In this document: positions 1 to 64,000 of the stretch, piece by piece
Numbering within the stretch: position 1 is the first letter of the stretch
How the letters are laid out: the number at the start of each line of letters is the position of its first letter
From: Syntrophus sp. (in: bacteria)
GTDB lineage: Bacteria > Desulfobacterota > Syntrophia > Syntrophales > UBA8958
DNA: 64,000 bases
Direction: 5' to 3'
Assembly (NCBI GenBank): GCA_025355725.1
Contig: JANXZC010000182.1
Coordinates: 33,885 to 97,884 of the forward strand
Translations under genes and position numbers: made by a program
Notes under the pieces: model-generated
Databases searched by the model: none
Seen by the model: only the letters and a program-made list of their open reading frames with translations
What the model was told of the DNA's origin: nothing

Positions 1-1220
1 ACAAGGAAGGCCTTTGCGGTCCCTACCATCAAAGTGAAAGATTATCACTCTATCGGACCCATCTGGAAAGGCTGATCGCCGCTGAACTTGTCTATCCCTG
101 CTATTGCACGGACGAAGAGTTGGAGGCGGAACGACTGGCCCTTATTTCCCGAAAGATGATGCCTCGCTACATGGGAAAGTGCCGCAATCTGACTGCCGAA
201 GCCCGCAGCAGATTGGAGGCGGAAGGCCGGCCGGCTGCCTATCGTTTCCATGTGCCCCCGGGGGCGATTACCTTTCCTGATCTGATCAGGGGCCCCATGC
301 GTTTTGAGGGCAGCGCCCTCGGAGATTTCATTATTGTCCGTTCCAACGGCATTCCGGCCTACAATTTTGCCGTGGTTATCGATGATCATCTCATGAAAAT
401 CACCCATGTGATCCGGGGGGAAGATCATCTTTCCAACACCGCCCTGCAGCTTCTTCTCTATCAGGCCCTCGGCTTTGCACCCCCACAATTCGCCCACCAC
501 GCCCTGATCCTGGGGTGGGACCGATCGAAGCTCAGCAAGCGGCATGGATCTACAACGGTCCGGGAGTTTCGTGAGCAGGGGATACTTCCTCAGGCGTTAA
601 TCAACTATCTCGCCCTCTTAGGCGCCTCATTCGGAGAAGGCAAGGAGGTCTGTTCGATTGCTGAAATTGTCGGGAGCTTCTCCCTCGACCGGGCAGGTAA
701 AAGCGGCGCCATTTTCGATAAAGACAAGTTGTTCTGGCTCAACAGTCTGTATATCAGGAAGGAATCGCTGACAACGCTAACCGGTTATATGCAGCCCTTC
801 ATCAAGGAGGCCGGTTATGCCCACCTTGATGAGGCTCATCTCCACCGGATTCTGGATGCCGTCCGGGATAATATCACCAGTCTGGCGGAAATCGGAACTT
901 ATCTGCGAATTTTTGACGACAGCGCCTATGAACTCTCTGCCGGGGCGCTACAGATTCTTGCCGACGACGAAACAAGGAAGGTTGTTTTGAGCCTCCTTGA
1001 TCTCCTCAATAACACTGACGCGGAAGGCGATGAGCTTTATGGAACCCTGATGCCTCTTCTGCCCGGGAAAACGGGCTTGCGGGGCAAGAAGCTCTTCATG
1101 CCCCTGCGCGCCGCTATCACCGGCCAGACAAAAGGGCCTGAGTTGGACCGATTCTTCTCAATCCTGGGCAAATCCTCCCTGCAATACCGCCTCCAAAAGG
1201 CCATTGCCGCCACAACCTGA
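1..1220 (+). CDS. gltX: Glutamate--tRNA ligase, 5' end cut by window edge
   Basis: The frame stays open back to the window edge (codons from nt 3 read KEGLCGPYHQSERLSLY...YPCYCTDEELE). The tracked ORF continues with NFAVVIDDHLMKITHVIRGEDHLSNT and KLSKRHG, which are class-I GluRS core motifs. Confidence 0.9.
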   Translation, partial: KEGLCGPYHQSERLSLYRTHLERLIAAELVYPCYCTDEELEAERLALISRKMMPRYMGKCRNLTAEARSRLEAEGRPAAYRFHVPPGAITFPDLIRGPMRFEGSALGDFIIVRSNGIPAYNFAVVIDDHLMKITHVIRGEDHLSNTALQLLLYQALGFAPPQFAHHALILGWDRSKLSKRHGSTTVREFREQGILPQALINYLALLGASFGEGKEVCSIAEIVGSFSLDRAGKSGAIFDKDKLFWLNSLYIRKESLTTLTGYMQPFIKEAGYAHLDEAHLHRILDAVRDNITSLAEIGTYLRIFDDSAYELSAGALQILADDETRKVVLSLLDLLNNTDAEGDELYGTLMPLLPGKTGLRGKKLFMPLRAAITGQTKGPELDRFFSILGKSSLQYRLQKAIAATT

Positions 1221-1273
1221 AACAACATCCATCTACTTGGCAGTGGTTGTATGTCCGGGTCAGTTACGGGGCT

Positions 1274-1951
1274 CTAAGCAAGTTTGCCGTCGATTAGCAG
1301 CTTCCGCTGGATTTCAAGAATTTTTCTCATCAGATGCCGTTCATAATCCCGACTGTTGCCTATGAATGCTGCCCCCACATAGTGCAGATCCGGATCATGA
1401 GCAATAGGCGCCGTCACCCTCAACACCTTTATCGGCAGCTCTAAAAAATACTCGTCGATAATCAGAGCAATTTTAAACTCCTCATGCATTTCCGGCAAAT
1501 CATCGCCCCGATAGCTAAACTGGAAACCACCTACAGAGAGGTCGATGATATTGAGCCTTCGCCCTTTCCACTCGATAGTGAGATTGCTATCGGCGGGGGG
1601 GCGAACCCGAAAATCAAGCCTCAGGTTGTAGGTGTCCAACCTGGTCTGCTGTTCAAGACCCACGGCCACGACCTCTGAGGAAGACAGCTTGTAGTCGGTG
1701 ATGAAATCAGTTACCTTGGCTTGTACTCCGTAACGAACAGGTTGCCCATCTTTTCTTATTAGAAAGGTGAGGGATATTTCCCGGTTCAAGTTATGCTTGG
1801 TCAGGGGGGGGGAGGCTTGGGCAATGATGATCCGGCGGTCGATTACATCATAGATCAGGGATTTCATATGCCTGCTCCGATCAACGATATCGACGGATAT
1901 CCCCGGCCTGATCGGTGTCTTGCTTTGTTCCATAGAATATTCGCGCTCCAA
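1274..1951 (-). CDS. PilZ domain protein (YcgR-like, putative c-di-GMP receptor)
   Basis: The C-terminal half carries RLDFR (RxxxR) followed by IIDLSVGGFQF (DxSxxG), the PilZ signature. The start could be M1 or M7. Confidence 0.75.
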   Translation of the reverse strand: MEREYSMEQSKTPIRPGISVDIVDRSRHMKSLIYDVIDRRIIIAQASPPLTKHNLNREISLTFLIRKDGQPVRYGVQAKVTDFITDYKLSSSEVVAVGLEQQTRLDTYNLRLDFRVRPPADSNLTIEWKGRRLNIIDLSVGGFQFSYRGDDLPEMHEEFKIALIIDEYFLELPIKVLRVTAPIAHDPDLHYVGAAFIGNSRDYERHLMRKILEIQRKLLIDGKLA

Positions 1952-2137
1952 TTATCCCGAAAGTTTCTATCGCCTGCTTGTGCAGGTGGCATGTGGGAGA
2001 TGAAAAGAAATCTTAACCATGATTCCCCCGCCGCAAATATAGAGACAAGCGATGCCACCCGTCAAGGGAAAGTTTTCTTATAATCAATCCTTTTGACTCA
2101 TTTTCCGTAATCGGAAACGGTTGTGGGTGGATATATG

Positions 2138-2263
2138 ATTCCAATTCCAAACCAAAGATGAAATCAAGGCGGCAAGGCAGCGGCGACGGAGGCGTATTGT
2201 TCATACGTCGAGGAGCCGATGACGATGCCAACGAAGATAGCGCTTTGATTAAGGATTGGAATA
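2138..2263 (-). repeat. Copy 1 of the ~125-bp palindromic intergenic element
   Basis: Aligns by eye over its whole length with 6643-6767, 30218-30341 and 33757-33881. Terminal arms are attccaattccaaaccaaag / ctttgattaaggattggaat. It lies between the divergent PilZ and ABC-F genes. Confidence 0.85.
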
Positions 2264-2323
2264 ACTTGTCAGGGGCCGCTAATCATTGTATATGAACAAC
2301 CATTTTACTGGGAGCAACAGCAC

Positions 2324-4336
2324 TTGATCTATCTGAAAAATATCAGTCTGGCATTTGGCGACCGTACCCTGTTTGAGAACTGGACCTGGCCAATCACGGC
2401 TAGGAGCCGGATTGGCCTGGTGGGAGACAACGGCGCCGGGAAGACTACCCTATTGAAGGCAATCCTCGGCATGGTGGAGTTGGACGGGGGTACGATCGAT
2501 ATCCTGGACCGGAAAAACAGGACCATCGCCTATCTTCCCCAGGATCTCGTGGAAATCGAGCCTGTTCCCCTCATGGAATATCTGAAAAACCGTTGCGGCC
2601 TGACCGCTTTGGAAACCGGGATGCGCAATTGCGAGAAACAGGTGGCCGCGCTGCCGGCCCATCCCCCGGAAGGTGAAGGAGAAGAGGAAGGGTTATCCGA
2701 GAACGGAGCAAGACGCGAAAAGATCCTCCGGGAATATGACCGGATGGTCGCCCTCTATCAGGCCAAAGAAGGCTATGCCTTCGAGGCGAGGGCCAAACAG
2801 GTTCTCAAGGGGTTCGGATTCGGGGAGCAGGATTTTCTCAAGCAGTGCGACGAGTTTTCCGGAGGTTGGAAGATGCGCATCCTCCTGGCCGTCATCCTCC
2901 TGTCCCAGCCCGACATCATGCTCCTCGATGAACCAACGAATCACCTCGATACGGAAAGCATGGAGTGGCTGGAAAGCTATTTAAAAGACTATCCGGGGAT
3001 GCTGATTACCGTTGCCCACGATCGCTTCTTCCTGGACAAGATGGCGACAACCATAGCGGAAATCTCCCAGGGTCGTTTGGCTCTGTACAAGGGCAACTAC
3101 TCCTATTATCTCGTGGAGAAGGAAAAACGCCTGGCGGCCCTGGAAAAAGAACGGCTCCTCCAGCAGGGGGAGATCAAAAAAACCGAGGAATTCATCGAAC
3201 GGTTTCGCTTCAAGGCCACCAAAGCCAAACAGGTTCAGAGCCGGATCCGGATGCTCGAAAAATTTGCCCCCCTCCAGGCCGAAGGACATGGTAAAACGGT
3301 CAAGATCCGTTTCCCCGCCGGGCCGAAAAGCGGGAAAGAGATTCTCTTTGTCAGTAAACTTGCCAAATCTTACGGAACCCAGGAGATTTTCAGGGAGGTC
3401 AGCTTCTCCCTCCAGCGGGGAGAGCGGGTAGCACTGGTCGGTGTCAACGGATCGGGTAAATCGACGCTGTCACGGATTCTTGGCCAGGTGGAGGCGCCTT
3501 CGGCAGGGGAAATCCGCTCCGGTCTCAATGTGCACATGGCCTTTTTTTCCCAGGAAAGCGCGGAAAATCTTCGTTATGAACGGACGGTCTGGGAAGAAAC
3601 GATGGAGGTTGCCTCCCGGAGCAATGACCGGGAAAGACGGAACCTTCTCGGGGCCTTTCTTTTTTCCGGCGATGACATCCACAAGCCCGTCTCCGTCCTC
3701 TCGGGAGGGGAAAAGTCGCGGCTGGCCCTGCTGAAGATCCTGCTCCAGGAGACAAACCTCCTGATCCTCGACGAACCCACCAATCACCTGGATTTCAAAA
3801 CCAAGGATATCTTCCAGAATGCCTTGCTGTCCTACCAGGGAACCGTCGTCCTCGTATCCCATGACCGTTATTTCCTTGACCACTTAGTCAATCGCGTCTT
3901 TGAACTTAGGGACGGCGAATGTATCGAATATCCGGGCAATTATTCCTATTTTATCGAGAAGCGGCAATCATTGGCGGAGGAGAGAAGGGCCGCAGCAGTG
4001 CAGAACGGAAGCCCACCGGATACCCCGACGGCGGAGGGGAAAAGCGCCTATAAGACCAGGGAAGAAAAGCGCCGGGAGGCGGAAGAGCGCCAGCGCCTGG
4101 CCAGGATCAATCAGGGACTGAAAAAAGAGCTTCACGCCATAGAAAAGGGCATCGCCGCCCTGGAAGGCAGGAAGGCAGCGGGCGAATCGTTTCTCTGCGA
4201 TCCCCTCAGCCACCGGGAACCGGAGAGAATCAAGCAAACCCACCGGGACCTCAAAGATCTGGAGAAAGAAATCGAACAGTCGTACGACCGTTGGCATGAG
4301 CTGACGATGGCCATGGAAGATAATATATTATCTTGA
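2324..4336 (+). CDS. ABC-F family ATPase (two ABC cassettes, no TM domain; Uup/EttA/YheS-like)
   Basis: Two Walker A sites (GDNGAGKTT, GVNGSGKST), two LSGGxK signatures and two LLLDEPTNHLD Walker B motifs. There is a charged linker and a coiled-coil C-terminus. The start is TTG. Confidence 0.85.
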   Translation: MIYLKNISLAFGDRTLFENWTWPITARSRIGLVGDNGAGKTTLLKAILGMVELDGGTIDILDRKNRTIAYLPQDLVEIEPVPLMEYLKNRCGLTALETGMRNCEKQVAALPAHPPEGEGEEEGLSENGARREKILREYDRMVALYQAKEGYAFEARAKQVLKGFGFGEQDFLKQCDEFSGGWKMRILLAVILLSQPDIMLLDEPTNHLDTESMEWLESYLKDYPGMLITVAHDRFFLDKMATTIAEISQGRLALYKGNYSYYLVEKEKRLAALEKERLLQQGEIKKTEEFIERFRFKATKAKQVQSRIRMLEKFAPLQAEGHGKTVKIRFPAGPKSGKEILFVSKLAKSYGTQEIFREVSFSLQRGERVALVGVNGSGKSTLSRILGQVEAPSAGEIRSGLNVHMAFFSQESAENLRYERTVWEETMEVASRSNDRERRNLLGAFLFSGDDIHKPVSVLSGGEKSRLALLKILLQETNLLILDEPTNHLDFKTKDIFQNALLSYQGTVVLVSHDRYFLDHLVNRVFELRDGECIEYPGNYSYFIEKRQSLAEERRAAAVQNGSPPDTPTAEGKSAYKTREEKRREAEERQRLARINQGLKKELHAIEKGIAALEGRKAAGESFLCDPLSHREPERIKQTHRDLKDLEKEIEQSYDRWHELTMAMEDNILS

Positions 4337-4381
4337 CATCAATCTGATTTTGTATTTTGCTCGGGTCAAGAGGAGGAAATC

Positions 4382-5200
4382 ATGCCGGATCATGGTGAGG
4401 ACCGCGAAAATCTGAATATTTCCATACCTCGGCCGCTGGCCGGAGATCTTCTTCACGTTGCCCGGCAATCAGGCCACTCCGTTTCCCACCTCACCGAAAA
4501 AGCCCTGGCTCAGTACCTGAAAGATGAACGGGGCACAAATTCGGTCTATCTCTCCGCGCCGGTCAATGCCATGCTGAAAGGTTTTTACGAAGAAAACACT
4601 ACCCTTGGGGATCTGAGGACGCATGGTGATTTTGGCTTGGGCACCTTCAATAACCTGGACGGGGAAATGGTTATGCTCGACGGCGTCATCTATCAATTGC
4701 ACGCTGACGGAAAAACCTATCCCGTGGCTGATCATGTGCAGACCCCCTTTGCCTGTGTGACCTTCTATAGACCCTCCATTGTGGAAGAAATAGAGGGGAG
4801 TCTCGATTTCAACGCCTTCAATGCCATTCTAAATCGCCTGCTGCCCTCAGATAACATGCTCTATGCGATTCGTGTCGACGGCCTATTCAAACAAGTGAAG
4901 GTCTGGTCCGTCTCCAGGCAGGATAATTATCAACCCCTTGTCGAAGATGAAAAAAACCGTCCCGTATTTGAATACGAGAATATCAACGGCGTTTTGGCCG
5001 GTTTTTATACACCAAAATTTATTCGCGCCCTTAATTTCCCCGGATTTCATCTGCATTTTCTCACGGAAGATCGCAAGTACGGCGGTCATCTCTACGAATG
5101 TCAGACCGATAGCGTGCAAATCGGTATACAGTTCATCCACCGGCTCAAACTAGATCTTCCCATAACCATTGATTATCTAACGGCAAACTTGCCGCGGTAA
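4382..5200 (+). CDS. budA: Alpha-acetolactate decarboxylase with ~50-aa N-terminal ribbon-helix-helix-like extension
   Basis: GDFGLGTFNNLDGEMVMLDG...YQL and GFYTP...LNFPGFHLHFLTEDRKYGGH match ALDC family blocks. The RBS gaggagg lies 5 nt upstream. Confidence 0.8.
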   Translation: MPDHGEDRENLNISIPRPLAGDLLHVARQSGHSVSHLTEKALAQYLKDERGTNSVYLSAPVNAMLKGFYEENTTLGDLRTHGDFGLGTFNNLDGEMVMLDGVIYQLHADGKTYPVADHVQTPFACVTFYRPSIVEEIEGSLDFNAFNAILNRLLPSDNMLYAIRVDGLFKQVKVWSVSRQDNYQPLVEDEKNRPVFEYENINGVLAGFYTPKFIRALNFPGFHLHFLTEDRKYGGHLYECQTDSVQIGIQFIHRLKLDLPITIDYLTANLPR

Positions 5201-5224
5201 GTCCTTTATTCACAGGTGCCAACA

Positions 5225-6631
5225 ATGATTCGTCGCACGAAGATAATTGCCACCATCGGCCCGGCAAGCGCGGCCCCCGAGGTACTGGAAGCCCTGGTAG
5301 CTGCCGGAATGGATGTGGCCCGCCTGAACTTTTCCCACGGTTCTCACGGGGAGCACAAAACCCTTATCCGCCGGATTCGTGCCGCTGCCCGTCGGCAGGG
5401 ACGGACGGTGGCCATTCTCCAGGATCTGGCAGGGCCAAAGATTCGTATCGGCCCGGTTCCCGAACCGGGAATCCGCCTGGAGTCAGGTCGTTTGTTCATC
5501 CTTACCGCCCGTTCCGCTGTCCGGGGCGGCGAAGAGGTCTCCGTTACCTATCCCGAATTGGCCCGGGAGGTACATAAAGGGGACCGAATCATGTTAGCGG
5601 ATGGGCTAATGGAACTGGTTGTGGAAGAAACGGATGGCACGGATATTACCTGCACCGTCATTACCGGCGGCCTCCTCACCTCTCACAAAGGGATCAACCT
5701 CCCCACGGGGACGATCCGTGCGCCTGCCTTTACGGCTAAGGACCGCGTGGATCTTCTTTTTGGCCTGGAAGCCGGGGTGGATTATGTGGCCCTGTCCTTC
5801 GTGAAAAGTGCCGAGGAGATAAGAGGGGTCCGGGAATTGATTACGGAACGGGGCAAACAAACGCCGATTATCGCCAAGATCGAGCGGCACGAGGCGCTGG
5901 AGAACATTGAGGAGATCGTCGCCGCTGCCGACGGAATCATGGTGGCCCGGGGGGACCTGGGCGTTGAGATCCCCCTCGAAGAAGTCCCCCTGGTTCAGAA
6001 ACGCTTAATCCATATGGCCAATACCGCCGGAAAACCGGTCATCACGGCGACACAGATGTTACGATCGATGGTGGACTCACCTCGTCCTACCCGGGCCGAG
6101 GTGACGGATGTGGTAAATGCAATCCTCGACGGCGCTGATGCGATCATGCTCTCCGAAGAGACAGCCTCGGGGCGGTACCCCTTAGCGGCAGTCCAGTTCA
6201 TGAACCGACTGTCCCTCGTGGCTGAGGGGAACTTTCCCCACAATGACTATCTCAAAAAGACGCCCCGGCGGGATGTTCCCGATTCGGTGGCCCATGCCTC
6301 CTGCATCCTCGCCGATCACCTGGATGCCCGGGCCATTGTCGCCCATACGCAGTCGGGGCTGACCGCTCTGAACATATCCCGTTTCCGTCCCAAGCAGCCC
6401 ATCGTGGCCCTCACCCCCAATGAGGGAACCCTCCGCCGTCTGGCCTTGGTCTGGGGTTGCCTCCCCATGAGGATCAGGGCGGCTAGGGGGACAGACGACT
6501 TGATCGAGCGGGCCGCCCTGGCCGCCTTGGATAGTGGGGCCGTCGCCCCCGGAGACCTGGTGGTCATGACGGTAGGGCACCCCGTCACCGGCGCGGGAAC
6601 GACGAACATGCTCCGGGTAAAAAAATTATAA
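5225..6631 (+). CDS. pyk: Pyruvate kinase
   Basis: RRTKIIATIGPAS, NFSHG, the MVARGDLGVEIP block and the C-terminal allosteric domain are present. I prefer ATG at 5225 to the tracked GTG at 5216. Confidence 0.95.
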   Translation: MIRRTKIIATIGPASAAPEVLEALVAAGMDVARLNFSHGSHGEHKTLIRRIRAAARRQGRTVAILQDLAGPKIRIGPVPEPGIRLESGRLFILTARSAVRGGEEVSVTYPELAREVHKGDRIMLADGLMELVVEETDGTDITCTVITGGLLTSHKGINLPTGTIRAPAFTAKDRVDLLFGLEAGVDYVALSFVKSAEEIRGVRELITERGKQTPIIAKIERHEALENIEEIVAAADGIMVARGDLGVEIPLEEVPLVQKRLIHMANTAGKPVITATQMLRSMVDSPRPTRAEVTDVVNAILDGADAIMLSEETASGRYPLAAVQFMNRLSLVAEGNFPHNDYLKKTPRRDVPDSVAHASCILADHLDARAIVAHTQSGLTALNISRFRPKQPIVALTPNEGTLRRLALVWGCLPMRIRAARGTDDLIERAALAALDSGAVAPGDLVVMTVGHPVTGAGTTNMLRVKKL

Positions 6632-6642
6632 CGGGGTCACTT

Positions 6643-6767
6643 ATTCCGCTTCTAGATCAAAGATGATATCAAGACGGCAAGGAAGAGGCGACGCAGGCGT
6701 ATTGTTGATACGTCGAGGAGCCGATGATGATGCCAACGAAGATAGCGCTTTGATTCAGTAGAGGAAT
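6643..6767 (-). repeat. Copy 2 of the ~125-bp palindromic intergenic element
   Basis: The core is near-identical to the other copies. On the minus strand it reads TAA|TTCCTCTACTGAATCAAAG, directly continuing from the rubrerythrin-like stop codon (6767-6769). It lies 12 nt after the pyk stop on the plus strand. Confidence 0.85.
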
Positions 6768-7285
6768 TATGCCCCGTCGAGACCCGACCTTTCCGCCTTC
6801 CGATACCAGGAGGCCGGATCCTTCATGTATTCTTCAGTATCTTTGAGGGAAACGTAATGTTCATGTTCAATGTTGGCCAATAGCTCAAAAAAAGCCTTTT
6901 CCTTGGGATCTGTAACGTTGTCACGGAGCCGGGCATAATAGGTCGCCCCCTGACCCTCGAAATCAATTGCCTCCTCCAGGGCCTTCAGGTCATCGGCGTC
7001 CCCCGCCGGGGCGTTGGCCACCTTCTTAATGACATCCTTCAGGACATCTTTAACAATGGTTTCTTTGACCTTCAGGGGGACCGTATCGGGCCACTTCTTG
7101 TCTTTGGCCCAGTTTTCGTGAAGCTGTTTGAGCCGTTCGTAATGTTCCAGTTCATCTGCGGCGATCTGCTGGAACATGGCCTTGCCGACGGGATTTTTTG
7201 TCCGCTCCGCGTTCTTCAGGTAAAACTCATGCTCTCTCATTTCATTATTCAGGGCAACATCCAGGGCGTTCAAACGATCTTTCAT
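6767..7285 (-). CDS. Rubrerythrin/ferritin-like di-iron protein (no rubredoxin domain)
   Basis: Two E...ExxH pairs (EMREHE...ADELEHY and EGQGATYY...NIEHEHY) are typical of four-helix di-iron carboxylate proteins. Confidence 0.7.
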   Translation of the reverse strand: MKDRLNALDVALNNEMREHEFYLKNAERTKNPVGKAMFQQIAADELEHYERLKQLHENWAKDKKWPDTVPLKVKETIVKDVLKDVIKKVANAPAGDADDLKALEEAIDFEGQGATYYARLRDNVTDPKEKAFFELLANIEHEHYVSLKDTEEYMKDPASWYRKAERSGLDGA

Positions 7286-7364
7286 TGTTATCTCCTTTCA
7301 TTGGACATTCAAGGTCGCTTAATGGGTCTCTCTCACTAAAAGTAGCATCTTTCCCCTGAACAGG

Positions 7365-8981
7365 TCAAGTAGCTTCATTTCCCCGCAGATCTTCGACATG
7401 TTCGGCGATATTTTGGCAATGGTCGGAGATCCGCTCCAGATGGATGAGCATTTCGATGAAAATCGGCCCGGCCTCGGCGGGACAGAGGCGTTTATGAAAC
7501 CGTACCAGATGTTTTTCCCGGGCCTCCTTGACGGCGTTGTCAATATCGTTTTCCCGGCGGTACACCTCCGCCGTTTTGTCCCCATCATGCTTCCCGATCA
7601 ATGATCCCGCGTCGGCGATATTGGCGGCAACCTGCTTTTCAATATCCCCCAACTCCTCCTCGGCAGCACGGGTGAACTCGATTTCCCGGTAATGTTTTTC
7701 CCGGGCAAGATCAACGAAACTGACGATATGGTTACCCATCCGTTCGATATCGTCCGCCATGGCCGTGTAGGCAAAGAGTTCCTGGGAAAGGGGCTCCGAC
7801 AGTTCGTTGCATGATACTTTCCGCAGATATTCAACAATTTCCTGCCGGAGATGATTGGCAACCATCTCTATATAAAGGACATCTCTTCTCCGGCCTTCGT
7901 GGTAAGCCCGTAAGAGGGGGGCGGCCAGGGCGAACATCTTTTCCGCCAGCAGGATCTCTCGGGCCAATTCCTTCTCGACGGTTCCCAGGGCCGCCGCCGG
8001 TTCTGCGAGGACTTCTTCTCTCAAGAACTCCGGCCAGAGGGGCAGCACCTCTTCTGTGCCGGGAATGAGTCTTTCCAGAAGACGGGCAATATTGCGGATA
8101 AAGGGGAAAAACAGGATCACGATGATAAGATTAAAGAGAAAATGTCCCAGGGCAATCTGCTGTGCCACATTAGGTGAGAGGTTTCTGAGCACGTCCAGCA
8201 TAACAGGCAGAGCGGCCATGCAGATCAATGCTCCCGCCGCCTTGAAAAATAAATGGGAGACGGCGGCTCGCTTCCCGCCGATGCCGGATACCATGCCGGC
8301 CATGAGGGCCGTGACAGTGGTCCCGACGTTGGCCCCGATCACCATGGGCAGGGCGTTGTCGAGGCTGATCAGATCCTGCTGGGCGAGGATGGCGAGAATG
8401 CTGATTGGTATGGCCGAGGCATGCACGAGGGCGGTAAAGAGGGCAGACAGGGCAAACCCCGTCAGAGGATGCTGGGTGTCACGGAAAAACCCCACGATTT
8501 CCGGATGATTCTTCAAGGGCAGTGTCGCCGTGCCCACCAGGTTCAAGCCAAAAAAAAGGAGACCGAAATAGAAGATCGATTCACCTATTCCCTGCCACTT
8601 TTCTCTTCCTGTAAACCAGAGAATCCCGCCCATGATGATAAACAGGGGCGAGGCGTCGGTGATCTTCCAGACGACAAGTTGGACAATAACCGTCGTCCCT
8701 AGATCAGCGCCGAGGACAATAGCCAAAGAGTGGTAAAAGCTGATCAGCCCGGCGCTGACCATCCCCACGGCGATGACGGTAGTAGCAGAGCTGCTCTGAA
8801 AAAGGACCGTCGCCGCCGCCCCCGTGAGGAGTCCGAAAAAGGGGCGCTGGACGGCGTACTTGATATAATCCCGGATACGGGCGGTAAAAAGAATCTGTAT
8901 CCCGGCGCTGAGCTTCATCATGCCGAAGAGGAACAGGGTTATCCCGGCGCAGAGGAGCAAAAAAGCTTTAATCATGGCCAC
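7365..8981 (-). CDS. Na+/phosphate cotransporter family protein with C-terminal PhoU-like domain
   Basis: The N-terminal ~330 aa are polytopic with duplicated GADLGTTV / GANVGTTVTA motifs (NptA/YjbB type). The C-terminal ~200 aa are helical and PhoU-like. Confidence 0.85.
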   Translation of the reverse strand: MAMIKAFLLLCAGITLFLFGMMKLSAGIQILFTARIRDYIKYAVQRPFFGLLTGAAATVLFQSSSATTVIAVGMVSAGLISFYHSLAIVLGADLGTTVIVQLVVWKITDASPLFIIMGGILWFTGREKWQGIGESIFYFGLLFFGLNLVGTATLPLKNHPEIVGFFRDTQHPLTGFALSALFTALVHASAIPISILAILAQQDLISLDNALPMVIGANVGTTVTALMAGMVSGIGGKRAAVSHLFFKAAGALICMAALPVMLDVLRNLSPNVAQQIALGHFLFNLIIVILFFPFIRNIARLLERLIPGTEEVLPLWPEFLREEVLAEPAAALGTVEKELAREILLAEKMFALAAPLLRAYHEGRRRDVLYIEMVANHLRQEIVEYLRKVSCNELSEPLSQELFAYTAMADDIERMGNHIVSFVDLAREKHYREIEFTRAAEEELGDIEKQVAANIADAGSLIGKHDGDKTAEVYRRENDIDNAVKEAREKHLVRFHKRLCPAEAGPIFIEMLIHLERISDHCQNIAEHVEDLRGNEAT

Positions 8982-9112
8982 ATGTGCTCACAATATTGTT
9001 TAAGACATAAACAAGCCTTCATCGGCTTATCTCAATGGCGACGCCATTTTTTCGGTAATTATGGGAATGTGCATCTGTTGAGTAGATAACATCGGTTTTG
9101 TGGTTTTACCAA

Positions 9113-10480
9113 TCATTTTTCTTGTAACATGAGGAGGGCGACAACCTCTATGTGGCTGGTCTGAGGGAACATGTCGAAGGGTTGCAGGCTTTGCAGGGTG
9201 TAGCCATGATTGGCAAAGAAGCGGCAATCCCGGGCCTGGGTGGCGGGATTGCAGGAAACGTAGACAATACGTTTGGGTCTCAGCCTATTGACAGACGAGA
9301 GCACTTTGCCGGGACAACCTGTACGGGGTGGGTCGAGGACCAGGACATCAAGAAATTGCTGTCTGGCAACAAACAGGCTTTGCATAACTTCCCCCGCATC
9401 ACCGATAATGAAGTCGGCGTTGTCATGACCCGCCCGCGCTAAGTTTTCCCGGGCGCAGGTTATTGCTTTCCCCCATAGCTCAATGCCGAAGACTTGGCGG
9501 GCGGCAGGGGCTAAGAACATGGAGAATAGTCCCGAGCCGCAGTAGGCGTCGAGAAGCGTCTCCCCGCCTGTCAGGGCGCACATCGCGACGACGGCATCCA
9601 CCAACTGCTCTACCAGATAGAGATTGGCCTGAAAAAACCCGTAGGCCGGAACAAGAAATGTCTTGCCCTTGATGATCCGGGGGATATTCTCGCCGCAGAA
9701 GGCAAGGTCGCCGGCGGTATGGATGGGCCAGAGGCCCAGAAGGTCAATAAAATTACTGCCGCCGGCGGTAGAATGGGAAAGGTCCGGGGGCAACGACCGA
9801 CTGCGAAGCGCCTCTTCCAATACGGGATCATTCAGAACCGCGGTCGGGACATCAGCCCCGATCTCCCTCCCCCAGGACCAGGCTGTAACCTGCCGCCTGC
9901 TGACGGTGACAGGGGATTTCCGCCCCTGCTTATGAAGCCCCTGAAGGGCCTGATTAAGAGATTCGGCAATTATTTCACAGCGATCAACATCAACAATGTC
10001 CCGGCTTTTCGAGCGGAGAAAACCGGCCACCCCATCCTGCCCGTCCCGTTTCCCGATCCAGAAATCCGCCTTTCCCCGGTAGTTAAAGGGTCGGGGCGAC
10101 GGGATAACGTCCGCTACCGTCGGGCTGGGAAAACATCCGATACGCCGGAAGGCCTCTACTACCTGCGTCTTTTTGATCGCCAATTGGTCCGGATAGGAAA
10201 GATGCTGATAGTCGCAGCCTCCGCACCGGGTGAAATGAAAGCACCGGGGGGCAAGACGCAACGGAGAAGACTTGACAATTTCGTGTATTATTCCGTGGGC
10301 ATGCCGCTTCTTAACCTCAGTGACCTTCACCAATACCTCATCCTCCGGGGCGGTATAGGGGACAAAGATGGCCTGATTTTGATAGCGGCCGACGCCCTCG
10401 CCGCCCAAAGCGATATCATTGATGACAACGGGAATGATCATTCCCTCCCTAAGGATCGAAACTTTCTCTGTAATATTCAC
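9113..10480 (-). CDS. rlmD: 23S rRNA (uracil-C5)-methyltransferase, RumA/RlmD family
   Basis: An N-terminal TRAM-like beta domain, the Cys cluster CFHFTRCGGCDYQH, the SAM motif LDAYCGSGLF, and the catalytic VYVSCNPAT near the C-terminus. Confidence 0.75.
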   Translation of the reverse strand: MNITEKVSILREGMIIPVVINDIALGGEGVGRYQNQAIFVPYTAPEDEVLVKVTEVKKRHAHGIIHEIVKSSPLRLAPRCFHFTRCGGCDYQHLSYPDQLAIKKTQVVEAFRRIGCFPSPTVADVIPSPRPFNYRGKADFWIGKRDGQDGVAGFLRSKSRDIVDVDRCEIIAESLNQALQGLHKQGRKSPVTVSRRQVTAWSWGREIGADVPTAVLNDPVLEEALRSRSLPPDLSHSTAGGSNFIDLLGLWPIHTAGDLAFCGENIPRIIKGKTFLVPAYGFFQANLYLVEQLVDAVVAMCALTGGETLLDAYCGSGLFSMFLAPAARQVFGIELWGKAITCARENLARAGHDNADFIIGDAGEVMQSLFVARQQFLDVLVLDPPRTGCPGKVLSSVNRLRPKRIVYVSCNPATQARDCRFFANHGYTLQSLQPFDMFPQTSHIEVVALLMLQEK

Positions 10481-10586
10481 GGCAAATCATCCTTGATAAA
10501 TAATAGGGGCGCTGTCAGCCTGTTTTTTGTTTCTCTTTACAATCCCGGCAATTATTGCTAATGACCCGCCATCAAGTCAATAGCTA

Positions 10587-11771
10587 TTGGAGTACAATAC
10601 TTTGGACAATCCCAATATACACCGCCTGACCTATGAAGGCAAAGAATTGATTCTCGTCGGCGTCGCCCACGTTTCCCGGGAGAGCGCCGAATTGGCCGAG
10701 GCGGTCATCGCCACAGAACGTCCCGACGCCGTCTGCGTAGAACTCTGCAAATCCCGCTATGAGGCTATCAAGCAGCGTGATAAATGGCAGGAAATGAATA
10801 TTGTCAAGGTGATCAGGGAGAAGCGGACCTCCGTCCTCCTGTTCCAATTGCTTTTGGCCTCTTTCCAGAAGAAGATTGCCGAAAAGTTCGGTATTACTCC
10901 CGGCGAAGAGATGATCAGGGCCGTTGCCAAAGCGGAGGAAGTGGGGGCGGTTGTCGTCCTCGCGGACAGGGAGATACGGGTCACCCTCCTGCGGGCCTGG
11001 CGGAAAATGGGATTCTGGACAAAGATCCGGGTCCTCCCCGAGATGATCGTCTCCCTTTTCTACACCGAAGACATTACGGAAGAAGAGATAGAAAAGCTCA
11101 AGCAGCAGGATGTCCTCGAAGTGGCCCTCCAGACCTTCGGGGAAAAGCTCCCGTCCCTAAAGACGACCCTTATCGATGAACGGGACGAATATCTGTCCCA
11201 TACCATCAGCCACGCCGAGGGGAAGAAGATTGTCGCTATCGTCGGCGCCGGGCATATACCGGGCATCAAAACGCACATCGGCCATTTCGTGGACATGGAG
11301 GCCATCAACCAAATCCCACCGCTTGGACTCTGGGCGCGCTACGCCGGCTGGGGATTTTCCGCAGTTATCGTCTTGATGTTCATTGCCGGATTTTTCTATT
11401 CCGGCGGCAAGACAAGCATGGACATGATCATCATGTGGTCGGCCATCACGGCGGCCTGCGCCGGCGTCGGCGCCCTGATCATGCTGGCCCATCCATTGAC
11501 AATTCTCGCTTCCGCCCTGTCGGCACCCATCGCTACGATTCACCCCCTGATTGCCACGGGCTGGATCGCCGGTCTCGTCGAGGCAACTTTGCGGAAACCC
11601 CAGGTCCGTGATTTTCTGGCCCTAAAGGACGACATCAGCTCGGTACGGGGATTTTTCCGCAACAAGATTACGCGGTTATTGGTCCTGGTGGCGTTTGTGA
11701 ACCTGACCACCTCCGTCGGCACCCTGGTGGCCATTCCCGTGGTCATGAAATACTTCTTTACCAAGGTGTAA
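10587..11771 (+). CDS. TraB/GumN (Tiki-like) family protein with C-terminal TM helices
   Basis: LILVGVAHVSRESAELAEAVI...PDAVCVELC and GAGHIPGI are TraB family motifs. The last ~130 aa are hydrophobic. The start is TTG and uncertain. Confidence 0.7.
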   Translation: MEYNTLDNPNIHRLTYEGKELILVGVAHVSRESAELAEAVIATERPDAVCVELCKSRYEAIKQRDKWQEMNIVKVIREKRTSVLLFQLLLASFQKKIAEKFGITPGEEMIRAVAKAEEVGAVVVLADREIRVTLLRAWRKMGFWTKIRVLPEMIVSLFYTEDITEEEIEKLKQQDVLEVALQTFGEKLPSLKTTLIDERDEYLSHTISHAEGKKIVAIVGAGHIPGIKTHIGHFVDMEAINQIPPLGLWARYAGWGFSAVIVLMFIAGFFYSGGKTSMDMIIMWSAITAACAGVGALIMLAHPLTILASALSAPIATIHPLIATGWIAGLVEATLRKPQVRDFLALKDDISSVRGFFRNKITRLLVLVAFVNLTTSVGTLVAIPVVMKYFFTKV

Positions 11772-11772
11772 A

Positions 11773-12630
11773 ATGGTTTCCCCAAGAACCTCCGGCCTTT
11801 GTCCCAATTGCCGCAAGCTGATCAGTCTTGATGAACCGGCATGCCCCTATTGCGGCATCGCCAACCCGGGATCACGCTGGCGCATGTCTTTCCTGAGCCG
11901 CTGGACAGGCGGCAATCTCGATCTCGTCCGGCTGATCATTTACGCTAATGTCGCCTTCTACCTCCTGTCCATCCTCATCAATCCCTCCGGAATGGGCGTC
12001 ACCATGAACCCCCTAACGCTCTTTTCCCCATCAGAGAGCAGCCTGTTTCTCCTGGGGGCCACGGGAACCCTGCCGATTGCCCAGTTTCATCGCTGGTGGA
12101 CCCTGGTTACCGCCTCCTTTCTCCACGGCGGTCTTCTCCATATCTTCTTCAACATGATGGCCCTCAATCAATTGGGACCCTTTGTCGTTGCCGAATTCGG
12201 TGTTCATCGTTTCGCCGTCATCTACACCGTGACGGGCGTTGCCGGTTTTCTCCTTTCCTATTTCGCGGGGATTACCTTCACCATTGGCGCCTCGGCGAGC
12301 ATCTGCGGCCTCATCGGAGCCATTCTCTACTTTGCCAAGAGCCGGGGCGGTTTTTATGGGGATGCGATGTACCGTCAGGCCATGGGCTGGGTCGTCGGTC
12401 TCGTCCTCTTCGGGCTCCTCATTCCCGGTATCAACAACTGGGCTCACGGCGGCGGCTTGGTTGCGGGGATTGCATCAGCGTTCATCCTCGGTTACGAGGA
12501 CCGGCACAAGGAAACATCATTTCACCGCATTCTGGGGAATGTCTGCATCTTCGGAACCGCCGGCCTGCTGATCTGGGCTGCTCTGTCGGCATTTTACCAG
12601 CTTTTTCAATACATGGCATACTTCCGGTAA
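11773..12630 (+). CDS. Rhomboid family intramembrane serine protease with N-terminal zinc-ribbon
   Basis: CPNC...CPYC at the N-terminus. WWTLVTASFLHGGLLHIFFNM, GASASICGLIGA (catalytic Ser) and AHGGGLVAG (catalytic His). The start is 1 nt after the TraB stop. Confidence 0.8.
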   Translation: MVSPRTSGLCPNCRKLISLDEPACPYCGIANPGSRWRMSFLSRWTGGNLDLVRLIIYANVAFYLLSILINPSGMGVTMNPLTLFSPSESSLFLLGATGTLPIAQFHRWWTLVTASFLHGGLLHIFFNMMALNQLGPFVVAEFGVHRFAVIYTVTGVAGFLLSYFAGITFTIGASASICGLIGAILYFAKSRGGFYGDAMYRQAMGWVVGLVLFGLLIPGINNWAHGGGLVAGIASAFILGYEDRHKETSFHRILGNVCIFGTAGLLIWAALSAFYQLFQYMAYFR

Positions 12631-12650
12631 ATCAAATCGCCGATCTGTCC

Positions 12651-12679
12651 TTGACACTCAGCAACAGTGACTTTATACT
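12651..12679 (+). promoter_or_regulatory. Near-consensus sigma70-type promoter (TTGACA-17 nt-TATACT)
   Basis: TTGACA lies at 12651-12656 and TATACT at 12674-12679, with an exactly 17-nt spacer. It sits 20 nt after the rhomboid stop and points into the AT-rich ORF6N islet. Confidence 0.5.
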
Positions 12680-12884
12680 GTAACCCTAAGAAATATCATA
12701 TGCTAAGGAAGCGGAGCGGTTTGGAAAGCTCAAGGGCAACTTGAGGAACAAATGAAGGAGGAAGTGCGGCTCAATGCCCTGATTTTGGAAAACCTGAAAA
12801 AGGTGAAGCTGGAGTGAGTGTAGTGGCAAGTTCAACTTGAAGTCACAGATTGTGACCTCAAGTTAGGGTGTAAGGTGAAAAGCA

Positions 12885-13862
12885 ATGGTTGAAAATACTA
12901 TCATTAAGAAAGATGACATTCAAAGCCGTATTTTTACCATACGCAATGTCCAGGTCATGCTGGATAGTGACCTTGCTGAACTTTATGGTGTTGAAGTAAA
13001 AAGATTGAATGAACAGGTAAAAAGAAACATTGAAAGATTTCCGCAGGAATTCAGCTTTCAGCTCACCGTCGAAGAAAATAATGCTCTAAGGTCGCAATTT
13101 GCGACCTTAGAGAAAGAAAGCCACTTTAGGTTCCAAATTGGCCCCTCGAAAGATGAGCAAAACTTGAAGTCGCAATTTGCGACTTCAAGTTGGGGTGGAA
13201 AACGAAAAGTGCCCTACGCATTTACCGAGCAAGGCGTGGCCATGCTTTCCGGAGTTCTTAAAAGCAATACGGCTGTTCAAATAAGCATTCAAATCATCAA
13301 TGCATTTGTATCCATGCGGAAATTTATTTCTGCAAATGCGCAGATATTTCATCGTCTCGAAGGCGTTGAAAGAAAACAGATTGAATACAAAGTAGAGACC
13401 GACGAGAAATTCAAGAGGGTCTTCGACGCCATCGAAGAGAAAGACATCAAACCCAAGCAAGGCATTTTTTTCGACGGCCAGATTTTCGATGCCTATCAAT
13501 TTGTTTCCGAGCTGATTCGTACGGCCCGGAAATCGATAATTGTTATTGATAATTATATTGATGATGCGGTTTTAACTTTGCTTTCCAAAGCCAACAAGAA
13601 AGTGCAGATCACCATCCTCACCAAGGCCATTTCCAAACAGCTTGCCCTGGATATAAAAAAATATAACGAGCAATATCCTGCCATCACATTAAAGGAATTC
13701 TATCATTCTCACGACAGGTTTTTAATCATTGACGGCAAAACAGTTTATCATTTCGGCGCATCCTTAAAGGATCTGGGTAAAAAATGGTTCGCCTTTTCCA
13801 AGTTTGATAAAAACGCATTTAAGCTGCTGGAGAGACTGGCAGGGGTTGTCAGTGAACAGTAA
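12885..13862 (+). CDS. ORF6N (KilA-N-like) DNA-binding domain protein with conserved C-terminal HxR..D / GAS module
   Basis: The N-terminus IRNVQVMLDSDLAELYGVEVKRLNEQVKRNIERFP...FSFQLT...SQFATSSWGGKRKVPYAFTEQGVAMLS is the ORF6N signature. The C-terminus has IIVIDNYID and HDRFLIIDGKTVYHFGASLKDLGKK. The gene is AT-rich relative to its neighbours. Confidence 0.75.
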   Translation: MVENTIIKKDDIQSRIFTIRNVQVMLDSDLAELYGVEVKRLNEQVKRNIERFPQEFSFQLTVEENNALRSQFATLEKESHFRFQIGPSKDEQNLKSQFATSSWGGKRKVPYAFTEQGVAMLSGVLKSNTAVQISIQIINAFVSMRKFISANAQIFHRLEGVERKQIEYKVETDEKFKRVFDAIEEKDIKPKQGIFFDGQIFDAYQFVSELIRTARKSIIVIDNYIDDAVLTLLSKANKKVQITILTKAISKQLALDIKKYNEQYPAITLKEFYHSHDRFLIIDGKTVYHFGASLKDLGKKWFAFSKFDKNAFKLLERLAGVVSEQ

Positions 13863-13941
13863 TTGGAGCTGGATATGTGGTAGCTTTACGCAAATTCAGA
13901 GGATGGCATCTCAGATAAATTTCTCATGGGAGGGAAACACA

Positions 13942-14349
13942 ATGAAAAGGGTTTTTTCTATAATCACCTTTATCTTCATCATCGGGCTCCTGGCGGGCTG
14001 TGAAGGGGGCGTCGTGGTCGGAGGGAAATCTATGGGTATGCAGGACGGGCAATTTGTTCGTTCCAGCGGTTATATGGTTGGCTCGTACCCTTATCCTTTC
14101 GATGCGGTCTGTCAGGGAATCGACGACACCCTCAAGGAGATGAAGGCCGTAACCAACGAAAAACACGTTAAGATCGGCAAAGCAAGCATAATTGCCACGC
14201 TCCAGGGTGAAAAGGTTACCTTTGAGGTGGAGTTCAAGGAGAAAAACAAGACCGACGTATCAATCCTGGTCGGCATGGGGGGGAGCAATATCGCCTCTCA
14301 GCTCATTCACGACCGCCTGCGGCTGACCCTGACAAAAACCGCGAAATAA
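13942..14349 (+). CDS. Small lipoprotein (DUF3568-like)
   Basis: MKRVFSIITFIFIIGLLAGC has a classic lipobox (LAGC). The RBS gggaggga lies upstream of ATG 13942. The tracked ORF start at 13804 is an unsupported extension. Confidence 0.6.
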   Translation: MKRVFSIITFIFIIGLLAGCEGGVVVGGKSMGMQDGQFVRSSGYMVGSYPYPFDAVCQGIDDTLKEMKAVTNEKHVKIGKASIIATLQGEKVTFEVEFKEKNKTDVSILVGMGGSNIASQLIHDRLRLTLTKTAK

Positions 14350-15682
14350 CAAGCTGCTTTGCTTCCTCGGCCGTGGCAATCTCGCCGTTGAGCTGGGCGT
14401 CTTCAATCGCGTTTAGAATCTCCCGAAACAGCGGTCCGGGGCGGAAACCGAGTTCCTGCAGATCGTAGCCCGTCAGCAGCCGGGGGGGATGGAGATCCTC
14501 CGTCGTCAGTTCTTCGAGCTTTTCCCGGCAGAATACGTCATTGTCGAGATGACCGTGGCTCCCCAGACAATCGAGGCGGTGGAGGGCCAGATGGAGATCG
14601 AAATCGGGCATTCTCAGGAACTTCTTCACCGTGTTGGGCCGCATATCCTGAACGTGCATGAAGCGCATGTGGTTCTCGATGAGGGCAAGGACGACGTCAA
14701 GATCCGCCTTGGGAAACTTCAGACGCCTCATGATGGCGGCGGCGATCTCTGACCCTTTTTTCACATGGCCATAGAAATGGACCCCCGTCTCGCTTTCCGT
14801 TCTTGTTGCCGGCTTGCCCACATCATGGAGGAGGACCGCCCATGCTAACCGGCCATCGGCCTCCGTGTCATGCCGTCTTTCCTGGGGCAGCAGGGCGAGC
14901 ATGCTCAGGGTATGCTCCCAGACGTCTCCCTCGGGATGAAATTGGGGCGGCTGGCTGACCCCTCGCAGGGCCTCCAGTTCGGGAAGGAGCTGCGACAATA
15001 TTCCCGTGGCCTGCAACAATTCCATGCCTGGACAGGGTCCGGGGCCGATGAGCATCCGGGTCAGTTCCTCACGGACCCGCTCGGCGCTGACCCGGGCAAT
15101 GTCCGCTGCATGCCCTTTGATCGCCTCAAGTGTTTCCACGTCAATGATAAAACCAAGATTGGCGGTAAAACGCACCGCCCGGAGCATCCGCAGATGATCT
15201 TCGGCAAATCTCTCTTCCGGATTGCCGATGGTCCTGATCACCCGTCTCTCAATATCGGCAACACCGCCCACATAATCGACGATCTCCCCCGTTTCGGGAT
15301 CCATGAGGAGACCGTTGACCGTAAAGTCGCGGCGGTAAACATCCTCTTTTGCCGTGGCGAAGGAAACCCGGGAGGGATGGCGGCCATCCTTGTATTCCGC
15401 TTCTTTCCGGTAGGTGGCGACTTCATAGAGGAGATCGCCCTCGCTGACGAGGACCACGCCGAAACTTACCCCCACGGGATAGGTCCGGGGGAAGAGGGCC
15501 TGAACCACGTCCGGGTGGGCGGAGGTCACGATATCGTAATCATCAGGGGCCTCATGCCGGAGGAGATCCCGAACGCAGCCGCCGACGAAAAACGCCTCAT
15601 GGCCGGCGCTGCGTAGGGTGCGCACAATACGGAGCGCCCCTTGACCCAACCCGGTTAAGCTATCAGGTGTCGCCGCCATCAT
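14303..15682 (-). CDS. cca: CCA-adding tRNA nucleotidyltransferase (PolyA-pol head plus HD domain)
   Basis: GGCVRDLLRHEAPDDYDIVT and RRDFTVNG motifs, plus a C-terminal HD region (LLHDVGKP). Confidence 0.85.
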   Translation of the reverse strand: MMAATPDSLTGLGQGALRIVRTLRSAGHEAFFVGGCVRDLLRHEAPDDYDIVTSAHPDVVQALFPRTYPVGVSFGVVLVSEGDLLYEVATYRKEAEYKDGRHPSRVSFATAKEDVYRRDFTVNGLLMDPETGEIVDYVGGVADIERRVIRTIGNPEERFAEDHLRMLRAVRFTANLGFIIDVETLEAIKGHAADIARVSAERVREELTRMLIGPGPCPGMELLQATGILSQLLPELEALRGVSQPPQFHPEGDVWEHTLSMLALLPQERRHDTEADGRLAWAVLLHDVGKPATRTESETGVHFYGHVKKGSEIAAAIMRRLKFPKADLDVVLALIENHMRFMHVQDMRPNTVKKFLRMPDFDLHLALHRLDCLGSHGHLDNDVFCREKLEELTTEDLHPPRLLTGYDLQELGFRPGPLFREILNAIEDAQLNGEIATAEEAKQLVISRFLSGSAAGGRE

Positions 15683-15717
15683 CGCGCATCGTCCCTTGCC
15701 GTTTTCCTGTAAATATA

Positions 15718-15927
15718 TCAGTAGTCATCGTGATCATCAGGCAAAACCAGCGGGTTCTCTCTTTTTGCCCTCCAGAACCGGTATCCGAAGAAGAGGACAA
15801 ATGCCAAGGGTACACTGCCCAGAATCACATTTTCCACTGTCCAGGGAGGTTGGAGAAAAAAAATAGCCCAGAAGATTACCGAGGCAACGATGAATGCCCA
15901 TGCAGCTTGAATCATTGAGTCCTCCAT
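15718..15927 (-). CDS. Small two-TM membrane protein, translationally coupled to thiC
   Basis: The thiC stop and this ATG are contiguous (TAAATG). The 69-aa product has two hydrophobic spans and an acidic tail, and I recognise no family. Confidence 0.45.
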   Translation of the reverse strand: MEDSMIQAAWAFIVASVIFWAIFFLQPPWTVENVILGSVPLAFVLFFGYRFWRAKRENPLVLPDDHDDY

Positions 15928-17211
15928 TTACGATTTTTTCATCTTGCCTACCTTGATGGCGCATAAGTCGCCGCACATGGTGCAGCCTTCTTCATTGGCG
16001 CTGGCGCTCTTTTCGAGAAGCGCCGCCGCTCGTTCTGGATCGATGGATACATCCACCTGCCCCTGCCAGTTGAATTCCTTCCGGTACATCGCCATGCGCC
16101 GGTCCTTGTCCATCGCCCCCGGCAGCCCCTTGGCTAAATCAGCGATATGGGCCGCGATTTTGGAGGCAATGACCCCTTCCCTGACATCGGCCAGGGTCGG
16201 CAGGCGGAGATGTTCCGCCGGGGTGACGTAGCAGAGATAATCCGCCCCCGCCGCTCCGGCAATGGCGCCGCCGATGGCGGACGTGAGATGATCGTATCCC
16301 GGCGCGATGTCCGTCGGCAGGGGCCCGAGGACATAGAAAGGGGCCCCGTCACAGATTCTTTTCTGCAGCAGGATGTTGCTTTCAATATCCTTGAGGGGAA
16401 CATGCCCCGGCCCTTCGATCATTACCTGGACGCCCCGGTCCTTTGCCCTTTTTGCCAGTTCCCCAAGCAGGATCAGTTCCTGAATCTGCCCCCGGTCCGT
16501 GGCATCGGCAAGGCACCCCGGCCGCAGGCCGTCTCCCAGGCTCAGGACCATCTCGTATTTCCGGGCAATCTCCAGCAGGCGGTCGTATTGTTCATACAAG
16601 GGGTTCTCCTTGTCATTGCAGGCCATCCAGTGGGCGGTAAAGGAACCTCCCCGGCTGACGATTCCCAGCAGACGTCCCTGCGCCTCGACGGCGGCGACGC
16701 TGCGCCTAGTAACCCCGCAGTGGACGGTGATGAAATCCACGCCGTCCTCGCCGTTATCTTCGATTACCTGAAACATATCATCGGCGGTCATCTCCACAAT
16801 AGCCTTTCCCTGAGCAAGCACCCGTACCGCTGCCTGATAAATGGGGACGGTGCCAATTATCAGGGGCGACGCCGCAACGATGGCCTGACGGATAGCCCGG
16901 ATATCGCCTCCCGTGGAGAGGTCCATGATCGTGTCCGCCCCGGCGGCGACGCAGACCCGCACCTTTTCAATCTCTGCCTCCACATCCGCCCGGTCTTTGG
17001 AAGTCCCGATATTGGCGTTGATCTTGGTTCGCAGGCCCTTACCGATGGCGAGGGGCGGGATATTGACATGCCTGTTATTACGGATGACAACGATGGTTCC
17101 GTCCGCAACCCCGGCGCGGATAAATTCGGGGTCGCGCCCCTCCTGCCCCGCGCAGATCTTCATTTCCTCGGTGATAACGCCTTGTCGCGCCTGTTCTATT
17201 TGAGTCATCAT
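15928..17211 (-). CDS. thiC: Phosphomethylpyrimidine synthase (short-form ThiC)
   Basis: Full-length ThiC blocks are present: NANIGTS, MDLSTGG, DFITVHCG, GIVSRGG, QVMIEGPGH, and the C-terminal CTMCGDLCA Fe-S motif. Confidence 0.95.
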   Translation of the reverse strand: MMTQIEQARQGVITEEMKICAGQEGRDPEFIRAGVADGTIVVIRNNRHVNIPPLAIGKGLRTKINANIGTSKDRADVEAEIEKVRVCVAAGADTIMDLSTGGDIRAIRQAIVAASPLIIGTVPIYQAAVRVLAQGKAIVEMTADDMFQVIEDNGEDGVDFITVHCGVTRRSVAAVEAQGRLLGIVSRGGSFTAHWMACNDKENPLYEQYDRLLEIARKYEMVLSLGDGLRPGCLADATDRGQIQELILLGELAKRAKDRGVQVMIEGPGHVPLKDIESNILLQKRICDGAPFYVLGPLPTDIAPGYDHLTSAIGGAIAGAAGADYLCYVTPAEHLRLPTLADVREGVIASKIAAHIADLAKGLPGAMDKDRRMAMYRKEFNWQGQVDVSIDPERAAALLEKSASANEEGCTMCGDLCAIKVGKMKKS

Positions 17212-17281
17212 ATTTCCTTTACCTCTTCAATTATGACGTTTTCGTAAAAACTATATTTCTCCCTCCCCTTCAAGGGGAGGG

Positions 17282-18109
17282 TCAGGGTGGGGATGGGTTT
17301 GCTTTTTTATTGTCTTGTTCATACAGATAGGCCAGATGGTTAGTGGGACCATGACCGGCGCCGAGGCGCAGGGCATGACGAATGGCAGCGGCCATGTAAG
17401 CTTCAGTTTCGGCAACCGCCGCCTGCACCGTCATGCCTTTGGCAAGGCTCGTAGCAAGGGCGGCGGAGAAGGTACATCCCGTCCCGTGGGTGTCCTTTGT
17501 CATGATCCGTTCAAAAGGGAATTCATAAAAATCACGTCCGTCATACAGAACATCCACCGCGGCTCCAATAAGATGACCACCTTTGATGATGACATTTGGG
17601 ACGCCCAGATCATAGATGATTTTAGCTGCTGCCTTCATGTCCGACACCGAGGCAATGATCACATCGGTGAGAATCTCGGCCTCCGGGATGTTCGGCGTTG
17701 CCACGAGGGCCAGGGGCAACAGTTCCTTAATCAATACATGACGGGCTCCGGGATCCATGAGGGCCGCCCCTCCCTTGGCAACCATGACCGGGTCGACAAC
17801 AAGCCTCTTTATGTCATATTGCCTGATCTTTTCCACTACGATCTTCATTATTGCCGGAGAAGCGAGCATCCCCGTCTTGGCGGCGTCAACTCCGATGTCC
17901 GTCACTACGGCGTCAAACTGGGCGGCGATAAACGCCGGCGGTACCTCGTGGATGGCATGGACGCCAATAGTATTCTGGGCCGTCAGGGCCGTGATCACGC
18001 TCATGCCAAATCCGCCCAGGACGGTGATAGTCTTCAGATCCGCCTGGATTCCCGCGCCGCCGCCGGAATCGGAACCGGCAATGGTTAATACCCTCTTTAT
18101 ATTATTCAA
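17282..18109 (-). CDS. thiD: Hydroxymethylpyrimidine/phosphomethylpyrimidine kinase
   Basis: [30 protein letters not shown] and [10 protein letters not shown] are ThiD motifs. Confidence 0.9.
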
Positions 18110-18119
18110 AAAATTCTCC

Positions 18120-18776
18120 TTATCGTATACTCAAATAATGAATCACAAGTAAACAGCCCTCATCGACCTTGATCCGCCCTGACTCCGCCGTCAACCGGTT
18201 GCTGATCCCGCAGGGACGGGCCAGGGTCATGGTTGCATCTTCCAGGGGATATTCGAAGCCTTCCAGGGTAATACCACGGGCCTCCCCTCCCCAGGGAAAG
18301 ATGGATATCGTCTGTCCCTTTTCCCCGCTGACGGTTGCTGTTCCCGCCATGACAAATACTTCACAACCTTCATCGAGAAGTTTTATGGGAACGCCCTTTT
18401 CCAGGCCCATCATCAGGAGCCCGAGATTGGCCAGGGTATGATCCAGGCGTTTTCCCATCGCCCCAAAAATAAGGATTTCTTCGGGATTCATCGCCAGCGC
18501 CTGTATGAGGGCCAACTGCGTATCCGTTTCGTCCTTCCGGACCGGATAGGGGGCAACGGCGACCCCCTTTTCTTTAAAGGCCCGCAACAACTCATCGTCC
18601 AGAGAATCCATATCCCCGATGATCAGATCGGGGGCAAGACCGAGGGCATGGGTATAACGGGCCCCGCCGTCGGCGCACAGAACGGCCTCCGGGGCTGCCG
18701 CCTCGATTCGCTGCCGGAGAAACTCCATGTCCTCGATAGCGGAACCTGCAATAATAACAACTACTCTTTTCGGCAT
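18120..18776 (-). CDS. thiN: Thiamine pyrophosphokinase
   Basis: [14 protein letters not shown] and [10 protein letters not shown] motifs. I prefer ATG at 18776 ([11 protein letters not shown]), which has the ggagaa RBS, to the tracked start at 18818. Confidence 0.8.
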
Positions 18777-18802
18777 TTCTCCTATCAATATCCCCAATTC
18801 AA

Positions 18803-18833
18803 AGGGGCCATACCCCACCGGGATATGGCCCCT
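18803..18833 (-). terminator. GC-rich hairpin between TPP aptamer and thiN start (candidate expression platform)
   Basis: The minus strand reads AGGGGCCATA-tcccggtgggg-TATGGCCCCT followed by TTGAATTGGGG. It is a 10-bp stem with only a weak U tract, so terminator versus RBS-sequestering function is unresolved. Confidence 0.35.
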
Positions 18834-18849
18834 GAAAAATACTGATCAT

Positions 18850-18932
18850 CTTTCCGCCACTCCCTACGCTGGCATTACCCAGGTCAGGTTCAAAGGGTAT
18901 CTTCTCAGCCTTATCGGCGCCCCTGTCAACTA
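18850..18932 (-). ncRNA. TPP (THI-box) riboswitch
   Basis: The minus strand reads CAGGGGCGCCGATAAGGCTGAGAAGATACCCTTTGAACCTGACCTGGGTAATGCCAGCGTAGGGAGTGG. This contains the conserved GGGG, CTGAGA, ACCC, GAACCTGA, TAATGCCAGCGTAGGGA blocks. Confidence 0.9.
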
Positions 18933-19015
18933 TTTACGGACACGACTACACCAGCCCCGGCCGCAAAAGGTGATGTGCGATCCTACGAATCTATTTTTGG
19001 AAAAGCAAGGATTTT

Positions 19016-19906
19016 TTAGACGATGACGGCCCGCCAGCTTCCCGAGGGTATGCGGGGCATTCCTTCGACGCTCATATCCACAAAATAGGTCCACGCAAGG
19101 CAAGGCGCCCCGTCGGCCCTCCTCGCCTGAACGATTGCTCTGCGGAAGAATGTTCCCGTTGCGGCATAACGCCTGGCTGTTTCAACAATATCGAGGAATT
19201 CAAAGGCCTTTTTCGGGTCTTTCAATGCGTAGAGCTCGCCATTTACGATCTGGCGTCCCGTCACATCAGGAATCATGCAGGGGAAGCCCTTCCAGCTATT
19301 ATAGAGTAACCCGTGTGCCTGAGCCTCCACTCGCGATTCCAGATCGGTCCAGGCTGCTAATATGTAGTGACGGGGACAGCCGCTCATCAGGGTTCCATAA
19401 ACAAAGAGATGGTCAATGTAGAAGTCCGGTTCCTTCCCCTCCGTCACCGACGCGAGCATCCGTTCATTGATCTGGTGGGCCGCCATTCCTTCCCGGACGA
19501 TGCGGAGATAATCCGGATGGGGGGGGACAAAAGTCTTGGAGGTTTTGGAGGCGTCGATCTGATAGGCGACGGCAACGTGTTCCATGCCGTCATCGGTCAG
19601 GGCTACGATGTTTAGATGCTTGTACATATGCTCCGTATCACCCTTGGCATCAAGAACATTCCAGCCGCCGGGCAGGACGCGGAAAAGCGCTCCCGGGGCC
19701 GCCTGCCCGAGCTGGTACTTGATATTCAGGATACCGCCCCGACGGAAAGATGAGAAATAATTGACGATCAGACGGGTGTCAGGCAGATAGGCGTTTGCCA
19801 CCTTTTCTCCGAGGGGATAAATTTGACCTCTCTCTTCACACCAGCGGTTCAGGTCCGTCGCATTTAGATTGGAGCCATAGGCAAAATATAAAAGTTCACC
19901 CACCAT
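19016..19906 (-). CDS. Tandem gamma-glutamylcyclotransferase-like (GGCT/AIG2) domain protein
   Basis: The first half starts YFAYGSNLNATDL. The second half starts LFVYGTLMSG and ends with a conserved E...Y region. Both are GGCT-fold openings. Confidence 0.65.
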   Translation of the reverse strand: MVGELLYFAYGSNLNATDLNRWCEERGQIYPLGEKVANAYLPDTRLIVNYFSSFRRGGILNIKYQLGQAAPGALFRVLPGGWNVLDAKGDTEHMYKHLNIVALTDDGMEHVAVAYQIDASKTSKTFVPPHPDYLRIVREGMAAHQINERMLASVTEGKEPDFYIDHLFVYGTLMSGCPRHYILAAWTDLESRVEAQAHGLLYNSWKGFPCMIPDVTGRQIVNGELYALKDPKKAFEFLDIVETARRYAATGTFFRRAIVQARRADGAPCLAWTYFVDMSVEGMPRIPSGSWRAVIV

Positions 19907-19908
19907 AG

Positions 19909-20685
19909 TTAAGCCGATTTCCTTTGTATTCCAAACAGTTTAATTGCATTGTCCGCAGTTGCCCGCCCCACCTCCGGGACGGATAAGCCCTTCAATTCCG
20001 CCACCTTTTTTGCTGTGAAGGCAACATAGGCAGGTTCGTTCCGTTTGCCACGATGGGGCAGGGGTGTCAGATAGGGGGCGTCTGTTTCGATCAGGAGGCG
20101 GTCCAGGGGGACCTGGCAGACTACCTCCCATAACCGGTCTGATTTGGCATAGGTCACCGGACCGGCAATGGAAATGTAAAAGCCCATATCCAAGCAGGCC
20201 ATGGCCATGGCCGTATCGCCGGAAAAACAGTGGATCACGCCGCCCGTCGATCCCTTCCAGCTCTTCAGGATGGCAACGGTCTGGCTATGGGCGTCCCGGT
20301 CATGTATGATCACCGGCAAGCCCAGGTCGGTGGCAATGTCAAGCTGTTCTCCAAAACACCTGGTCTGGGTCTCCGGCGGCGACAAGTTGCGGAAGAAATC
20401 CAGGCCGATTTCTCCATAGGCCACCACCTTCTCTTCCAGGGCCAGTTTCTTCAGCAAAACATAGGTCTGATCGTCGATGCCTTTCGTGTCGTGAGGGTGG
20501 ATACCGACTGCGGCGTAGACGGAGGGATGGGCGCGGGCAATCTCCACCGCCTTGCGGCATTCCCGGGGAGTTGTCCCCACCGTAATTATATAGTCGACCC
20601 CTTCCTCCGTCGCCCTGCGGACAACATCTTCCCGATCACGGTCGAACTCTCTCATTTCGAGGTGGGCGTGGGAATCAATAAACAT
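19909..20685 (-). CDS. tatD: TatD family metal-dependent hydrolase
   Basis: MFIDSHAHL, GEIGLDF, IHDRDAH, VIHCFSG and ETDAPYL are present in canonical order. Confidence 0.85.
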   Translation of the reverse strand: MFIDSHAHLEMREFDRDREDVVRRATEEGVDYIITVGTTPRECRKAVEIARAHPSVYAAVGIHPHDTKGIDDQTYVLLKKLALEEKVVAYGEIGLDFFRNLSPPETQTRCFGEQLDIATDLGLPVIIHDRDAHSQTVAILKSWKGSTGGVIHCFSGDTAMAMACLDMGFYISIAGPVTYAKSDRLWEVVCQVPLDRLLIETDAPYLTPLPHRGKRNEPAYVAFTAKKVAELKGLSVPEVGRATADNAIKLFGIQRKSA

Positions 20686-20691
20686 ATCTTC

Positions 20692-20868
20692 TTATGAAAC
20701 GGGGCTATCCTTCTTTTCCATGACGACGGTAACCTTATCCGCATTAGCGGAAACGTCGGGGAGGCCTTCCAGATAGCCATTCAAGTCTTCTTCCTTCAGC
20801 TCTCCATTCATGATTTTCATCCCGATGATCCTCTTGTCGGTACTGCCATTGTATATCTGTTTAGCCAT
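20692..20868 (-). CDS. 58-aa hypothetical protein (below the 60-aa track cutoff)
   Basis: My own translation is MAKQIYNGSTDKRIIGMKIMNGELKEEDLNGYLEGLPDVSANADKVTVVMEKKDSPVS. The aaggaag RBS overlaps the stop of the upstream oxidoreductase, 8 nt away. I recognise no family. Confidence 0.45.
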   Translation of the reverse strand: MAKQIYNGSTDKRIIGMKIMNGELKEEDLNGYLEGLPDVSANADKVTVVMEKKDSPVS

Positions 20869-20876
20869 GTCTTCCT

Positions 20877-21872
20877 TTAACCCTCCCGGATCATTTTCTT
20901 TGCCTTCTCGATACGTACTACCGCCTCCGCCGCCATCCTGTCAAGGAGTTCCCCGCAGGTGGGGATATCCCTGATGAACCCGATGGACTGTCCGACCATG
21001 AGAGGAGCGTAATCCACGTCTCCCGTTTCCCATGCCTGCTTTACCTTCTGGCCGGAAAGAAGAGGGATGAGTTCCTCAAAACCGCCACCCCGCTTCTCGA
21101 TGGCGCACACCTCTTCCAGTATCTTCGTTTTCAAGCCCCGACCTTGCAGACCCAGGGATTTCCCATAGATGACGGTCTCATACTCCTGCCGCCGGATCAG
21201 TTCCTGCTTGATGTTTTCATGGACCTCGCACTCCTTGGTGGCCACAAACCGGCTGGCCATCATGACCCCCTGGGCCCCCAGCACCAGCGCCGCCGCCAAG
21301 GCACGGCCATCGGCAATGCCGCCCACGGTGACTACGGGGATTTTTACGGATTCCGCAATCCGGGGCGTCAGGACCATGGTGGTAACGTCGTCGTCGAGGG
21401 GATGACCGCCCTCTTCGATACCGGCGGCGTAAATGCCGTCGTAACCGACCTTTTCGGCATGGAGGGCATGACGGACAGACCCGACCTTGTGAAAGATTTT
21501 TACCCCCGCCCCTTTGAGGACCTCTATTGCGGCCATGCCGGCCACCTTGTCCACGGGGGTGCCGGAAAACTCGATCCCCGCAACCTTTTCCTCGGTACAG
21601 ACCCGGATGTACATTTTGTGATGCTCCGGGGTAATCCGGACTGAGGGCAGGAGGGTAATATTTACCATGAAGGGCTTATCCGTAAGCTTACGCGTTTCTC
21701 CGATGGCCGTACGGAAGTCAGCTTCCGTTTCATAATTTCCCGCCGTCAGATTGCCCATCCCGCCTGCATTGGAGACGGCGGCGCAGAACCGTGGCTTGCA
21801 TAGCCACATCATGGCCCCGCAGATTATGGGATATTTGATGCCAAACATTTCGGTAATGGCTGTTTTGAACAT
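20877..21872 (-). CDS. NAD(P)H-dependent flavin oxidoreductase (nitronate monooxygenase / FabK-like)
   Basis: GIKYPIICGAMMW...SNAGGMG, a TIM-barrel FMN site pattern, and the GGIADGR motif. Confidence 0.8.
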   Translation of the reverse strand: MFKTAITEMFGIKYPIICGAMMWLCKPRFCAAVSNAGGMGNLTAGNYETEADFRTAIGETRKLTDKPFMVNITLLPSVRITPEHHKMYIRVCTEEKVAGIEFSGTPVDKVAGMAAIEVLKGAGVKIFHKVGSVRHALHAEKVGYDGIYAAGIEEGGHPLDDDVTTMVLTPRIAESVKIPVVTVGGIADGRALAAALVLGAQGVMMASRFVATKECEVHENIKQELIRRQEYETVIYGKSLGLQGRGLKTKILEEVCAIEKRGGGFEELIPLLSGQKVKQAWETGDVDYAPLMVGQSIGFIRDIPTCGELLDRMAAEAVVRIEKAKKMIREG

Positions 21873-22040
21873 AAATATTCTCCTTGAACTTGCCTTGATA
21901 GGAACGTTGTTTCCTAATGAAAAGTCTCGCTCCTGTCAACTTCTTTTCCCGCTTTCTGCGGGAGGCGCCGGTTCTTCCTTGACAGCAAAGGGACGAAAGG
22001 TTAGCCTTTGGCCAGTTCAGAGGCCGGGAAAGCGTTTTTT

Positions 22041-22901
22041 ATGATTGAAATAAATAATCATGCCGATGTCACCCAGATCAAAATGAGCCGGGAGTTGGAT
22101 GGCAAGCCCCTCTACTGGGTAGCCGCGTATCTCGTCAATGGTATTCTCATCGATACAGGTTGCGACTATACGGCCGCGGAGCTTGTCGCCTTCCTGAAGG
22201 GCAAAAAACTTGATCTGGTGGTCAACACCCATTTTCATGAGGATCACGTCGGCGGCAATGCCCAGATCCAGAAGCAGTTTCAGGTTTCTATCTATGCGCC
22301 GCCCGATTCCATCCCCATCATTGGACGGAAGCCATTCCTCTATTCCTACCAGGAAATGGTCTGGGGGTATCCGGCGCCTTCGACGGCAAAACCGGTTCCT
22401 CCCTTTATCCGGACCGACCACCACACCTTCGACATCCTGGCAACGCCGGGGCATTCGGTAGGGCACATTGTTCTGCTGGAAAAGGAGCGGGGCTGGTGTT
22501 TCTCCGGGGACATCTTTGCCCGGGAAAATCCCAAGTTTATCCGCCCGGAAGAGGACATGGAGGAAACAATCAACTCGTTAGCACAAATTCTGGCGGCAAT
22601 GCCCCCCCAGTTTACTTTGTTTACCTCCATCGGCAAGATCGTGGAAAACGGGCGGGCGGCCCTGGAGGAAAATATCCGTTATTTACAGGAACTGGCGGCA
22701 AAGGCGCAGGGGCTTCATAAACAGGGGCGCAACGTGGAGGAGATCATCCAGGATATCTTCGGCGGCGAGCACTTCTTCGCCCAGATGACCGATGGCCAGT
22801 ACACAACGGAAAACCTGGTCCGGTCGGTCCTGAAGATTACCGATACCGCCATCTCGTCCCCGTTTCGCGGCATAGGGCCGGAAGGGAAAATCTCAGACTG
22901 A
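22041..22901 (+). CDS. MBL-fold metallo-hydrolase
   Basis: NTHFHEDHVGGN (HxHxDH), then TPGHSVGH and D in canonical order. ATG at 22041 is preferred. Confidence 0.75.
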   Translation: MIEINNHADVTQIKMSRELDGKPLYWVAAYLVNGILIDTGCDYTAAELVAFLKGKKLDLVVNTHFHEDHVGGNAQIQKQFQVSIYAPPDSIPIIGRKPFLYSYQEMVWGYPAPSTAKPVPPFIRTDHHTFDILATPGHSVGHIVLLEKERGWCFSGDIFARENPKFIRPEEDMEETINSLAQILAAMPPQFTLFTSIGKIVENGRAALEENIRYLQELAAKAQGLHKQGRNVEEIIQDIFGGEHFFAQMTDGQYTTENLVRSVLKITDTAISSPFRGIGPEGKISD

Positions 22902-23611
22902 TGCTAGTGCAAAGTATCGATAGAACATCAACTTATGTGCTTGTCCACGGGGCTACGGCAGGGGGATGGGTCTGGCCGCCCATACCCGCCATGCTACGCC
23001 AGGCCGGGCACAGAGTTTGTACGCCGACCCTGACCGGGCTGGGGGAGCGGGCTCACCTCATCAGCCCGGACATCGGTCTGAACACCCACATAGATGATAT
23101 TGTTGGTGTATTTACATGCGAAGACCTGCGGGATGTCATTCTCGTAGGCCACAGTTACGGCGGCGCCGTTGTCACCGGGGCGGCGGAAAGGATCCCCGAG
23201 CGGATCAGGCAGCTCATCTATCTGGATGCCCTGATTCCCGAGGACGGCCAGGCCGTGATAAATCTTTATCCACACGATATTGCAGAATTACTTTCTCAAT
23301 ATGTCAAAACCAAAGGTGACGGTTGGCGTTATCCGCCCCCGGAACCAAAGGGAGATCCCCGTTTCGCTGATCATCCCGCCCGGACCATGTTTGAACCGTT
23401 GACCCTCGCCAATCCCCGCGCCTTGAGTATACCCCGGGCCTATATTTATTGCACCGACAAGGGAGACGCCGGTCCCCAGCACCAGGGAATTATTCAAACC
23501 GCCGCCCGGGTCCGCGCCGCCGGATGGCCCTTTTATGAAATAAAAACCGGCCACCACCCCATGCAGACGGCCCCGGGGGAGCTCGCCCGGATCCTTCTCT
23601 CCTTCGCTTGA
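22901..23611 (+). CDS. Alpha/beta hydrolase (esterase family)
   Basis: YVLVHGATAGGWVW, the nucleophile elbow VGHSYGG, and a C-terminal His (GHHPM). The start overlaps the upstream stop (TGATG). Confidence 0.75.
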   Translation: MLVQSIDRTSTYVLVHGATAGGWVWPPIPAMLRQAGHRVCTPTLTGLGERAHLISPDIGLNTHIDDIVGVFTCEDLRDVILVGHSYGGAVVTGAAERIPERIRQLIYLDALIPEDGQAVINLYPHDIAELLSQYVKTKGDGWRYPPPEPKGDPRFADHPARTMFEPLTLANPRALSIPRAYIYCTDKGDAGPQHQGIIQTAARVRAAGWPFYEIKTGHHPMQTAPGELARILLSFA

Positions 23612-23625
23612 TACTGAGGTTAATT

Positions 23626-24162
23626 ATGACTGATCGCCAAAACACAGAGAAGCTCTTTAGTGTCGATAACTTGAAAGAAGATGATATTGAATTGCTTGAT
23701 CCTACCCTGAGATGGTGGATGTCCGAACAGGGTCAGGTCAGGGAAGAGGAAGTACGGGAAACCAAAAAGCGGATGCGGGCAAGCCTCGGGAATGCCCATG
23801 ATGACGTCTATGTTGTGGCCCGAGAACGAGCAGGGGGGCCTCCTGCAGGCGTGATGGGATTCGGCTCCCTCGATGCGCGTTTTTTCCCTTACCGATCCGC
23901 AGGAGATGCCAAGGCGGCGGGACTCTTAACGGCCTTCATTTCTCCCGACTACCGTGGCCAGGGATTGGGCAAGGTACTGATTACCGAGGTCTTTCATAAG
24001 GCAATAACATCCGGTTGCACGGAAATAATCTGGTCGAGCAACCCCCGCTATCGGGAAACAGCCTGGAAATTCTACACCGCTATGGCGGGTGACCAAATCG
24101 GAACTATTGACGATTTCTTTTTCCCTGGCAGCCTCTCCCCGGTGTGGAGGAAATCGCTTTAG
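23626..24162 (+). CDS. GNAT family N-acetyltransferase
   Basis: Acetyl-CoA motif A YRGQGLGKVLITEV. ATG at 23626 follows a gagg RBS. Confidence 0.65.
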   Translation: MTDRQNTEKLFSVDNLKEDDIELLDPTLRWWMSEQGQVREEEVRETKKRMRASLGNAHDDVYVVARERAGGPPAGVMGFGSLDARFFPYRSAGDAKAAGLLTAFISPDYRGQGLGKVLITEVFHKAITSGCTEIIWSSNPRYRETAWKFYTAMAGDQIGTIDDFFFPGSLSPVWRKSL

Positions 24163-24176
24163 GGTTGCGTTTTTAT

Positions 24177-24866
24177 ATGAGTGAATTTATCTTATTTGCC
24201 CACCGCGGGGCGAGCGGTTATGAACCGGAAAACACCCTCTCGGCCTTTGATCTGGCCCTGGCGATGGGGGCGCGGTGGATTGAATTGGATGTCTATGCCG
24301 TGGATGGGGAACTGGTGGTCATCCACGATGATCGCCTGGAGCGGACCACCAACGGCACGGGGTTCGTGATGGACAAAGGCCTTTCTTATCTCCGCAGCCT
24401 CGACGCCGGAAAGGGGCAAAAAATACCACTGCTCAGAGAAGTTTTTGATTTAGTTAGTGATCGCGCCGGGATCAATATAGAATTGAAAGGATCGGGAACC
24501 GCCGCTCCGGCTTCCGCCCTTATCGCCGCCGCGATCACAGCGCGCCGGATGACGGCGGAACAGCTTATCGTTTCCTCATTCAACCACAAGGAATTGCTCT
24601 GTTTCAAGGCCATACATCCCGAAATAAGGATCGGCGCACTCGTCTCCGGCGTCCCTCGGCGCTCCGCCCGGTTTGCCGAGAAAATGGAGGCTTACGCTGT
24701 TCACGCCGGGATGAATATCGTCAACAGGAGGTTTGTCGCCGACGCCCATCACCGGGGGCTGAAATTCTTTGTCTATACCGTGAATACCGGGGAAGATCTG
24801 AAACGGATGCAGGATATGGGTGTCGATGGTGCATTTACCAACTATCCGGATTTATTCAGTTACTAA
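24177..24866 (+). CDS. ugpQ: Glycerophosphodiester phosphodiesterase
   Basis: FAHRGASGYEPENTLSAF...WIELDV...VIHDDRLERTTNG are GDPD catalytic motifs. Confidence 0.85.
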   Translation: MSEFILFAHRGASGYEPENTLSAFDLALAMGARWIELDVYAVDGELVVIHDDRLERTTNGTGFVMDKGLSYLRSLDAGKGQKIPLLREVFDLVSDRAGINIELKGSGTAAPASALIAAAITARRMTAEQLIVSSFNHKELLCFKAIHPEIRIGALVSGVPRRSARFAEKMEAYAVHAGMNIVNRRFVADAHHRGLKFFVYTVNTGEDLKRMQDMGVDGAFTNYPDLFSY

Positions 24867-25039
24867 AGCATTCGTCCCGCTATTGCCTGACATATATCTT
24901 CCCTGGTCGGAAATATTTTTCCGGGCTGTCCATAATTTGTCCTTGACGATCATGGACTTTCTTACGTATGATCCCCCCGCCGCTGAGGATTATTGATTCG
25001 TGCAGATGAGCAGCAGGCGATCCAAAGGAAAATCGATCC

Positions 25040-25720
25040 ATGAAAAGAAGCACCATATTAAAACTTCTCTGTCTGGCCATCCTTTTCGGCGGCGGGACTT
25101 GGCTCTTTATCCATTTCGATCTTATCCAGTTTTTCACGGACCGGAAGAAGGCCATCGAGTTTATCAATTCCTTCGGAGCCCTGTCGGTGGTGGTCTTTAT
25201 CGGGCTCCAGATCCTCCAGGTGCTCTTCGCCCCCGTTCCCGGCGAGGCGACAGGATTCATCGGTGGTTACATCTACGGGTCCGTCCTGGGGACGCTGTAT
25301 TCCACCATCGGGCTCACCATCGGTTCCTGGCTCGCCTTCGCCCTGGCCCGCTGGCTCGGACTGTCTTTCGTGGAAAAGGCCGTCAGTCCGGCGATCCTTA
25401 AAAAATATGACTACTTCATGGAACATAAGGGGACGCTCGTCACCTTTATTCTGTTTCTAATTCCCGGATTCCCCAAGGACGCCCTCTGTTATATCATGGG
25501 ATTGAGCCACATGAGGACACGGTTGTTTCTTGTCATTTCCACCGTCGGCCGTCTCTTGGGAACAGCCATGCTCTCCGTCAGTGGCAACTGTTTGCGGTAC
25601 AATCAGCACGGCGCTCTCTGGGTACTTGCGGCGATCAGCGTTGGTTCCGTCATTATCGCCTATTTTTTCCGTGATAAGTTGCACAATTTCCTGAAAGACA
25701 AGCACTCCCCACCGCAATAA
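25040..25720 (+). CDS. TVP38/TMEM64 (DedA-related) family membrane protein
   Basis: A polytopic protein with the family motif FAPVPGEATGFIGGYIYG, plus FPKDALCY. Confidence 0.8.
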   Translation: MKRSTILKLLCLAILFGGGTWLFIHFDLIQFFTDRKKAIEFINSFGALSVVVFIGLQILQVLFAPVPGEATGFIGGYIYGSVLGTLYSTIGLTIGSWLAFALARWLGLSFVEKAVSPAILKKYDYFMEHKGTLVTFILFLIPGFPKDALCYIMGLSHMRTRLFLVISTVGRLLGTAMLSVSGNCLRYNQHGALWVLAAISVGSVIIAYFFRDKLHNFLKDKHSPPQ

Positions 25721-25927
25721 AACGTCCACACTGTTGCATCAAGGGAGCGACGGGAATATTTCCTCATAAAAAGGGGAATATCTCCCCATTATTAGGTGGT
25801 GTAAAAAATTAACCTTTATGATGCTTGCCATGTAACAATCAGGTATTATTAGTCTTTCTGAATAAATTGTTTATGGCATGTTTCTTGTTATTAAGTGAAG
25901 AAAAAATGGAAGGAGGTGAAACCACAA

Positions 25928-26155
25928 ATGAAGAAACTGCTCTCGATCATCGTTTCGATGCTTTTCGCACTTTCCGTGTCCGGTTTGGCATTCGCACAGC
26001 CGGCCGCAAAGCCCGCTGCTGAGCCCGTAAAGGCCGAGGAGAAGGCACCTGCAAAGGCTGACAAGAAGAAGGCTAAGAAGGCTAAGAAGGCTAAGAAGGC
26101 ACCTAAGGCTGACGTGAAGGCCGACGAAAAGGCTCCGGCTGCTGACAAGAAGTAA
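25928..26155 (+). CDS. Secreted Lys/Ala-rich low-complexity protein (75 aa)
   Basis: An aggagg RBS precedes the signal peptide MKKLLSIIVSMLFALSVSGLAFA|QP. The mature part is AKPAAEPVKAEEKAPAKADKKKAKKAKKAKKAPK. The tracked start at 25895 is unsupported. Confidence 0.6.
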   Translation: MKKLLSIIVSMLFALSVSGLAFAQPAAKPAAEPVKAEEKAPAKADKKKAKKAKKAKKAPKADVKADEKAPAADKK

Positions 26156-26181
26156 GCACCTTCCCATCTTTAGCTCTAAAT

Positions 26182-26215
26182 AAAAGAGGCTCCTGGTATC
26201 AGGGGCCTCTTTTAT
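26182..26215. terminator. Bidirectional intrinsic terminator between convergent genes
   Basis: aaaagaggctcc-tggtatc-aggggcctctttt is a GC stem flanked by an A-run and a T-run. Confidence 0.6.
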
Positions 26216-26221
26216 TAGATA

Positions 26222-27061
26222 TTATCTGCCCCCACGGAGCCGTGGATCAAGGGCGTCCCGGATGCCTTCTCCCAAAAGATTATAGCCCAGTACCGTGATC
26301 AGGATGGCCAGACCGGGATAGAGGGAAAGCCACCAGGCAATGTCGATGTTATCCTTCCCTGCCGTCAGGATATTGCCCCAGCTAGGCGTTGGCGGTTGGA
26401 CGCCAATTCCAAGAAAGCTCAGCGCCGATTCCGTGAGAATCGCTCCCGCCACCCCCAGCGACGCCGCTACGAGAACGGAGGTCATGGCATTGGGGAGGAT
26501 GTGACGGAAGATAATGCGTGCATCGCCGGCCCCCAGGACTCGCGCCGCCATTACAAAGTCTCTTTCCTTCAGAGACATGAAATCGGCCCGGACCAACCGG
26601 GTGATGCCCATCCAGCCTGTTACCCCGATGATGATCATAATATTCCAGATGGAGGGATCCAAAAAGGCGATGACTGCCAAGATGAGGAAAAACGTGGGAA
26701 AGCACAGCATCATGTCCACAAACCGCATGATGACGGCGTCCCACCAACCTCCGTAATAGCCGGCAAGCGCCCCCAGCAGGGCGCCGATAATCACGGCGAT
26801 ACCCGTTGCCACAAATCCGACCTTCAGGGAAATGCCCGCCCCCCAGATCATCCGGCTGAGGACATCCCGACCCAACTGATCTGTTCCGCACCAGTGCTCT
26901 ACAGAGGGAGGGGCGAGAATCTTTTTCAGGTCGATGGCGAGGGGATCATGAGGGGAAAGCCACGGCGCCAGCAGGGAAACGACAAAAAGGAGCAAGACGA
27001 TGATACCGCCGGCGACGGCCATCTTGTTTCGTAAAAAACGTTTCCAGAACTCAGAAAGCAT
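26222..27061 (-). CDS. ABC transporter permease, Opp/Dpp/Nik family (DppC-like)
   Basis: A six-TM protein with N-terminal LSPHDP and the EAA-loop-type region SLKERDFVMAARVLGA. Confidence 0.85.
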   Translation of the reverse strand: MLSEFWKRFLRNKMAVAGGIIVLLLFVVSLLAPWLSPHDPLAIDLKKILAPPSVEHWCGTDQLGRDVLSRMIWGAGISLKVGFVATGIAVIIGALLGALAGYYGGWWDAVIMRFVDMMLCFPTFFLILAVIAFLDPSIWNIMIIIGVTGWMGITRLVRADFMSLKERDFVMAARVLGAGDARIIFRHILPNAMTSVLVAASLGVAGAILTESALSFLGIGVQPPTPSWGNILTAGKDNIDIAWWLSLYPGLAILITVLGYNLLGEGIRDALDPRLRGGR

Positions 27062-27071
27062 GGCTGATCCT

Positions 27072-28046
27072 CTAAGACACTCTAATCCTGGGGTCTGCTA
27101 CGGCGTAAGCAACGTCGGCAATCAGGTTCCCCAGGAGGGTCAGGACAGCGCCGATGAACAAAATCCCCATGATGGTTGGATAATCCCTGGCCATTACAGA
27201 CATGTAAAAAAGCTGCCCCATGCCGGGAATGGCGAATATCGTCTCGAAGATGACGCTGCCGCCGATAAGCCCGGGAATCGAAAGACCGAGAATAGTGATA
27301 ACCGGTAGCAAGGCGTTGCGGAGGGCGTGGTTATAGACGACCTGAAACTCGCTCAGCCCCTTGGCCCGCGCCGTCATAATGTAATCCTGGCGAATAACCT
27401 CCAGCATATTGGCCCGCATGTATCGGGACAGGCCGGCTAAACCTCCGAAGGCGGATATACCCACGGGCAGGATCAGGTGCCTGACAAGATCCCAGCAAGC
27501 GGCCCCCGGAGCAAGATACTCATAATTCAGTGATCGTATTCCCGATATGGGCAGCCAGCCCAGATCCACCCCGAAGAAGATCATCAGGAGCAGGGCAAGC
27601 CAGAAGGTCGGAATGGCAAAACCTACAAAGACAAAGACACTGACGACCCGATCAAACCAGGAATCCTGATGGACCGCCGAGAGTACCCCGAGTGGTATGG
27701 CCACTGCCAAAATCAGGAGCATGGAGAGGATATTCAGGATAATGGTAATGGGCAGACGTTCCATGATCTTGTCTGCCACGGGACGGCGATCGGTAGCAAA
27801 TGATTTGCCCAGATCCATGACCAGCAGGCGCTTTACCCACAATCCGTATTGGACATGGAGGGGCTTGTCCAGATCGTACATCGCCCGCAGGCGTTCCTTC
27901 AGTTCCGCTGACGCCCGGGGATTCATCTGGGTCTGAAGGTCCGTCGGGGAACCGGGGGCCAGATGCATGACGGCAAAACAGATGATCGTAATCCCGACCA
28001 GCATGGGGATCATAAAGCCGATACGCTTCAGGATATATCTCAGCAA
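27072..28046 (-). CDS. ABC transporter permease, Opp/Dpp/Nik family (DppB-like)
   Basis: [24 protein letters not shown] is a typical DppB N-terminus. The EAA loop is [13 protein letters not shown]. Confidence 0.85.
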
Positions 28047-28858
28047 GGAAATCCCCCCCCTTGGAAGTCCATCTGCTGCATGTTTTCAAGTGATTTCAAG
28101 AGATTATTTTCATTGTGAGCTTCGATGGTGAAGATGGGGCAAAGACCTTTCTCCCTCAGCATACGGGAAAACTCCCCAAAGGGAAAGCTCCCGTCCCCTA
28201 CCGCGAGATGTTCGTCCGCCTGACCATGATTGTCATGGAGATGTACCTGTCTGAGAAAGGGAGCCATCGTATCAATCCAGTCGGTGAGCGGTTCCCGGGC
28301 AAACACGTTGAAATGCCCTGTATCAAAACAAAATCCGCACTGAGGCGATGAAAGGGATGTCAGGAGCCGGTGCAGTTGGCGCGGGCCTTTCTCATAGACA
28401 TTTTCCAGGACCAACAGTGCCGGGATATCTCCGGCGCGAGACAGGAGGGCGCCCCACGTACGGAGACTGTTTTCCAGCCACTGGTCCTCCGTGGAAACAT
28501 AATACCGGTCGTCGAAGGAGGGGTGGCAAACGATGGAGACGGGCCGAAAATAGTCGGCAAGGGCCAATACCTGCATGATCCGCTCCTCGGAGACGCGGCG
28601 AATTTGCGGATCAATGGCGCCGGGCCGGAGATCCATAAAGGGGGCATGAAAGGTGACCCTCAGGCCGGCGTTCCTGAGTTTGTCGGCAACATGGCGGTAA
28701 TCAGCCTCGCGATAGGTATCCAGGGTATCGCTGTTAAAGCTGATCTCCGGATTCATTCCGTATTGCAGGACCTTGGGAAGATACTGCTTGTAGAGAAAAT
28801 GAAAAGGGATATGGACCTGAACTTTTTTTAATATCGGGAATAATGCAAGCTTTTCCAT
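28040..28858 (-). CDS. Xylose-isomerase-like TIM-barrel protein (sugar phosphate isomerase/epimerase, AP-endonuclease-2 fold)
   Basis: Sequential metal-ligand pattern HAPF...LENV...CFDTGH...HLHDN...H. ATG at 28858 follows a ggaggagg RBS. The stop overlaps the start of the downstream permease. Confidence 0.6.
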
Positions 28859-29100
28859 GCCTCCTCCTGCTTGTGTCCTTCGGGTAAGGGCTGTGAAAAG
28901 AACCCTTGAAAGACAGGGGGTTTTTAGCACATGAGACAGGTTTAAGACAATGGAAAAGAATACATTTCATATTGACAATGAATACTTAATCTGTTACTGA
29001 AAACAATAGGTTATTACATTTTATCGAGAAAGGGGGATCTTCAGCCATCTCCGCAAGCATATCCAAAACAGCCAATAGTGAGGCCATCGCCCCACCACCC

Positions 29101-29481
29101 ATGGACGCCAAAGAAAGGGTGTTATGTTGCATAAATGCCGCCCTGACCCGGAAAGCTCATAATCTTGTCGTCATGAAAGTTGCGGAAACATCATCTTTTA
29201 CTGATTATTTTCTCATCTGCAGCGGCTCCTCGGACCGCCAAGTCAAGGCCCTGTGCTCCTCCATCGAGGAAAGCCTGAAAAAGGTCGGCATGGCACCCCT
29301 CGGCATTGAGGGAGAAAAGCACGGGAGGTGGGCTCTCATGGATTACGATGATGTCGTCATCCATGTTTTTTTGGAGCCACTCCGGGAATTTTACGATATC
29401 GAGCGCCTTTGGGCGGACGCCCCCAGGATGCTCATCCCCGATGATACCTCCCTGGTTGAGGAACTTGCCGAGGGTATGTGA
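29101..29481 (+). CDS. rsfS: Ribosome silencing factor RsfS (iojap)
   Basis: FTDYFLICSGSSDRQVKAL...WALMDYDDVVIHVF...REFYDIERLW is the canonical RsfS pattern. Confidence 0.9.
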   Translation: MDAKERVLCCINAALTRKAHNLVVMKVAETSSFTDYFLICSGSSDRQVKALCSSIEESLKKVGMAPLGIEGEKHGRWALMDYDDVVIHVFLEPLREFYDIERLWADAPRMLIPDDTSLVEELAEGM

Positions 29482-29482
29482 T

Positions 29483-30217
29483 GTGTTGAAGGACGTGCTA
29501 CGGGATTTGGCTGATGTACTGTTTCCTCCCCGTTGCCAATCCTGCCGGACGGTTGCAGAAAAACTGGCCAACGATCTTTTCTGCCCGGTCTGCGAAGAAA
29601 AGATTCGATACATTCGCACCCCTCTCTGCCCGGCCTGCGGGACCCCCTTTCCCGATGCCGAAGGATCGAACCATCTGTGCGGAGATTGTCTGATGGCCCC
29701 CAAACCTTTCGCCGTCGCCCGATCCGTCGCCGCCTTCGACGGCATTCTGCTTGAGGCTATCCATGCTTTCAAATACAAAAACAAAACCGGGATGGCAACA
29801 GGCCTGGGAAGGATGATAACTGGTGATTCCTATGCCGGCATGGACATGCGGGGCTACACGATGATCATGCCGGTTCCGCTCCACATCCGGCGCCTGCGGG
29901 AACGGGGATTCAACCAGTCCCTGCTCCTGGCAAAAATACTTTCCCCAAGGTATGCCATCCCCCTTGATTTTGTTACTCTGAAGCGCGAAAGAGACACGCC
30001 GCCCCAGACGACGATGGGACGCAAAGAGCGTCAGGCCAATATCAAAGGGGCCTTCGGCGTTGCCGATAAAGAAAGGGTCAGAAAGCAGCATGTTTTATTG
30101 ATTGATGACGTTTACACGACGGGAAGTACCCTCGCCGAGTGCACCCGGGTGTTGTTGAATAGCGGCGCGGCCCGGGTCGGCGTTTTAACCCTGGCCCGGG
30201 CGGTAAAGGATGCTTAG
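29483..30217 (+). CDS. comF: ComF family protein (phosphoribosyltransferase-like)
   Basis: N-terminal double CxxC (PPRCQSC...CPVC...CPAC...CGDC), RERGFNQS, and the PRTase motif VLLIDDVYTTGST. The GTG/TTG start lies just after the rsfS stop, and the tracked 29306 start overlaps rsfS. Confidence 0.8.
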   Translation: MLKDVLRDLADVLFPPRCQSCRTVAEKLANDLFCPVCEEKIRYIRTPLCPACGTPFPDAEGSNHLCGDCLMAPKPFAVARSVAAFDGILLEAIHAFKYKNKTGMATGLGRMITGDSYAGMDMRGYTMIMPVPLHIRRLRERGFNQSLLLAKILSPRYAIPLDFVTLKRERDTPPQTTMGRKERQANIKGAFGVADKERVRKQHVLLIDDVYTTGSTLAECTRVLLNSGAARVGVLTLARAVKDA

Positions 30218-30341
30218 TTCCCATTCTAAATCAAAGCGCTATCTTCGTTGGCTTCGTCATCGGCTCCCCGACGTATTTCCATATACGCCTCCGTCGCCTC
30301 TTCCTTGCCGCCTTGATTTCATCTTTGATATAGAATGGGAA
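30218..30341 (+). repeat. Copy 3 of the ~125-bp palindromic intergenic element
   Basis: It starts at the nucleotide after the comF TAG stop (TAG|TTCCCATTCTAAATCAAAG). The arms TTCCCATTCTAAATCAAAG / CTTTGATATAGAATGGGAA are complementary at 18 of 19 positions. Confidence 0.85.
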
Positions 30342-30372
30342 AATAAGTCCGCTTATGTGATGGGGGTAAAAA

Positions 30373-30849
30373 ATGAATAAAATCTTTTCCAGAGAGAAGC
30401 TGAAAAAAGAATTAAACGGGTTACGCGAGGCAGGGAAAACCATCGTCTTTACCAACGGTTGTTTCGATATTCTCCACGTCGGCCATGTCCGTTACCTGCG
30501 GGAAGCAAGAAAACTTGGGGATATTCTTGTGCTGGCACTGAACAGCGACGCCTCAGTCCGCGCTATTAAAGGGGAAAAACGTCCTCTGGTACCGGAAGAT
30601 GAGCGGGCGGACATCATGGCTGCTCTGGAATCCATCAATTACGTGATCCTTTTTGATGATCCGACGCCCCAGCAGTTGATTGAATATCTCCAGCCCGACA
30701 TCCTCGTTAAAGGAGGTGACTGGACGGAAGCGGCAATCGCTGGCGCCGATTTTGTGAAGGCTTCGGGGGGCAGGGTCATCACCATCCCCCTTACCGAGGG
30801 TCGCTCGACAACTAACATCGTGGAAAAGATTCGGCAGGTTTATAGTTGA
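30373..30849 (+). CDS. rfaE: D-glycero-beta-D-manno-heptose 1-phosphate adenylyltransferase (RfaE domain II type)
   Basis: FTNGCFDILHVGHVRYL (HxGH cytidylyltransferase fold), ALNSDASV and VKGGDW. Confidence 0.85.
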   Translation: MNKIFSREKLKKELNGLREAGKTIVFTNGCFDILHVGHVRYLREARKLGDILVLALNSDASVRAIKGEKRPLVPEDERADIMAALESINYVILFDDPTPQQLIEYLQPDILVKGGDWTEAAIAGADFVKASGGRVITIPLTEGRSTTNIVEKIRQVYS

Positions 30850-31032
30850 CAGAATGGGAGAGACTCAAAGCTCTTTCAATCCATATGTAGAAATTTATTG
30901 ACATATTTCTCGCAAAAAATTTACTTTGAATCCACCTTTGATCCTTCATTTTTTTCTTTACAAACACCTGCGGATCGTGTATGTCCTGTCACCCAAAAGA
31001 CATGATACAAGTACAAAGTGTAAGGTGGTGAA

Positions 31033-31401
31033 ATGCCCTTGAAGGCCGACAAACTCCAGTTTTTTAGATTCATGTTGAATCAGAAAATAAGCGAATTGCT
31101 GTTGGATGCGGAGAAAACCGTATCGGAGATGACCAACGGCAAGGAGAACTATCCCGATCCCAATGATCGGGCATCCCTGGAATCGGACCGTAATTTCGAA
31201 CTCCGGATCAGGGACCGGGAAAGAAAACTCATCGCCAAGATGCGGGAAGCCATTCAGCGCATTGACGATGGCACCTATGGTATCTGTGCGGCTTGCGGAT
31301 GTGACATTTCTGAAAAAAGGCTGATCGCCAGGCCCGTGACTACCGAGTGCATCGAATGCAAGACCAAACAGGAGAAGCTCGAAAAAATGAAGGGCGAATA
31401 G
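31033..31401 (+). CDS. dksA: DksA/TraR family C4 zinc-finger regulator
   Basis: A coiled-coil with DPNDRAS at its tip, and a CAACGCDI...CIEC zinc finger. Confidence 0.8.
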   Translation: MPLKADKLQFFRFMLNQKISELLLDAEKTVSEMTNGKENYPDPNDRASLESDRNFELRIRDRERKLIAKMREAIQRIDDGTYGICAACGCDISEKRLIARPVTTECIECKTKQEKLEKMKGE

Positions 31402-31548
31402 CCCTCACCCTTCACCCCTCTCTCCATCCTTGCGTCTAAATAATGAAATTCCTGGTATATATTGAGGTAATGTCTATTACAGTGCCGACGGATATCCTTA
31501 TTGCCCCACTCCCAACCTGTCCCTCCCCCTGAGAGGGATTGAGCCGCC

Positions 31549-33756
31549 ATGTTTGTAAAGGTTGCCATCCCTATCCCCAAAGATCAATCCTTTGATTATA
31601 TCGTCCCCACGGAGATGGAGAAGAATGTCGCTATTGGCAAACGGGTGCTTGTCCCTTTTGGCAACAAGCGGGAGACAGGATGTATCGTCGGGATAACAAC
31701 CGCTACGGACATTGAAAATCCCAAAGAGATCATTGAGATCCTGGATCAGGAGCCGCTCTTTGACGACCGTGATCTCGCCTTTTACAGTTGGACGGCTGAT
31801 TATTATCTCTATCCTCTGGGAAAGGTCCTCGGAGAAATCCTGCCCGGGGTAAAGGACCGCCGCACCAGAACGGAAAAGATCGCCGCCGCCAGTTGCAACG
31901 CATCGTCAACCACTGAAAAATTAACGGTAAAACAACGTCTCGTCCTTAAAATCCTTCAGGAGGAGGCCGAAGTATCCGTTGCCGTCCTCTGTCAAAGGTT
32001 GGGAAACGTCCGTTCTACCCTTGCTGCCCTCGAAAAAAAAGGACTCGCCTGTATCACGGAAAAGGGCGTATTCCGCTCTTTTCCGCCCTTTCTCACCGTC
32101 GGGGAACCTTCAGGAAGACCGACCGCTAATTCCTCTCAAGAAGCGGTCTTAAAGGAACTCCACTGTAACCTCCAGTCCGGTCAATTCAGCACCTTTCTTC
32201 TCCACGGCGTAACCGGGAGCGGTAAAACCGAAGTCTATTTCCAGGCTATGGAGGAGGTCCGTCGCCGCCAGGGAGGGATTATCTATCTCGTTCCGGAAAT
32301 TGCCCTGACCCCCCAGCTCCTCACGCGTCTCAAAGAAAGATTCGGGGATGAAAACATTGCCGTCCTCCACAGCGGCGTCTCCCGCGCCATCCGTTATGAA
32401 CAGTGGCAGCGCCTGCGACGAGGCGAAATGCACATGGCTGTGGGGGTGCGCTCTGCCCTCTTTGCGCCGGTCCGGGATCTGAAGTTGATCATTGTCGATG
32501 AGGAACACGACGCTTCTTATAAGCAGGATGACCGGCTGCCATACAGTGCCCGGGATTTGGCGATTGTTAAAGGCCGTCTGCACGGGGCAACGGTTGTCCT
32601 GGGATCGGCGACGCCGGCGGTACAAACCTGTTTCAATGCCCGGAACGGGAAATTCTCCTGCCTGACCATGCCTGGCCGGATCGCCGACAGACCCCTGCCT
32701 CGCGTTGAAATTGTCGATATGAAAATGGAAAAGGCCCTTCAAGGCAAGAATACCTTTACTATCTTTTCCCGGCGCCTCACCGCCGCCATTCGGGAAACCC
32801 TGGACAGGAAGCAGCAGGTCATGCTCCTCCTCAACCGGCGCGGCTATCACACTTTCCAGATCTGCCGGGACTGTGGCCATCCCCTGAAGTGCCGGAATTG
32901 CGAAGTTTCCCTGATTCAACATGCCCAGGAGGGGGTCTGGAAATGCCACTACTGTGATTATACCCTTGCGGGAGGATTGGTTTGTTCCCGGTGCAGCAGC
33001 GCAAATATCGGCGCTTACGGTATGGGAACTGAGCTGTTGGAGGAAGAGATAACAAACCGTTTCCCCGCTGCCCGGATCAGGCGCATGGACAGCGACACCA
33101 TGGACCGGAAAGGGGCTCACGAGCAATTGCTCAACGCCCTCGGTCAGGACCGGATCGATATTCTCGTGGGGACCCAGATGATTTCCAAGGGACATGACTT
33201 TCCAAATGTCACCCTCGTAGGTGTGATCCTGGCGGATACGTCCCTTAGCCTTCCAGATTTCCGCGCTGCGGAGCGAACCTTCCAGCTCCTGACCCAGGTT
33301 TCCGGCCGGGGGGGGCGGGGTGATTTCCCGGGAAAGGTGATCATTCAAACCTTCAATCCCAATCACTATGCCATCCAGAAGGCCAAAGACCATGACTACG
33401 ACGGCTTCTACGAAGAAGAAATCTCCCTGCGTGAATCCTTGTTCTACCCCCCCTTTTCACGACTGATTCATCTGCGCTTGTCGTGCATCCATCAGGCCAA
33501 GGGGGAGGAGGGAATCAACAGGCTCGCGGAAAAGGCACGGGAGCTTCTCAAGCTGGCCAGGGTGAGGGGAAAAGTGGAAATCGTCGGGCCTGCGGAAGCC
33601 CCCCTGTTCCGGCTGCGGGGCCGTTATCGCTGGCAACTGCTCCTGAAAGGGGATGACAGCCGTTTTCTCCACGCCCTGACCCGGGATATCCTGTCGGGCT
33701 TTCACGCCCCGGGTGTGCAGGTCAAGGTAGACGTCGATCCCGTCCACTTCATGTAA
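31549..33756 (+). CDS. priA: Primosomal replication protein N' (PriA helicase)
   Basis: Walker A GVTGSGKTEVY, DEEHD, Cys-rich zinc fingers (CRDCGHPLKCRNC...CHYC...CSRC), and the helicase C-terminal motifs. Confidence 0.95.
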   Translation: MFVKVAIPIPKDQSFDYIVPTEMEKNVAIGKRVLVPFGNKRETGCIVGITTATDIENPKEIIEILDQEPLFDDRDLAFYSWTADYYLYPLGKVLGEILPGVKDRRTRTEKIAAASCNASSTTEKLTVKQRLVLKILQEEAEVSVAVLCQRLGNVRSTLAALEKKGLACITEKGVFRSFPPFLTVGEPSGRPTANSSQEAVLKELHCNLQSGQFSTFLLHGVTGSGKTEVYFQAMEEVRRRQGGIIYLVPEIALTPQLLTRLKERFGDENIAVLHSGVSRAIRYEQWQRLRRGEMHMAVGVRSALFAPVRDLKLIIVDEEHDASYKQDDRLPYSARDLAIVKGRLHGATVVLGSATPAVQTCFNARNGKFSCLTMPGRIADRPLPRVEIVDMKMEKALQGKNTFTIFSRRLTAAIRETLDRKQQVMLLLNRRGYHTFQICRDCGHPLKCRNCEVSLIQHAQEGVWKCHYCDYTLAGGLVCSRCSSANIGAYGMGTELLEEEITNRFPAARIRRMDSDTMDRKGAHEQLLNALGQDRIDILVGTQMISKGHDFPNVTLVGVILADTSLSLPDFRAAERTFQLLTQVSGRGGRGDFPGKVIIQTFNPNHYAIQKAKDHDYDGFYEEEISLRESLFYPPFSRLIHLRLSCIHQAKGEEGINRLAEKARELLKLARVRGKVEIVGPAEAPLFRLRGRYRWQLLLKGDDSRFLHALTRDILSGFHAPGVQVKVDVDPVHFM

Positions 33757-33881
33757 TTCCGGTTCTAAATCAAAGCGCTATCTGCGTTGGCATCGGCAAT
33801 CGGCTCCTCGACGTATGAAAAATACGCCTCCGTCGCCTCTGCCTTGCCGCCTTGATTTCATCTTTGATTTAGAACCAGAAT
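33757..33881 (+). repeat. Copy 4 of the ~125-bp palindromic intergenic element
   Basis: It starts immediately after the priA TAA (TAA|TTCCGGTTCTAAATCAAAG). The arms ATTCCGGTTCTAAATCAAAG / CTTTGATTTAGAACCAGAAT are complementary at 19 of 20 positions. Confidence 0.85.
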
Positions 33882-34032
33882 AACACAAAGGGCTTCGTTA
33901 AAAACCGTCGCTTATGGCCAAATATTTGACTTTTTACGGGTTCAGCAATAGCAGGAGGCAATATTTCTATTTCCTTTTCAGGGAATTTTTGACTATATGA
34001 AGGCAATTATGTGCCGGGGAGGTTTATGCACC

Positions 34033-34971
34033 ATGCCCAAGCCGAGGCTGCTGTTTATGGGGACGCCGGAATTTGCCGTTCCGTCGCTGGAAACGATTAT
34101 TAATGCCGGGTATCCTGTGGTCGGAGTGGCGACCCAGCCGGACAAGCCCAAGGGGCGGGGTCGGCGCCTGCAAGCCTCGCCGGTGAAAGAACTGGCGGAG
34201 GAAAATGGCCTGCTGGTCCTGCAGCCGGAGCGGGTAAGAGACGATGTTTTCCTGCAGATCTTCCGAGGTCTGAATCCCGATCTGGTCGTCGTTGCCGCCT
34301 TCGGCCAGATCCTCCCCGGGGAGATTCTTGAACGTCCGAAACTGGGCTGCATTAACGTCCATCCTTCCCTGCTCCCCAAATACCGGGGTGCGGCGCCCCT
34401 CAACTGGAGCCTTATTCGCGGCGAAAAGACAACCGGAGTAACAATCATGATGATGGACGCCGGCGTCGATACGGGTGACATTATTCTTCAGGAAGAGACA
34501 ACCGTGGAAGAAGGGGAGACCTGTGATTGCCTTCATAACCGCCTGGCCAGGATGGGGGCGGATCTCCTCCTGAAAACAATCCGGCAGATCGAACAGGGAA
34601 CGGCGATCCGGACGCCTCAGGATAATCATCAGGCAACCTATGCCCCCCGGCTGAAGAAAGAAGACGGACGGATCGACTGGTGCAAAGACGCCGTCGATAT
34701 CGTCAATTTTATCCGTGGTTTATCTGCAACCCCCGGTGCGTATACATACCTTGATGGGAAGGTTTTTAAAATCTTTAAGGCGGTCGCGGAACCAGGAGCA
34801 GTCGTAGAGGAGAGAGGCGCAATTGGCCCGTCAACGCAGAGAGGACTCCCCGTTGCCGCAGGAGCGGGCTATGTCTATCTTCAGGATGTTCAGTTGGAGG
34901 GCAAAAACAGGATGGGGATACAAGATTTTTTACGAGGCAATCCTATCAAGTCTCACGCCCGTTTGGGATAA
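34033..34971 (+). CDS. fmt: Methionyl-tRNA formyltransferase
   Basis: LLFMGTPEFAV, HPSLLPKYRGAAPL (SLLP motif) and a C-terminal OB-like domain. Starting at M13 of the tracked ORF gives the typical N-terminus. Confidence 0.93.
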   Translation: MPKPRLLFMGTPEFAVPSLETIINAGYPVVGVATQPDKPKGRGRRLQASPVKELAEENGLLVLQPERVRDDVFLQIFRGLNPDLVVVAAFGQILPGEILERPKLGCINVHPSLLPKYRGAAPLNWSLIRGEKTTGVTIMMMDAGVDTGDIILQEETTVEEGETCDCLHNRLARMGADLLLKTIRQIEQGTAIRTPQDNHQATYAPRLKKEDGRIDWCKDAVDIVNFIRGLSATPGAYTYLDGKVFKIFKAVAEPGAVVEERGAIGPSTQRGLPVAAGAGYVYLQDVQLEGKNRMGIQDFLRGNPIKSHARLG

Positions 34972-34974
34972 AAG

Positions 34975-36360
34975 ATGAAAAAGCAAACCCCTCGTTCTCT
35001 TGCCATTGAGATCCTGAACCGGGTGGAGGATGGCCAGGCCTTTGCCGAGCCACTCCTCGATCAATATCTTGCAACGGATCTTCTTAGCGATATTCGGGAC
35101 AGAGGCCTGCTTACGGAGTTGGTTTATGGAACCCTGAGGATGAGGGGTTTTGTGGACTGGGTCCTCGCCCAGTTTCTGCAAAAAGATCTTACTGCCACCG
35201 ATACGGGCCTGCGGAATATTCTCAGAACGGCACTGTATCAGATTTTTTTTACCGACAAAATTCCTGACCATGCCATCGTCAATGAGGCCGTCGAATTGAC
35301 CAAACTCGCCGATCCCGGAAAGGTTTCCCTCACCAATGCCATCCTCAGAAACGTGCTCCGCCGCAAGGAACAACTGCCTTTCCCGGAGCGCCGCCAAGAC
35401 TTCCGGAACTATATGGTTATCCTCCATTCCCACCCCGCCTGGATGGTCGATAGATGGGTCCGGCAATGGGGAGAGGAAGAGGTACTTTCCCTCTGCGAGG
35501 CCAATAATACCGTTGCCCCCACGGTGTTGCGGGCTAACCGTTTGCAAACGAGCAGGAAAAGGGTTATAGAAGATCTGCATCGGGAAGGCATTATGGTCGA
35601 AAAAACCGCCTATGCTCCCGACGGACTCGTTGTCCGGGAGGCAGGAAAGTCGCTCCGGGACACGGTCGCTTATCGGCAGGGATTATTCCAGGTTCAGGAC
35701 GAGGCATCCCAAATGATCGCCCGGTTGGTGAATCCGGTGGCGGGTGAGACCATTCTGGATCTCTGCACCGGGATGGGAGGAAAGGCCACCCATCTGGCGG
35801 AAATAATGGAGAACCGGGGCAGGATTATCGCCGTCGATCTCCGGAAAGGTAAACTCCGGCAATTGCAAGACCTGGCCAAACGTCTGACCGTCCGGATCAT
35901 CGAACCCGTCGCGGCGGATGCCACGGCCGATCTGGGCAATGTTGATCATGAATCCTGCGACCGGGTCCTCGTCGATGTTCCCTGTTCGGGTCTGGGAACC
36001 CTGCGCAGGTGCCCCGAGATAAAATGGCGGCTGACACCGGAAATCCTTCAGAGTAACACCCGGCTTCAGAAGAAGTTGCTTGACCGGGCCGGAAATTATG
36101 TAAAACCGGGGGGAAGGCTGATCTACAGTACCTGTAGCATCATGCCGGAAGAGAACGAGGAGATCGCCGAAGCATTTCTGGCGACCCATCCGGAATTTCA
36201 CCTGATCTTCCCCACCGGCGTAGAGCCGTCGTTTTTAGATGACCGGGGATACTTCCGGACCTTTCCCCATCGCCATGGAACCGACGGCTTCTTTGGTGCG
36301 GTAATGGAAAAAATGACCAAGTGTGAAAAGAGCGAGGACCCCATCGGTTGGAAGGATTGA
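34975..36360 (+). CDS. rsmB: 16S rRNA (cytosine967-C5)-methyltransferase
   Basis: An N-terminal NusB-like domain, then DLCTGMGGKATH, DVPCSGLGTLRR and YSTCS catalytic motifs. Confidence 0.9.
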   Translation: MKKQTPRSLAIEILNRVEDGQAFAEPLLDQYLATDLLSDIRDRGLLTELVYGTLRMRGFVDWVLAQFLQKDLTATDTGLRNILRTALYQIFFTDKIPDHAIVNEAVELTKLADPGKVSLTNAILRNVLRRKEQLPFPERRQDFRNYMVILHSHPAWMVDRWVRQWGEEEVLSLCEANNTVAPTVLRANRLQTSRKRVIEDLHREGIMVEKTAYAPDGLVVREAGKSLRDTVAYRQGLFQVQDEASQMIARLVNPVAGETILDLCTGMGGKATHLAEIMENRGRIIAVDLRKGKLRQLQDLAKRLTVRIIEPVAADATADLGNVDHESCDRVLVDVPCSGLGTLRRCPEIKWRLTPEILQSNTRLQKKLLDRAGNYVKPGGRLIYSTCSIMPEENEEIAEAFLATHPEFHLIFPTGVEPSFLDDRGYFRTFPHRHGTDGFFGAVMEKMTKCEKSEDPIGWKD

Positions 36361-36362
36361 CC

Positions 36363-36899
36363 ATGAAGAAGAAAATAATCACAATTGCCGGCATGCTGAT
36401 CCTCATCCTGGGGGCAGGGGTGATTTACAGCCTGCCCTACGTGACGATCTACCGGATCATTGTGGCTTTGGAAGCGAGTGATACGCAGCAACTAGCAGAA
36501 CTTGTTGACTTTTCTCAGATTCGGGAGAATATGAAGGGCTTCGTCGGGACAAAGCTTAACGCCGGGCCAACTGATACGAAACCTGACGCTTTGGGGCAAA
36601 TCCAGAAGTCCCTGACCTCACGGGTCGTCGCCGGCGCCGTGGAAAATATGATTACCCCGGAGGGCCTGGCCTCTTTCATGCGACAGAACCTGGAAGCCAT
36701 GGTTGCGGCTCAGGACGGTCCAAACAAGATAAAACCCACAGCCTGGCTACTGTTTGTTACTCTTATCGGACATGCCGATCTCGCCTATGCCTCCCCGTCC
36801 GAGTTCATCGTCGCTTTTAAGCTAAGTGACGTCGGACAGATACGGTTTGTTCTGCGCAGAAATGGCGTGGCATGGCGACTGACAAATATTGAATTTTAA
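36363..36899 (+). CDS. Membrane-anchored hypothetical protein (DUF2939-like)
   Basis: MKKKIITIAGMLILILGAGVIY is an N-terminal anchor. The rest is soluble with no catalytic motif seen, and the family call comes from memory of similar N-termini. Confidence 0.45.
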   Translation: MKKKIITIAGMLILILGAGVIYSLPYVTIYRIIVALEASDTQQLAELVDFSQIRENMKGFVGTKLNAGPTDTKPDALGQIQKSLTSRVVAGAVENMITPEGLASFMRQNLEAMVAAQDGPNKIKPTAWLLFVTLIGHADLAYASPSEFIVAFKLSDVGQIRFVLRRNGVAWRLTNIEF

Positions 36900-36919
36900 A
36901 AATTAGTGAAAGGCAATCC

Positions 36920-37738
36920 TCATTCCCCCTTGGCATAGACGTCGATAAGGGATTGGAGGAGGGATAAGGCCTGCTTGGTGTCGGCGGGTGCTCCCCTTGG
37001 GATCGTGCCGGTAGGAAGCAGGATCACACGTTCATCCGCAGTTCCCGTTTCCTCGGCCATAATGATCATTCCCTCGGATACGACGAGGTCGGGGGAAATG
37101 GCTTCGATGCGCCGGGCGGCGATGACCCCGCTCAATACCTTGCCCAGGTGGCCGATAGTGCCATGTGTCATGACCCTTGCCTCCGTGGCTTCTGCCAAGA
37201 CATTGCTCCCCGTCATGGTTCCGCCCAGGACGACGGCCCGGATGCTGGAACGCAGGAGATCTGATCCCGTAAAATGTCCGCCGTGAATAACCATTCCAAA
37301 AGCGGTGATGCCAAATTCCGCGCCGTCAAAGCGGCCGCCACGCACCTCGGCATGCCTGGCCTCGCTCAGGGCGCCCCGTCCCGTGAAGTCCCCCCCGCTG
37401 AGAATCACGTTGCTGCCTTCACAGAAGGCGTAGTCCCCAGTGAAGGTTCCCCCCTTGATGGCTGCGGATTTGATGCCGTAGCAGGCCATGGAGCCGGAGA
37501 ATTCACCACCGCTGATCTCCAGCCTTTCGGCGGCATAGAAGCAAAAGGCATTACTGAAGCGACCGCCAAGGACGCGGGCATCCTGGGCGGCGTGAAAGGC
37601 GTGGGGTCCACGGAAATCTCCGTTCTGGATAGTGACGTGGAAGCTGCCGCGGAAGGCATATTCCCCCTCAAAGAGGCCCTCTTTTACATGCACATTTTTC
37701 TGACCAGCCTTGTCGGGATGGGGCTTGGAAAACCACAT
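36920..37738 (-). CDS. Repeat protein: nine tandem 19-aa GGxFxG units (predicted beta-solenoid) plus ~70-aa unique C-terminus
   Basis: Consecutive 19-residue units: GGRFSNAFCFYAAERLEIS, GGEFSGSMACYGIKSAAIK, GGTFTGDYAFCEGSNVILS, GGDFTGRGALSEARHAEVR, GGRFDGAEFGITAFGMVIH, GGHFTGSDLLRSSIRAVVL, GGTMTGSNVLAEATEARVM, and others. There is no signal peptide. Confidence 0.6.
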   Translation of the reverse strand: MWFSKPHPDKAGQKNVHVKEGLFEGEYAFRGSFHVTIQNGDFRGPHAFHAAQDARVLGGRFSNAFCFYAAERLEISGGEFSGSMACYGIKSAAIKGGTFTGDYAFCEGSNVILSGGDFTGRGALSEARHAEVRGGRFDGAEFGITAFGMVIHGGHFTGSDLLRSSIRAVVLGGTMTGSNVLAEATEARVMTHGTIGHLGKVLSGVIAARRIEAISPDLVVSEGMIIMAEETGTADERVILLPTGTIPRGAPADTKQALSLLQSLIDVYAKGE

Positions 37739-38044
37739 TATTCAACCTTTTCTGTTTCTAGTCCGGGCACCCTTCGTACCCCCTGAGACAAGAACTTGTT
37801 TTATTGTTGGGGGAGCATAAGAAATGCCTCGTTGTGTGTCAAGTAATTATCAGCACACGATACTGTCGAAAATTTTTCTATTCAAAGAAGTGCCAATTGC
37901 TATATAGGGAGACTCTGGTCAACGCAACTCAAAGAACGGGGGGGTGAAGGGATGAGTCCTTAATAGATTTGTCTTTTCCCAGTGAGAAATAAGTTAAGCA
38001 TCCGCACATTAGAAGAAAAAAATACTTTACAAGGAGGAAGTACC

Positions 38045-38482
38045 ATGGCCAAAATGAAAACAGTATCTATTGAGGCAAAGCTTGGTGGGCAATTCAAGGT
38101 TGAAGTAAAAGCCGGGAATCACACTCTTTATGTTGATCAACCCCAGGCAGGAGGCGGGGCTGACGAAGGACCAAACCCCATTGAGTATCTTTTTGCATCC
38201 CTGGCAGGATGTATCGGCACCGCGGCCAGAATCATTGCCAAACAGAAGCGAATCAGTTTGAACGGCATGGACATGAAAATTGAAGGGGTCTTCGATACGG
38301 AGATCATTCTTGGCAAAAGCAAGGAAAATAGACCCGGACTTACAGGCATAAACGTCACATTAAGCATCGATTCAGATATGACGAAGGAAGAAAAGGAAGC
38401 TTTTGTAGCGGAAATAGAGAGTCGGTGTCCTGTTTCAGACAATATTGAGAACGTTACACCTGTAAAAGTTCAAGTCGTGTGA
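38045..38482 (+). CDS. OsmC/Ohr family peroxiredoxin-like protein
   Basis: GPNPIEYLFASLAGCIG and the C-terminal RCPVS are the two conserved Cys contexts of OsmC. An aaggagga RBS precedes ATG 38045. Confidence 0.8.
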   Translation: MAKMKTVSIEAKLGGQFKVEVKAGNHTLYVDQPQAGGGADEGPNPIEYLFASLAGCIGTAARIIAKQKRISLNGMDMKIEGVFDTEIILGKSKENRPGLTGINVTLSIDSDMTKEEKEAFVAEIESRCPVSDNIENVTPVKVQVV

Positions 38483-38699
38483 TGCTGAGGGCCTCACATT
38501 CGGTGTCGTTGTGGGATCGAATGCACTGAGCAATCTATTGGCCGGATCCGAAGAGATTAAGGTTTTCACAAGTGCCGCAGTACGCTGATGTCAAGATCGA
38601 CAAGGCTAACGGTGTGTTGATTTTTTTCAATTTATCTCTTGGAAGATGGCCTTTTTAAACGCATTTATAATTACCATTTCGAGAATCGCATAAAATGAC

Positions 38700-39020
38700 A
38701 TGAATAACAATTCATACTATCAAGTTGACCCAACGTGGTTTATCGCGATATTCTTAATATTGTTAGTGATTGCTATAGTAATTAATGCAATAATAACTAA
38801 TAAATCATTGAAAGCATCAAAAGAACAGACAGAAGCTACTCATAAGCAAACTAGTGCAACAATAGAGCTAAATAAGTCGATAGATTCAATGATTTGGGCA
38901 ATTAATAAGCCTCAGAATGATTTTCTGTCCGGAGAAGATCGCCAAAAACAGGTTGAGAAAATAGTGAGGGAAAGAAATATTGACGTCCTTACCAAAAGTC
39001 AATTAAGCAAAAACAGCTAA
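38700..39020 (+). CDS. Small single-TM hypothetical protein (AT-rich islet)
   Basis: One hydrophobic span (WFIAIFLILLVIAIVINAII) followed by a charged helical tail. Its AT-rich composition is atypical for the window, and I recognise no family. Confidence 0.4.
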   Translation: MNNNSYYQVDPTWFIAIFLILLVIAIVINAIITNKSLKASKEQTEATHKQTSATIELNKSIDSMIWAINKPQNDFLSGEDRQKQVEKIVRERNIDVLTKSQLSKNS

Positions 39021-39262
39021 TTACTGTCACCCTCGCAAAGTCCGCCTCAGGCGTTTTTTTAAACCCGGACGGGCACTTACTGGAGAAAAAGCAACAGCTC
39101 CCCCCGTCACGTTACTCCCTGGTATCGCCCCCGCGTCTTTCTGATTCGATTTCTCAAGATTATCCGACTCACCATAACCCGGCTCACGTGCTACAAGCTT
39201 TATTCATTATTGCTATTTCTTAAATGGTTATGATAGCCATGTCCAATCAAATGGACTTATAG

Positions 39263-41125
39263 ATGAAACAATTCCAAATTATAGCATTTATCTGTTTTCT
39301 GCTGGTCATGGTTTTTGTCTCAGTTTCCTATGCCGAGGTCAAAACCTACACCATGACGGTCCGCCAGCTTTTCGGGGGCGGGCAGTCGCCGGATTCAGCC
39401 ACTGTGTCCGCCGTGACCAAGGCGAAGCGAGAAGCCCTGGAACAGGCTGGAACCTACATAGAATCCATGACCCTGGTTCGCGATTCGGCCGTGGCCGTCG
39501 ATGAAATCTTCGCCCTGGCCGCCGGGCTTCTCAAGACCGAGATCGTGACGCGCAAAAATATCATGGAAGGAAATCTCTTCGGCATCGAGGTTACGGCCAG
39601 GGTGGATGTGGACACGGCCGTTATGGAGATGCGCGTCAAGGCCCTGCTTTCAGATCGGGGCAGTCTGGAGGAAATCAAAAAGCTGAAGGTACGTGAGAGG
39701 GATTTGCTGGACCGCGTGCGCGAGCTTGAAGAGAAGAACATGGCCATGCTGAAATCACCGGACAAGAGCGCGGAAAAAGACCTGTCCAGGGCGTTTGGCG
39801 AGACATCAGCCGAGCTTGAGGATCTGGGCCGCCTTCTGGACGCCAAGGTCGCGGCAATTGCCCGCGATATCGCCGAGATAAAGCAAGCAACGACCCGCAT
39901 CGAGAAGTCGCAGGAGAAGATGACCCTGTCTCTGGACAAGATAAGTATGGGCTTCGAGGAATTGGCCAGGCAAGGCGGCATCATCTCATCACCCAAGATC
40001 CCCGAGGAGTATTACAGCAACGCCCGCGTGTACGAGTTGCGCGGTGACTACGGCAATGCCCGCCGGGCATACATGGAATATTTTCGTTTCGATCTGGATT
40101 TTATCGATCCCCATGTCCGGTTCCAGACCTTTTTGAAGGTTCAGGAGGGCCGTGAAGGGGCACGCGAGGTTTATGAATACATCAGGAAACAGAGCAAAAG
40201 CTTTGTCATCCCTTTTGTTTCCCTGTTTTTGCTGGATCGCGAGGCCAGGGTGCGCGGATTTGAGGAGTTTGCCCGCAAAAGACCGGATTTCGGTCCGACC
40301 TATTATGAACTGTCCAGGGATTATTCTGAGGCCAGACTGCCTGGACGGGGCATCGAGGACAAGCGTCGGGAAAAGGAATATCTGGAGAAGTTTCTGGCCG
40401 CATATAAAGCCGGCCATTTCGTTCGCTGGTTAATCGACAAGGCTCTGGTGGCTGAGTATTTGGCCGATGCTGAAAGGCGGCTGGCCGAGCTATGGACCAC
40501 CCCGGCCGCACTCATGGAAAAGCCGGTCAGCGTGAGCTGGATGAAGTCGAACGCCGGTTGGACCGCGACCATGATGATTGCCGAACCTGCCGGTGAGGTT
40601 TTCTACCGCCTGGATTCAGAGCCGTCTTTTAAAAGCACGGGGCACACCCAGATCAGGCATCCTCAGACGGGAAAGCCCATGCCGGTCATGTTCGTGAGTT
40701 TTCCCTTTACGGGCAAGCCGCTTAAATTATGGGTGAAGTACAAGGACCGCCAGGGCCGGGAGATGGGACCGTGGGATTTCGCCCTCGATCCCGGCGGAGA
40801 GGCCGGACGCGGGGACAAGGACATCCTGGAGATGACCAAGACAAGCTGGGTGTCTTTCAGGGAGTTCGACGGCAGGACCCTGGTCTATTTTACCCATCTG
40901 ATGTCCTGGCGCGGCGGCATCAACCGGATTTATTACGGGGTAGACAAGGAGAATCCGGACAGAGAGTTCAGGTTTCCGCCCCACAAGGGCGCTGGAACAG
41001 CGAGCATAACCGAGGACGTGCCGGTTTATGTCGAAGTTCCGTCCGGGGTCAGGTTCGTAACGGTGAGGGTCGTATATTTCGATCAGACGCGATCAGACGT
41101 GGTTAAGTTCGGGAAAAGCGAATAA
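39263..41125 (+). CDS. Secreted 620-aa hypothetical protein (LPP20/FlgO-like N-domain, coiled coil, unknown C-domain)
   Basis: The signal peptide is MKQFQIIAFICFLLVMVFVSVSYA|EV. Residues ~30-125 resemble small periplasmic LPP20-like folds, residues ~125-235 are heptad-rich, and the C-terminal ~380 aa carry no motif I recognise. Confidence 0.6.
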   Translation: MKQFQIIAFICFLLVMVFVSVSYAEVKTYTMTVRQLFGGGQSPDSATVSAVTKAKREALEQAGTYIESMTLVRDSAVAVDEIFALAAGLLKTEIVTRKNIMEGNLFGIEVTARVDVDTAVMEMRVKALLSDRGSLEEIKKLKVRERDLLDRVRELEEKNMAMLKSPDKSAEKDLSRAFGETSAELEDLGRLLDAKVAAIARDIAEIKQATTRIEKSQEKMTLSLDKISMGFEELARQGGIISSPKIPEEYYSNARVYELRGDYGNARRAYMEYFRFDLDFIDPHVRFQTFLKVQEGREGAREVYEYIRKQSKSFVIPFVSLFLLDREARVRGFEEFARKRPDFGPTYYELSRDYSEARLPGRGIEDKRREKEYLEKFLAAYKAGHFVRWLIDKALVAEYLADAERRLAELWTTPAALMEKPVSVSWMKSNAGWTATMMIAEPAGEVFYRLDSEPSFKSTGHTQIRHPQTGKPMPVMFVSFPFTGKPLKLWVKYKDRQGREMGPWDFALDPGGEAGRGDKDILEMTKTSWVSFREFDGRTLVYFTHLMSWRGGINRIYYGVDKENPDREFRFPPHKGAGTASITEDVPVYVEVPSGVRFVTVRVVYFDQTRSDVVKFGKSE

Positions 41126-41306
41126 CGCGGGTATAGGCCTTGCCGGCTTTTCCCGGTGATTAAATTCGCAAGTACTTGTTTATCTTGAAAGGATAAGTAT
41201 GGGGTAATATGTTCGACAGCATACCCTTATGAGCAATGCTGGCAGAAGCAAAGTGGCCCGCTAACAATCGCAATGTGTGAACTCAGCTATATCGGGATAT
41301 GAGGTC

Positions 41307-42491
41307 ATGACCTGGCATCGCAAACTTGCCGATTTTTTTGGATTAAAAAAAAGCATCGTCGCCCTGCTTGCCATGGTTGTCTTGGTTGGATTGGGCGAAA
41401 AGATGGCGGAGCGATTCCTTCCCATCTACCTGCTGGCCTTGGGAGGCGGCGTCTTGTCAATCGGCCTCCTGAATGCCATGGACAACCTCCTGTCTGCCCT
41501 TTACTCATATCCCGGCGGCTACCTGAGCGATCGCTTCGGTTACAAGAAGGCCCTCTTGGTCTTCAATCTCATCGCCATGTTCGGGTATCTGATCGTTATC
41601 TTTTTCCCCTACTGGCAGGCGGTCATCATCGGCTCCGTCTTTTTCCTCTCCTGGACGGCCATCTCGCTTCCCGCCACGATGAGCCTCGTTTCCCGCGTCC
41701 TTCCTGAAGACAAACGGACGATGGGGGTCACAGTCCATTCTCTCGTCCGGCGGATTCCCATGGCTCTTGGTCCCATCATCGGCGGGGTTATGATCGCCCT
41801 CTACGGCGAGAAGACGGGGATACGGCTGGCTTTTGTCGCCGCCCTGATCCTGGGGTTCGCATCCCTTATCCTCCAGCAGGCAATGATCCGGGACGATCCG
41901 TACCGAGGAAAGCCTGAAAAACGACCCTCCAAGCTATGGCGTTTCATGACTCCGGCCCTCAAAAACCTCCTGGTCTCCGATATTTTGATCCGTTTCGCCG
42001 AGCAGATCCCATATGCTTTTGTCGTCGTCTGGTGTATGAAAGTAAACAGCATCAGCGCCGTCCAGTTTGGTGTTCTCACGACGATCGAGATGGCGACGGC
42101 AGTGCTCGTATATGTCCCCATCGCTTACCTCGCCGACCGGAGTGCGAAAAAGCCCTTCGTCGTCATCACCTTTTTCAATTTCACTCTCTTTCCCTTGGTG
42201 CTGCTTTTCTCACACTCTTTTTTGATGATGGTCATCGCCTTTATTATCAGGGGTCTTAAGGAGTTCGGCGAACCCACCCGCAAGGCCCTGATCATGGACC
42301 TCGCCCCTGATGACAATAAGGCGGGAATGTTTGGGCTGTACTATCTTATCCGGGATGTCATCGTTTCCGTCGCCGCTTTAGGTGGAGCGTTTCTTTGGCA
42401 GCTATCACCGACTGCGAACCTTCTGACCGCCATGGTATGCGGTCTCGCCGGGACGATTTATTTCTGGGTTTTCGGAAAGGACCTCAAGTAA
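41307..42491 (+). CDS. MFS transporter
   Basis: Twelve predicted TM spans, with the loop motif GGYLSDRFGYKK between TM2 and TM3. The start is ambiguous (GTG 41277 or ATG 41307). Confidence 0.8.
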   Translation: MTWHRKLADFFGLKKSIVALLAMVVLVGLGEKMAERFLPIYLLALGGGVLSIGLLNAMDNLLSALYSYPGGYLSDRFGYKKALLVFNLIAMFGYLIVIFFPYWQAVIIGSVFFLSWTAISLPATMSLVSRVLPEDKRTMGVTVHSLVRRIPMALGPIIGGVMIALYGEKTGIRLAFVAALILGFASLILQQAMIRDDPYRGKPEKRPSKLWRFMTPALKNLLVSDILIRFAEQIPYAFVVVWCMKVNSISAVQFGVLTTIEMATAVLVYVPIAYLADRSAKKPFVVITFFNFTLFPLVLLFSHSFLMMVIAFIIRGLKEFGEPTRKALIMDLAPDDNKAGMFGLYYLIRDVIVSVAALGGAFLWQLSPTANLLTAMVCGLAGTIYFWVFGKDLK

Positions 42492-42632
42492 ACATGAAAA
42501 CAACGATCTGAGAGTATAAATGGTAATCATTGACCTCCAGCGGGGAACAATAGGCAAACGGAGAAAACAAACATCAAACTGTATCGGATAATACAAGGCT
42601 ACAAGACTCAAAAAAACGTCATCAATAAAGTA

Positions 42633-42664
42633 TTGACATGAAGCGAACCATGTGTTTTTATACT
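42633..42664 (+). promoter_or_regulatory. Possible sigma70-type promoter (TTGACA ... TTTTAT/TATACT)
   Basis: TTGACA lies at 42633-42638. A weak -10 TTTTAT follows at 17 nt, and a good TATACT follows only at 20 nt. Confidence 0.3.
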
Positions 42665-42693
42665 CGCTAAGTAAAGATGCAAAGGGAAAGTTG

Positions 42694-42792
42694 ATGAACG
42701 TCCTTATAGATATTAAAAAGACTGTTGGTAAAAAACAGGGGATAAAGCGTTTGGGGCTACCCATGGCTTTGAGGATGTTCGTTTTGCGATAA
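42694..42792 (+). CDS. Candidate 32-aa cationic peptide ORF between promoter-like site and terminator
   Basis: My own translation is MNVLIDIKKTVGKKQGIKRLGLPMALRMFVLR. An aaagggaaag purine tract lies upstream. There is no conservation evidence. Confidence 0.25.
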   Translation: MNVLIDIKKTVGKKQGIKRLGLPMALRMFVLR

Positions 42793-42812
42793 CCGACATA
42801 AAGTTTCCTTCA

Positions 42813-42845
42813 AAGCCACGGGTAAGCCCCGTGGCTTTTTTTTTG
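42813..42845 (+). terminator. Intrinsic terminator upstream of the dapA paralog
   Basis: AAGCCACGGG-taagc-CCCGTGGCTT is a 10-bp perfect stem, followed by nine T residues. Confidence 0.75.
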
Positions 42846-42908
42846 CTTTGAGAGGACATTTGTTGGAATTAACAACTATGCATCTAAATGAAATATAAAG
42901 GAGAACCT

Positions 42909-43814
42909 ATGAAAACACAATCTTGGGCTGGATGTCATGTGCCCATCATAACGCCTTTTAGAGACGACTATTCCATAGACGAGGCTGGGCTTCGCCAACT
43001 TGTCAATTACTACATAGAAGATGTGAAATGTGATGGCATTGTCCCCTGTGGGACAACCGGGGAATCACCGACATTGGATCATGATGAGCATGCCAAGGTC
43101 ATTAAAATCGTGATCGACGAAGTCGGGGGCAGAGTGCCAGTGATGGCTGGAACAGGTTCTAACAGTACCAAAGAGGCTATCGAGATGACAAAGCACGCCG
43201 CGGATATGGGCGTCGCGGCAAGCCTGCAAGTATGCCCGTATTATAACAGACCCACACAGGACGGCCTATTGAAACATTTCGAAGCTATTGCCGAAGCAAC
43301 AAAGTTGCCACTTTTTATTTATAATATTCCCTCGCGAACGGGACGGCTCATTGAGGCTAAAACAATGATCGCTCTCTCCAAGATGGATCATATAATCGGC
43401 ATGAAGGATGCCTGTGGTGATTTGATACTCACTATGGAGATCATCCGGGCGACCCGTGAAAGTGCGAAGAAGTTTTATGTCCTTTGCGGAGAAGACGCCC
43501 TGACGTTCCCGATGATGGCTTTAGGTGGCGATGGGGGGATATTGGCTGTGTCTCATATCGTCGGGAAACAATACCGAGAGATGGTCCATCTCTATCTTAC
43601 CGGAGAAATTAGTGCATCACGGGAGATTCATTTTAAGACACTGCCATTGGTGCAGATGCTATTTATCGAAACCAATCCGGTTCCCGTCAAGGAGGCCATG
43701 GCCATGATGGGGTTGCCAGCAGGAAAGGTGCGACTGCCCTTGGTCCCCCTGAAACCAGAAAACCGTGAAAAGTTACGTCAGGCTTTACAGCAGTTCGGCC
43801 TGCTGAATCGTTAG
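42909..43814 (+). CDS. dapA: Dihydrodipicolinate synthase family lyase (DapA/NAL family)
   Basis: GIVPCGTTGESPTL, YNIPSRTG and the Schiff-base Lys context GMKDACGD. ATG at 42909 follows an aaaggaga RBS. The specific substrate cannot be told from sequence alone. Confidence 0.8.
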   Translation: MKTQSWAGCHVPIITPFRDDYSIDEAGLRQLVNYYIEDVKCDGIVPCGTTGESPTLDHDEHAKVIKIVIDEVGGRVPVMAGTGSNSTKEAIEMTKHAADMGVAASLQVCPYYNRPTQDGLLKHFEAIAEATKLPLFIYNIPSRTGRLIEAKTMIALSKMDHIIGMKDACGDLILTMEIIRATRESAKKFYVLCGEDALTFPMMALGGDGGILAVSHIVGKQYREMVHLYLTGEISASREIHFKTLPLVQMLFIETNPVPVKEAMAMMGLPAGKVRLPLVPLKPENREKLRQALQQFGLLNR

Positions 43815-44059
43815 GATCGTTGATGATCTACTAAGCATCCTACTATGTGACTGTGAGGTGGCTATACCATAGTCATCATTAAAATAGATTGCTATTCCCG
43901 TCGCTCCAATATCTACGGTGGTTGAGGAATATTTCTTCAATCACCGTTTTTCTTTTTTTGAAGGAGGGCGAAGCCTACCTGTAACATGGGCACCTTCGAA
44001 GGTTTGAAGTGGCATTCATCAATTTTTGATAAGACAGCTTCGTGTGACTTTGTAGATGT

Positions 44060-46321
44060 TTACAGGCCGATCCAGATGGCCAGCTGATAGGCGAACATGC
44101 CGAGGAAAAAGGACAGGCTCAGCATCAGGGCAAAAGAGGCGCCGAACCAAGTCCAGCTTCCCATCTCCCGCTTCATGACTGCCACCGTTGCCGCACAGGG
44201 AATAAAAAGCATGAGGACCACGAGAAAGGCAAGGGCCGATGCCGGGGTCATGACCGCAGGCAGAACCCGCACCAGTCCCTCATCGCCTACCCCATAGAGG
44301 ACGCCGAGGGTGGCAATGGCGTTTTCCTTGGCCACGATACTCGTCAGCAGGGCCGTCATCATCTTCCAGTCCAGCCCCAGGGGCCGCCCCACCGGTTCTA
44401 TAAACTGTCCGATCCCCGCCAGAAGGCTGTCTTCCACCCGGCCGTGGGGAAAATAGGACAGCACCCATACGAGCACCGATACCGCAAGAATCACCGTTCC
44501 CGCCCGCCTGACAAAGGCGATGGTCCGATTCCAGATAACCATGCCGATGGTCCGCATGTCCGGCTTGTGATACAGGGGCAACTCCATGATGAAGGGCATG
44601 GGCTCGTCCTTGAGGACGAAACGGTTGATGATCATGCCCGTCATGCCCAAGATCAGGATGTTGGCCGCCAGAAGGGACCAAGAGACAACTGCGGCCTGTT
44701 TAGCAAAGACGGCCGCCGTAACGAAGGTCAGGACGGCCAGCCGGGCGGTACAGGGAATGAAGGGGGAAAGGAAGATGGTCAGGAGCCGCTCTCTTTTCGA
44801 TTCCACGATACGGGCCCCGAGGATCGCCGGTACATTGCACCCAAAACCCAGGCACATGGGGATGACGCTCTTGCCATGGAGTCCGATCAGGTGCATGAAA
44901 CGGTCCATGACAAAGGCCGCCCGGGCCATATAGCCCACGTCTTCGAGGATGGCCAGGACAGCGAAGAAGATGACGAGGATGGGCAGGAAGGTCAAGACGG
45001 AACCGGCGCCGCCGATGATCCCATCTACCACCAGCCCCTTGATCCAGGGGGGAAAAGGGAGCAAAGACGGTTGGATCTGGCGGGCAAAGGCACTCACCAG
45101 CCATTCCAGGCCCTTTTGCAGAGGATAGCCGACCTTGTAGGTCACAAAAAAGACGCCGGCAAACATCGCCAGGAGGATCGGAATCCCATAGAGGGGACGG
45201 GTCAGGACATGGTCGAGACGATCCGTCATGACCACCTGTCCCATCTTGAATCGGGAAACGGCGGAACGGGTCGCCTCCTCGATCCAGTCATAACGACCCC
45301 CGACCACGGCATGGAGAGAATCTTCGTGCTTGAGCAGGATCGCCTTGAGCTGGTTCCAGATCTCCGGTGGAACAGATTCCTCTATCTTTTTAGATATTTC
45401 CTTGTCTCCCTCCATGAATTTCGTCGCCATCCAGGTATGCCGCGTCTGGACGGCAAGGTTCTTACGGAGGAGGTCTTTAATCTCCAGGAAGACTTCCTGA
45501 TGATCAGCGGCAATATCGGGTAGCCGGGGCTGATAGGAAAGCTCACCCCGGTCCAGGGAAATAATGCGGTTGATCAGCTCCCGGAGGCCCTGATTCTTTG
45601 AAGCGATCATCCCGATGACCGGGACGCCGAGGGACCGTTCGAGGGCATGGATATCAATGCGAACGCCCTGGGACTCCGCCACGTCGATCATATTGACGGC
45701 CACAATAACCGGCGGCCCGAGGAGGAGAAGTTCGGTAAGGAGATAGAGGCTCCGATCAAGGGCGGCGGCATTGGCAAGCAGCACGATCACATCGGGGCTC
45801 TCGTTCAGGATGAAGTCGCGGGCGACCCGCTCCTCCTCCGAGAAGGCGGTGAGGCTGTAAGTGCCGGGAAGATCGACGATGCAGAGGTCTCCTTCCTGGC
45901 AGGCAAGAGCCCCTTCCTTTTTTTCCACCGTCTTGCCCGGCCAGTTGCCCACATGCTGAGAAAGGCCCGTCAGGATATTGAACACCGTCGATTTGCCCAC
46001 GTTGGGCTGACCCGCGAGGGCCACGAGGATTCTTTTCTTCGGTTCCGGGGCTCTTTCCGCTTCCGTTGCGGGAATCGTACGGTAAACAATTATCTTTTCC
46101 CCTTCCCCATGGCCCAAGGCAATTCTTGTTTCCCCGACCAGGACCATAACCAGACCGCTGCTGTTACGGACCATCCTGATCTTGGCATTCAAAGAAATGC
46201 CCATACCGGCCAGGCGGCCGGCCAGGTCCCGGCCCCCGGCCAGGGAGAGGATGATGCCTTCCTCCCCATCCGCCAGGTCGGTCAGGGGGAGGGCGTTATC
46301 ATTGTTCATTATCTTATCCAT
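44060..46321 (-). CDS. feoB: Ferrous iron transporter FeoB with fused N-terminal FeoA domain
   Basis: Residues ~10-80 are a FeoA SH3-like domain (GEEGIILSL...GMGISLNAKIRMV). These are followed by the G-domain GQPNVGKSTVFN, DLPGTYSL, and the polytopic FeoB core. Confidence 0.9.
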   Translation of the reverse strand: MDKIMNNDNALPLTDLADGEEGIILSLAGGRDLAGRLAGMGISLNAKIRMVRNSSGLVMVLVGETRIALGHGEGEKIIVYRTIPATEAERAPEPKKRILVALAGQPNVGKSTVFNILTGLSQHVGNWPGKTVEKKEGALACQEGDLCIVDLPGTYSLTAFSEEERVARDFILNESPDVIVLLANAAALDRSLYLLTELLLLGPPVIVAVNMIDVAESQGVRIDIHALERSLGVPVIGMIASKNQGLRELINRIISLDRGELSYQPRLPDIAADHQEVFLEIKDLLRKNLAVQTRHTWMATKFMEGDKEISKKIEESVPPEIWNQLKAILLKHEDSLHAVVGGRYDWIEEATRSAVSRFKMGQVVMTDRLDHVLTRPLYGIPILLAMFAGVFFVTYKVGYPLQKGLEWLVSAFARQIQPSLLPFPPWIKGLVVDGIIGGAGSVLTFLPILVIFFAVLAILEDVGYMARAAFVMDRFMHLIGLHGKSVIPMCLGFGCNVPAILGARIVESKRERLLTIFLSPFIPCTARLAVLTFVTAAVFAKQAAVVSWSLLAANILILGMTGMIINRFVLKDEPMPFIMELPLYHKPDMRTIGMVIWNRTIAFVRRAGTVILAVSVLVWVLSYFPHGRVEDSLLAGIGQFIEPVGRPLGLDWKMMTALLTSIVAKENAIATLGVLYGVGDEGLVRVLPAVMTPASALAFLVVLMLFIPCAATVAVMKREMGSWTWFGASFALMLSLSFFLGMFAYQLAIWIGL

Positions 46322-46333
46322 AACTGTTATCAG
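46295..46333 (-). promoter_or_regulatory. Fur-box-like GATAAn hexamer cluster overlapping the feoAB start codon
   Basis: The minus strand reads ctGATAACagttATGGATAAGATAATGAACAATGATAACg. The 19-mer GATAATGAACAATGATAAC matches GATAATGATAATCATTATC at 12 of 19 positions. Confidence 0.3.
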
Positions 46334-46413
46334 CTTGCTCGAATCTTTTTATAATAACGGCGAGGGGAGATGTCAATGGTTATGACATCTTGACAGGCAT
46401 GAAAAGCCGATTG

Positions 46414-47103
46414 TTACAAAAACAGGCCAGCCCCCGCGATCCTCAACCAGCGCCGCTGGTTTCTATAGTCGGGGCAGATTTCCCCGACCAGGGACCAGAA
46501 ACGGGGTGAATGATTCTTTTCCCGAATATGGGCCAGTTCATGAACCACTACGTAATCGATTACAGACGGCGGCGCCATCATGAGCCGCCAGGAGAGAGCA
46601 AGACGGTTATCAGCGGAACATGAACCCCAGCGCGACCGGGCCTTGCTGATGCGAACCGAACGAGAATGACAGCCCATAATCACCTCATAAGCCCTGACCC
46701 GGTCCGGCAGAAATGACGAAGCCGCCTGCCGATACCAGGTCCGGAGTGAGTCCTTTCCCAAGGCGGCGGCGCATGGGGAAAGGAGAAAGCTGCTGCCGTC
46801 GAAGGCAAGATTGTCGCCACTAAGATTGATCCCATTTATAATTACCGGATAGGCGACGCCGAGAAACAACGCCTTGTCGCCGGCGGCAAGGGCGTCGCTC
46901 CTCGGGATCTCCCGAGAAACCTGTAGCGCCAGTGTTGCCAGCTTTTGGCGAATCCAGGGCAGCTTGCGTTGAAAGAATCCGTCGATCTCAGCCTGCGGGA
47001 CAGGATAAGGGGCCTGGATTACGACCATGCCTTCCGGTTTCACCGTAAGGGACAGGGTTTTCTTCCTCTTCCTGCTCCGTATCAGTTGGTAAGTCAGGTC
47101 CAT
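46414..47103 (-). CDS. YgjP-like (DUF45/WLM-type) zinc metallopeptidase-fold protein
   Basis: VVHELAHIREKNHSPRFW (HExxH...H) near the C-terminus, and an N-terminal YQLIRSRKRKKTLSLTV typical of the family. ATG at 47103 is preferred to the TTG at 47133. Confidence 0.8.
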   Translation of the reverse strand: MDLTYQLIRSRKRKKTLSLTVKPEGMVVIQAPYPVPQAEIDGFFQRKLPWIRQKLATLALQVSREIPRSDALAAGDKALFLGVAYPVIINGINLSGDNLAFDGSSFLLSPCAAALGKDSLRTWYRQAASSFLPDRVRAYEVIMGCHSRSVRISKARSRWGSCSADNRLALSWRLMMAPPSVIDYVVVHELAHIREKNHSPRFWSLVGEICPDYRNQRRWLRIAGAGLFL

Positions 47104-47218
47104 TATCTTTGATTCTCTGAGGCCTTTCTTCAAGATTAAAGATGCGTCGGCTGCCTTTCTTATGGTAAGAAGGCAAAAATAGCCAATACTATTTTTTATC
47201 GAAGTAGAAAGGATCCTT

Positions 47219-47560
47219 ATGGAAACTGATCATCGCCCCTGGGGTTGGTATGAGGTTCTGGGCGACGCCCCGGATCACAAGGTCAAAAGGATTGTCGTCT
47301 ATCCCGGTAAACGCTTGAGCCTCCAGCGCCACCGCCGCCGCTCCGAGCATTGGTATGTCTTTCAGGGACAGGCCCTGGCGACCATTGACGGCAAGGAGAT
47401 TCCCCTGTACCCGGGCCAGGCCGTGGACATCCCGGCCGGGGCCAGCCACCGTATCGCCAACCGGGGTGCGGTGGATGTCGCCTTTATCGAGGTACAGACA
47501 GGTGATTATTTCGGAGAGGACGACATCGAGCGGATCGAGGACGACTTTGGAAGATCATGA
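47219..47560 (+). CDS. Cupin domain protein (phosphomannose-isomerase type-II C-terminal-like)
   Basis: RPWGWYEVL...KRIVVYPGKRLSLQRHRRRSEHWYVFQG...IPAGASHRIAN is the PMI-type cupin pattern. Confidence 0.75.
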   Translation: METDHRPWGWYEVLGDAPDHKVKRIVVYPGKRLSLQRHRRRSEHWYVFQGQALATIDGKEIPLYPGQAVDIPAGASHRIANRGAVDVAFIEVQTGDYFGEDDIERIEDDFGRS

Positions 47561-48390
47561 GCGTGCTGACTGATCAGACGTAGACCGTTCTCCCGAAAAA
47601 CCTTCCCGTAGAAGGCCGGGGACAGGCCCAGGCTCAGGAGTTGGTTGATCTCATCCTCCCTGGGGAAAATGATATTCGGGAAGTCCGATCCATAGAGAAT
47701 CCGGTCCTGATACCGCTCCAGAAAATCGCTGTCCAGGTTGAACATGGCCCCCAGACCGGGAAGAAAGGAAAAAGACGTATCCATGTACAGGTTGGGATAC
47801 GCCTCCAGAAGACCGCCAAAGACCTCATATTCTAGCGCCCCCATGTGGGCGACAATGGCGGGAAGCCCCGGATACCTCTCCAGAACCTTTTGAAAATGGA
47901 CAGCCCCGACGAAATCATTTCCCACCGGGCCCGTCCCCACGTGGAAGAGGAGGCGCTTATTCCTCTCCATGACAAGTTCGTATAAGGGATTCAGGCGCGG
48001 GTCATGGGGATAGAAACGCTGGACGAGGAGTTGAAGCTTGAAACCGAGGATCCGGGGATGATCCAGCAGTTTCTCCGCCATATACAGCATGTCCTCGTCG
48101 TCGGGGTGGCAGGCGGCAAAGCAATAAAGACCGGGGAACTCGTCCAATACCTTCAAATTCCAGTCATTCAGCTCCCTGGCGACGCCGCGGCGGTGAGCAT
48201 AGTTGGAATAGACGACGGGGGCAACGCCACGCTCCCCAAGATAGGCGAGACAATCCCGGTAGTATAGCCGGTGGAGAACCGGCCAGCCATAGTCGCTGAC
48301 AAACCGTTTCCAGATCGCCTCAGACAGCCGGTCGGGGAAGAGGTGGACATGGAAGTCAATTATTTTTTCAGGTAGGGTTGGTAGGGTCAT
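47506..48390 (-). CDS. Amidohydrolase-2 family metal-dependent hydrolase
   Basis: IDFHVHLFP at the N-terminus, HVGTG, AHMG, and D near the C-terminus (YGSDFP). The start is ambiguous (48390 or 48435). Confidence 0.7.
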   Translation of the reverse strand: MTLPTLPEKIIDFHVHLFPDRLSEAIWKRFVSDYGWPVLHRLYYRDCLAYLGERGVAPVVYSNYAHRRGVARELNDWNLKVLDEFPGLYCFAACHPDDEDMLYMAEKLLDHPRILGFKLQLLVQRFYPHDPRLNPLYELVMERNKRLLFHVGTGPVGNDFVGAVHFQKVLERYPGLPAIVAHMGALEYEVFGGLLEAYPNLYMDTSFSFLPGLGAMFNLDSDFLERYQDRILYGSDFPNIIFPREDEINQLLSLGLSPAFYGKVFRENGLRLISQHAHDLPKSSSIRSMSSSPK

Positions 48391-48400
48391 GGACGGGGCA

Positions 48401-49244
48401 TCAGAGGACGAATTCCATGTCTCTCTGGACGGCACAGCACTTTAACGGCGCCTGTTGATCACGGATGAGGTTGCGGCTACGCTCCACGATGTCATCCACT
48501 TCCCCATCGTTTCGTTCCTGATTGTGATGAAAGAGGCCCAGGGTCTTCACCCGGGCCTCGATAGCCAGGCGAACCGCATCGTTATAGGTGGAATGCCCCC
48601 ATGTCTTCTTGTAATCATCTTCCCTGAATTCGGCGTCATGGATGAGGAGATCGGCGTTCGCTGAAAACTGAACATAATCCTCAAAGCCCAGACCGCCGGG
48701 ATGGACATAGCCCAATTCATTATCCGTCAGAAAGACGAATGATTTTCCGTCTTCTTCAAACCGGTATCCCATCCCCTGATTAGGATGGCTCAAGGGGAAG
48801 GAGGTCACGGTCATGGTATTGATGGTAAAACGGGTCCCGCAGGTCTCATGGTAAGATATATCACAGCGGATGTCATCATAATTAATAGGAAAATGAGGCG
48901 CCGTCATGACCTGGGCGATCAGATCCTTGACGGATATCTGGGCGAAGGGGCATCCGAACATGTTGATCCGGGTATCTTTGAAATAAATGGGCTTGAAAAA
49001 GGGGAAACCCAGGAGGTGATCCCAATGGGCATGGGTAAAAAACATGTTGTAATCGCGCCGCCCCTGCGCCAGCAGGGCATTGCCCAGGCGCCTGATTCCC
49101 GAACCGGCATCGACAATGATAATATCATCTTCTTTTGTCCGGATTTCGAGACACGTCGTATCGCCCCCATATTTAAGGTATTCCGGACCTGATACGGGAA
49201 TAGAGCCTCTCGCACCCCAGCAACGGATGATCATGGCGGATCCT
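48401..49244 (-). CDS. MBL-fold metallo-hydrolase
   Basis: The real start is MIIRCWGARGS. FTHAHWDHLLG (HxHxDH) and LIHDAEF are present. The tracked 455-aa ORF adds a 174-aa low-quality extension that runs antisense into copZ/copA. Confidence 0.75.
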
Positions 49245-49284
49245 TTTTGTAGAAGATTTTTCTCATTATCGGCTTGAGCAGGTC

Positions 49285-49313
49285 TTGTCAAGCTGTAATT
49301 CATGTGTATATTA
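49285..49313 (+). promoter_or_regulatory. Possible promoter for copZ-copA (TTGTCA-16 nt-TATATT)
   Basis: TTGTCA lies at 49285-49290 and TATATT at 49307-49312, preceded by TG. It sits ~70 nt upstream of copZ. Confidence 0.35.
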
Positions 49314-49381
49314 GGCAGCATTGGCAGTCTATCCAAAGGCTGACGGATGTTTAAACTGATCCAACGAAAAGGAGCGACGAT

Positions 49382-49579
49382 ATGGCAACGATCAAGATTG
49401 AGGGAATGACCTGCGGACATTGTGTGATGGCCGTCAAGAAGGCTTTGATGAAAGTGGAGGGACTGAAAGATGTACAGGTCAACCTGGAGAAGGGGGAGGC
49501 AACCTTTGAAGAAGAGAAACCGGTGGCAGCAAACCTGATCCGGGAGGCCGTCGAAAAAGCGGGGTATGAAGTTGCATGA
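49382..49579 (+). CDS. copZ: Copper chaperone, heavy-metal-associated domain
   Basis: [15 protein letters not shown] is the MxCxxC motif in a 65-aa ferredoxin-like protein. An aaaaggag RBS is present. Confidence 0.9.
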
Positions 49580-51827
49580 GGAAAGGTTGCAGGAAACCAC
49601 CGTCTCCGTGGGGGGCATGACCTGCGCTGCCTGTGTGCGGAGAGTGGAGCGGGCACTGCAGTCCCTGGACGGCGTGGCGGAGGCCTCGGTCAATCTGGCA
49701 ACGGCCCGGGCGACAATCAGGCATCGCCCCCAGTGGGTGGGCCTGGAAGGGGTCGATGCCCTCATCACGGAAACGGGATACGATTATCTTGGCATTCCCG
49801 AAGAATTCCGGGAAGATCCGATTGCCGCGTCCCGGGAAAAGGAAATAGGGGATCTGAAAATCCGCTTTGCCGTCGGCATGGCCCTTAGCTTGGTGATCTT
49901 TTTCGGCTCCATGCAGCACTGGTTCCCCTTCCTCACGGCTATCCCCAGACAACCGCTGCTGATCGCCCTGTTCCTGCTGACGACTCCCGTCGTCTTCTGG
50001 GTGGGAAGCCGTTTCTTCAGCGGGGCAATCAAGGCCGCCCGGCAGGGGACAACGGACATGAATACCCTCGTGGCCGTCGGGGCCTTCGCGGCCTACGCCT
50101 ATTCCGCCCTGGCCACGTTCGTCCCCCAGATGTTCACCCGCTCGGGTATTGCCCCCCATGTCTATTATGACGGCGCCGCCCTGATCGTTACCCTGATCAT
50201 CCTGGGACGGCTCCTCGAGGCGAAGGCAAAGGGGAAGACCTCGGCGGCCATCCAGCGCCTCATGGGGCTCCGGCCCAAGACCGCCCGGGTCATCCGCAAC
50301 GGCGCCGAGGAGGATATTCCCATTGAGGGGATCATCCGGGGCGATCTTCTCCTCGTCCGCCCCGGAGAGAGGATTCCCACGGACGGCGTGATCGTCGCCG
50401 GATCGTCGAGCATCGATGAATCAATGCTCACCGGGGAGAGCATGCCCGTCTCCAAGGAGCAGGGCGCCCCCGTTTTCGCGGCAACAATCAACAAAACAGG
50501 ATCTTTTACCTTCACCGCCACCAAGGTCGGTGCGGAAACGGCCCTGGCCCAGATCATCCGCCTTGTGGAGCAGGCCCAGGGATCGAAGGCCCCCATTCAG
50601 CGGTTGGCCGATCAGGTAGCATCGGTTTTTGTTCCCGTGGTCTTCGCGATTGCGATTGCGACCTTTGTCGTCTGGTATTTTTTCGTCCCCGACGGAAATT
50701 TCAGCCGGGGGCTCCTCAATTTTGTCTCCGTCCTCGTCATTGCCTGCCCCTGCGCCCTCGGTCTTGCCACCCCCACCGCCGTTATGGTGGGCACGGGTCT
50801 CGGGGCCGAACGGGGGATTCTGATCAAGGGAGGAGAAAGTCTCGAAAAGGCCTACAAGCTCACGATGGTCGTTTTTGACAAAACGGGGACCCTGACCCGG
50901 GGGGAGCCGCAGGTTACGGACATCATCGTTGCCCCAGGAATTGGTGAGAACGACCTCCTGAAGATCGCCGTCTCCATCGAATCCGTCTCCGAACACCCCC
51001 TCGGCGAGGCGATTGTCCGGGAGGGCCGGACCAGAAACATCATCCCCGAAGCGATCGGAGACTTCGCGGCCAGCGCCGGTCTGGGGGCAAGTGCCCTGGT
51101 CGCCGGACGTCCCTGCCTCCTGGGAAACCGCCGCTACCTAGAGGGGGCCGGTATTTCTTTCCTGCCTCTGGAGGATGCCGCAGAGCGTCTGGCCGGGGAA
51201 GGGAAAACGGGCGTCTTTGTAGCCCGGGATGGGCAGCTCCTGGGAATGATCGCCCTGTCCGACGTCCCCAAAACCTCGGCTAGGGAGGCTATCGGGATAC
51301 TGAAAAAGGCGGGCCTCAAAATTGCGATGATCACCGGCGACAACGCTCAGACGGCCCGGGCCGTGGGTGAGGTGCTGGGCATCGATATGCTGCTTGCCGA
51401 GGTCCTCCCCGGTGACAAGGCTAAGGAAATCATTAGATTGCAGGAGCAGGGAGAGATTGTGGCCATGGTGGGTGACGGCATCAACGACGCCCCGGCCCTG
51501 GCGGCCGCCGACATTGGTATTGCCATCGGCGCCGGAACCGACGTGGCCATGGAGGCAAGCGACATGACCTTGATGAGCGAAGACCTCAAGGCCGTTCCGG
51601 CGGCCATCCGTCTGTCCCACGAAACAATGAAGGTGATCCGTCAGAATCTTTTCTGGGCCTTCATCTACAACATTATTGGCATCCCCATCGCCGCCGGAGT
51701 CCTTTATCCCTTCGGAGGCATCCTCCTGAACCCGGAATTCGCCGCCGCGGCCATGGCCCTGAGTTCCGTCTCCGTCGTCAGTAATTCCCTGAGGTTACGC
51801 CGGGTTTGGGGAAAGATCATCTTTTGA
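49566..51827 (+). CDS. copA: Copper-translocating P1B-type ATPase
   Basis: N-terminal [26 protein letters not shown], and the GDGINDAP hinge. Confidence 0.95.
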
Positions 51828-52332
51828 TCTTCCAACCGTCGCCTTCCCGGAGGAGGGAAAACGTTTCCTTCGTGGTCTGCATCGGGAGGTTGTCCCGCTG
51901 GTATTTGTCCAGAAAATGACTGATGTTTTGACAAACAAATGTTAAGGACTCCAGTGTCTGCTCAGGAATCCCGGCGGCCAGACTATGGAAAATGTCGTTG
52001 ATCATCAACGGGAAATCGGGGGCCGTCATGGCCACCACTGCCGTTGCCCTGTCTCCCGTGACATCGATATTTTCTACAACAAAAGAAATATTGCCTCCGA
52101 TTACCTGGGCTATCAAGCCATTCCCCAGAGAATTGGCCGTTTTATAATCCAGAAGGCTCTGCTTTGCTTTGTTTGCCGAAGAAAGGTAATTATAGGCCGC
52201 TTCCGTGCGTCCGCCAATTACGGCGTGCAGGTAATTGGCTAACGCCTCCTGGGCCGTCAAGGTCGAGCCCTTGTTCACAAAATATGCGACAAACAGGGAA
52301 AATATGAGCACTAACCCGATTAAGGCAAGCAT
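51817..52332 (-). CDS. Membrane-anchored hypothetical protein
   Basis: An N-terminal TM helix ([19 protein letters not shown]) followed by a ~145-aa soluble domain, and I recognise no motif. The 3' end overlaps the copA 3' end by 11 nt. Confidence 0.5.
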
Positions 52333-52376
52333 AATCTAAGTATCACCATCCAATCATTTAGTTGTCTTCCGGCGGA

Positions 52377-53066
52377 TTATGCCTCCCGTTCAAAATGGGA
52401 CTTGTCGGCGCCGCAGACGGGACAGGTCCAGTCGGCGGGCAGATCCTCAAAGGGCGTTCCGGCCGGGGCGCCGTGCTCCGGTTCGCCGGTGGCGGGGTCA
52501 TAGACGTATCCGCAGATTGAACACACATAGCTGGCCGCCTTCGCGACCACGGCTTTGGGTTCTTCTGCCTGATAGCTTGGTGCTGTCTTGGGGGACTTGC
52601 CCTTCCTGACGGTATGATAGTAGGCGTAGGTCATGGGGGGATCATTGCCGAGATTGTCGTAATCGACGACCTCCCCGACAAAAATTGTGTGGGAGCCGCA
52701 TTCCAGCTCCTGGATCAGCTTGACCTCCAGATAGGCCACGGCATTATCCAGGACGATGGGCGCGCCGGTCTTCCCGACCCGGTACTGGACATTCTTGAAT
52801 TTGTCGACGTCCCGGCCCGATTTGAAGCCGAAAAGACCGATGAAGGTCATCGGGGCCTCCTCGGAGAGAATGGAAACGGAAAAGACACGACTGGCCTTGA
52901 TATAAGAATGGGTCAGGTTTTCCTTGTTGATGCTGACGGCAATCGTGGATGGCTCCGAGGTGACCTGAAACATGCTGTTGGCGATCTGGCCGTTGAACTT
53001 GCCGTCTTGGACGGAACTGACAAGATAAAGGCCGTAACTGATCTTGCGGAAGGCTTCTTTGTTCAT
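52377..53066 (-). CDS. Flavin reductase-like domain fused to C-terminal rubredoxin (high-molecular-weight rubredoxin type)
   Basis: An N-terminal FMN-binding split barrel (YGLYLVSS...), then C-terminal [12 protein letters not shown]...[10 protein letters not shown], which gives two CxxC pairs. Confidence 0.85.
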
Positions 53067-53237
53067 AGGGGTGCGCTCCTGACATGATATTTGGTTGAGA
53101 GCTTCGCAACTTTTTCACCTATATACGAAATTCGGCCCTCCTGCCAGATTAAATTATCCATGCAAATCACCCTACCCATGATGCGGGGAATGTGATAGAC
53201 TACCAAAGAAAAAATATTATCACGGAGGCTAATTATT

Positions 53238-54062
53238 ATGGATTGGGGAATGGAAAACCGCCTGTCCCAGCTAATTCAGGCAGATGGACACTGCTTCTTT
53301 CTGCCTATCGATCACGGCTATTTCCAGGGACCGACATCGTGTCTGGAGAAACCCGGAGAAACCATTAAACCGCTTCTTCCCTACTGCGACGCCCTTTTTG
53401 TAACCAGAGGCGTCCTGCGGTCCGCTGTCAATCCCGTCGGGAGCAAGCCCGTTATTCTCCGGGTATCGGGAGGGGCCAGCGTCCTGGGGAAGGACCTCGC
53501 CAATGAATCCCTCACCACTTCCATCGAAGAGATCCTGCGCCTTAATGCCGCGGCCGTGGGGATATCGATTTTCGTGGGGACCGACTACGAACGGGAATCA
53601 CTGATGAACCTTTCCGAAATCGTCAATCAGTGCGAGGATTTCGGCATTCCCGTCATGGCCGTCACCGCCGTCGGCAAGGAGCTGGAAAAACGGGATGCCC
53701 GGTATCTGGCCCTGTGCTCCCGCATTGCCGCCGAGTTGGGGGCGCGGGTGGTGAAAACCTACTGGTGCAAGAATTTCGACAAAGTGGTAGCCGGCTGCCC
53801 CGTTCCCGTCGTCATGGCGGGAGGACCAAAATGTGAAACAGAAAAGGAAGTGTTTGATTTTGTTTACGACGGGATGCAAAACGGCGCCATCGGCCTCAAT
53901 CTGGGCCGAAATGTCTGGCAGAACCCTCATCCCGTGGCCATGATGAAGGCCCTCCACGCCATCATCCACGAAAACCTCACGGCTAGGGAAGCCTGGGAGC
54001 TTTTCAACGACGCCAAGGCGGAAAAGAGCAAAAAAGCAAAAGCCGTCAAAGGGAAAAAATGA
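53238..54062 (+). CDS. Class I aldolase family protein, LsrF/FbaB (DhnA) type, with Lys-rich tail
   Basis: From my recollection of E. coli LsrF, DWGMENRLSQL, IDHGYFQGPT, TRGVLRS, the Schiff-base Lys context VVKTYW, VAGCPVPVVMAGGPK and GRNVWQNPHPVAMMKALHAIIH track it closely. The tail is AKAEKSKKAKAVKGKK. Confidence 0.7.
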   Translation: MDWGMENRLSQLIQADGHCFFLPIDHGYFQGPTSCLEKPGETIKPLLPYCDALFVTRGVLRSAVNPVGSKPVILRVSGGASVLGKDLANESLTTSIEEILRLNAAAVGISIFVGTDYERESLMNLSEIVNQCEDFGIPVMAVTAVGKELEKRDARYLALCSRIAAELGARVVKTYWCKNFDKVVAGCPVPVVMAGGPKCETEKEVFDFVYDGMQNGAIGLNLGRNVWQNPHPVAMMKALHAIIHENLTAREAWELFNDAKAEKSKKAKAVKGKK

Positions 54063-54082
54063 TGCCGGCGGGGAGATAGTCC

Positions 54083-55108
54083 ATGCGCGTAGCCATGTAT
54101 TACCGGAACAATGACGTAAGGATTGAGGAGATGCCGGTACCCCGGATCGGCCCCGGGGAGATCCTCGTCAAGGTAATGGCCAGCGGGATCTGCGGCAGCG
54201 ATATCATGGAATGGTACCGGATCAGGAAGGCGCCCCTGGTCCTGGGCCATGAAATCGCCGCGGTTGTCGCCGCGGTTGGAGAAGGGGTGACGAACTGTCG
54301 CCTCGGAGACCGGGTCTTTGTCTCCCACCATATCCCCTGCAATACCTGCCATTACTGTCTGCAAGGATACCACACCGCTTGCGAGACCCTCCACAGCACC
54401 AATTACGATCCCGGCGGCTTTGCCGAATATCTCCGGGTCCCCCGGCTTAATGTTGACCGGGGGGTTTTTCTCCTCCCCGAAGACGTTTCCTTCGCCGCCG
54501 GCGCCATGATCGAACCCCTGGCCTGCGTCATCCGGGGGCAGCGTCTGGCCCGCCTGCAACCGGGACAAGCGGTGCTGGTGCTGGGCAGCGGCATCTCCGG
54601 CATCCTTCATATCATGCTGGCCCGGGCCTCCGGGGCGGGAAGGATCATGGCCACGGACATCAACGCCTACCGGCGGGACCAGGCCCTGACCTTTGGCGCC
54701 GAAGACGTCAGTGATGCCCGGGAGGATATACCGGCCTGGGTGCGGAGCGTCAACGATCAGCGCCCCGCCGATCTCGTCATTGTCTGCACCGGCGCCCCCG
54801 CTGCTTTCGATCAGGCGCTGCAATCCGTGGACCGGGGGGGAACAATCCTCTGTTTCGCCACGACGGAGCCGGGGGTTAACCTGTCCGTGCCCCTCAATGA
54901 TTTCTGGCGCAACGAGATCAAACTCATGCCTTCCTACGGCAACAGCCCCTACGATGCCACGGCGGCGATCAATCTGATCCGCTTTAACCGTCTGCCCGTG
55001 GAAAAAATGATCTCCCACCGCCTGCCCCTCGCGGAGGCCCAAAAGGGCTTCCAGCTTGTCGCCACGGGAACGGAAGCAACTAAGGTGATCCTTCTCCCCC
55101 ACGGCTGA
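54083..55108 (+). CDS. Zinc-dependent medium-chain dehydrogenase (threonine/sorbitol dehydrogenase-like)
   Basis: GICGSDIMEW, GHEIAAVV, the structural-zinc Cys cluster CNTCHYCLQGYHTAC, and the Rossmann LVLGSGISG. Confidence 0.85.
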   Translation: MRVAMYYRNNDVRIEEMPVPRIGPGEILVKVMASGICGSDIMEWYRIRKAPLVLGHEIAAVVAAVGEGVTNCRLGDRVFVSHHIPCNTCHYCLQGYHTACETLHSTNYDPGGFAEYLRVPRLNVDRGVFLLPEDVSFAAGAMIEPLACVIRGQRLARLQPGQAVLVLGSGISGILHIMLARASGAGRIMATDINAYRRDQALTFGAEDVSDAREDIPAWVRSVNDQRPADLVIVCTGAPAAFDQALQSVDRGGTILCFATTEPGVNLSVPLNDFWRNEIKLMPSYGNSPYDATAAINLIRFNRLPVEKMISHRLPLAEAQKGFQLVATGTEATKVILLPHG

Positions 55109-55152
55109 CGGCGGTGAATAGCAATGGGCAATAGCAATCGGTCAGGCAGATA

Positions 55153-56322
55153 ATGAATGATTCCTTCTCCCACTACTCCGCAAAACTCGTCCGGGCCGGT
55201 CTTGCCGAAGCGGAAACGCCCCTCCTGGGGTTCGGGGAGGGATTACTCATCTGGAACCGGGAAGACCCCCTGACCGTACTACTAACAAAAGTGGGCGAAC
55301 GCCTTGGCCGCCGGGCCATCCTGTACTGTCAACCGGCGGAACCTTATCACACCATGCTTCTCCACTTGGCGGAGACCGCCGCCGGTGGCGACGTTATTCA
55401 TCCCCAGGATTTTGAAACCAGGATATTTCTCAAGGACCTCCCCATCCTGAAGGATCTTACCGAGGCCGGGCTCCTTGTCGCCCTGAAAGACCGCCGCTGT
55501 GTGGTCATCCCCGGTGGAGGCGTCATCGCCACGGCAAAAAAGGATATGGAAACGGCCTTTGTCATCTACAGCGCCGCCTGCTTTGCCGTCTTTGTCAAAT
55601 TCTTTTCCGATACGCTCCGGCAGCGGCATCTGTCGGGTCCGTCATGGCAAGGGCGGGCGGTCCTGGAAGCGATTATGGGTCGTCTCGACCCCGTTCCCCC
55701 GGTGGCGGCGGGTCCGACCTTGAGTTCCGGCCCCTGGGAAGATGAGGCAGACATCCGGGCGGCCATGGTGGTGGCAGGTAAGAGGACCGTCTCTGATCGC
55801 CTGGTAGATGCCAATTTCGGCAATATCTCCTACCGCCGGGGGGAAGATCTTTTCATCACCCGCAAGGGGAGCGCCCTGGACGCCCTTACAGACAAGATCA
55901 TCCGCATCCCCTTGGCAGGACCGACAGAGACGGACGCCATTGCCTCGACGGAGTTGCCGGCCCATCGGTTTATCGCCCTGACGGCACCTTACCGCGCCGT
56001 CCTCCATGGGCACCCGAAATTCTCCGTCATCATGTCCATGGCCTGCGGGGAAGAAGATTGCCCGGACAAGGGCGGATGCCATCGTTTCTGCCCCCGGGAA
56101 AGATGGATCCGGGACATCCCCGTCGTCTCCGGCGAGGCCGGGGCAGGTCCCTTCGGCCTCTGCAATACCGTACCTTCGGCCGTCCGGGACCACGGCGCCG
56201 CCATTGTTTACGGGCATGGCGTCTTCACCGCCGGAGCGCAGGACTTCAACGAGGCCCTGCAGCGCCTGCGGCAAATCGAAAAAACCTGCCGGGATTTATT
56301 TTTCCGGACGATCGGCTTTTGA
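55153..56322 (+). CDS. Class II aldolase/adducin-fold protein with degenerate N-terminal duplicate domain and a 4-Cys insertion
   Basis: The C-terminal half has ANFGNISYRRG...FITRKGSA, LHGHP and YGHGVFTAG (class II aldolase zinc and active-site pattern). The N-terminal ~190 aa look like a decayed copy (GGGVIATAKKDMETAF). CGEEDCPDKGGCHRFC is inserted after the His motif. Confidence 0.6.
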   Translation: MNDSFSHYSAKLVRAGLAEAETPLLGFGEGLLIWNREDPLTVLLTKVGERLGRRAILYCQPAEPYHTMLLHLAETAAGGDVIHPQDFETRIFLKDLPILKDLTEAGLLVALKDRRCVVIPGGGVIATAKKDMETAFVIYSAACFAVFVKFFSDTLRQRHLSGPSWQGRAVLEAIMGRLDPVPPVAAGPTLSSGPWEDEADIRAAMVVAGKRTVSDRLVDANFGNISYRRGEDLFITRKGSALDALTDKIIRIPLAGPTETDAIASTELPAHRFIALTAPYRAVLHGHPKFSVIMSMACGEEDCPDKGGCHRFCPRERWIRDIPVVSGEAGAGPFGLCNTVPSAVRDHGAAIVYGHGVFTAGAQDFNEALQRLRQIEKTCRDLFFRTIGF

Positions 56323-56346
56323 TAAATAATTATTTGGAGGTGCACC

Positions 56347-56916
56347 ATGTTAAAGGATCTGGTTTTCCGAAACCGCAGTTACCGCCGTTTTGACGAGACA
56401 GCAACGATTTCCCAAGAGACCCTGAAAGAACTTGTGGGCCTGGCCAGGCTTACGGCATCGGCGGCCAACCGGCAGCCGTTGAAGTACCTGCTTTCCTGGG
56501 AACCGCAAAAGAACGGCCTCATCTTCCCCCATTTGGCCTGGGCCGGCTATCTGAAGGACTGGCCCGGTCCCGCCGCGGGTGAACGCCCCACTGCCTATAT
56601 CGTCATGCTCGTCGATACGGAGATCAGCCCTGCCGCTGCCTATGACCTGGGCATCGCCGGCCAGACGATTCTCCTCGGGGCGACGGAAAAAGGCTTAGGG
56701 GGCTGTATGGTCGCCTCAATCAAAAAAGAGGGCATGAGGGAAAGCCTCGGCATTGCCGAACAGTATGACATCGTTATGGTTATTGCCCTGGGGAAACCCA
56801 TAGAGAAAGTCTTTATTGAAGAGGTCAAGACAGGGGAAGAGATACGGTACTGGCGGGATCCCCAGGGGGGGCATCACGTCCCCAAGCGCAGCCTGGAAGA
56901 TATCATCATCGCCTGA
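56347..56916 (+). CDS. Nitroreductase family protein
   Basis: RNRSYRRFDE, ASAANRQPL and the GLGGCMV dimer-interface pattern. Confidence 0.85.
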   Translation: MLKDLVFRNRSYRRFDETATISQETLKELVGLARLTASAANRQPLKYLLSWEPQKNGLIFPHLAWAGYLKDWPGPAAGERPTAYIVMLVDTEISPAAAYDLGIAGQTILLGATEKGLGGCMVASIKKEGMRESLGIAEQYDIVMVIALGKPIEKVFIEEVKTGEEIRYWRDPQGGHHVPKRSLEDIIIA

Positions 56917-56927
56917 TCCTTACCGAT

Positions 56928-58666
56928 ATGGAACGGACCAAGCAGGAGATCACCGAGATCCTGGATGAACTGGCCCTCCTTTTGGAAATGAAGGGTGAAA
57001 ATCCATTCAAATCGAGGGCCTATGCAAATGCCGCCCGCAGTCTTGAAGCCCTGGATGAGGACCTGGACCTGGTTGTCCGGGAAGGCAGGCTGGCCACCAT
57101 CAAAGGGGTAGGCGAAGCCATCAGCAAGAAAATCGAGGAACTGGCCGCGACGGGACAGCTCAGATACTATCACGATCTCAAGGCCACCATTCCCGCCGGC
57201 CATTTCGAGATGCTTAAAATTCCGGGCCTGGGCCCCAAGAAAATCCATATCCTTTATGAAAAACTGGGAATTCAAACCATCGGGGAGCTGGAATACGCCT
57301 GCCAGGAGAACCGCCTCCTCGATCTGCCGGGATTCGGCAGTAAAACCCAACAGAAGATCCTTGCCGGCATTGATGCCTTAAAGCACTACCGGGAGCGACG
57401 CCTCTACACCGAAGTAATTGCCGAGGCGATGGACCTCCGGAAGTTTCTGACCGATCAGCGGGGCGTCATTGCCGCCGGCATCGCCGGATCGCTCCGCCGG
57501 GGCAACGAGGTCGTCAAGGATATTGACCTCCTGGCGGCCACGGACGATCATCTCCTCCTCGCCGACGCCTTTGCCTCCTCCCCCTGCCTCAGGCGGCATC
57601 CGTCATTGCCAAGGGGGACACCAAGGTAAGCGTGACCCTCCGCTCCGGGATCAACGCCGATCTCCGTATCGTGTCCCCCTCCCAATACCCCTACGCCCTC
57701 CATCACTTCACCGGCAGTCGGGAACACAATACGGCCCTCCGGGGGCGGGCAAAAAAGCTTGGTTTGAAAATGAATGAATACGGACTCTTCCGGGAAGAAG
57801 AGAACCTCTTGTGTCACAGCGAGGAGGATATTTTCGCCGTCCTGGATTTGCCCTATATTCCCCCGGAGCTTAGGGAAAACATGGGGGAAATCGAGGCGGC
57901 CGCAGCGGGAGAGCTTCCCCGGCTGGTGGAAACAGGGGATATGCGTGGCGTCCTGCACATCCACACCCAGGCCAGTGACGGCGCCGATTCTCTGGAGGCG
58001 CTGGTCCGGGAAGCCAAACGGCGGGGATACGCCTATATCGGCGTCAGCGACCACAGCCAGTCCGCCTATTACGCCGGGGGACTCTCGCCGGACGCCGTCC
58101 GGCGCCAGCATGAAGCCATAGACAGCATCAACGCCGGGGAAGAGACATTTCACATCTTCAAGGGCATCGAGGCCGACATCCTCCCCGATGGCCGCCTCGA
58201 CTATGACGATGAAACGCTGGAACGGTTCGATTTTGTCATTGCCGCCGTCCATTCCCATTTCCAGATGGCCGAGGAAGAGATGACCGTGAGGATCATCAAG
58301 GCCCTGGCCAATCCCTTCACCACGATCCTCGCCCACCCGACCGGACGGCTGCTGCTGGCCAGGGAACCATATGCCCTGGACATCCACCGGGTGATCGATG
58401 CCGCCGCCGCGAACGGAAAGGTCATCGAACTCAACGCCAATCCCCTGCGCCTCGACCTGGACTGGCGCCACTGCATCTACGCGAAGAGAAAGGGTGTAAA
58501 GATCGCCGTCAATCCCGACCTTCATAATCTGGCCGGCTTCGATTATATGGAAGGGGGCGTAACCATCGCCCGGAAGGGATGGATGGAGAGGGAAGATTGC
58601 CTGAACTGTATGGAGCTGGAAGAAATAAGGGAATATTTCCTGCGTCTGCGGAACCTTAAAAGATGA
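56928..58666 (+). pseudogene. polX: Family X DNA polymerase with C-terminal PHP domain (PolX), interrupted by a 1-nt frameshift
   Basis: ORF 56928-57629 carries the HhH and pol-beta palm (GVGEAISKKI, GSLRRGNEVVKDIDLL). ORF frame +2 continues with ...QAASVIAKGDTKVSVTLRSGINADLRIV...FTGSREHN and the PHP domain (HIHTQASDG...). The frames switch at the C5 run at 57580-57584, and adding one C gives the contiguous ...AFASSPLPQAASVIAKGDTK... Confidence 0.8.
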
Positions 58667-59039
58667 GTATCCGGGGAAATGGTAGTATATGAAGGCCATC
58701 AAATACTGGCTTGCCACAGACATCTTCCCGTAATCGTGATTTTGCGCTGAAGATTTGGGATAGTAGCTTTCATTTGGTACAGTTCATGAGGGATCAATGG
58801 AAATGTCGATGGCAACTGTTACCGCTGTCATCTACAACTCAGTAAGAGACCAACTCTAAAAAAACAATGAATCCTGATTGAAACGTGCATATTTTTTAAC
58901 GTGATGTTTTGAGCGCATGGAAATAATCTACGATCTTCATTGGCGTATTGAATAATAAGTGATAAGAAATACGAACATTGAAGAGGATGCAACCTATGAG
59001 CAATCAATATTATCAAAAGTCAAGAAAGGAGATTGTCTT

Positions 59040-59414
59040 GTGATTCAGTTAAAAGGTAGAAATAGACTGCGGTTGTTATTCGTGGCTCTAATCATGATAG
59101 GGCTTTTCACTATGGCTTCCTGTGCGGCAATTCAACAACAACAAACGTATCACAGCATCGTGATGAAAGGCAGCATCATTCACACAACCGATGACAGCGT
59201 ATACTTGTGCATCGGCAAAAAAGACGGCGCCTCCGTTGGTCAGGAACTGGACGTCTACAGAATGACTTTCACTGGTCATCCAAAGGCGCCCTCATTTATG
59301 AGAGAGAAGACAGGAAAGGTAAAAATTACGGAAATTGTCGATGAACACTTTGCAACAGCTGTTATCGTTTCAGGCAAGGCAGAGAAGAATGATATTGTAG
59401 AATTGGTTCGATGA
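59040..59414 (+). CDS. Small putative lipoprotein (AT-rich islet)
   Basis: A GTG start sits 7 nt after an aaaggaga RBS. A basic n-region and hydrophobic core end in TMASC|AA (atypical lipobox). I recognise no family. Confidence 0.45.
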   Translation: MIQLKGRNRLRLLFVALIMIGLFTMASCAAIQQQQTYHSIVMKGSIIHTTDDSVYLCIGKKDGASVGQELDVYRMTFTGHPKAPSFMREKTGKVKITEIVDEHFATAVIVSGKAEKNDIVELVR

Positions 59415-59726
59415 AAAGATAAGATCATTAACAAAGAAGCGAGCTACTCGGACTGTATTGGCGACGGCTCGCTTTTATTGTTTTAGCGAGCAAAGATCTG
59501 TCCATCCATCAAATATCTCATAATTATCTTTGTATTACCGGATGCTCTCTTTAAGGAGGGAGAGGATGGCGAATTCATCAAGAAAATGCATACTTGCTTA
59601 CTTGCATGTTACAACCAGAACTGATCAGGTGAGAGAGAATGAAATATGGGCGGTACAGGTTATAGGCACCATCTAAAGCTGTCTAGAAGTATCTATTCAC
59701 CAGAAACGATGATTACGGATAGAAAC

Positions 59727-59763
59727 TAATAAGCCGTCCCATCGGAGAACGAGACGGCTTATT
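59727..59763. terminator. Hairpin terminator candidate downstream of the uspA-like gene
   Basis: TAATAAGCCGTC-13 nt-GACGGCTTATTA is a 12-bp perfect stem. The flanks are AT-rich rather than clean U-tracts. Confidence 0.45.
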
Positions 59764-59828
59764 ATGAATTGTCGATTGAATTTTATTACTGCTGACACTT
59801 TCAACCGCACCAGACACAACTTTTAGTA

Positions 59829-60278
59829 TTATGGTTTAACAACTATGACAGGGCATTTTGAGCCTTTGACTACTTTATCTGCGACGCTACCCATAAGCTG
59901 TTTAATAATCCCTGTCTTTCCATGAGATGCAATTACAATTAAATCAATCTTCTTCGCTTTCTGCTCGCTTAATATCACTTCAGAGGGGACACCATTCTTA
60001 ACGTCAAAAATAACTTTTATCTTCTTCGTCTTGATAATTGCATCAGCTTCTTTTTTTAGCTTGTCTCTGGACGCCTTTACGCTATCCTTTTCAAGTTTGG
60101 TGACAACCTCAATACTGAGGCAGTAATCAACTGCACATTGGCGTATTTGCTCATCAATAACATGTAACAGGTAAATATTGGTATCATTCCCGGTTGCAAT
60201 GTCAACTGCCTTCTTTAATGCCGCATCTGAATATTTTGAAAAATCTGTCGGAACAAGGATATTCTTTGGTGCAAACAT
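59829..60278 (-). CDS. Universal stress protein (UspA family)
   Basis: ILVPTDFS...LLHV at the N-terminus, and the ATP-binding C-terminus IVIASHGKTGIIKQLMGSVADKVVKGSKCPVIVV. Confidence 0.85.
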   Translation of the reverse strand: MFAPKNILVPTDFSKYSDAALKKAVDIATGNDTNIYLLHVIDEQIRQCAVDYCLSIEVVTKLEKDSVKASRDKLKKEADAIIKTKKIKVIFDVKNGVPSEVILSEQKAKKIDLIVIASHGKTGIIKQLMGSVADKVVKGSKCPVIVVKP

Positions 60279-60358
60279 GATCTCTCCTCCTTTTTTTTTC
60301 GATGCCCCATTCTATATCATAAAATTTTATTTTACAAATCATTTTCAATCACGGCTCT

Positions 60359-60931
60359 TTAACCAGTGGTTTGCTGATTTTGCTGTAGGCTTTCCATTAA
60401 CCGTCTTAAAATTATTAGCTGCTCCTGTTGAATTGAAATCAGCTCACTCCACTGTTTCTCCCTGAGTAAATCAACTTTCTCATGAAGCCCTATTATTTCA
60501 AGCTCTGCCTTTAAGTTGACTTCATAATCGTGTTCGGCACTTAGTCGATCCTTATAGGCCTGACGATTTTGAGACATCAAAATAATTGGAGCTTGAATGG
60601 CCGCAAGCATAGATAATACAAGATTTAGTAGGATGTATGGATATGGATCAAATGAGTGTTTAAGCTTGATTAGGATAAATGAATTCAGGATAATCCATAT
60701 AGCCATTACAGCCATGAATATGGAGATGAAGATCCAAGATCCCCCAAAAGAAGCAACTTTATCAGCCAGCTTCTGGCCAGTAGTCAATTGCACGGAAAAG
60801 TCTTGAACGACATTTGTAGAAATAGGAGTTCTTTCGGTTATGTGCTGAGCAACATGTCTTTCTATTTCAGTAAGCTTTTCATAATTAGAACCAAATATCT
60901 TTTCCGCTGTCTCGCGAACTTTCTGTTCCAT
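60359..60931 (-). CDS. DUF1003 family membrane protein
   Basis: LADKVASFGGSW, two TM helices, DPYPYILLNLVLS...QAPIILMSQNRQ, and a C-terminal coiled coil. Confidence 0.75.
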   Translation of the reverse strand: MEQKVRETAEKIFGSNYEKLTEIERHVAQHITERTPISTNVVQDFSVQLTTGQKLADKVASFGGSWIFISIFMAVMAIWIILNSFILIKLKHSFDPYPYILLNLVLSMLAAIQAPIILMSQNRQAYKDRLSAEHDYEVNLKAELEIIGLHEKVDLLREKQWSELISIQQEQLIILRRLMESLQQNQQTTG

Positions 60932-61367
60932 CGTGCTAACCTCTTTAGAGTTGAATGACGGCGCGACTCAATGGCCGCAAACATTTGAGCGGTTCTGATC
61001 AAGCAAATTAATGAATACCTTCTGAAATCTTACATAATTAATAAATTTCTTCAATGGAAGCTTTCAGGAAGAATGGATGACCTCTCTATTTAGAAAATGA
61101 ACTATCCGCCTCTCGCATGTTTCCACCCGTAATCATTGACCACTTCTTATGAATGATAGTCTCGATTTGCAGCCGCAGTTGATAAGCGGCACTGCATATT
61201 TTTCCTGTTTCACCCACCTGTTCAGTTCGGGGTGTAATGAATATGGCTGTTCTGGCATATTCGTCAGGTGACGGATTGCTGTCATGAGGCCGGATGATTT
61301 GTATAGCGAAAAATAGTGATTGACAAGAAACAAAAAAGTTGATAGCCAAACCGACACTGAGGAAAAA

Positions 61368-61445
61368 ATGAAGCAGACAACCTTTTCGATGAACAATAAC
61401 TGGTGGTGGCAAAGCACAGGGAGGGGTCTGCGCGCTGCCGGTTGA
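61368..61445 (+). CDS. trpL: trp operon leader peptide (25 aa, three consecutive Trp codons)
   Basis: My own translation is MKQTTFSMNNNWWWQSTGRGLRAAG. TGGTGGTGG lies at 61401-61409, a tgagga RBS sits 5-6 nt upstream, and the ORF is ~130 nt upstream of trpE. Confidence 0.7.
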   Translation: MKQTTFSMNNNWWWQSTGRGLRAAG

Positions 61446-61467
61446 ATGACATAACATAAACCATTTG

Positions 61468-61558
61468 GGCCGTGGAGACCTTCTCAGGACTCCACGGCCT
61501 TTTTATTTACTATATAACCGTACCGAAAAAAGGCCGTGAGCAATCACGGCCTTTTTTT
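61468..61558 (+). promoter_or_regulatory. trp attenuator: four interchangeable hairpin segments with two U-tracts
   Basis: Seg1 is GGCCGTGGAG (61468-77) and seg2 is CTCCACGGCC (61490-99) plus TTTTTATTT. Seg3 is GGCCGTGA (61532-39) and seg4 is TCACGGCC (61544-51) plus TTTTTTT. An alternative 12-bp pairing joins CACGGCCTTTTT (61493-504) with AAAAAGGCCGTG (61527-38). Confidence 0.7.
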
Positions 61559-61573
61559 ATTGGCAGGAGGAAT

Positions 61574-63076
61574 ATGTACTACCCGGATTTGGAAACATTC
61601 AAGAAATTGTCCCGCGAAGGAAACCTGATCCCCGTTTACCGGGAGATCCTGGCCGACGTGGAAACGCCCGTAACGGCCTTAATCAAGCTGGCCGCCCAAT
61701 CCCATGTCTTTCTCCTGGAGAGCGTGGAAGGGGGCGAAAAATGGGGGCGCTACTCATTCCTCGGCGCCGATCCCCGGGTGGTCTTCCGCGTCCTCGGTGC
61801 AGAGGTCGAGATCAGGAACAACGGCCAGGTCCAACGCTTTGCCCATGGCGGAGACCCCCTCAGGCATCTTCAGGAGCTCCTGAAAAAATACCGTCCCGTC
61901 CCGTCGCCGGGATTGCCGCGCTTCTATGGCGGCGCCGTGGGCTACCTCGGCTACGGGATGGTGCGTTATTTCGAGAAGCTGCCCACCCGCGCCCCCGATG
62001 ATCTCGGGACCGATGAGGCCGTCTTTCTCCTGACCGATACCATCCTGATCTTCGATAATATCCGTCATACCATCAAGATTGTGGCCTGCGCCTTTATCGA
62101 TGAGGACGGCGGCGCCTCCTCACCGGAGGAAATCTACGGGGAAGCGACAAGGAAGATTGACGCCCTCATGGCAATCCTGCAAAACACTGCCCCTCTGCCC
62201 CCCCTGACCCCGTCCGCCCAGGACGGTACCGGCGTGACGGCCAACATGACGGCGGAAGATTTCAAGGCCATGGTGCGGAGGACCAAGGAATACATCATCA
62301 ACGGGGATATCATCCAGGCGGTCCTTTCCCAGCGTTTTCAGATAGATAACGATATCGACCCGATCCATCTCTACCGGGCCCTCCGTTTCGTGAATCCCTC
62401 GCCCTATCTCTTTTTCCTGAAGGCCGGGGATATGACCCTCATCGGCTCCTCTCCCGAGGTTCTGGTCCGCCTGGAGGAGGGTGTCGCCGAGCTGCGGCCC
62501 ATCGCCGGCACGCGGCGGCGGGGCAGGACGGAGCAGGAGGACCGGATCATGGCCGACGAACTGCTCCAGGACCCCAAGGAAAAAGCGGAACACGTGATGC
62601 TGGTGGATCTGGGAAGAAACGACCTGGGACGGATCGCCCAGACGGGGAGCGTCCAGGTAAACCAGCTCATGGCGGTAGAGCGCTATTCTCACGTCATGCA
62701 CCTCGTCTCTCACATCCAGGCCCAATTGGCGGCGGGCAAGGACGCCTTCGACGTCATCCGGGCGGCATTTCCCGCCGGGACCCTCACCGGAGCCCCCAAA
62801 GTGCGGGCGATGGAGATCATCGAAGAATTGGAACCCCACCAGCGGGGTCCCTACGGCGGAGCCGTCGGCTATTTCAGTTTTACCGGCAATATGGATTTCG
62901 GAATCACGATCCGGACCATGCTGCTCAAGGACAACCGGATCTTTATCCAGGCCGGAGCGGGGATAGTCGCCGACTCAGATCCGGATGCGGAATATGAGGA
63001 AACCAAAAGCAAGGCCGCCGGGATGCTCAAGGCCATTCGTCTGGCCGCCTCGGGCTTTGAAATTATGGACTTATAA
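61574..63076 (+). CDS. trpE: Anthranilate synthase component I
   Basis: LLESVEGGEKWGRYSF, the LRPIAGTRRRG context and GAVGYFSF. ATG at 61574 follows an aggagg RBS. The tracked 61472 start reads through the attenuator. Confidence 0.95.
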   Translation: MYYPDLETFKKLSREGNLIPVYREILADVETPVTALIKLAAQSHVFLLESVEGGEKWGRYSFLGADPRVVFRVLGAEVEIRNNGQVQRFAHGGDPLRHLQELLKKYRPVPSPGLPRFYGGAVGYLGYGMVRYFEKLPTRAPDDLGTDEAVFLLTDTILIFDNIRHTIKIVACAFIDEDGGASSPEEIYGEATRKIDALMAILQNTAPLPPLTPSAQDGTGVTANMTAEDFKAMVRRTKEYIINGDIIQAVLSQRFQIDNDIDPIHLYRALRFVNPSPYLFFLKAGDMTLIGSSPEVLVRLEEGVAELRPIAGTRRRGRTEQEDRIMADELLQDPKEKAEHVMLVDLGRNDLGRIAQTGSVQVNQLMAVERYSHVMHLVSHIQAQLAAGKDAFDVIRAAFPAGTLTGAPKVRAMEIIEELEPHQRGPYGGAVGYFSFTGNMDFGITIRTMLLKDNRIFIQAGAGIVADSDPDAEYEETKSKAAGMLKAIRLAASGFEIMDL

Positions 63077-63088
63077 GGAGAAATCACA

Positions 63089-63688
63089 ATGATACTGATG
63101 ATCGACAATTACGATTCCTTTACCTACAACCTCGTCCAGTACCTCCAGCAGATGGGCCGGGAGGTGGCCGTTTACCGCAACGATGAGATCACGGTGGCGG
63201 AAATTGAAAACATGGATGTGGAGGCCATCTTTCTCTCTCCCGGTCCCTGTTCTCCTAAGGAAGCGGGGGTCACCGTGGAGATCGTCCGGCGTTTTCATCA
63301 GACGATTCCCATTATGGGGGTTTGCCTGGGGCATCAGGCCATCGGCTTCGCCTTCGGCGGCGAGGTGGTCCGGGCGGATAAGGTCATGCACGGCAAGAGC
63401 TCACCTATTAGCAACGATGGGCGGACCATCTTTCAGGGCCTTCCCGACCCCTTTACGGCGGGGCGCTACCATTCCCTGATCGTGAAGCGGGACACCCTGC
63501 CTGCCTGCCTGGAGGTCACCGCCGAGACCGAGGAGGGGGAGATTATGGGCCTCCGCCACCGGGAATATCCCGTGGAGGGGATACAGTTCCATCCCGAATC
63601 GATCCTGACGCCCCAGGGCAAACGGATCATCCGGAATTTTTTGAATCTGGTGGACAAGAGCGAGAAACACTATGCGCGAGTCGCTTGA
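63089..63688 (+). CDS. trpG: Anthranilate synthase component II (glutamine amidotransferase)
   Basis: [25 protein letters not shown] (catalytic Cys) and GIQFHPES. Confidence 0.95.
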
Positions 63689-63766
63689 AGCTGTAATAAA
63701 TCATTTCGAGAAATTACAACATACTAACACAGGCGGCCAAGTCGCCGTTTTAAGAAGGAGGATGGT

Positions 63767-64000
63767 ATGATCAAGGGAGCAATAGCGAGGATAGTCAGCG
63801 GTGTCAACCTGCGGGAAGGGGAGATGGTAGCGGCAATGACGGAGATCATGGAAGGTCAGGCCACCCCGGCCCAGATCGGGGCCTTCATGACGGCCCTGCG
63901 CCTGAAGGGGGAAACCAGCGAAGAGGTCACCGGCGCCGCCCGGGTGATGAGACTGAAGGCGACCCGGATCGACGCCCGGTCGTCGACCATTGTCGATACC
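63767..64000 (+). CDS. trpD: Anthranilate phosphoribosyltransferase, 3' end cut by window edge
   Basis: My own translation from ATG 63767 (aaggagg RBS) is [61 protein letters not shown]..., the canonical TrpD N-terminus. The ORF is open to the window end. Confidence 0.9.

Follow-up and report, generated by a model that had tools for sequence, protein, structure and literature searches.

What kind of sequence is a ~125-bp palindrome that recurs between the genes of a Syntrophus genome with no transposase gene beside it? We analyzed a 64,000-nucleotide stretch of this genome (hereafter, the window), in which an initial annotation had placed four copies of such an element. All four are present there, as established by reading of the sequence and by alignment of the copies, and the element is most probably a 122-124-bp non-coding, non-autonomous DNA transposon of the MITE type. 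The evidence comes from the ends of the copies, from sites that are filled or empty among close relatives, and from a hairpin whose properties bear on several alternative readings.

Relatives of the element were sampled by scanning one genome per species for a single exact 19-base motif of the left arm. A profile search of the listed loci then yielded 128 matches, of which 92 are full-length with flanks, and the counts of structure and orientation given below rest on an alignment of 83 distinct copies among the matches listed. Because all copies were found via one exact motif, the conservation of the left arm is by construction and divergent relatives are under-sampled. Loci of other genomes are designated by L numbers.

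The copies in the window and the extent of the family

A profile built from the four copies (nhmmer) matched each of them with E-values from 1e-44 to 1e-46 and gave no further credible match in the window, and a repeat search of the window returned the same copies as its longest repeat pairs. The copies, c1 to c4, are 86-89% identical in pairwise comparison (Table 1). The strand of a copy is that on which the C-rich reading AATCAAAGCGC... is found. Gene calls and Pfam context place all four strictly between genes, in agreement with the first description, and in three of the four a stop codon directly adjoins the element.

Table 1. Copies of the element, sites that lack it and other features of the window
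Feature	Position	Strand	Neighbouring genes or content	Arrangement	Flanks or counterpart in relatives	Basis
Copy c1	2139-2261	-	PilZ-like ORF 1274-1951 (-); ABC-F ATPase gene 2324-4336 (+)	divergent spacer	TGA 2136-2138 and TAA 2262-2264 (+ strand), unmatched	profile and alignment; Pfam
Copy c2	6644-6766	-	pyruvate kinase 5216-6631 (+); rubrerythrin 6767-7285 (-)	convergent	TSD TTA/TTA, 6641-6643 and 6767-6769 (+ strand); the right one is the rubrerythrin TAA stop on the - strand	profile and alignment; Pfam
Copy c3	30218-30341	+	comF-like 29306-30217 (+); cytidylyltransferase gene 30373-30849 (+)		left TAG 30215-30217 (ComF stop); right junction decayed, AA, then TAA 30344-30346	profile and alignment; Pfam
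Copy c4	33757-33880	+	priA 31549-33756; fmt 33997-34971		perfect TSD TAA/TAA, 33754-33756 (priA stop) and 33881-33883	profile and alignment; Pfam
Empty site	15718-15720		single TCA		filled in L054, TCA on both sides; alignment break 15704-15717 versus L054 6181-6419	
Empty site	18949-18951		CAC		filled in L081 by a decayed copy, CAT/GTCC...GGGA/CAC	
TPP riboswitch	18844-18934	-	upstream of thiamin pyrophosphokinase, HMP-P kinase and ThiC genes			65 bits
~1.3-kb segment	12626-13928		ORF6N-domain protein 12885-13862		absent from L054	
32-nt inverted repeats	12833-12864 and 13161-13192		one arm just upstream of the ORF6N ORF, the other inside it			
391-codon ORF	53930-55102	-				
391-codon ORF	57551-58723	-				

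Matches to the motif were obtained at a minimum of 112 loci from at least 39 species-level assemblies, so the family is dispersed, as first supposed, and is not the product of local duplication. Host labels of the matches listed are Syntrophales, Syntrophus, Smithella, Geobacter/Geobacterales, Desulfuromonadaceae, Pelotalea chapellei, Desulfosalsimonadaceae and Syntrophorhabdaceae. Two host-linked subfamilies can be distinguished among these matches, a Syntrophales type and a Geobacter type. Geobacter-type copies also occur in a Desulfosalsimonadaceae MAG labelled as Desulfobacterales (L027, L058, L068 and L100), and Syntrophales-type copies occur on single contigs in bins of other phyla, Nitrospinota (L109) and Phycisphaerae (L039), possibly by mis-binning; these out-of-group copies reflect either horizontal transfer or mis-binning. 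We found no blastn match in 72,556 plasmids or 50,697 phages, and the exact motif is absent from IMG/VR; therefore, there is no evidence of a plasmid or phage vector. If the element is a MITE, it represents an unnamed and widespread family in Desulfobacterota, including syntrophs and metal reducers, where few such families are described.

Target-site duplication, mobility and the missing transposase

Among the matches listed, 79 of the 92 full copies are 122-124 bp long, with the terminus TTCC in 71 and GGAA in 56. Identical 3-nt flanks are found in 52 of the 92 full copies, a figure that falls to 1-3 of 92 when the compared positions are shifted as a control. The duplicated triplet is TAA in 26 copies, TTA in 19, TCA and TGA in 3 each and TGG in 1, so that TAA and TTA account for 45 of the 52 duplications. 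The element thus duplicates a 3-bp TNA target, with a preference for TAA or TTA. The outer arms had initially been drawn as ending approximately in TTATTCC/GGAATAA; since the in-register flanks are duplicated outside TTCC...GGAA, these strings are made up of the termini TTCC/GGAA and the 3-bp target-site duplication (TSD). A 2-bp TA or a 4-bp duplication fits neither the flanks nor the empty sites, and the flanks of the listed copies contain no conserved motif past TNA.

Orthologous sites that are filled or empty among close relatives show that the element is mobile. The window genome shares 92-96% DNA identity with two Syntrophales MAGs, and two sites that are empty in the window are occupied in L054 and L081, respectively (Table 1). 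The decayed copy in L081 lies ~15 nt upstream of a TPP riboswitch. Of 80 loci encoding relatives of PriA, only L116 has the element, which there occupies the c3 site as well as that of c4. At the c4 site, the empty sequence of L115 (93% PriA identity) reads ...CACTTCATG TAA CAAACGGCTTCGT..., the window reads ...CACTTCATG TAA, element, TAA CACAAAGGGCTTCGT..., and L116 has the element between two TAA triplets. The c3 site is empty in L114, L115 and L120 (GGATGyT TGA TAA ATCCGG) and filled in L116 and L113. By these filled and empty sites, the window's own copies are therefore insertion polymorphisms. Small size without coding capacity, terminal inverted repeats, a TSD of fixed length and dispersed copies with presence/absence polymorphism, four properties of MITEs, are observed in this element.

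The element had been called non-coding from the outset, and the larger alignment bears this out: over the 83 copies, the ATG-led frame of the G-rich strand is anywhere from 3 to 84 codons long and shifts between subfamilies, with the nucleotides conserved throughout. The ATG itself is conserved and frames of 27-31 codons occur in many copies, as would be expected if the element encoded a small protein (MKSRRQG...ANEDSALI). We give this reading almost no credence, since frame and length differ among copies and subfamilies, the middle shifts frame in spite of nucleotide conservation, a Shine-Dalgarno sequence is absent, and substitutions track base-pairing and not codon position.

The first copy, c1, has unmatched flanking triplets. 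Its left half corresponds to the copy in L025 (1143-1265, TTA/TTA) and its right half to that in L013 (5687-5810, TCA/TCA), with the crossover at the hairpin apex; the two parent copies lie on different contigs of one related MAG. In C-strand orientation the c1 flanks are TTA and TCA, one from each parent copy, and the lack of a matched TSD is accounted for by recombination between two copies. This hybrid implies a rearrangement that the element would have mediated.

Partial profile matches in the listed loci are truncated copies, copies with internal deletions or copies into which other small palindromic elements have inserted. The element decays, acquires internal deletions, is invaded by small elements and recombines between its own copies. 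Geobacter-type copies are repeatedly interrupted by two short elements, TTAGTAAGTTACGAA...GGCTAACGAACTATCCTG and CCCTCTCTCTATCTCTCTCCC...GGGAGAGGG, either left of the hairpin centre or at the apical stem (L005 1253-1494, L026 3281-3488, L017 7213-7417, L016 3339-3544, L031 and L063). Short internal-deletion derivatives are found in L034, L050 and L065. A second, unrelated palindromic repeat of ~108 bp, CATGAAAATTCCCCCTAACCCCCCTTT...AAAGGGGGGTTAGGGGGAATTTTCATG, is present in L013 (4716-4824), absent at window positions 1260-1274, and nested inside the L054 copy of the element (about 6205-6300). A third palindromic repeat of ~115 bp, GGCTTCGTAAAAAGAT...ATCTTTTTACGAAGCC, is found in L115 (about 6715-6830) and L022 (about 1-60), and in L003 the studied element (1038-1161) is inserted within it. 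A segment of the window with an ORF6N-domain protein gene and a pair of inverted repeats is missing from L054 (Table 1).

The priA-fmt spacer of several close relatives carries varied cassettes resembling toxin-antitoxin genes (VapB/PIN-like, Phd/YefM-like and RHH-like, as judged by eye), located at L113 3427-, L114 5178-8530, L117 6709-7730, L118, L119 and L140. At least in L114 and L117, the left edge of the cassette, TTCCGATTCT..., equals the first 10 nt of the element, and the right edge, ...AAGCGCTATCTTCGTTGGCAT, equals interior sequence of its left arm. This arrangement looks like an old copy of the element that was split and partly deleted at a hot spot. Cassettes edged by element fragments could also suggest an integron attC-like recombination site, and Vibrio VCR-type attC sites are imperfect palindromes of ~120 bp folded on one strand, resembling the element in size and strand-specific folding. 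Such a site is extremely improbable here: the copies are solitary and dispersed, occur in both orientations and have TSDs, their ends are TTCC/GGAA, unlike RYYYAAC/GTTRRRY, and neither arrays nor an integrase, in the window or as a recurrent neighbour in the listed loci, were found. As a transposon, the element marks recombination points, as in the c1 hybrid, and hot spots that gather small elements and toxin-antitoxin cassettes.

The element also breaks short-read assemblies. Contigs with identical PriA from public runs stop at the apex of the c4 hairpin (...GGCTCCTCGACGT) or begin inside c3, and contig ends at the apex or interior of the element are seen at L193 3944-4001 and at L194 1-45 and 3458-3515. 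In L193 another gene lies upstream of the cytidylyltransferase gene, and this region is therefore mosaic between samples.

An associated transposase had not been noticed initially, and none was detected either inside the window or at distances of up to ~4 kb from the 112 other listed loci. The 59 window ORFs of at least 110 aa have no transposase or recombinase domain in Pfam. All-against-all clustering of 711 ORFs from the listed loci showed only housekeeping families as recurrent, with no transposase-like cluster. Lone termini 0.7-4 kb apart were considered as the ends of a longer autonomous element and proved to be chance matches inside genes, and no autonomous IS with the same ends was detected in the window, in the listed loci (up to 8 kb each) or in the plasmid and phage collections. 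Two 391-codon ORFs of the window (Table 1) were rejected as partners, as they are mutually unrelated and match nothing in Pfam or NCBIfam; from their composition, they look like antisense artefacts of opposite-strand genes.

The element would be moved in trans by a transposase encoded elsewhere that makes 3-bp staggered cuts. A 3-bp TNA/TWA duplication is typical of IS5-family enzymes (IS1031/IS427/ISL2-type) and of PIF/Harbinger enzymes, for which reason our best guess for the partner is a DDE enzyme that may be IS5-family- or Harbinger-like. The corresponding IS would share the ends 5'-TTCCNNTTCYAAATCAAAG and a 3-bp duplication.

Hairpin, strand and gene orientation

Both RNA folding and the alignment of 83 copies resolve the palindrome recognized at the start into an imperfect hairpin of 44 pairs. 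Across the 83 copies, 90.8% of the hairpin cells are paired, versus 26-35% when the partner is slid. Double changes occur at 22 pairs, and the covariation score is 0.182 versus at most 0.046, a level reached by none of 500 shuffles; the hairpin model was derived from one member, which somewhat favours that structure. The outer helix has 23 pairs, with 95% of cells paired. Compensation is observed in the apical stem (UA/CG at columns 62/71 and GC/AU at 59/74) and in the terminal 19 bp (AU/GC/GU at columns 5/129 and CG/UA at 10/124), where the variants GTTTC/GAAAC, GATTC/GAATC, GGTTC/GAACC and AATTC/GAATT are found. Such compensated variation is odd when set against fixed terminal repeats read by a transposase.

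The hairpin differs between the strands. G:U combinations occupy 316 cells at 9 positions and A:C combinations 49 cells at 3 positions; because G:U is tolerated and A:C is not, the maintained fold belongs to the G-rich strand. Folded as RNA, this strand reaches -41 to -60 kcal/mol (z about -3.8 to -8.5) and the C-rich strand -31 to -44, the G-rich strand having the better minimum free energy (MFE) in 82 of 83 copies (mean -47.3 versus -34.3). With RNA parameters the full hairpin is a well-defined MFE structure with an ensemble frequency of ~0.2, whereas under DNA parameters robustness is confined to the outer stem and the gap between the strands narrows to 4-6 kcal/mol. On these models, the maintained fold looks more RNA-like than DNA-like, although the comparison is not decisive.

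Resident copies diverge slowly. Between the window and L116, orthologous c3 and c4 differ at 22 of 248 positions (8.9%) and the four-fold degenerate sites of priA at 80 of 346 (23%; Fisher p = 5e-6), i.e. the copies diverge ~2.6 times more slowly than these sites. Purifying selection or homogenization among copies could account for the difference. Together, the hairpin and its slower-than-neutral divergence suggest that a single-stranded form, RNA or DNA, is under selection.

These features raise the question of whether the element is first and foremost a structured RNA (a small RNA, or else a cis-acting module of 3'- or 5'-UTRs) that has been dispersed and whose product is the G-strand hairpin. 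Strong covariation with conserved G:U pairs, a full hairpin that is well defined with RNA parameters and reduced to a robust outer stem with DNA parameters, and the slow divergence of resident copies relative to four-fold sites would all agree with this, and distant relatives in Geobacter metallireducens were published as 'predicted short RNA elements' (Aklujkar et al., PMC2700814). We nevertheless consider it unlikely. An Rfam search, proposed in the initial annotation as a check, matched no family, either in the window at the gathering threshold or on c4 at E<=10. A scan of c4 revealed no sigma-70-like promoter, no intrinsic terminator and no U-tract. Moreover, TSDs and insertion polymorphism demand a DNA transposition step in any case. 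The motif ATCAA(A/G)G was also considered by eye as an IHF site and is a poor match to WATCAANNNNTTR.

Gene orientation bears on the same question. Neighbour arrangements inferred among the matches listed are convergent in 27 cases, co-directional in 30 and divergent in 12. In 33 of the 83 copies (~40%) the target triplet coincides with the stop codon that ends an upstream ORF of 80 or more codons, namely TAA in 20, TGA in 11 and TAG in 2; 31 have an upstream ORF of at least 100 codons resembling a real protein by eye, such as Rpe, MetG, RapZ, MurJ, PriA and ComF. The C-rich strand is in the gene sense in 27 of these 33 copies (p = 0.0003), or 25:6 after orthologous sites are collapsed (p = 0.0009). 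The rule belongs to the Syntrophales type, in which about half of the copies lie exactly on a native stop codon, with the C-rich strand in the mRNA sense in 22:0 of them and in 13 of 14 copies in co-directional contexts (1 G-sense). Away from stop codons, copies of this type are oriented without preference with respect to the triplet (10 T[AG]A versus 12 T[TC]A), and the Geobacter type is unbiased at stop codons (3:6). This counts against a structured RNA, since the strand that folds better, the G-rich one, is in most cases antisense to adjacent genes, and read-through transcripts therefore carry the weaker strand.

A strand-specific hairpin could alternatively be the substrate of single-stranded DNA movement by an HUH/Y1 enzyme, the element being REPIN-RAYT-like or a palindrome-associated derivative of IS200/IS605. 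Compensatory changes even in the 'terminal repeats', the lack of a linked transposase in the listed loci, and host-specific subfamilies that fit long vertical residence are in line with this possibility, which we rate as less likely still than a structured RNA. Insertion of the IS200/IS605 type creates no duplication and depends on a fixed sequence of 4-5 nt located on a single side, whereas the element has true 3-bp duplications of variable sequence, single-copy empty sites, and flanks with no conserved motif past TNA. Orientation has no significant link to local GC skew (33 versus 50 copies, t-test p = 0.33), and the gene-direction bias would place the C-rich and not the G-rich strand on the lagging-strand template. 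With a variable TSD, no fixed flank motif and no recurrent neighbouring transposase in the listed loci, the element does not fit a REP/REPIN-RAYT or IS200/IS605-derived palindrome, for which a linked Y1 transposase would be expected.

For the element as a MITE-type transposon, stop codons would be safe landing sites, since TAA and TGA are both target and stop and the duplication regenerates the stop; landing there would keep the element strictly intergenic. The 3-bp TNA duplication would thereby illustrate a way for a transposon to insert at stop codons without harm. Under a crude null model of a random intergenic TNA site, 10 stop-codon matches were observed versus 5.9 expected (p~0.02, n = 28). 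Given this modest excess, target preference and purging of intragenic insertions explain most of the association with stop codons, but not the orientation. Purging of stable G-sense hairpins from mRNAs is unsupported as the cause of the orientation rule, as the strand asymmetry is greater in the Geobacter type (-44.8 versus -28.9 kcal/mol), which has no orientation bias.

Two further observations speak against the transposon reading: a strand-specific fold is not predicted by cut-and-paste of double-stranded DNA, and the strong gene orientation of Syntrophales-type copies is not predicted by a symmetric TNA target. It is conceivable, though we remain doubtful, that the Syntrophales-type element is an orientation-locked gene-end module beyond a selfish MITE. 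If so, either insertion would be coupled to the direction of transcription or translation, or the host would keep the one orientation that acts. Such a module might act as a C-rich Rho-loading or insulator sequence, or its G-strand hairpin might stop antisense transcription from running into the gene. If the strict orientation of copies at stop codons is functional or mechanistic, it could serve to test how gene direction is perceived by hosts or transposases. The conserved G-strand fold, set against the C-rich strand lying in the mRNA sense, is relevant to the question of whether selection acts on MITE hairpins as RNA or as DNA.

Comparison with known elements

The core sequence string of the element is absent from the searchable literature. 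The exact element sequence is also absent from the searchable text of the supplements of two Geobacter genome papers, and these are weak negatives because the alignment examined prints the bases spaced apart. In G. metallireducens, 24 'predicted short RNA elements' (Gmet_R1001-1024; also GSU0160.1) with the central sequence GRCGTAGCGCTGCTACGCC were described in 2009 (PMC2700814, Fig. S1). They are ~113 nt long, intergenic and multicopy, and have a central palindrome G(R)CGTA...TACGCC, as does the element, whose centre is GACGTAT-N5-ATACGCC versus GRCGTAGCGCTGCTACGCC. The element profile matched Gmet_R1013 and Gmet_R1010 (E = 1e-7 and 1e-6; 21 and 18 bits) over ~80 of 123 positions, with GGCTCCTCGACGTA...TACGCCTGCG in common, and matched the other tested members weakly or not at all. 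The similarity, ~65-70% and limited to some members, does not extend to the outer arms and termini. By these two matches, a distant relative of the element has already been catalogued; it was published without ends, duplication or evidence of mobility (PMC2700814), and without a mechanism.

The MITEs of the IS5 family and PIF/Harbinger have a 3-bp T-N-A duplication in common with the element, in which TAA/TTA is strongly preferred. IS5-family termini are usually G-rich, whereas those of the element begin with TTCC and their terminal bases covary and are not fixed. Tourist and Harbinger elements make TWA duplications, a Harbinger hallmark, and ISfinder tables also give a three-base target for the IS1031 group. 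Three-base target sites characterize the IS1031 group within the IS5 family (PMC2516522). No parent IS of the element was found in the window, the listed loci, the plasmids or the phages.

Chunjie, a MITE of the related host Geobacter uraniireducens Rf4, likewise resides in intergenic regions and operons without disrupting them. It is an A+T-rich element of 178-235 bp whose terminal repeats span 21 bp and whose direct repeats span 9 bp, and the 123-bp length and 3-bp duplication of the element rule out identity with it. REPINs, like the element, are small dispersed repeats with a hairpin kept by base-pair compensation. The same holds for the hairpin repeat bcr1 (PMC3184786). REPINs are REP doublets that make no duplication and are tied to RAYT, and bcr1 belongs to Bacillus and has 5-bp direct repeats, in contrast to the 3-bp TSD of the element.

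The closest known element in form is ERIC (IRU), a family of 127-bp imperfect palindromes of Enterobacteriaceae and Vibrio that are classed as MITEs. ERIC and the element have nearly equal lengths and a long imperfect hairpin, are strictly intergenic and often at gene 3' ends in both orientations, are conserved across genera, have no known transposase, and carry short TA-containing flanking repeats. To our knowledge, no report on ERIC describes a stop-codon and orientation rule like that of the element. ERIC is reported to have orientation-dependent effects at the RNA level, acting on the upstream mRNA via an RNase E site (review, PMC3184786). The likeness is one of form, judged by the description of ERIC, and the host range differs, that of the element being Desulfobacterota. 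Finally, ERIC is flanked by TA (PMC3184786), whereas the element lies between copies of a 3-bp TNA target, among which TCA, TGA and TGG are represented.

Follow-up and report, generated by a model that had tools for sequence, protein, structure and literature searches.

Similar elements in other organisms

The PIF/Harbinger-IS5 (PHIS) superfamily is defined by a 3-bp TWA/TNA target-site duplication, and the target of NuwaII, C|TNA|G, recalls the extended target S|TWA|S of the element described here (PMC4482050). Among bacteria, the Correia/NEMIS elements of Neisseria and the ERIC/IRU elements of enterobacteria are MITEs of ~100–160 bp, found between genes, whose transcripts fold into long stem-loops, and the NEMIS hairpins are substrates of RNase III (PMC2229807). 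Geobacter uraniireducens carries the Chunjie MITE, 178–235 bp long, whose terminal repeats measure 21 bp and direct repeats 9 bp and whose predicted RNA fold is very stable (PMC3184786).

We have found an imperfect palindrome of ~124 bp with TTCC…GGAA ends, present in four copies in the window (the whole stretch of 64,000 nt that was analyzed; Table 1). The explanation that we consider very probable as a whole is that of a non-coding mobile MITE of this length, with a TWA target, that lands on stop codons by duplicating the triplet and whose hairpin is kept.

Copies in the window and spread of the family

A sequence-only reading of this DNA had described copies that abut the stop codons of priA (TAA), a ComF-like gene (TAG) and, on the minus strand, a rubrerythrin gene (TAA). 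This is exactly the case, and Pfam agrees with the identities of the three genes. The stop codon had been placed in, or directly against, the terminal arm; the contact is real, but the triplet lies outside the TTCC terminus, as the 3-bp target-site duplication, and is not part of the arm. The complementarity of the arms within each copy is only approximate, with 18 of 19 outer pairs in copy 3 and 15 of 19 in copies 1 and 2; copy 4 has a C·A mismatch within the very stretch that had been quoted as complementary. The duplication of copy 3 has decayed (the right flank is AAT, with a TAA two bases beyond, at 30344–30346), and copy 1 is flanked on the + strand by TGA and TAA. One LacPavin MAG was split at copy 1. 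The probable remnant of a fifth copy contains the last codons and the stop codon of a rhomboid gene.

Table 1. Positions in the window of the element copies and of the triplets that flank them.
Feature	Position	Strand	Description or evidence
Copy 4 (focal)	33757..33880	+	124-bp imperfect palindrome, TTCCGGTTCTAAATCAAAG … CTTTGATTTAGAACCAGAA; 18 of 19 outer pairs
Copy 4, left target-site duplication TAA = native priA stop codon	33754..33756	+	ORF end; L113 empty site
Copy 4, right target-site duplication TAA	33881..33883	+	Sequence, empty-site comparison
Copy 3	30218..30341	+	Directly 3' of ComF-like gene
ComF-like gene TAG stop codon, at the left target-duplication position of copy 3	30215..30217	+	
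Copy 2	6644..6766	-	Between convergent pyruvate kinase and rubrerythrin genes
Copy 2, target-site duplication TTA (+ strand) = rubrerythrin TAA stop codon (minus strand)	6767..6769	-	L103 empty site, single TTA
Copy 2, second target-site duplication TTA	6641..6643	-	Sequence, L103 comparison
Copy 1	2139..2261	-	Divergent intergenic region, PilZ gene / ABC-F gene; no stop codon touched
Probable decayed left end of a fifth copy, TTCCGGTAAATCAAATCGCCGATCTG	12622..12650	+	Weak

Loci were collected by exact matches to the element ends in two scans (at least 112 and at least 120, i.e., at least 232) of genomes of Syntrophales, Geobacterales and other Desulfobacterota and of metagenomes, most of them being MAG contigs. 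They correspond to at least 168 distinct insertion sites and span at least some 30 assemblies, belonging to Syntrophales, Geobacterales, Desulfosalsimonadaceae and Syntrophorhabdaceae, together with the isolate Pelotalea chapellei. The typical length was 122–125 bp, with variants from ~75 to 240 bp, and truncated and nested copies were also present. The interior was >85% conserved between copies, and there was no conserved ORF, the small ORFs being shifted by indels between subfamilies. The plasmid collection gave no match to the element.

Target-site duplication and empty sites

Direct repeats of 3 bp, in most cases TAA or TTA, flank the copies and identify the element as a MITE with a TWA target-site duplication. 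Over 107 copies, the identity between left and right flanks was 74–78% at exactly three positions and ~28% elsewhere, and the 57 matched duplications were TAA (27), TTA (23), TCA (3), TGA (3) and TGG (1). The same 3-bp pattern was seen again in an independent metagenome sample. The other features are also those of a MITE: the element is short (below ~300 bp), non-coding and dispersed, with a fixed duplication length and terminal inverted repeats of 19 bp, TTCCNNTTCYAAATCAAAG, and its copies are polymorphic, their presence or absence varying between genomes that are ~94% identical.

Three comparisons of filled and empty sites (priA, rubrerythrin and a reciprocal one) show that the stop codon is older than the insertion and was then duplicated. 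At locus L113 the TAA of priA runs straight into the downstream flank (...catgTAA|CAAAAG), and at L103, where copy 2 is missing, a single TTA is the rubrerythrin stop codon. In the reciprocal case the window is empty at 15704–15717 and L045 has a copy at TCA. The possibility that the stop codon depended on the element is contradicted by these orthologous empty sites, named beforehand as the place to look, where the native stop codon stands alone. At L066 and L106, one and the same stop codon holds copies of different subfamilies whose right flanks are unrelated, and for this reason some apparently orthologous sites may instead be recurrent insertions or rearrangements.

A transposase provided in trans would cut T-W-A with a 3-nt stagger, within an extended target of approximately T-S|TWA|S-A. 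A TWA duplication of 3 bp points to a DDE enzyme resembling those of IS5 or PIF/Harbinger. Among the matches listed, ~230 loci (~1.5 Mb) contained no autonomous element with matching ends, and hence we infer the transposase family and the mobilization step. Several candidates for an autonomous IS were discarded: pairs of ends 300–4000 bp apart were chance or MITE-MITE pairs only, left-end-only matches were truncated copies beside ordinary genes, right-end-only matches in the metagenome scan were contig edges or truncations, and a 1.3-kb segment of the window (12626–13928) encodes an ORF6N/PLD-like protein and no transposase.

Insertion and orientation at stop codons

With the ends of ORFs of at least 100 codons counted as gene ends, ~38% of the independent insertions among the matches listed (56 of 148) were located on a stop codon and the remaining 62% elsewhere; 11 of 74 classified sites were between divergent genes. 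With a share of 38% in the family, finding three of the four window copies at stop codons is unremarkable. When sites were modelled with the target preference in the same intergenic intervals, 47 of 115 were on a stop codon versus 29.1 ± 3.1 expected, i.e., target preference and intergenic confinement predict ~25% and the excess is 1.6-fold. The preference for stop-codon-proximal sites that had been proposed from the sequence is thus correct and finds its basis in the duplicated TWA/TNA triplet and in the empty sites with their native stop.

Insertion duplicates the triplet and, if this is the TAA or TGA of a gene, the left copy remains as the stop codon with the reading frame intact. Insertions within genes are lost and TWA triplets are scarce outside intergenic DNA in these genomes, so that stop codons represent a large share of the tolerated targets. 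Target preference and tolerance account for most of the association with stop codons, and the remaining 1.6-fold excess is probably due to selection for sites where disruption is least. A transposon that lands on a stop codon and restores it does almost no harm, and the family provides a clean example of how a simple TWA target rule can give the appearance of gene awareness.

When the duplication is the stop codon itself, the gene reads into the AATCAAAGCGCT end in 45 cases versus 11 (p = 5e-6), whereas with a gene end within 60 nt but not at the duplication the orientations were 16 versus 15 (Fisher's test for the contrast, p = 0.007). The bias appears in both samples (24:8 in the old one and 23:4 in the new one). 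Base composition of the flanks was discarded as the cause, since insertions elsewhere than on stop codons showed no G+C asymmetry. In copies on stop codons it is usually the more weakly folding strand that ends up in the mRNA. The bias probably comes from selection against having a very stable hairpin right next to the ribosome as it terminates; in copies exactly on stop codons, the mRNA would preferentially carry the hairpin in its weaker, C-rich form. Being specific to stop codons, this bias in orientation bears on the effects of hairpins at translation termination.

Co-variation and strand asymmetry of the hairpin

The outer stem has 19 bp, and 89.9% of its cells were paired over 85 copies. 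The co-variation of the outer arms noticed in the window is real across these 85 aligned copies at arm positions 5 (AU 42, GC 21, CG 2), 6 (AU 37, UA 10, GC 5, CG 2) and 10 (CG 48, UA 32), and supports the upkeep of some stem. The observed score was reached by none of 500 shuffles and slid controls were much lower, with the caveat that relatedness between copies inflates such tests; the copies are related by descent, and the number of co-varying cells does not give the number of events. Co-variation also reaches the interior, at pairs 44-93 (UA 37, AU 35, GC 6), 61-76 and 64-73, indicating that the whole hairpin is maintained. The complete element, beyond its arms, would be kept self-complementary, its paired positions changing together. 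We discarded that the variable arm bases were copied from target DNA, as they had no mutual information with the flanks. From the conservation expected of the terminal repeats of MITEs it had been argued that co-variation means function, which is overstated: correction of one arm by the other, or a hairpin required for transposition, would explain it equally well.

The two strands behave differently. The G-rich strand, opposite to the weaker C-rich version, folded better in all 84 copies compared (-48 versus -34 kcal/mol as RNA). Where non-Watson-Crick pairs were common, they were G·T on the G-rich strand (arm position 5, 36:0 sites; position 6, 21:1; position 9, 75:4). These common wobble variants were confined to three outer-stem positions and two interior ones. 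Rare wobble variants were symmetric between strands (43 versus 31). The variants that have multiplied always leave the G-rich strand able to fold, by way of G·T or G·U pairs, and most likely a single-stranded hairpin of this strand matters for propagation or persistence, either as DNA or as RNA. The one-strand wobble rule bears on how palindromic MITEs propagate.

A neutral origin of the co-variation appears unlikely to us. Extrusion of a hairpin or cruciform followed by mismatch correction would copy one arm onto the other (concerted evolution) and no selection on structure would be involved. Complementarity is kept from end to end, even where no role is obvious, which agrees with this, and so do the many partly mismatched copies and the strand symmetry of the rare mismatches. 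However, correction alone leaves unexplained that the common wobbles are found on one strand and that orientation is biased at stop codons.

Co-variation might also arise with no hairpin at all, if both ends were bound by the same transposase and the subfamilies of terminal repeats tracked transposase variants of differing specificity, a scenario that we judge clearly unlikely. The dimeric transposases of DDE transposons require identical ends, and the arm types (AA, GT, GA, GG and CA) are recurrent classes, each with several interior types, both of which speak for it. Against it, co-variation is found also at interior pairs 40–60 nt from the ends, several arm types are found together in one genome, and the mismatched intermediates are strand-biased (the 36:0 and 21:1 above), which would not be expected from a protein that reads double-stranded DNA.

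A bolder version of our own reading, that the hairpin of the G-rich strand is a working part of the element and not a by-product of palindromic ends, is improbable to about the same degree. As single-stranded DNA, the snap-back could possibly be required by a transposase that still makes a 3-bp staggered cut in the target, a combination of which we know of no description; the strand asymmetry was small (~3 kcal/mol) with DNA energy parameters, which weakens this version. As RNA, the hairpin could possibly interact with terminating translation so strongly that a 4:1 orientation rule would result, and this at stop codons specifically. If either were true, the family would be a natural reporter of how stable structure immediately 3' of a stop codon affects expression.

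A role as terminator not supported

The sequence-only reading had also suggested a structure that terminates or stabilizes the 3' end of transcripts. More generally, the element could be an RNA element at gene 3' ends selected by the host, with a functional contact with the stop codon. The hairpin is indeed stable (z = -5 to -9), pairs change in a compensatory manner, 38% of copies are at stop codons with a non-random orientation there, and the G·U asymmetry is a trace typical of selection at the RNA level. Nevertheless, no terminator-like site was found around copies 3 and 4 and there is no U-tract; the base of the stem is A/T-rich and followed by the TWA duplication, and not a G+C-rich stem with a U-run as in an intrinsic terminator. 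Besides, 62% of copies are off stop codons, some of them between divergent genes (the 11 of 74 given above), copy presence differs between ~94% identical genomes, the mRNA at stop-codon sites usually lacks the well-folding strand, and target duplications, like truncated or nested copies, are what one expects of a mobile element. The proposed role at transcript 3' ends is not supported, and we regard host selection of this kind as very improbable. No promoter was found within the element, nor, by eye, a plausible -35/-10 pair across abutted ends, and Rfam gave no match to the element at E ≤ 1. The sole Rfam match in the window at the gathering threshold was a TPP riboswitch away from the element. 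In annotation, the element can pass for a terminator or a regulatory RNA.

That the element is of REP/REPIN-like or IS200/IS605 type, with a hairpin-recognizing HUH enzyme (RAYT/TnpA) moving it as single-stranded DNA, is hardly credible despite the strand-specific hairpin with G·T tolerated on one strand only and the lack of a DDE partner (~230 loci, among the matches listed), given the clear 3-bp target duplications with matching middle bases (these families, to our knowledge, make none), the long terminal inverted repeats and the absence of a RAYT-like gene adjoining the copies examined.

Comparison with known systems

The mobile MITE reading leaves a family that is abundant in genomes of Syntrophales and Geobacterales, where it breaks assemblies, and since it is present in a cultured isolate, Pelotalea chapellei DSM 13688, experiments are feasible. 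Strings from the core of the element were not found in the multicopy lists of the Geobacter genome-paper supplements nor elsewhere in the literature searched.

Integron attC sites are imperfect palindromes located just after the ORFs of cassettes, in which only one strand forms the functional hairpin and structure is conserved above sequence. They differ in having no target duplication, in not being dispersed single copies, and in their R and L box motifs and integrase partner; their sequences vary widely, unlike the conserved interior of the element. Chunjie is a MITE of the same bacterial group, also with a stable predicted fold, but identity with it is ruled out by its size and by the length of the duplication (9-bp direct repeats versus 3 bp). 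Correia/NEMIS and ERIC/IRU have TA termini and duplicate TA, whereas the element duplicates TWA, and they have no sequence in common with it; in the literature searched we found for them neither landing on stop codons nor a stop-specific orientation bias.

The Tourist-type MITEs of PHIS are like the element in their 3-bp TWA duplication, terminal inverted repeats, short length, lack of coding capacity and multiple copies, and the duplications agree with the PHIS definition (50 of 57 matched ones are TAA or TTA and 6 of 57 TGA or TCA). The differences are that the element is bacterial, that its entire length is one long hairpin and that a cognate transposase was not found (~230 loci, among the matches listed). 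IS5-type ends are G-rich and those of the element are TTCC instead. We regard the element as a new family of a familiar type, in which the two strand biases were unexpected.

Copies of the element in the window

The string AATCAAAGCGCT has four exact matches in the window, each inside one copy of the same repeat. All four copies are long imperfect palindromes that start with TTCC and end with GGAA, with a mean column identity of 86% over an alignment that takes in some flanking sequence, and they fold far beyond shuffled sequence (z-scores -2.5 to -8.6). The sequence-only reading placed the start of the element at the stop codons of three genes, and ORF coordinates and Pfam bear this out. The PriA_C domain extends to residue 731 of the 735 of PriA, so the priA stop codon marks where the protein naturally ends.

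Coordinates of the element copies, adjoining stop codons and other window features
Feature	Position	Strand	Remarks
Copy 1	2139-2261	-	between divergent PilZ and ABC-F genes; no stop codon contact
Copy 2	6644-6766	-	directly after rubrerythrin stop codon
Rubrerythrin gene stop codon	6767-6769	-	TAA
Rhomboid gene	11773-12630		last codons and stop TAC TTC CGG TAA
Resemblance to decayed left end of element	12622-12650		contains the rhomboid gene end
1.3-kb segment	12626-13928		
32-nt palindromes in segment	12833-12864, 13161-13192		
ORF6N plus PLD-like protein	12885-13862		product of segment
Site without element	15704-15717		bare TCA, TGA stop codon of a minus-strand gene
TPP riboswitch	18844-18934	-	65.4 bits, above gathering score; unrelated to element
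ComF-like gene stop codon	30215-30217	+	TAG
Copy 3	30218-30341	+	directly after ComF-like gene's stop codon
priA stop codon	33754-33756	+	TAA
Copy 4	33757-33880	+	directly after priA stop codon

The 1.3-kb segment is missing from an orthologous contig (L045:4366-4402) and looks like a variable insert, possibly related to defence; given its product, it was rejected as a transposase carrier.

A widespread family

Scanning one genome per species with an exact left-end 24-mer recovered at least 112 loci, and a right-end 24-mer against metagenome contigs at least 120. Clustering by flank sequence gave at least 168 distinct insertion sites, 70 of them new from the second sample. The first-scan loci come from about 30 assemblies among the matches listed, belonging to Syntrophales (including Syntrophus and Smithella MAGs), Geobacter and other Geobacterales (including the isolate Pelotalea chapellei DSM 13688), Desulfuromonadaceae, Desulfosalsimonadaceae, Syntrophorhabdaceae and also one MAG labelled Nitrospinota. 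The element represents a widespread, previously undescribed family of MITEs of Desulfobacterota that duplicates TWA.

Some copies (L031, L041, L053, L094) are only ~75 nt long and lack the central hairpin, and others (L005, L014, L015, L016, L025, L029, L033, L100, L110) reach 150-240 nt with internal inserts, some of which have a common GGCCCTTCGACT…GCTCAG module. In the copy at L045:6181-6419 an insert of ~85 nt, another small G/C-run palindromic repeat, is nested in the arm. In the LacPavin MAG (contigs L012 and L024, compared with window 2-3415) the assembly breaks precisely where copy 1 has its orthologue, and each contig carries the repeat; the element therefore fragments short-read assemblies.

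The stop codon as duplicated target

In 107 two-ended copies among the matches listed, the three outer bases at left and right were identical in 78%, 74% and 73%, and at adjacent offsets the flanks matched in only 16-32%. The matched duplications among the matches listed were TAA/TAA (27), TTA/TTA (23), TCA/TCA (3), TGA/TGA (3) and TGG/TGG (1). Mixed TAA with TTA pairs appeared only twice among them, so the middle base is truly duplicated and lies outside the element. The second sample agrees (23 TAA and 18 TTA, among the matches listed). Beside the triplet there is a weak palindromic preference, with T-S before and S-A after the TWA. Off stop codons, TTA duplications (in element orientation) seem somewhat commoner than TAA among the matches listed (168 sites), the reverse of the trend at stop codons.

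Filled and empty orthologous sites were compared. The window is ~94% identical to contigs of one Syntrophales MAG. The rubrerythrin gene end in L103, a contig without the element, reads GTGC-TTA-TGCCCCGTCG, and the window has the same flanks with TTA-element-TTA in between. Reciprocally, the L045 copy adjoins TCA-GTAGTCATCG where the window has a bare TCA. Finally, the priA site of the LacPavin MAG, whose PriA is 93% identical, lacks the element and reads ...catgTAA-CAAAAG..., and that of the window reads catgTAA-element-TAA-CACAAAG. In all three informative comparisons the stop codon predates the insertion and was merely duplicated. At these three sites this speaks against a native stop codon replaced by the element, and the target preference proposed as an alternative in the sequence-only reading proved right: what makes copies start so strikingly at stop codons is the duplication of the target.

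In two more distant relatives (L114, L115) only ~10 nt of arm remain after the priA TAA (TGCCGGTTCT or TTCCACTTCT), followed by a vapBC toxin-antitoxin pair (positions 6209-6930 in both), so insertion or remodelling has happened here repeatedly. The duplication at copy 3 is decayed, with TAG at left and TAA at right shifted by two bases; comF of one relative ends TGA-TAA. The stop codon of one gene (…GCGAAAGTCCGC TGA) holds copies of different subfamilies in L066 and L106, with unrelated DNA past the element, and a truncated copy in L027, which points to repeated insertion, or to rearrangement at the element.

With gene ends taken from reading frames of 100 or more open codons, the duplication fell on a stop codon in 56 of 148 independent insertions (38%) among the matches listed. 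As a null we picked randomly among candidate triplets of the same intergenic interval, including the flanking stop codons. Among the matches listed, uniform choice of TWA predicted 22.9 contacts against 42 observed (108 sites modelled), and a position-weight model trained only on insertions away from stop codons predicted 29.1 ± 3.1 against 47 (115 sites); a run on the first sample only agreed. Target preference and confinement to non-coding DNA account for roughly 60% of the contacts. The leftover excess (1.6-fold, z ~5.7, among the matches listed) could stem from selection favouring harmless sites or from crude gene calls.

At a minority of sites (16 from each side, among the matches listed) long ORFs enter the element and end inside it, so that there the element supplies the stop codon. 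The rhomboid gene may be a decayed example. At its end, L045 (around 4366-4402) has TAC-TTCCGTTGAAGGAA-TAC, in which direct repeats flank a 14-nt remnant of the arm that includes the gene's TGA.

Hairpin maintenance and strand asymmetry

The co-variation of the outer arms also noticed in that reading is real, and belongs to a hairpin that is preserved from one end of the element to the other. In 85 aligned copies among the matches listed, the 19-bp outer stem was 89.9% paired and ten of its pairs had changed on both sides, chiefly at arm positions 5 (AU 42, GC 21, CG 2), 6 (AU 37, UA 10, GC 5, CG 2) and 10 (CG 48, UA 32). None of 500 shuffles reached the observed scores, which collapsed when the partner was shifted by 1 to 3 columns. 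The pair counts do not represent independent events. Over 168 sites among the matches listed, mutual information between the arms was 0.44-0.81 bits (~0.03 by chance), and the flanking DNA carried no information about arm bases. Interior pairs switch too among the matches listed: 44-93 (UA 37, AU 35, GC 6), 64-73 (CG 45, UA 38) and 61-76 (GC 77, AU 6). The same arm types recur with differing interior subtypes inside one genome. Maintenance of the stem, whatever its cause, is well supported.

The strand complementary to that reading AATCAAAGCGCT first is G-rich, and as RNA it gives the more stable fold in 84 of 84 copies among the matches listed (mean -48.2 vs -34.3 kcal/mol). DNA parameters shrink the gap to only ~3 kcal/mol, so the energies favour an RNA reading, with a DNA hairpin as the less likely option. 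Non-Watson-Crick pairs of the consensus hairpin on the G-rich strand were G·U in 220 cases and A·C in 24 among the matches listed. Over 168 sites among the matches listed, outer-stem wobble states were found in at least 5% of copies only at positions 5, 6 and 9, all G·T on the G-rich strand (36:0, 21:1 and 75:4), and the rare states were symmetric (43 vs 31). Spreading variants keep the G-rich strand foldable.

Orientation at stop codons

Where the duplication is the stop codon, the gene reads into the AATCAAAGCGCT end in 45 cases and into the other end in 11 among the matches listed (p = 5e-6; 24 and 8 in the first sample, 23 and 4 in the second), against 16 and 15 for gene ends within 60 nt but off the duplication (Fisher's test of the contrast, p = 0.007). 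Away from stop codons, orientation showed no dependence on flanking base composition. A convergent gene end lay within 150 nt on the far side in 31 of the 45 majority-orientation cases vs 2 of the 11 minority ones, among the matches listed. Given the better folding of the G-rich strand, the mRNA directly after the stop codon usually carries the weaker hairpin. Possible causes of the bias are counter-selection of a highly stable helix beneath the terminating ribosome, RNase III cleavage that would leave the stop codon unprotected, and re-initiation at the AUG that the G-rich orientation places 19 nt downstream. A role as terminator or 3'-end stabiliser, also suggested from the sequence, is not supported: the element has no U-tract, and no terminator-like site was detected around copies 3 and 4. 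Sigma-70-like sites are absent from the element as well. Worth pursuing further are the orientation bias seen specifically at stop codons and the restriction of common wobbles to one strand.

Comparison with known elements

Searches of Rfam, at every threshold tried, and of the plasmid collection gave no match to the element, and its core strings had none in the Geobacter genome-paper supplements or literature searched. No autonomous partner was found among the matches listed; the TWA duplication, the one basis for an assignment, suggests a transposase of IS5 or PIF/Harbinger type. Identity with Chunjie was ruled out, since Chunjie measures 178-235 bp and has 9-bp repeats, whereas the element described here is ~124 bp long with a 3-bp duplication.

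Follow-up and report, generated by a model that had tools for sequence, protein, structure and literature searches.

How could a ribosome translating a short leader peptide decide the fate of two terminator hairpins when its tryptophan codons lie some 60 nt upstream of the first of them? The question is raised by the region ahead of trpE-trpG-trpD in a Syntrophales bacterium, which we analysed as part of a 64,000-nt stretch of DNA (the window, numbered from its first nucleotide). Leader-peptide attenuation is a textbook mechanism, for which experimental characterisation has come mostly from Gammaproteobacteria, Alphaproteobacteria and Actinobacteria. A preliminary description of the same DNA had read the region as ribosome-mediated trp attenuation with a duplicated terminator, and had left the transmission of the stall as a puzzle, having noticed upstream of the first hairpin only a weak GGGGTCT:AGACCTT pairing. 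Our analysis suggests that the region is very probably a ribosome-sensing tryptophan attenuator, in which, judging from the sequence evidence, a single stall event would seem to inactivate two terminators in series, by way of six RNA segments that pair alternately with their neighbours. We number these segments 1 to 6 and refer to helix 1:2 as P1, to 2:3 and 4:5 as antiterminators 1 and 2 (AT1, AT2), and to 3:4 and 5:6 as the predicted terminators T1 and T2 (Table 1).

The 25-codon ORF with three Trp codons and a good ribosome binding site that had been described ahead of trpE is present in the window, and its position relative to T1 had been well estimated, with 59 nt measured from the last Trp codon (about 60 nt in the earlier description) and 22 nt from the leader stop. 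The codon run TGGTGGTGG occurs twice in the 64-kb window versus 0.38 expected occurrences. The promoter-like site upstream of the ORF was absent from the output of a consensus promoter scan, and its -10 element is weak; most homologous leaders have a TTGAC box 48-59 nt 5' of their start codon, and homology to close relatives begins at position 61309, 11 nt 5' of the -35 box. Most of the 35 homologous leaders considered below likewise have a Shine-Dalgarno-like motif ahead of the start codon. The 231-nt leader folds to -80.1 kcal/mol, compared with -57.3 ± 4.5 kcal/mol for dinucleotide shuffles (z = -5.1), and none of 200 shuffles was as good.

Table 1. Features of the putative trp attenuator and the adjoining genes, in window coordinates.
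Feature	Position	Strand	Basis or remarks
Promoter-like site (putative)	61320-61348	+	-35 TTGACA 61320-61325, 17-nt spacer, extended -10 TGaTAGCCA 61340-61348
Shine-Dalgarno GAGGA of leader ORF	61359-61363	+	Read directly; GAGGA-N4-ATG 61359-61370
Leader peptide ORF (trpL-like), 25 codons, MKQTTFSMNNNWWWQSTGRGLRAAG*	61368-61445	+	ATG 61368, TGA 61443-61445
Segment 1, 5' strand of helix P1 (1:2), contains Trp codons	61398-61411	+	Leader-only minimum free energy (MFE) fold, alignment, RNAalifold
Three consecutive Trp codons TGGTGGTGG, proposed sensor	61401-61409	+	Near-invariant columns in alignment A1
Segment 2, conserved motif GGGAGGGGUCUGCGCGCUGCCGGUU, 3' strand of P1 and 5' strand of AT1	61419-61443	+	Nucleotide conservation, pairing with 61468-61485
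Small hairpin in AT1 loop, GGUU..AUG/CAU.AACC	61440-61462	+	Folding; window's own clade only
Segment 3, 5' arm and loop of predicted terminator T1	61467-61485	+	Pairs with segment 4 (T1) or segment 2 (AT1)
Segment 4, 3' arm of T1 and U tract UUUUUAUUU	about 61490 to 61504-61508	+	T1 pairing, AT2 pairing
Segment 5, A tract and 5' arm of predicted terminator T2	61526-61539	+	Pairs with segment 6 (T2) or segment 4 (AT2)
Segment 6, 3' arm of T2 and U7 tract	61544-61558	+	T2 pairing; T2 loop GCAA 61540-61543
Shine-Dalgarno AGGAGG of trpE	61565-61570	+	Read directly
trpE, anthranilate synthase component I, first regulated gene (proposed)	61574-63076	+	Pfam Chorismate_bind 9e-97, Anth_synt_I_N 1e-37
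trpG, glutamine amidotransferase	63089-63688	+	Pfam GATase 2e-62
trpD, N-terminal part, continues past window end	63767-64000	+	Pfam Glycos_trans_3N 2e-22

From 160 trpE loci taken from genomes and metagenomes, removal of duplicates left 35 non-redundant leaders with the layout of an ORF followed by hairpins, all of them from Syntrophales except for one from a Desulfobacterales metagenome-assembled genome (MAG; leader L073). The closest TrpE matches were to Syntrophales, Syntrophaceae or Syntrophus MAGs at 82-97% identity. The leader follows the trpE clade, being present at TrpE identities of at least 61%, and among about 100 more distant loci only L073 has the layout. In nearly all loci with a TrpE identity of at least 61% the Trp codon run lies 158-192 nt 5' of the trpE start; in L098, L105 and L106 it lies 246-330 nt upstream, with the extra sequence placed 3' of the hairpins. 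The Trp-rich ORF proved to be kept across the homologous leaders, where it typically has 15-26 codons, starts mostly at an ATG with a Shine-Dalgarno sequence, and contains WWW or WWWW in 34 of the 35 cases (WRW in L017). The stop codon ends at a fixed distance of 39-48 nt from the first Trp codon.

Within the leader peptide itself only the Trp run is conserved, the N-terminal part being unconserved. At the nucleotide level, the string GGAGGGGUCUG-(Y)CCGCCGCU is conserved across leaders 3' of the Trp codons, yet the leaders differ in the frame used to translate GGAGGGGUCUG, with all three represented (window, GRGL; L011, GEGSV; L012, IGGVC), suggesting that selection acts on the RNA and not on the peptide. 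This pattern is hard to reconcile with the view that the short ORF, T1 and T2 make up a separate small gene, for a peptide or a small RNA, that always terminates, trpE being transcribed from a promoter of its own. Such a view would draw on Sinorhizobium, where trans action has been reported both for leader peptides and for RNAs derived from attenuators (PMC6614838, PMC7298713). We consider it very unlikely, since the end of T2 and the trpE start are only 15 nt apart in the window (12-38 nt in most leaders), which leaves no room for a separate trpE promoter, and since the antiterminator described below is conserved as well.

The two U-tailed hairpins with near-identical stems noticed earlier are confirmed as T1 (61467-61504) and T2 (61526-61558). 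For T1, GGCCGTGGAG (61468-61477; also written GGCCGUGGAG) pairs with CTCCACGGCC (61490-61499; also CUCCACGGCC) and is followed by TTTTTATTT; the hairpin has an energy of -25.7 kcal/mol and a U5 tail, and its pairs are kept in 96% of alignment cells, with compensatory changes. T2 consists, in order, of A6 (61526-61531) and GGCCGUGA, the loop GCAA, and UCACGGCC and U7 (T7 in the DNA, 61552-61558), with GGCCGTGA (61532-61539) pairing with TCACGGCC (61544-61551); 92.5% of its alignment cells are paired, and seven pairs have changed on both sides. A simple terminator scan listed neither hairpin, probably because the apical part of T1 exceeds its 8-nt loop limit and because the A tract draws the U tract of T2 into the stem. 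Hairpins with GGCCGTG were not found as a repeated element elsewhere in the genome window. That T1 might merely end an unrelated transcript coming from upstream, a possibility raised in the preliminary description and suggested by its intergenic position and nothing else, is contradicted by the gene arrangement, because the nearest upstream genes (DUF1003 and Usp) are on the minus strand and lie within a low-GC insertion of 2.65 kb, which close relatives lack although they retain the leader and T1. The T1 5' arm also co-varies with the leader ORF motif, and we assign this explanation next to no probability.

The puzzle of how stalling could be transmitted arose because the strand first taken as segment 1 corresponds to segment 3 of the classical scheme, the classical segments 1 and 2 being located inside the leader ORF. 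By eye, the segment before the stop codon shows only interrupted matches to the T1 5' arm; the full helix was seen on folding without the T1 3' arm, the situation while transcription is under way. This helix, AT1, has 17 bp (61419-25:61479-85, 61427-29:61476-78, 61431-34:61471-74 and 61437-39:61468-70) and an energy of -26.7 kcal/mol including its inner hairpin (61415-61488 folded with the T1 3' arm withheld). The GGGGTCT:AGACCTT pairing noticed earlier is real and forms the middle of AT1, but the apparent lack of an upstream partner for the T1 5' arm did not hold, as the helix spans 61419-61439:61468-61485. Its 5' strand starts 10 nt 3' of the last Trp codon, and its end lies 4 nt 5' of the stop. 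The AT1 helix was found in all 35 non-redundant leaders at -14.6 to -31.9 kcal/mol, with duplex energies of -21 to -30 kcal/mol versus -10 to -20 kcal/mol for shuffled motifs, and 91.3% of its cells in alignment A1 are paired versus 45-63% when the partner is slid. Its middle helix can be drawn in two registers, with 85% of cells paired in the window-specific one and 91% in the common one. Alignment pair 49-82 varies between CG (15 leaders), UA (12) and UG (3).

In the Desulfobacterales leader L073 both AT1 strands differ in sequence (AGUGUGCUCGCCAGGCU, AGCCGUGAGCCACU) yet pair with each other at -25 kcal/mol. When these strands were mixed with those of other leaders, the energies weakened to between -11 and -17 kcal/mol, 8-14 kcal/mol worse than the cognate pairing; this exchange is informative for L073 only, and hardly discriminates within Syntrophales, where both strands are conserved.

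The competing helix P1 joins 61398-61408 with 61433-61443 at -12.8 kcal/mol, so that its last paired base is the U of the stop codon (the first base of UGA). It is part of the leader-only MFE fold of the window and of the leader-only folds of almost all homologous loci; 88.6% of its alignment cells are paired versus 33-65% when slid, and RNAalifold, run unguided, predicts P1 together with T1 and T2. As is expected of an anti-antiterminator, P1 includes the regulatory codons. An alternative 5' partner of the motif at 61373-61387, which appears in the whole-leader MFE, is lost in more distant leaders and was not retained. CCRCYGC is the partner both of the UGG repeats and of GCCGUGG in T1, which makes the T1 5' arm a mimic of the run of Trp codons. 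With segments 1 and 2 in the leader ORF, and segment 2 able to pair with either segment 1 or segment 3, the leader would thus be a classical 1:2/2:3/3:4 attenuator with an added stage.

The added stage is the 12-bp pairing that had already been described between the T1 3' arm with its U tract and the A tract with the T2 5' arm, for which we obtained 61493-61504 with 61527-61538 at -17.1 kcal/mol (AT2) and 95.4% of alignment cells paired. The sole variable stem position, pair 113-160, is AU in 23 leaders, GC in 5 and GU in 3, and is never broken. One rung can be followed across all six strands, in the window as U61407 - G61434 - U61473 - A61494 - U61537 - A61546 (alignment columns 13-44-87-113-160-177). 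A check for co-variation in aligned trpE upstream regions, as suggested in the preliminary description, was borne out in part, with compensatory changes in T1, in T2 and at pairs 49-82 and 113-160. Many other paired columns are invariant. The excess over shuffles could largely reflect sequence relatedness, and the independent compensatory events visible are few (pairs 49-82 and 113-160, plus L073).

When the region covered by a stalled ribosome is kept from pairing and the T2 5' arm is the last part transcribed, AT1+AT2 is the MFE structure of the window (-43.8 kcal/mol), and the same holds for 28 of the 32 leaders bearing T2, T1 still being preferred in the other 4. A constrained fold of the window with the ribosome block on the stop codon instead forms T1 and T2. 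In these models the ribosome footprint extends about 12 nt 3' of the A site, a textbook value that may not be that of this organism. Once T1 is fully transcribed it outcompetes AT1 at equilibrium, and the relay model therefore depends on the kinetic order of folding. Direct-path barriers estimated with findpath were 16.5 kcal/mol for AT1 -> T1 and 7.6 kcal/mol for AT2 -> T2; the validated 2:3 -> 3:4 transition of E. coli trp gave 5.8 kcal/mol by the same procedure.

These results bear on whether the second terminator is regulated at all. An alternative reading would be a classical single attenuator (T1) followed by an unregulated T2 with a constant frequency of read-through, which would only reduce overall output or provide a back-up, the 4:5 complementarity being a by-product of duplication. 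T2 is present in 32 of the 35 non-redundant leaders, and the three others (L098, L100 and L104) have T1 alone; T2 is therefore dispensable for the basic switch and would be an add-on to a single-terminator device. The 4:5 complementarity is moreover automatic once the T1 and T2 stems are identical, and so could reflect an old duplication, the 7.6 kcal/mol barrier is modest, and covariation peculiar to 4:5 is supported by two or three events. Several observations nevertheless speak for a functional link. T2 is strong (-21.5 kcal/mol, with a GNRA loop and U7) and lies 15 nt ahead of the trpE ATG; if unrelieved, it would severely cap induced expression. The T2 stem repeats the base of T1, GCCG[U/C]G in both, and the two are still identical across leaders with TrpE identities of 61-97%, despite divergence of the loops and of the spacer (11-28 nt). 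T2 is preceded by a conserved A tract that has no comparable counterpart at T1, and in L006 a G of the T1 3' arm pairs with a C of the T2 5' arm (4:5) while T1 itself keeps only U.G at that position. The preference for AT1+AT2 in the intermediate transcripts of most leaders, and an AT2 barrier exceeding that of the proven E. coli antiterminator, point the same way. On balance we consider an unregulated T2 unlikely. The relay would also account for the near-frozen state of the T1 and T2 stems: every strand must match two partners, and the UGG codons fix the sequence of the first.

A relay through six segments is, in our assessment, most probably the best explanation of this leader; the sequences, complementarities, energies, and conservation and covariation are computed results, whereas the ribosome footprints, the folding order and the regulation are inferred. 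When charged tRNA-Trp is plentiful, the ribosome would pass the WWW codons and sit on UGA (61443-61445), masking segment 2, so that 3:4 (T1) and 5:6 (T2) could fold and RNA polymerase would face two intrinsic terminators in series. Without translation, 1:2 would form and T1 and T2 would again fold, with the same outcome. When tRNA-Trp is scarce, the ribosome would stall on WWW and mask segment 1, leaving segment 2 free to capture segment 3 (AT1, 17 bp) while segment 4 has yet to be synthesised. Segment 4, lacking a partner, would in turn capture segment 5 as it emerges (AT2, 12 bp), segment 6 would stay single-stranded, and with both terminators disabled transcription would proceed into trpE.

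More tentatively, T2 may be a second, later checkpoint on the duration of the stall, beyond serving as a back-up, although we would not put this above a possibility. AT2 would form only while segment 4 is still free; if the ribosome resumed after polymerase had passed T1 and before segment 5 had emerged, AT1 would be unzipped, T1 would re-form, and T2 would terminate transcription. Read-through would then need a stall that outlasts about 55 nt of extra transcription, from the U tract of T1 to that of T2. If true, the checkpoint would act as a filter resembling kinetic proofreading, with a sharper response to tRNA-Trp charging and a lower basal level, and it would do so with one sensor, via segments each of which resembles the UGG repeat or is complementary to it.

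Could a factor other than the translating ribosome control termination, with the Trp codons incidental? TRAP-dependent trp attenuation of the Bacillus type uses about 11 (G/U)AG repeats with 2-3 nt spacing that overlap the antiterminator, and no run of four or more such repeats occurs in 61301-61580. The T-box (RF00230), a sensor of uncharged tRNA, was not among the matches at E <= 10 in the leader, nor among those at the gathering threshold in the window and 19 homologous loci; more generally, no relevant Rfam family reached that threshold in either. The one hint of a metabolite riboswitch is a sub-threshold match of the window leader to the Rfam trpB motif (RF04312; 26.4 bits against a gathering score of 59, E = 0.25), which none of the 19 homologous loci carries at threshold. 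That motif is a riboswitch candidate of Firmicutes and Fusobacteria consisting of a hairpin and then an intrinsic terminator, sometimes upstream of trp genes (PMC11109978), and since the match spans only the generic hairpin and terminator, we dismissed it. The Trp run, the Shine-Dalgarno sequence, the start codon and the fixed Trp-to-stop distance are all conserved, and control by a T-box, a TRAP-like protein or a riboswitch therefore seems extremely improbable.

Compared with known systems, the leader has every sequence-level feature of leader-peptide attenuators, namely an ORF with a Shine-Dalgarno sequence, Trp codons, a predicted terminator, an antiterminator and an anti-antiterminator; AT1 and T1 are mutually exclusive, and the constrained folds at either ribosome position give the expected states. 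It shares with E. coli trpL (Rfam Trp_leader, RF00513) a short translated leader with consecutive Trp codons in segment 1, the alternative 1:2, 2:3 and 3:4 pairings, an intrinsic terminator ahead of trpE, and a leader stop placed so that the terminating ribosome would mask segment 2, and the kinetic barriers are similar to or larger than those of E. coli trp. It differs from trpL in lacking sequence or covariance-model similarity (RF00513 gave no match even at E <= 10 in 61000-61800), in having three or four Trp codons instead of two, and in the extra 4:5/5:6 stage with a second full predicted intrinsic terminator. Its odd-numbered segments (GGUGGUGG, GCCGUGG and GGCCGUG) are, unlike those of trpL, mutually alike, as are the even-numbered ones. 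Lopatovskaya et al. (2010) may, reportedly, list deltaproteobacterial candidates. Our literature search found no Syntrophales trp attenuator and no relay from one peptide to two terminators via a shared strand, and a prior prediction may exist elsewhere.

Several partial parallels can be drawn from the excerpts consulted. Sinorhizobium meliloti trpL/rnTrpL is likewise a leader-peptide attenuator directly 5' of trpE(G), and its released attenuator RNA ends in the terminator hairpin, with trans functions reported for both RNA and peptide; those excerpts describe one attenuator releasing one RNA and mention no second terminator, whereas two are predicted here (PMC6614838, PMC7298713). The Salmonella mgtCBR leader, as excerpted, also has more than one termination decision set by short-ORF translation, but it uses two separate short ORFs on separate structures, while here a single stall in one ORF would be relayed via a shared strand (PMC3641672). 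The rimP-leader of some Gammaproteobacteria places two tandem terminators and a potential antiterminator in one 5' leader; in the part consulted, no leader peptide or regulatory codons are mentioned and no relay between its terminators is proposed, and its stems carry inverse motifs where ours carry the same motif (PMC2965389).

If our reading is correct, the mechanism would extend to Syntrophales (former Deltaproteobacteria), with a family missing from Rfam, and its design would be one in which a single stalled ribosome could flip a six-segment chain and disarm two terminators. Should the relay work, it would offer a compact natural means of multiplying termination efficiency with no second sensor, of interest to quantitative models of attenuation sensitivity and to synthetic RNA switches. 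Set beside these systems, the attenuation logic is a known one; the putative six-segment, two-terminator relay is what appears to be new.

In three related leaders of homologous trpE loci (L098, 1239-1503; L100, 1375-1503; L104, 843-957), whose TrpE proteins are ~66% identical to that of the window, the leader ORF with its WWW run, the conserved nucleotide string that follows the Trp codons and the first terminator hairpin, T1, were all kept. No second terminator (T2) of the GGCCGUG type was found in these leader intervals, and the space 5' of trpE was occupied by other, unrelated hairpins. These leaders are natural single-terminator versions of the proposed attenuator. Where T2 is present in the clade of the window, its loop (61540-61543 in the window) is in most leaders a GNRA tetraloop, GCAA or GCGA, with an A-U closing pair, and T2 with such a loop is expected to fold very rapidly; the loops of more distant leaders differ from this type.

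Around the leader stop codon, a three-codon mini-ORF (ATG ACA TAA, 61446-61454) abuts the stop as UGA AUG, and is conserved in the window's own clade only; it is probably incidental. We also observed that an SD-like GGAGG (61421-61425) forms the 5' end of antiterminator 1, the pairing predicted between the leader ORF and T1, and that its pairing partner is an anti-SD-like CCUUCUC in the T1 loop (61479-61485). The string TGGTGGTGG has its sole other copy within the window at 55766-55774 (+).

Further downstream, the 78-nt spacer between trpG and trpD contains, immediately 5' of the trpD SD, a small GC hairpin (GGCGGC-CAA-GUCGCC; 63732-63750, +) followed by GUUUU. The fold of the spacer was non-significant (z = -1.6), and the hairpin could act as a weak internal terminator or have a stabilising role.

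Upstream of the leader lies a block of ~2.65 kb (58656-61308) with a GC content of ~38%, against 54-60% in its surroundings, which carries three genes or ORFs (table). The block is missing in the close relatives L082, L083, and L085, in which the homologous flanks are ~48 nt apart. From this sequence comparison the block looks like an insertion, and one directly adjoining the trp promoter, because its 3' edge sits 11 nt upstream of the trp leader's -35 box.

Features within the low-GC block, and a riboswitch of the same window
Feature	Position	Strand	Remarks
TPP riboswitch	18844-18934	-	Rfam RF00059; 65.4 bits (gathering score 54.3)
151-aa ORF	58959-59414	+	within low-GC block
Usp gene	59829-60278	-	within low-GC block
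DUF1003 gene	60359-60931	-	within low-GC block
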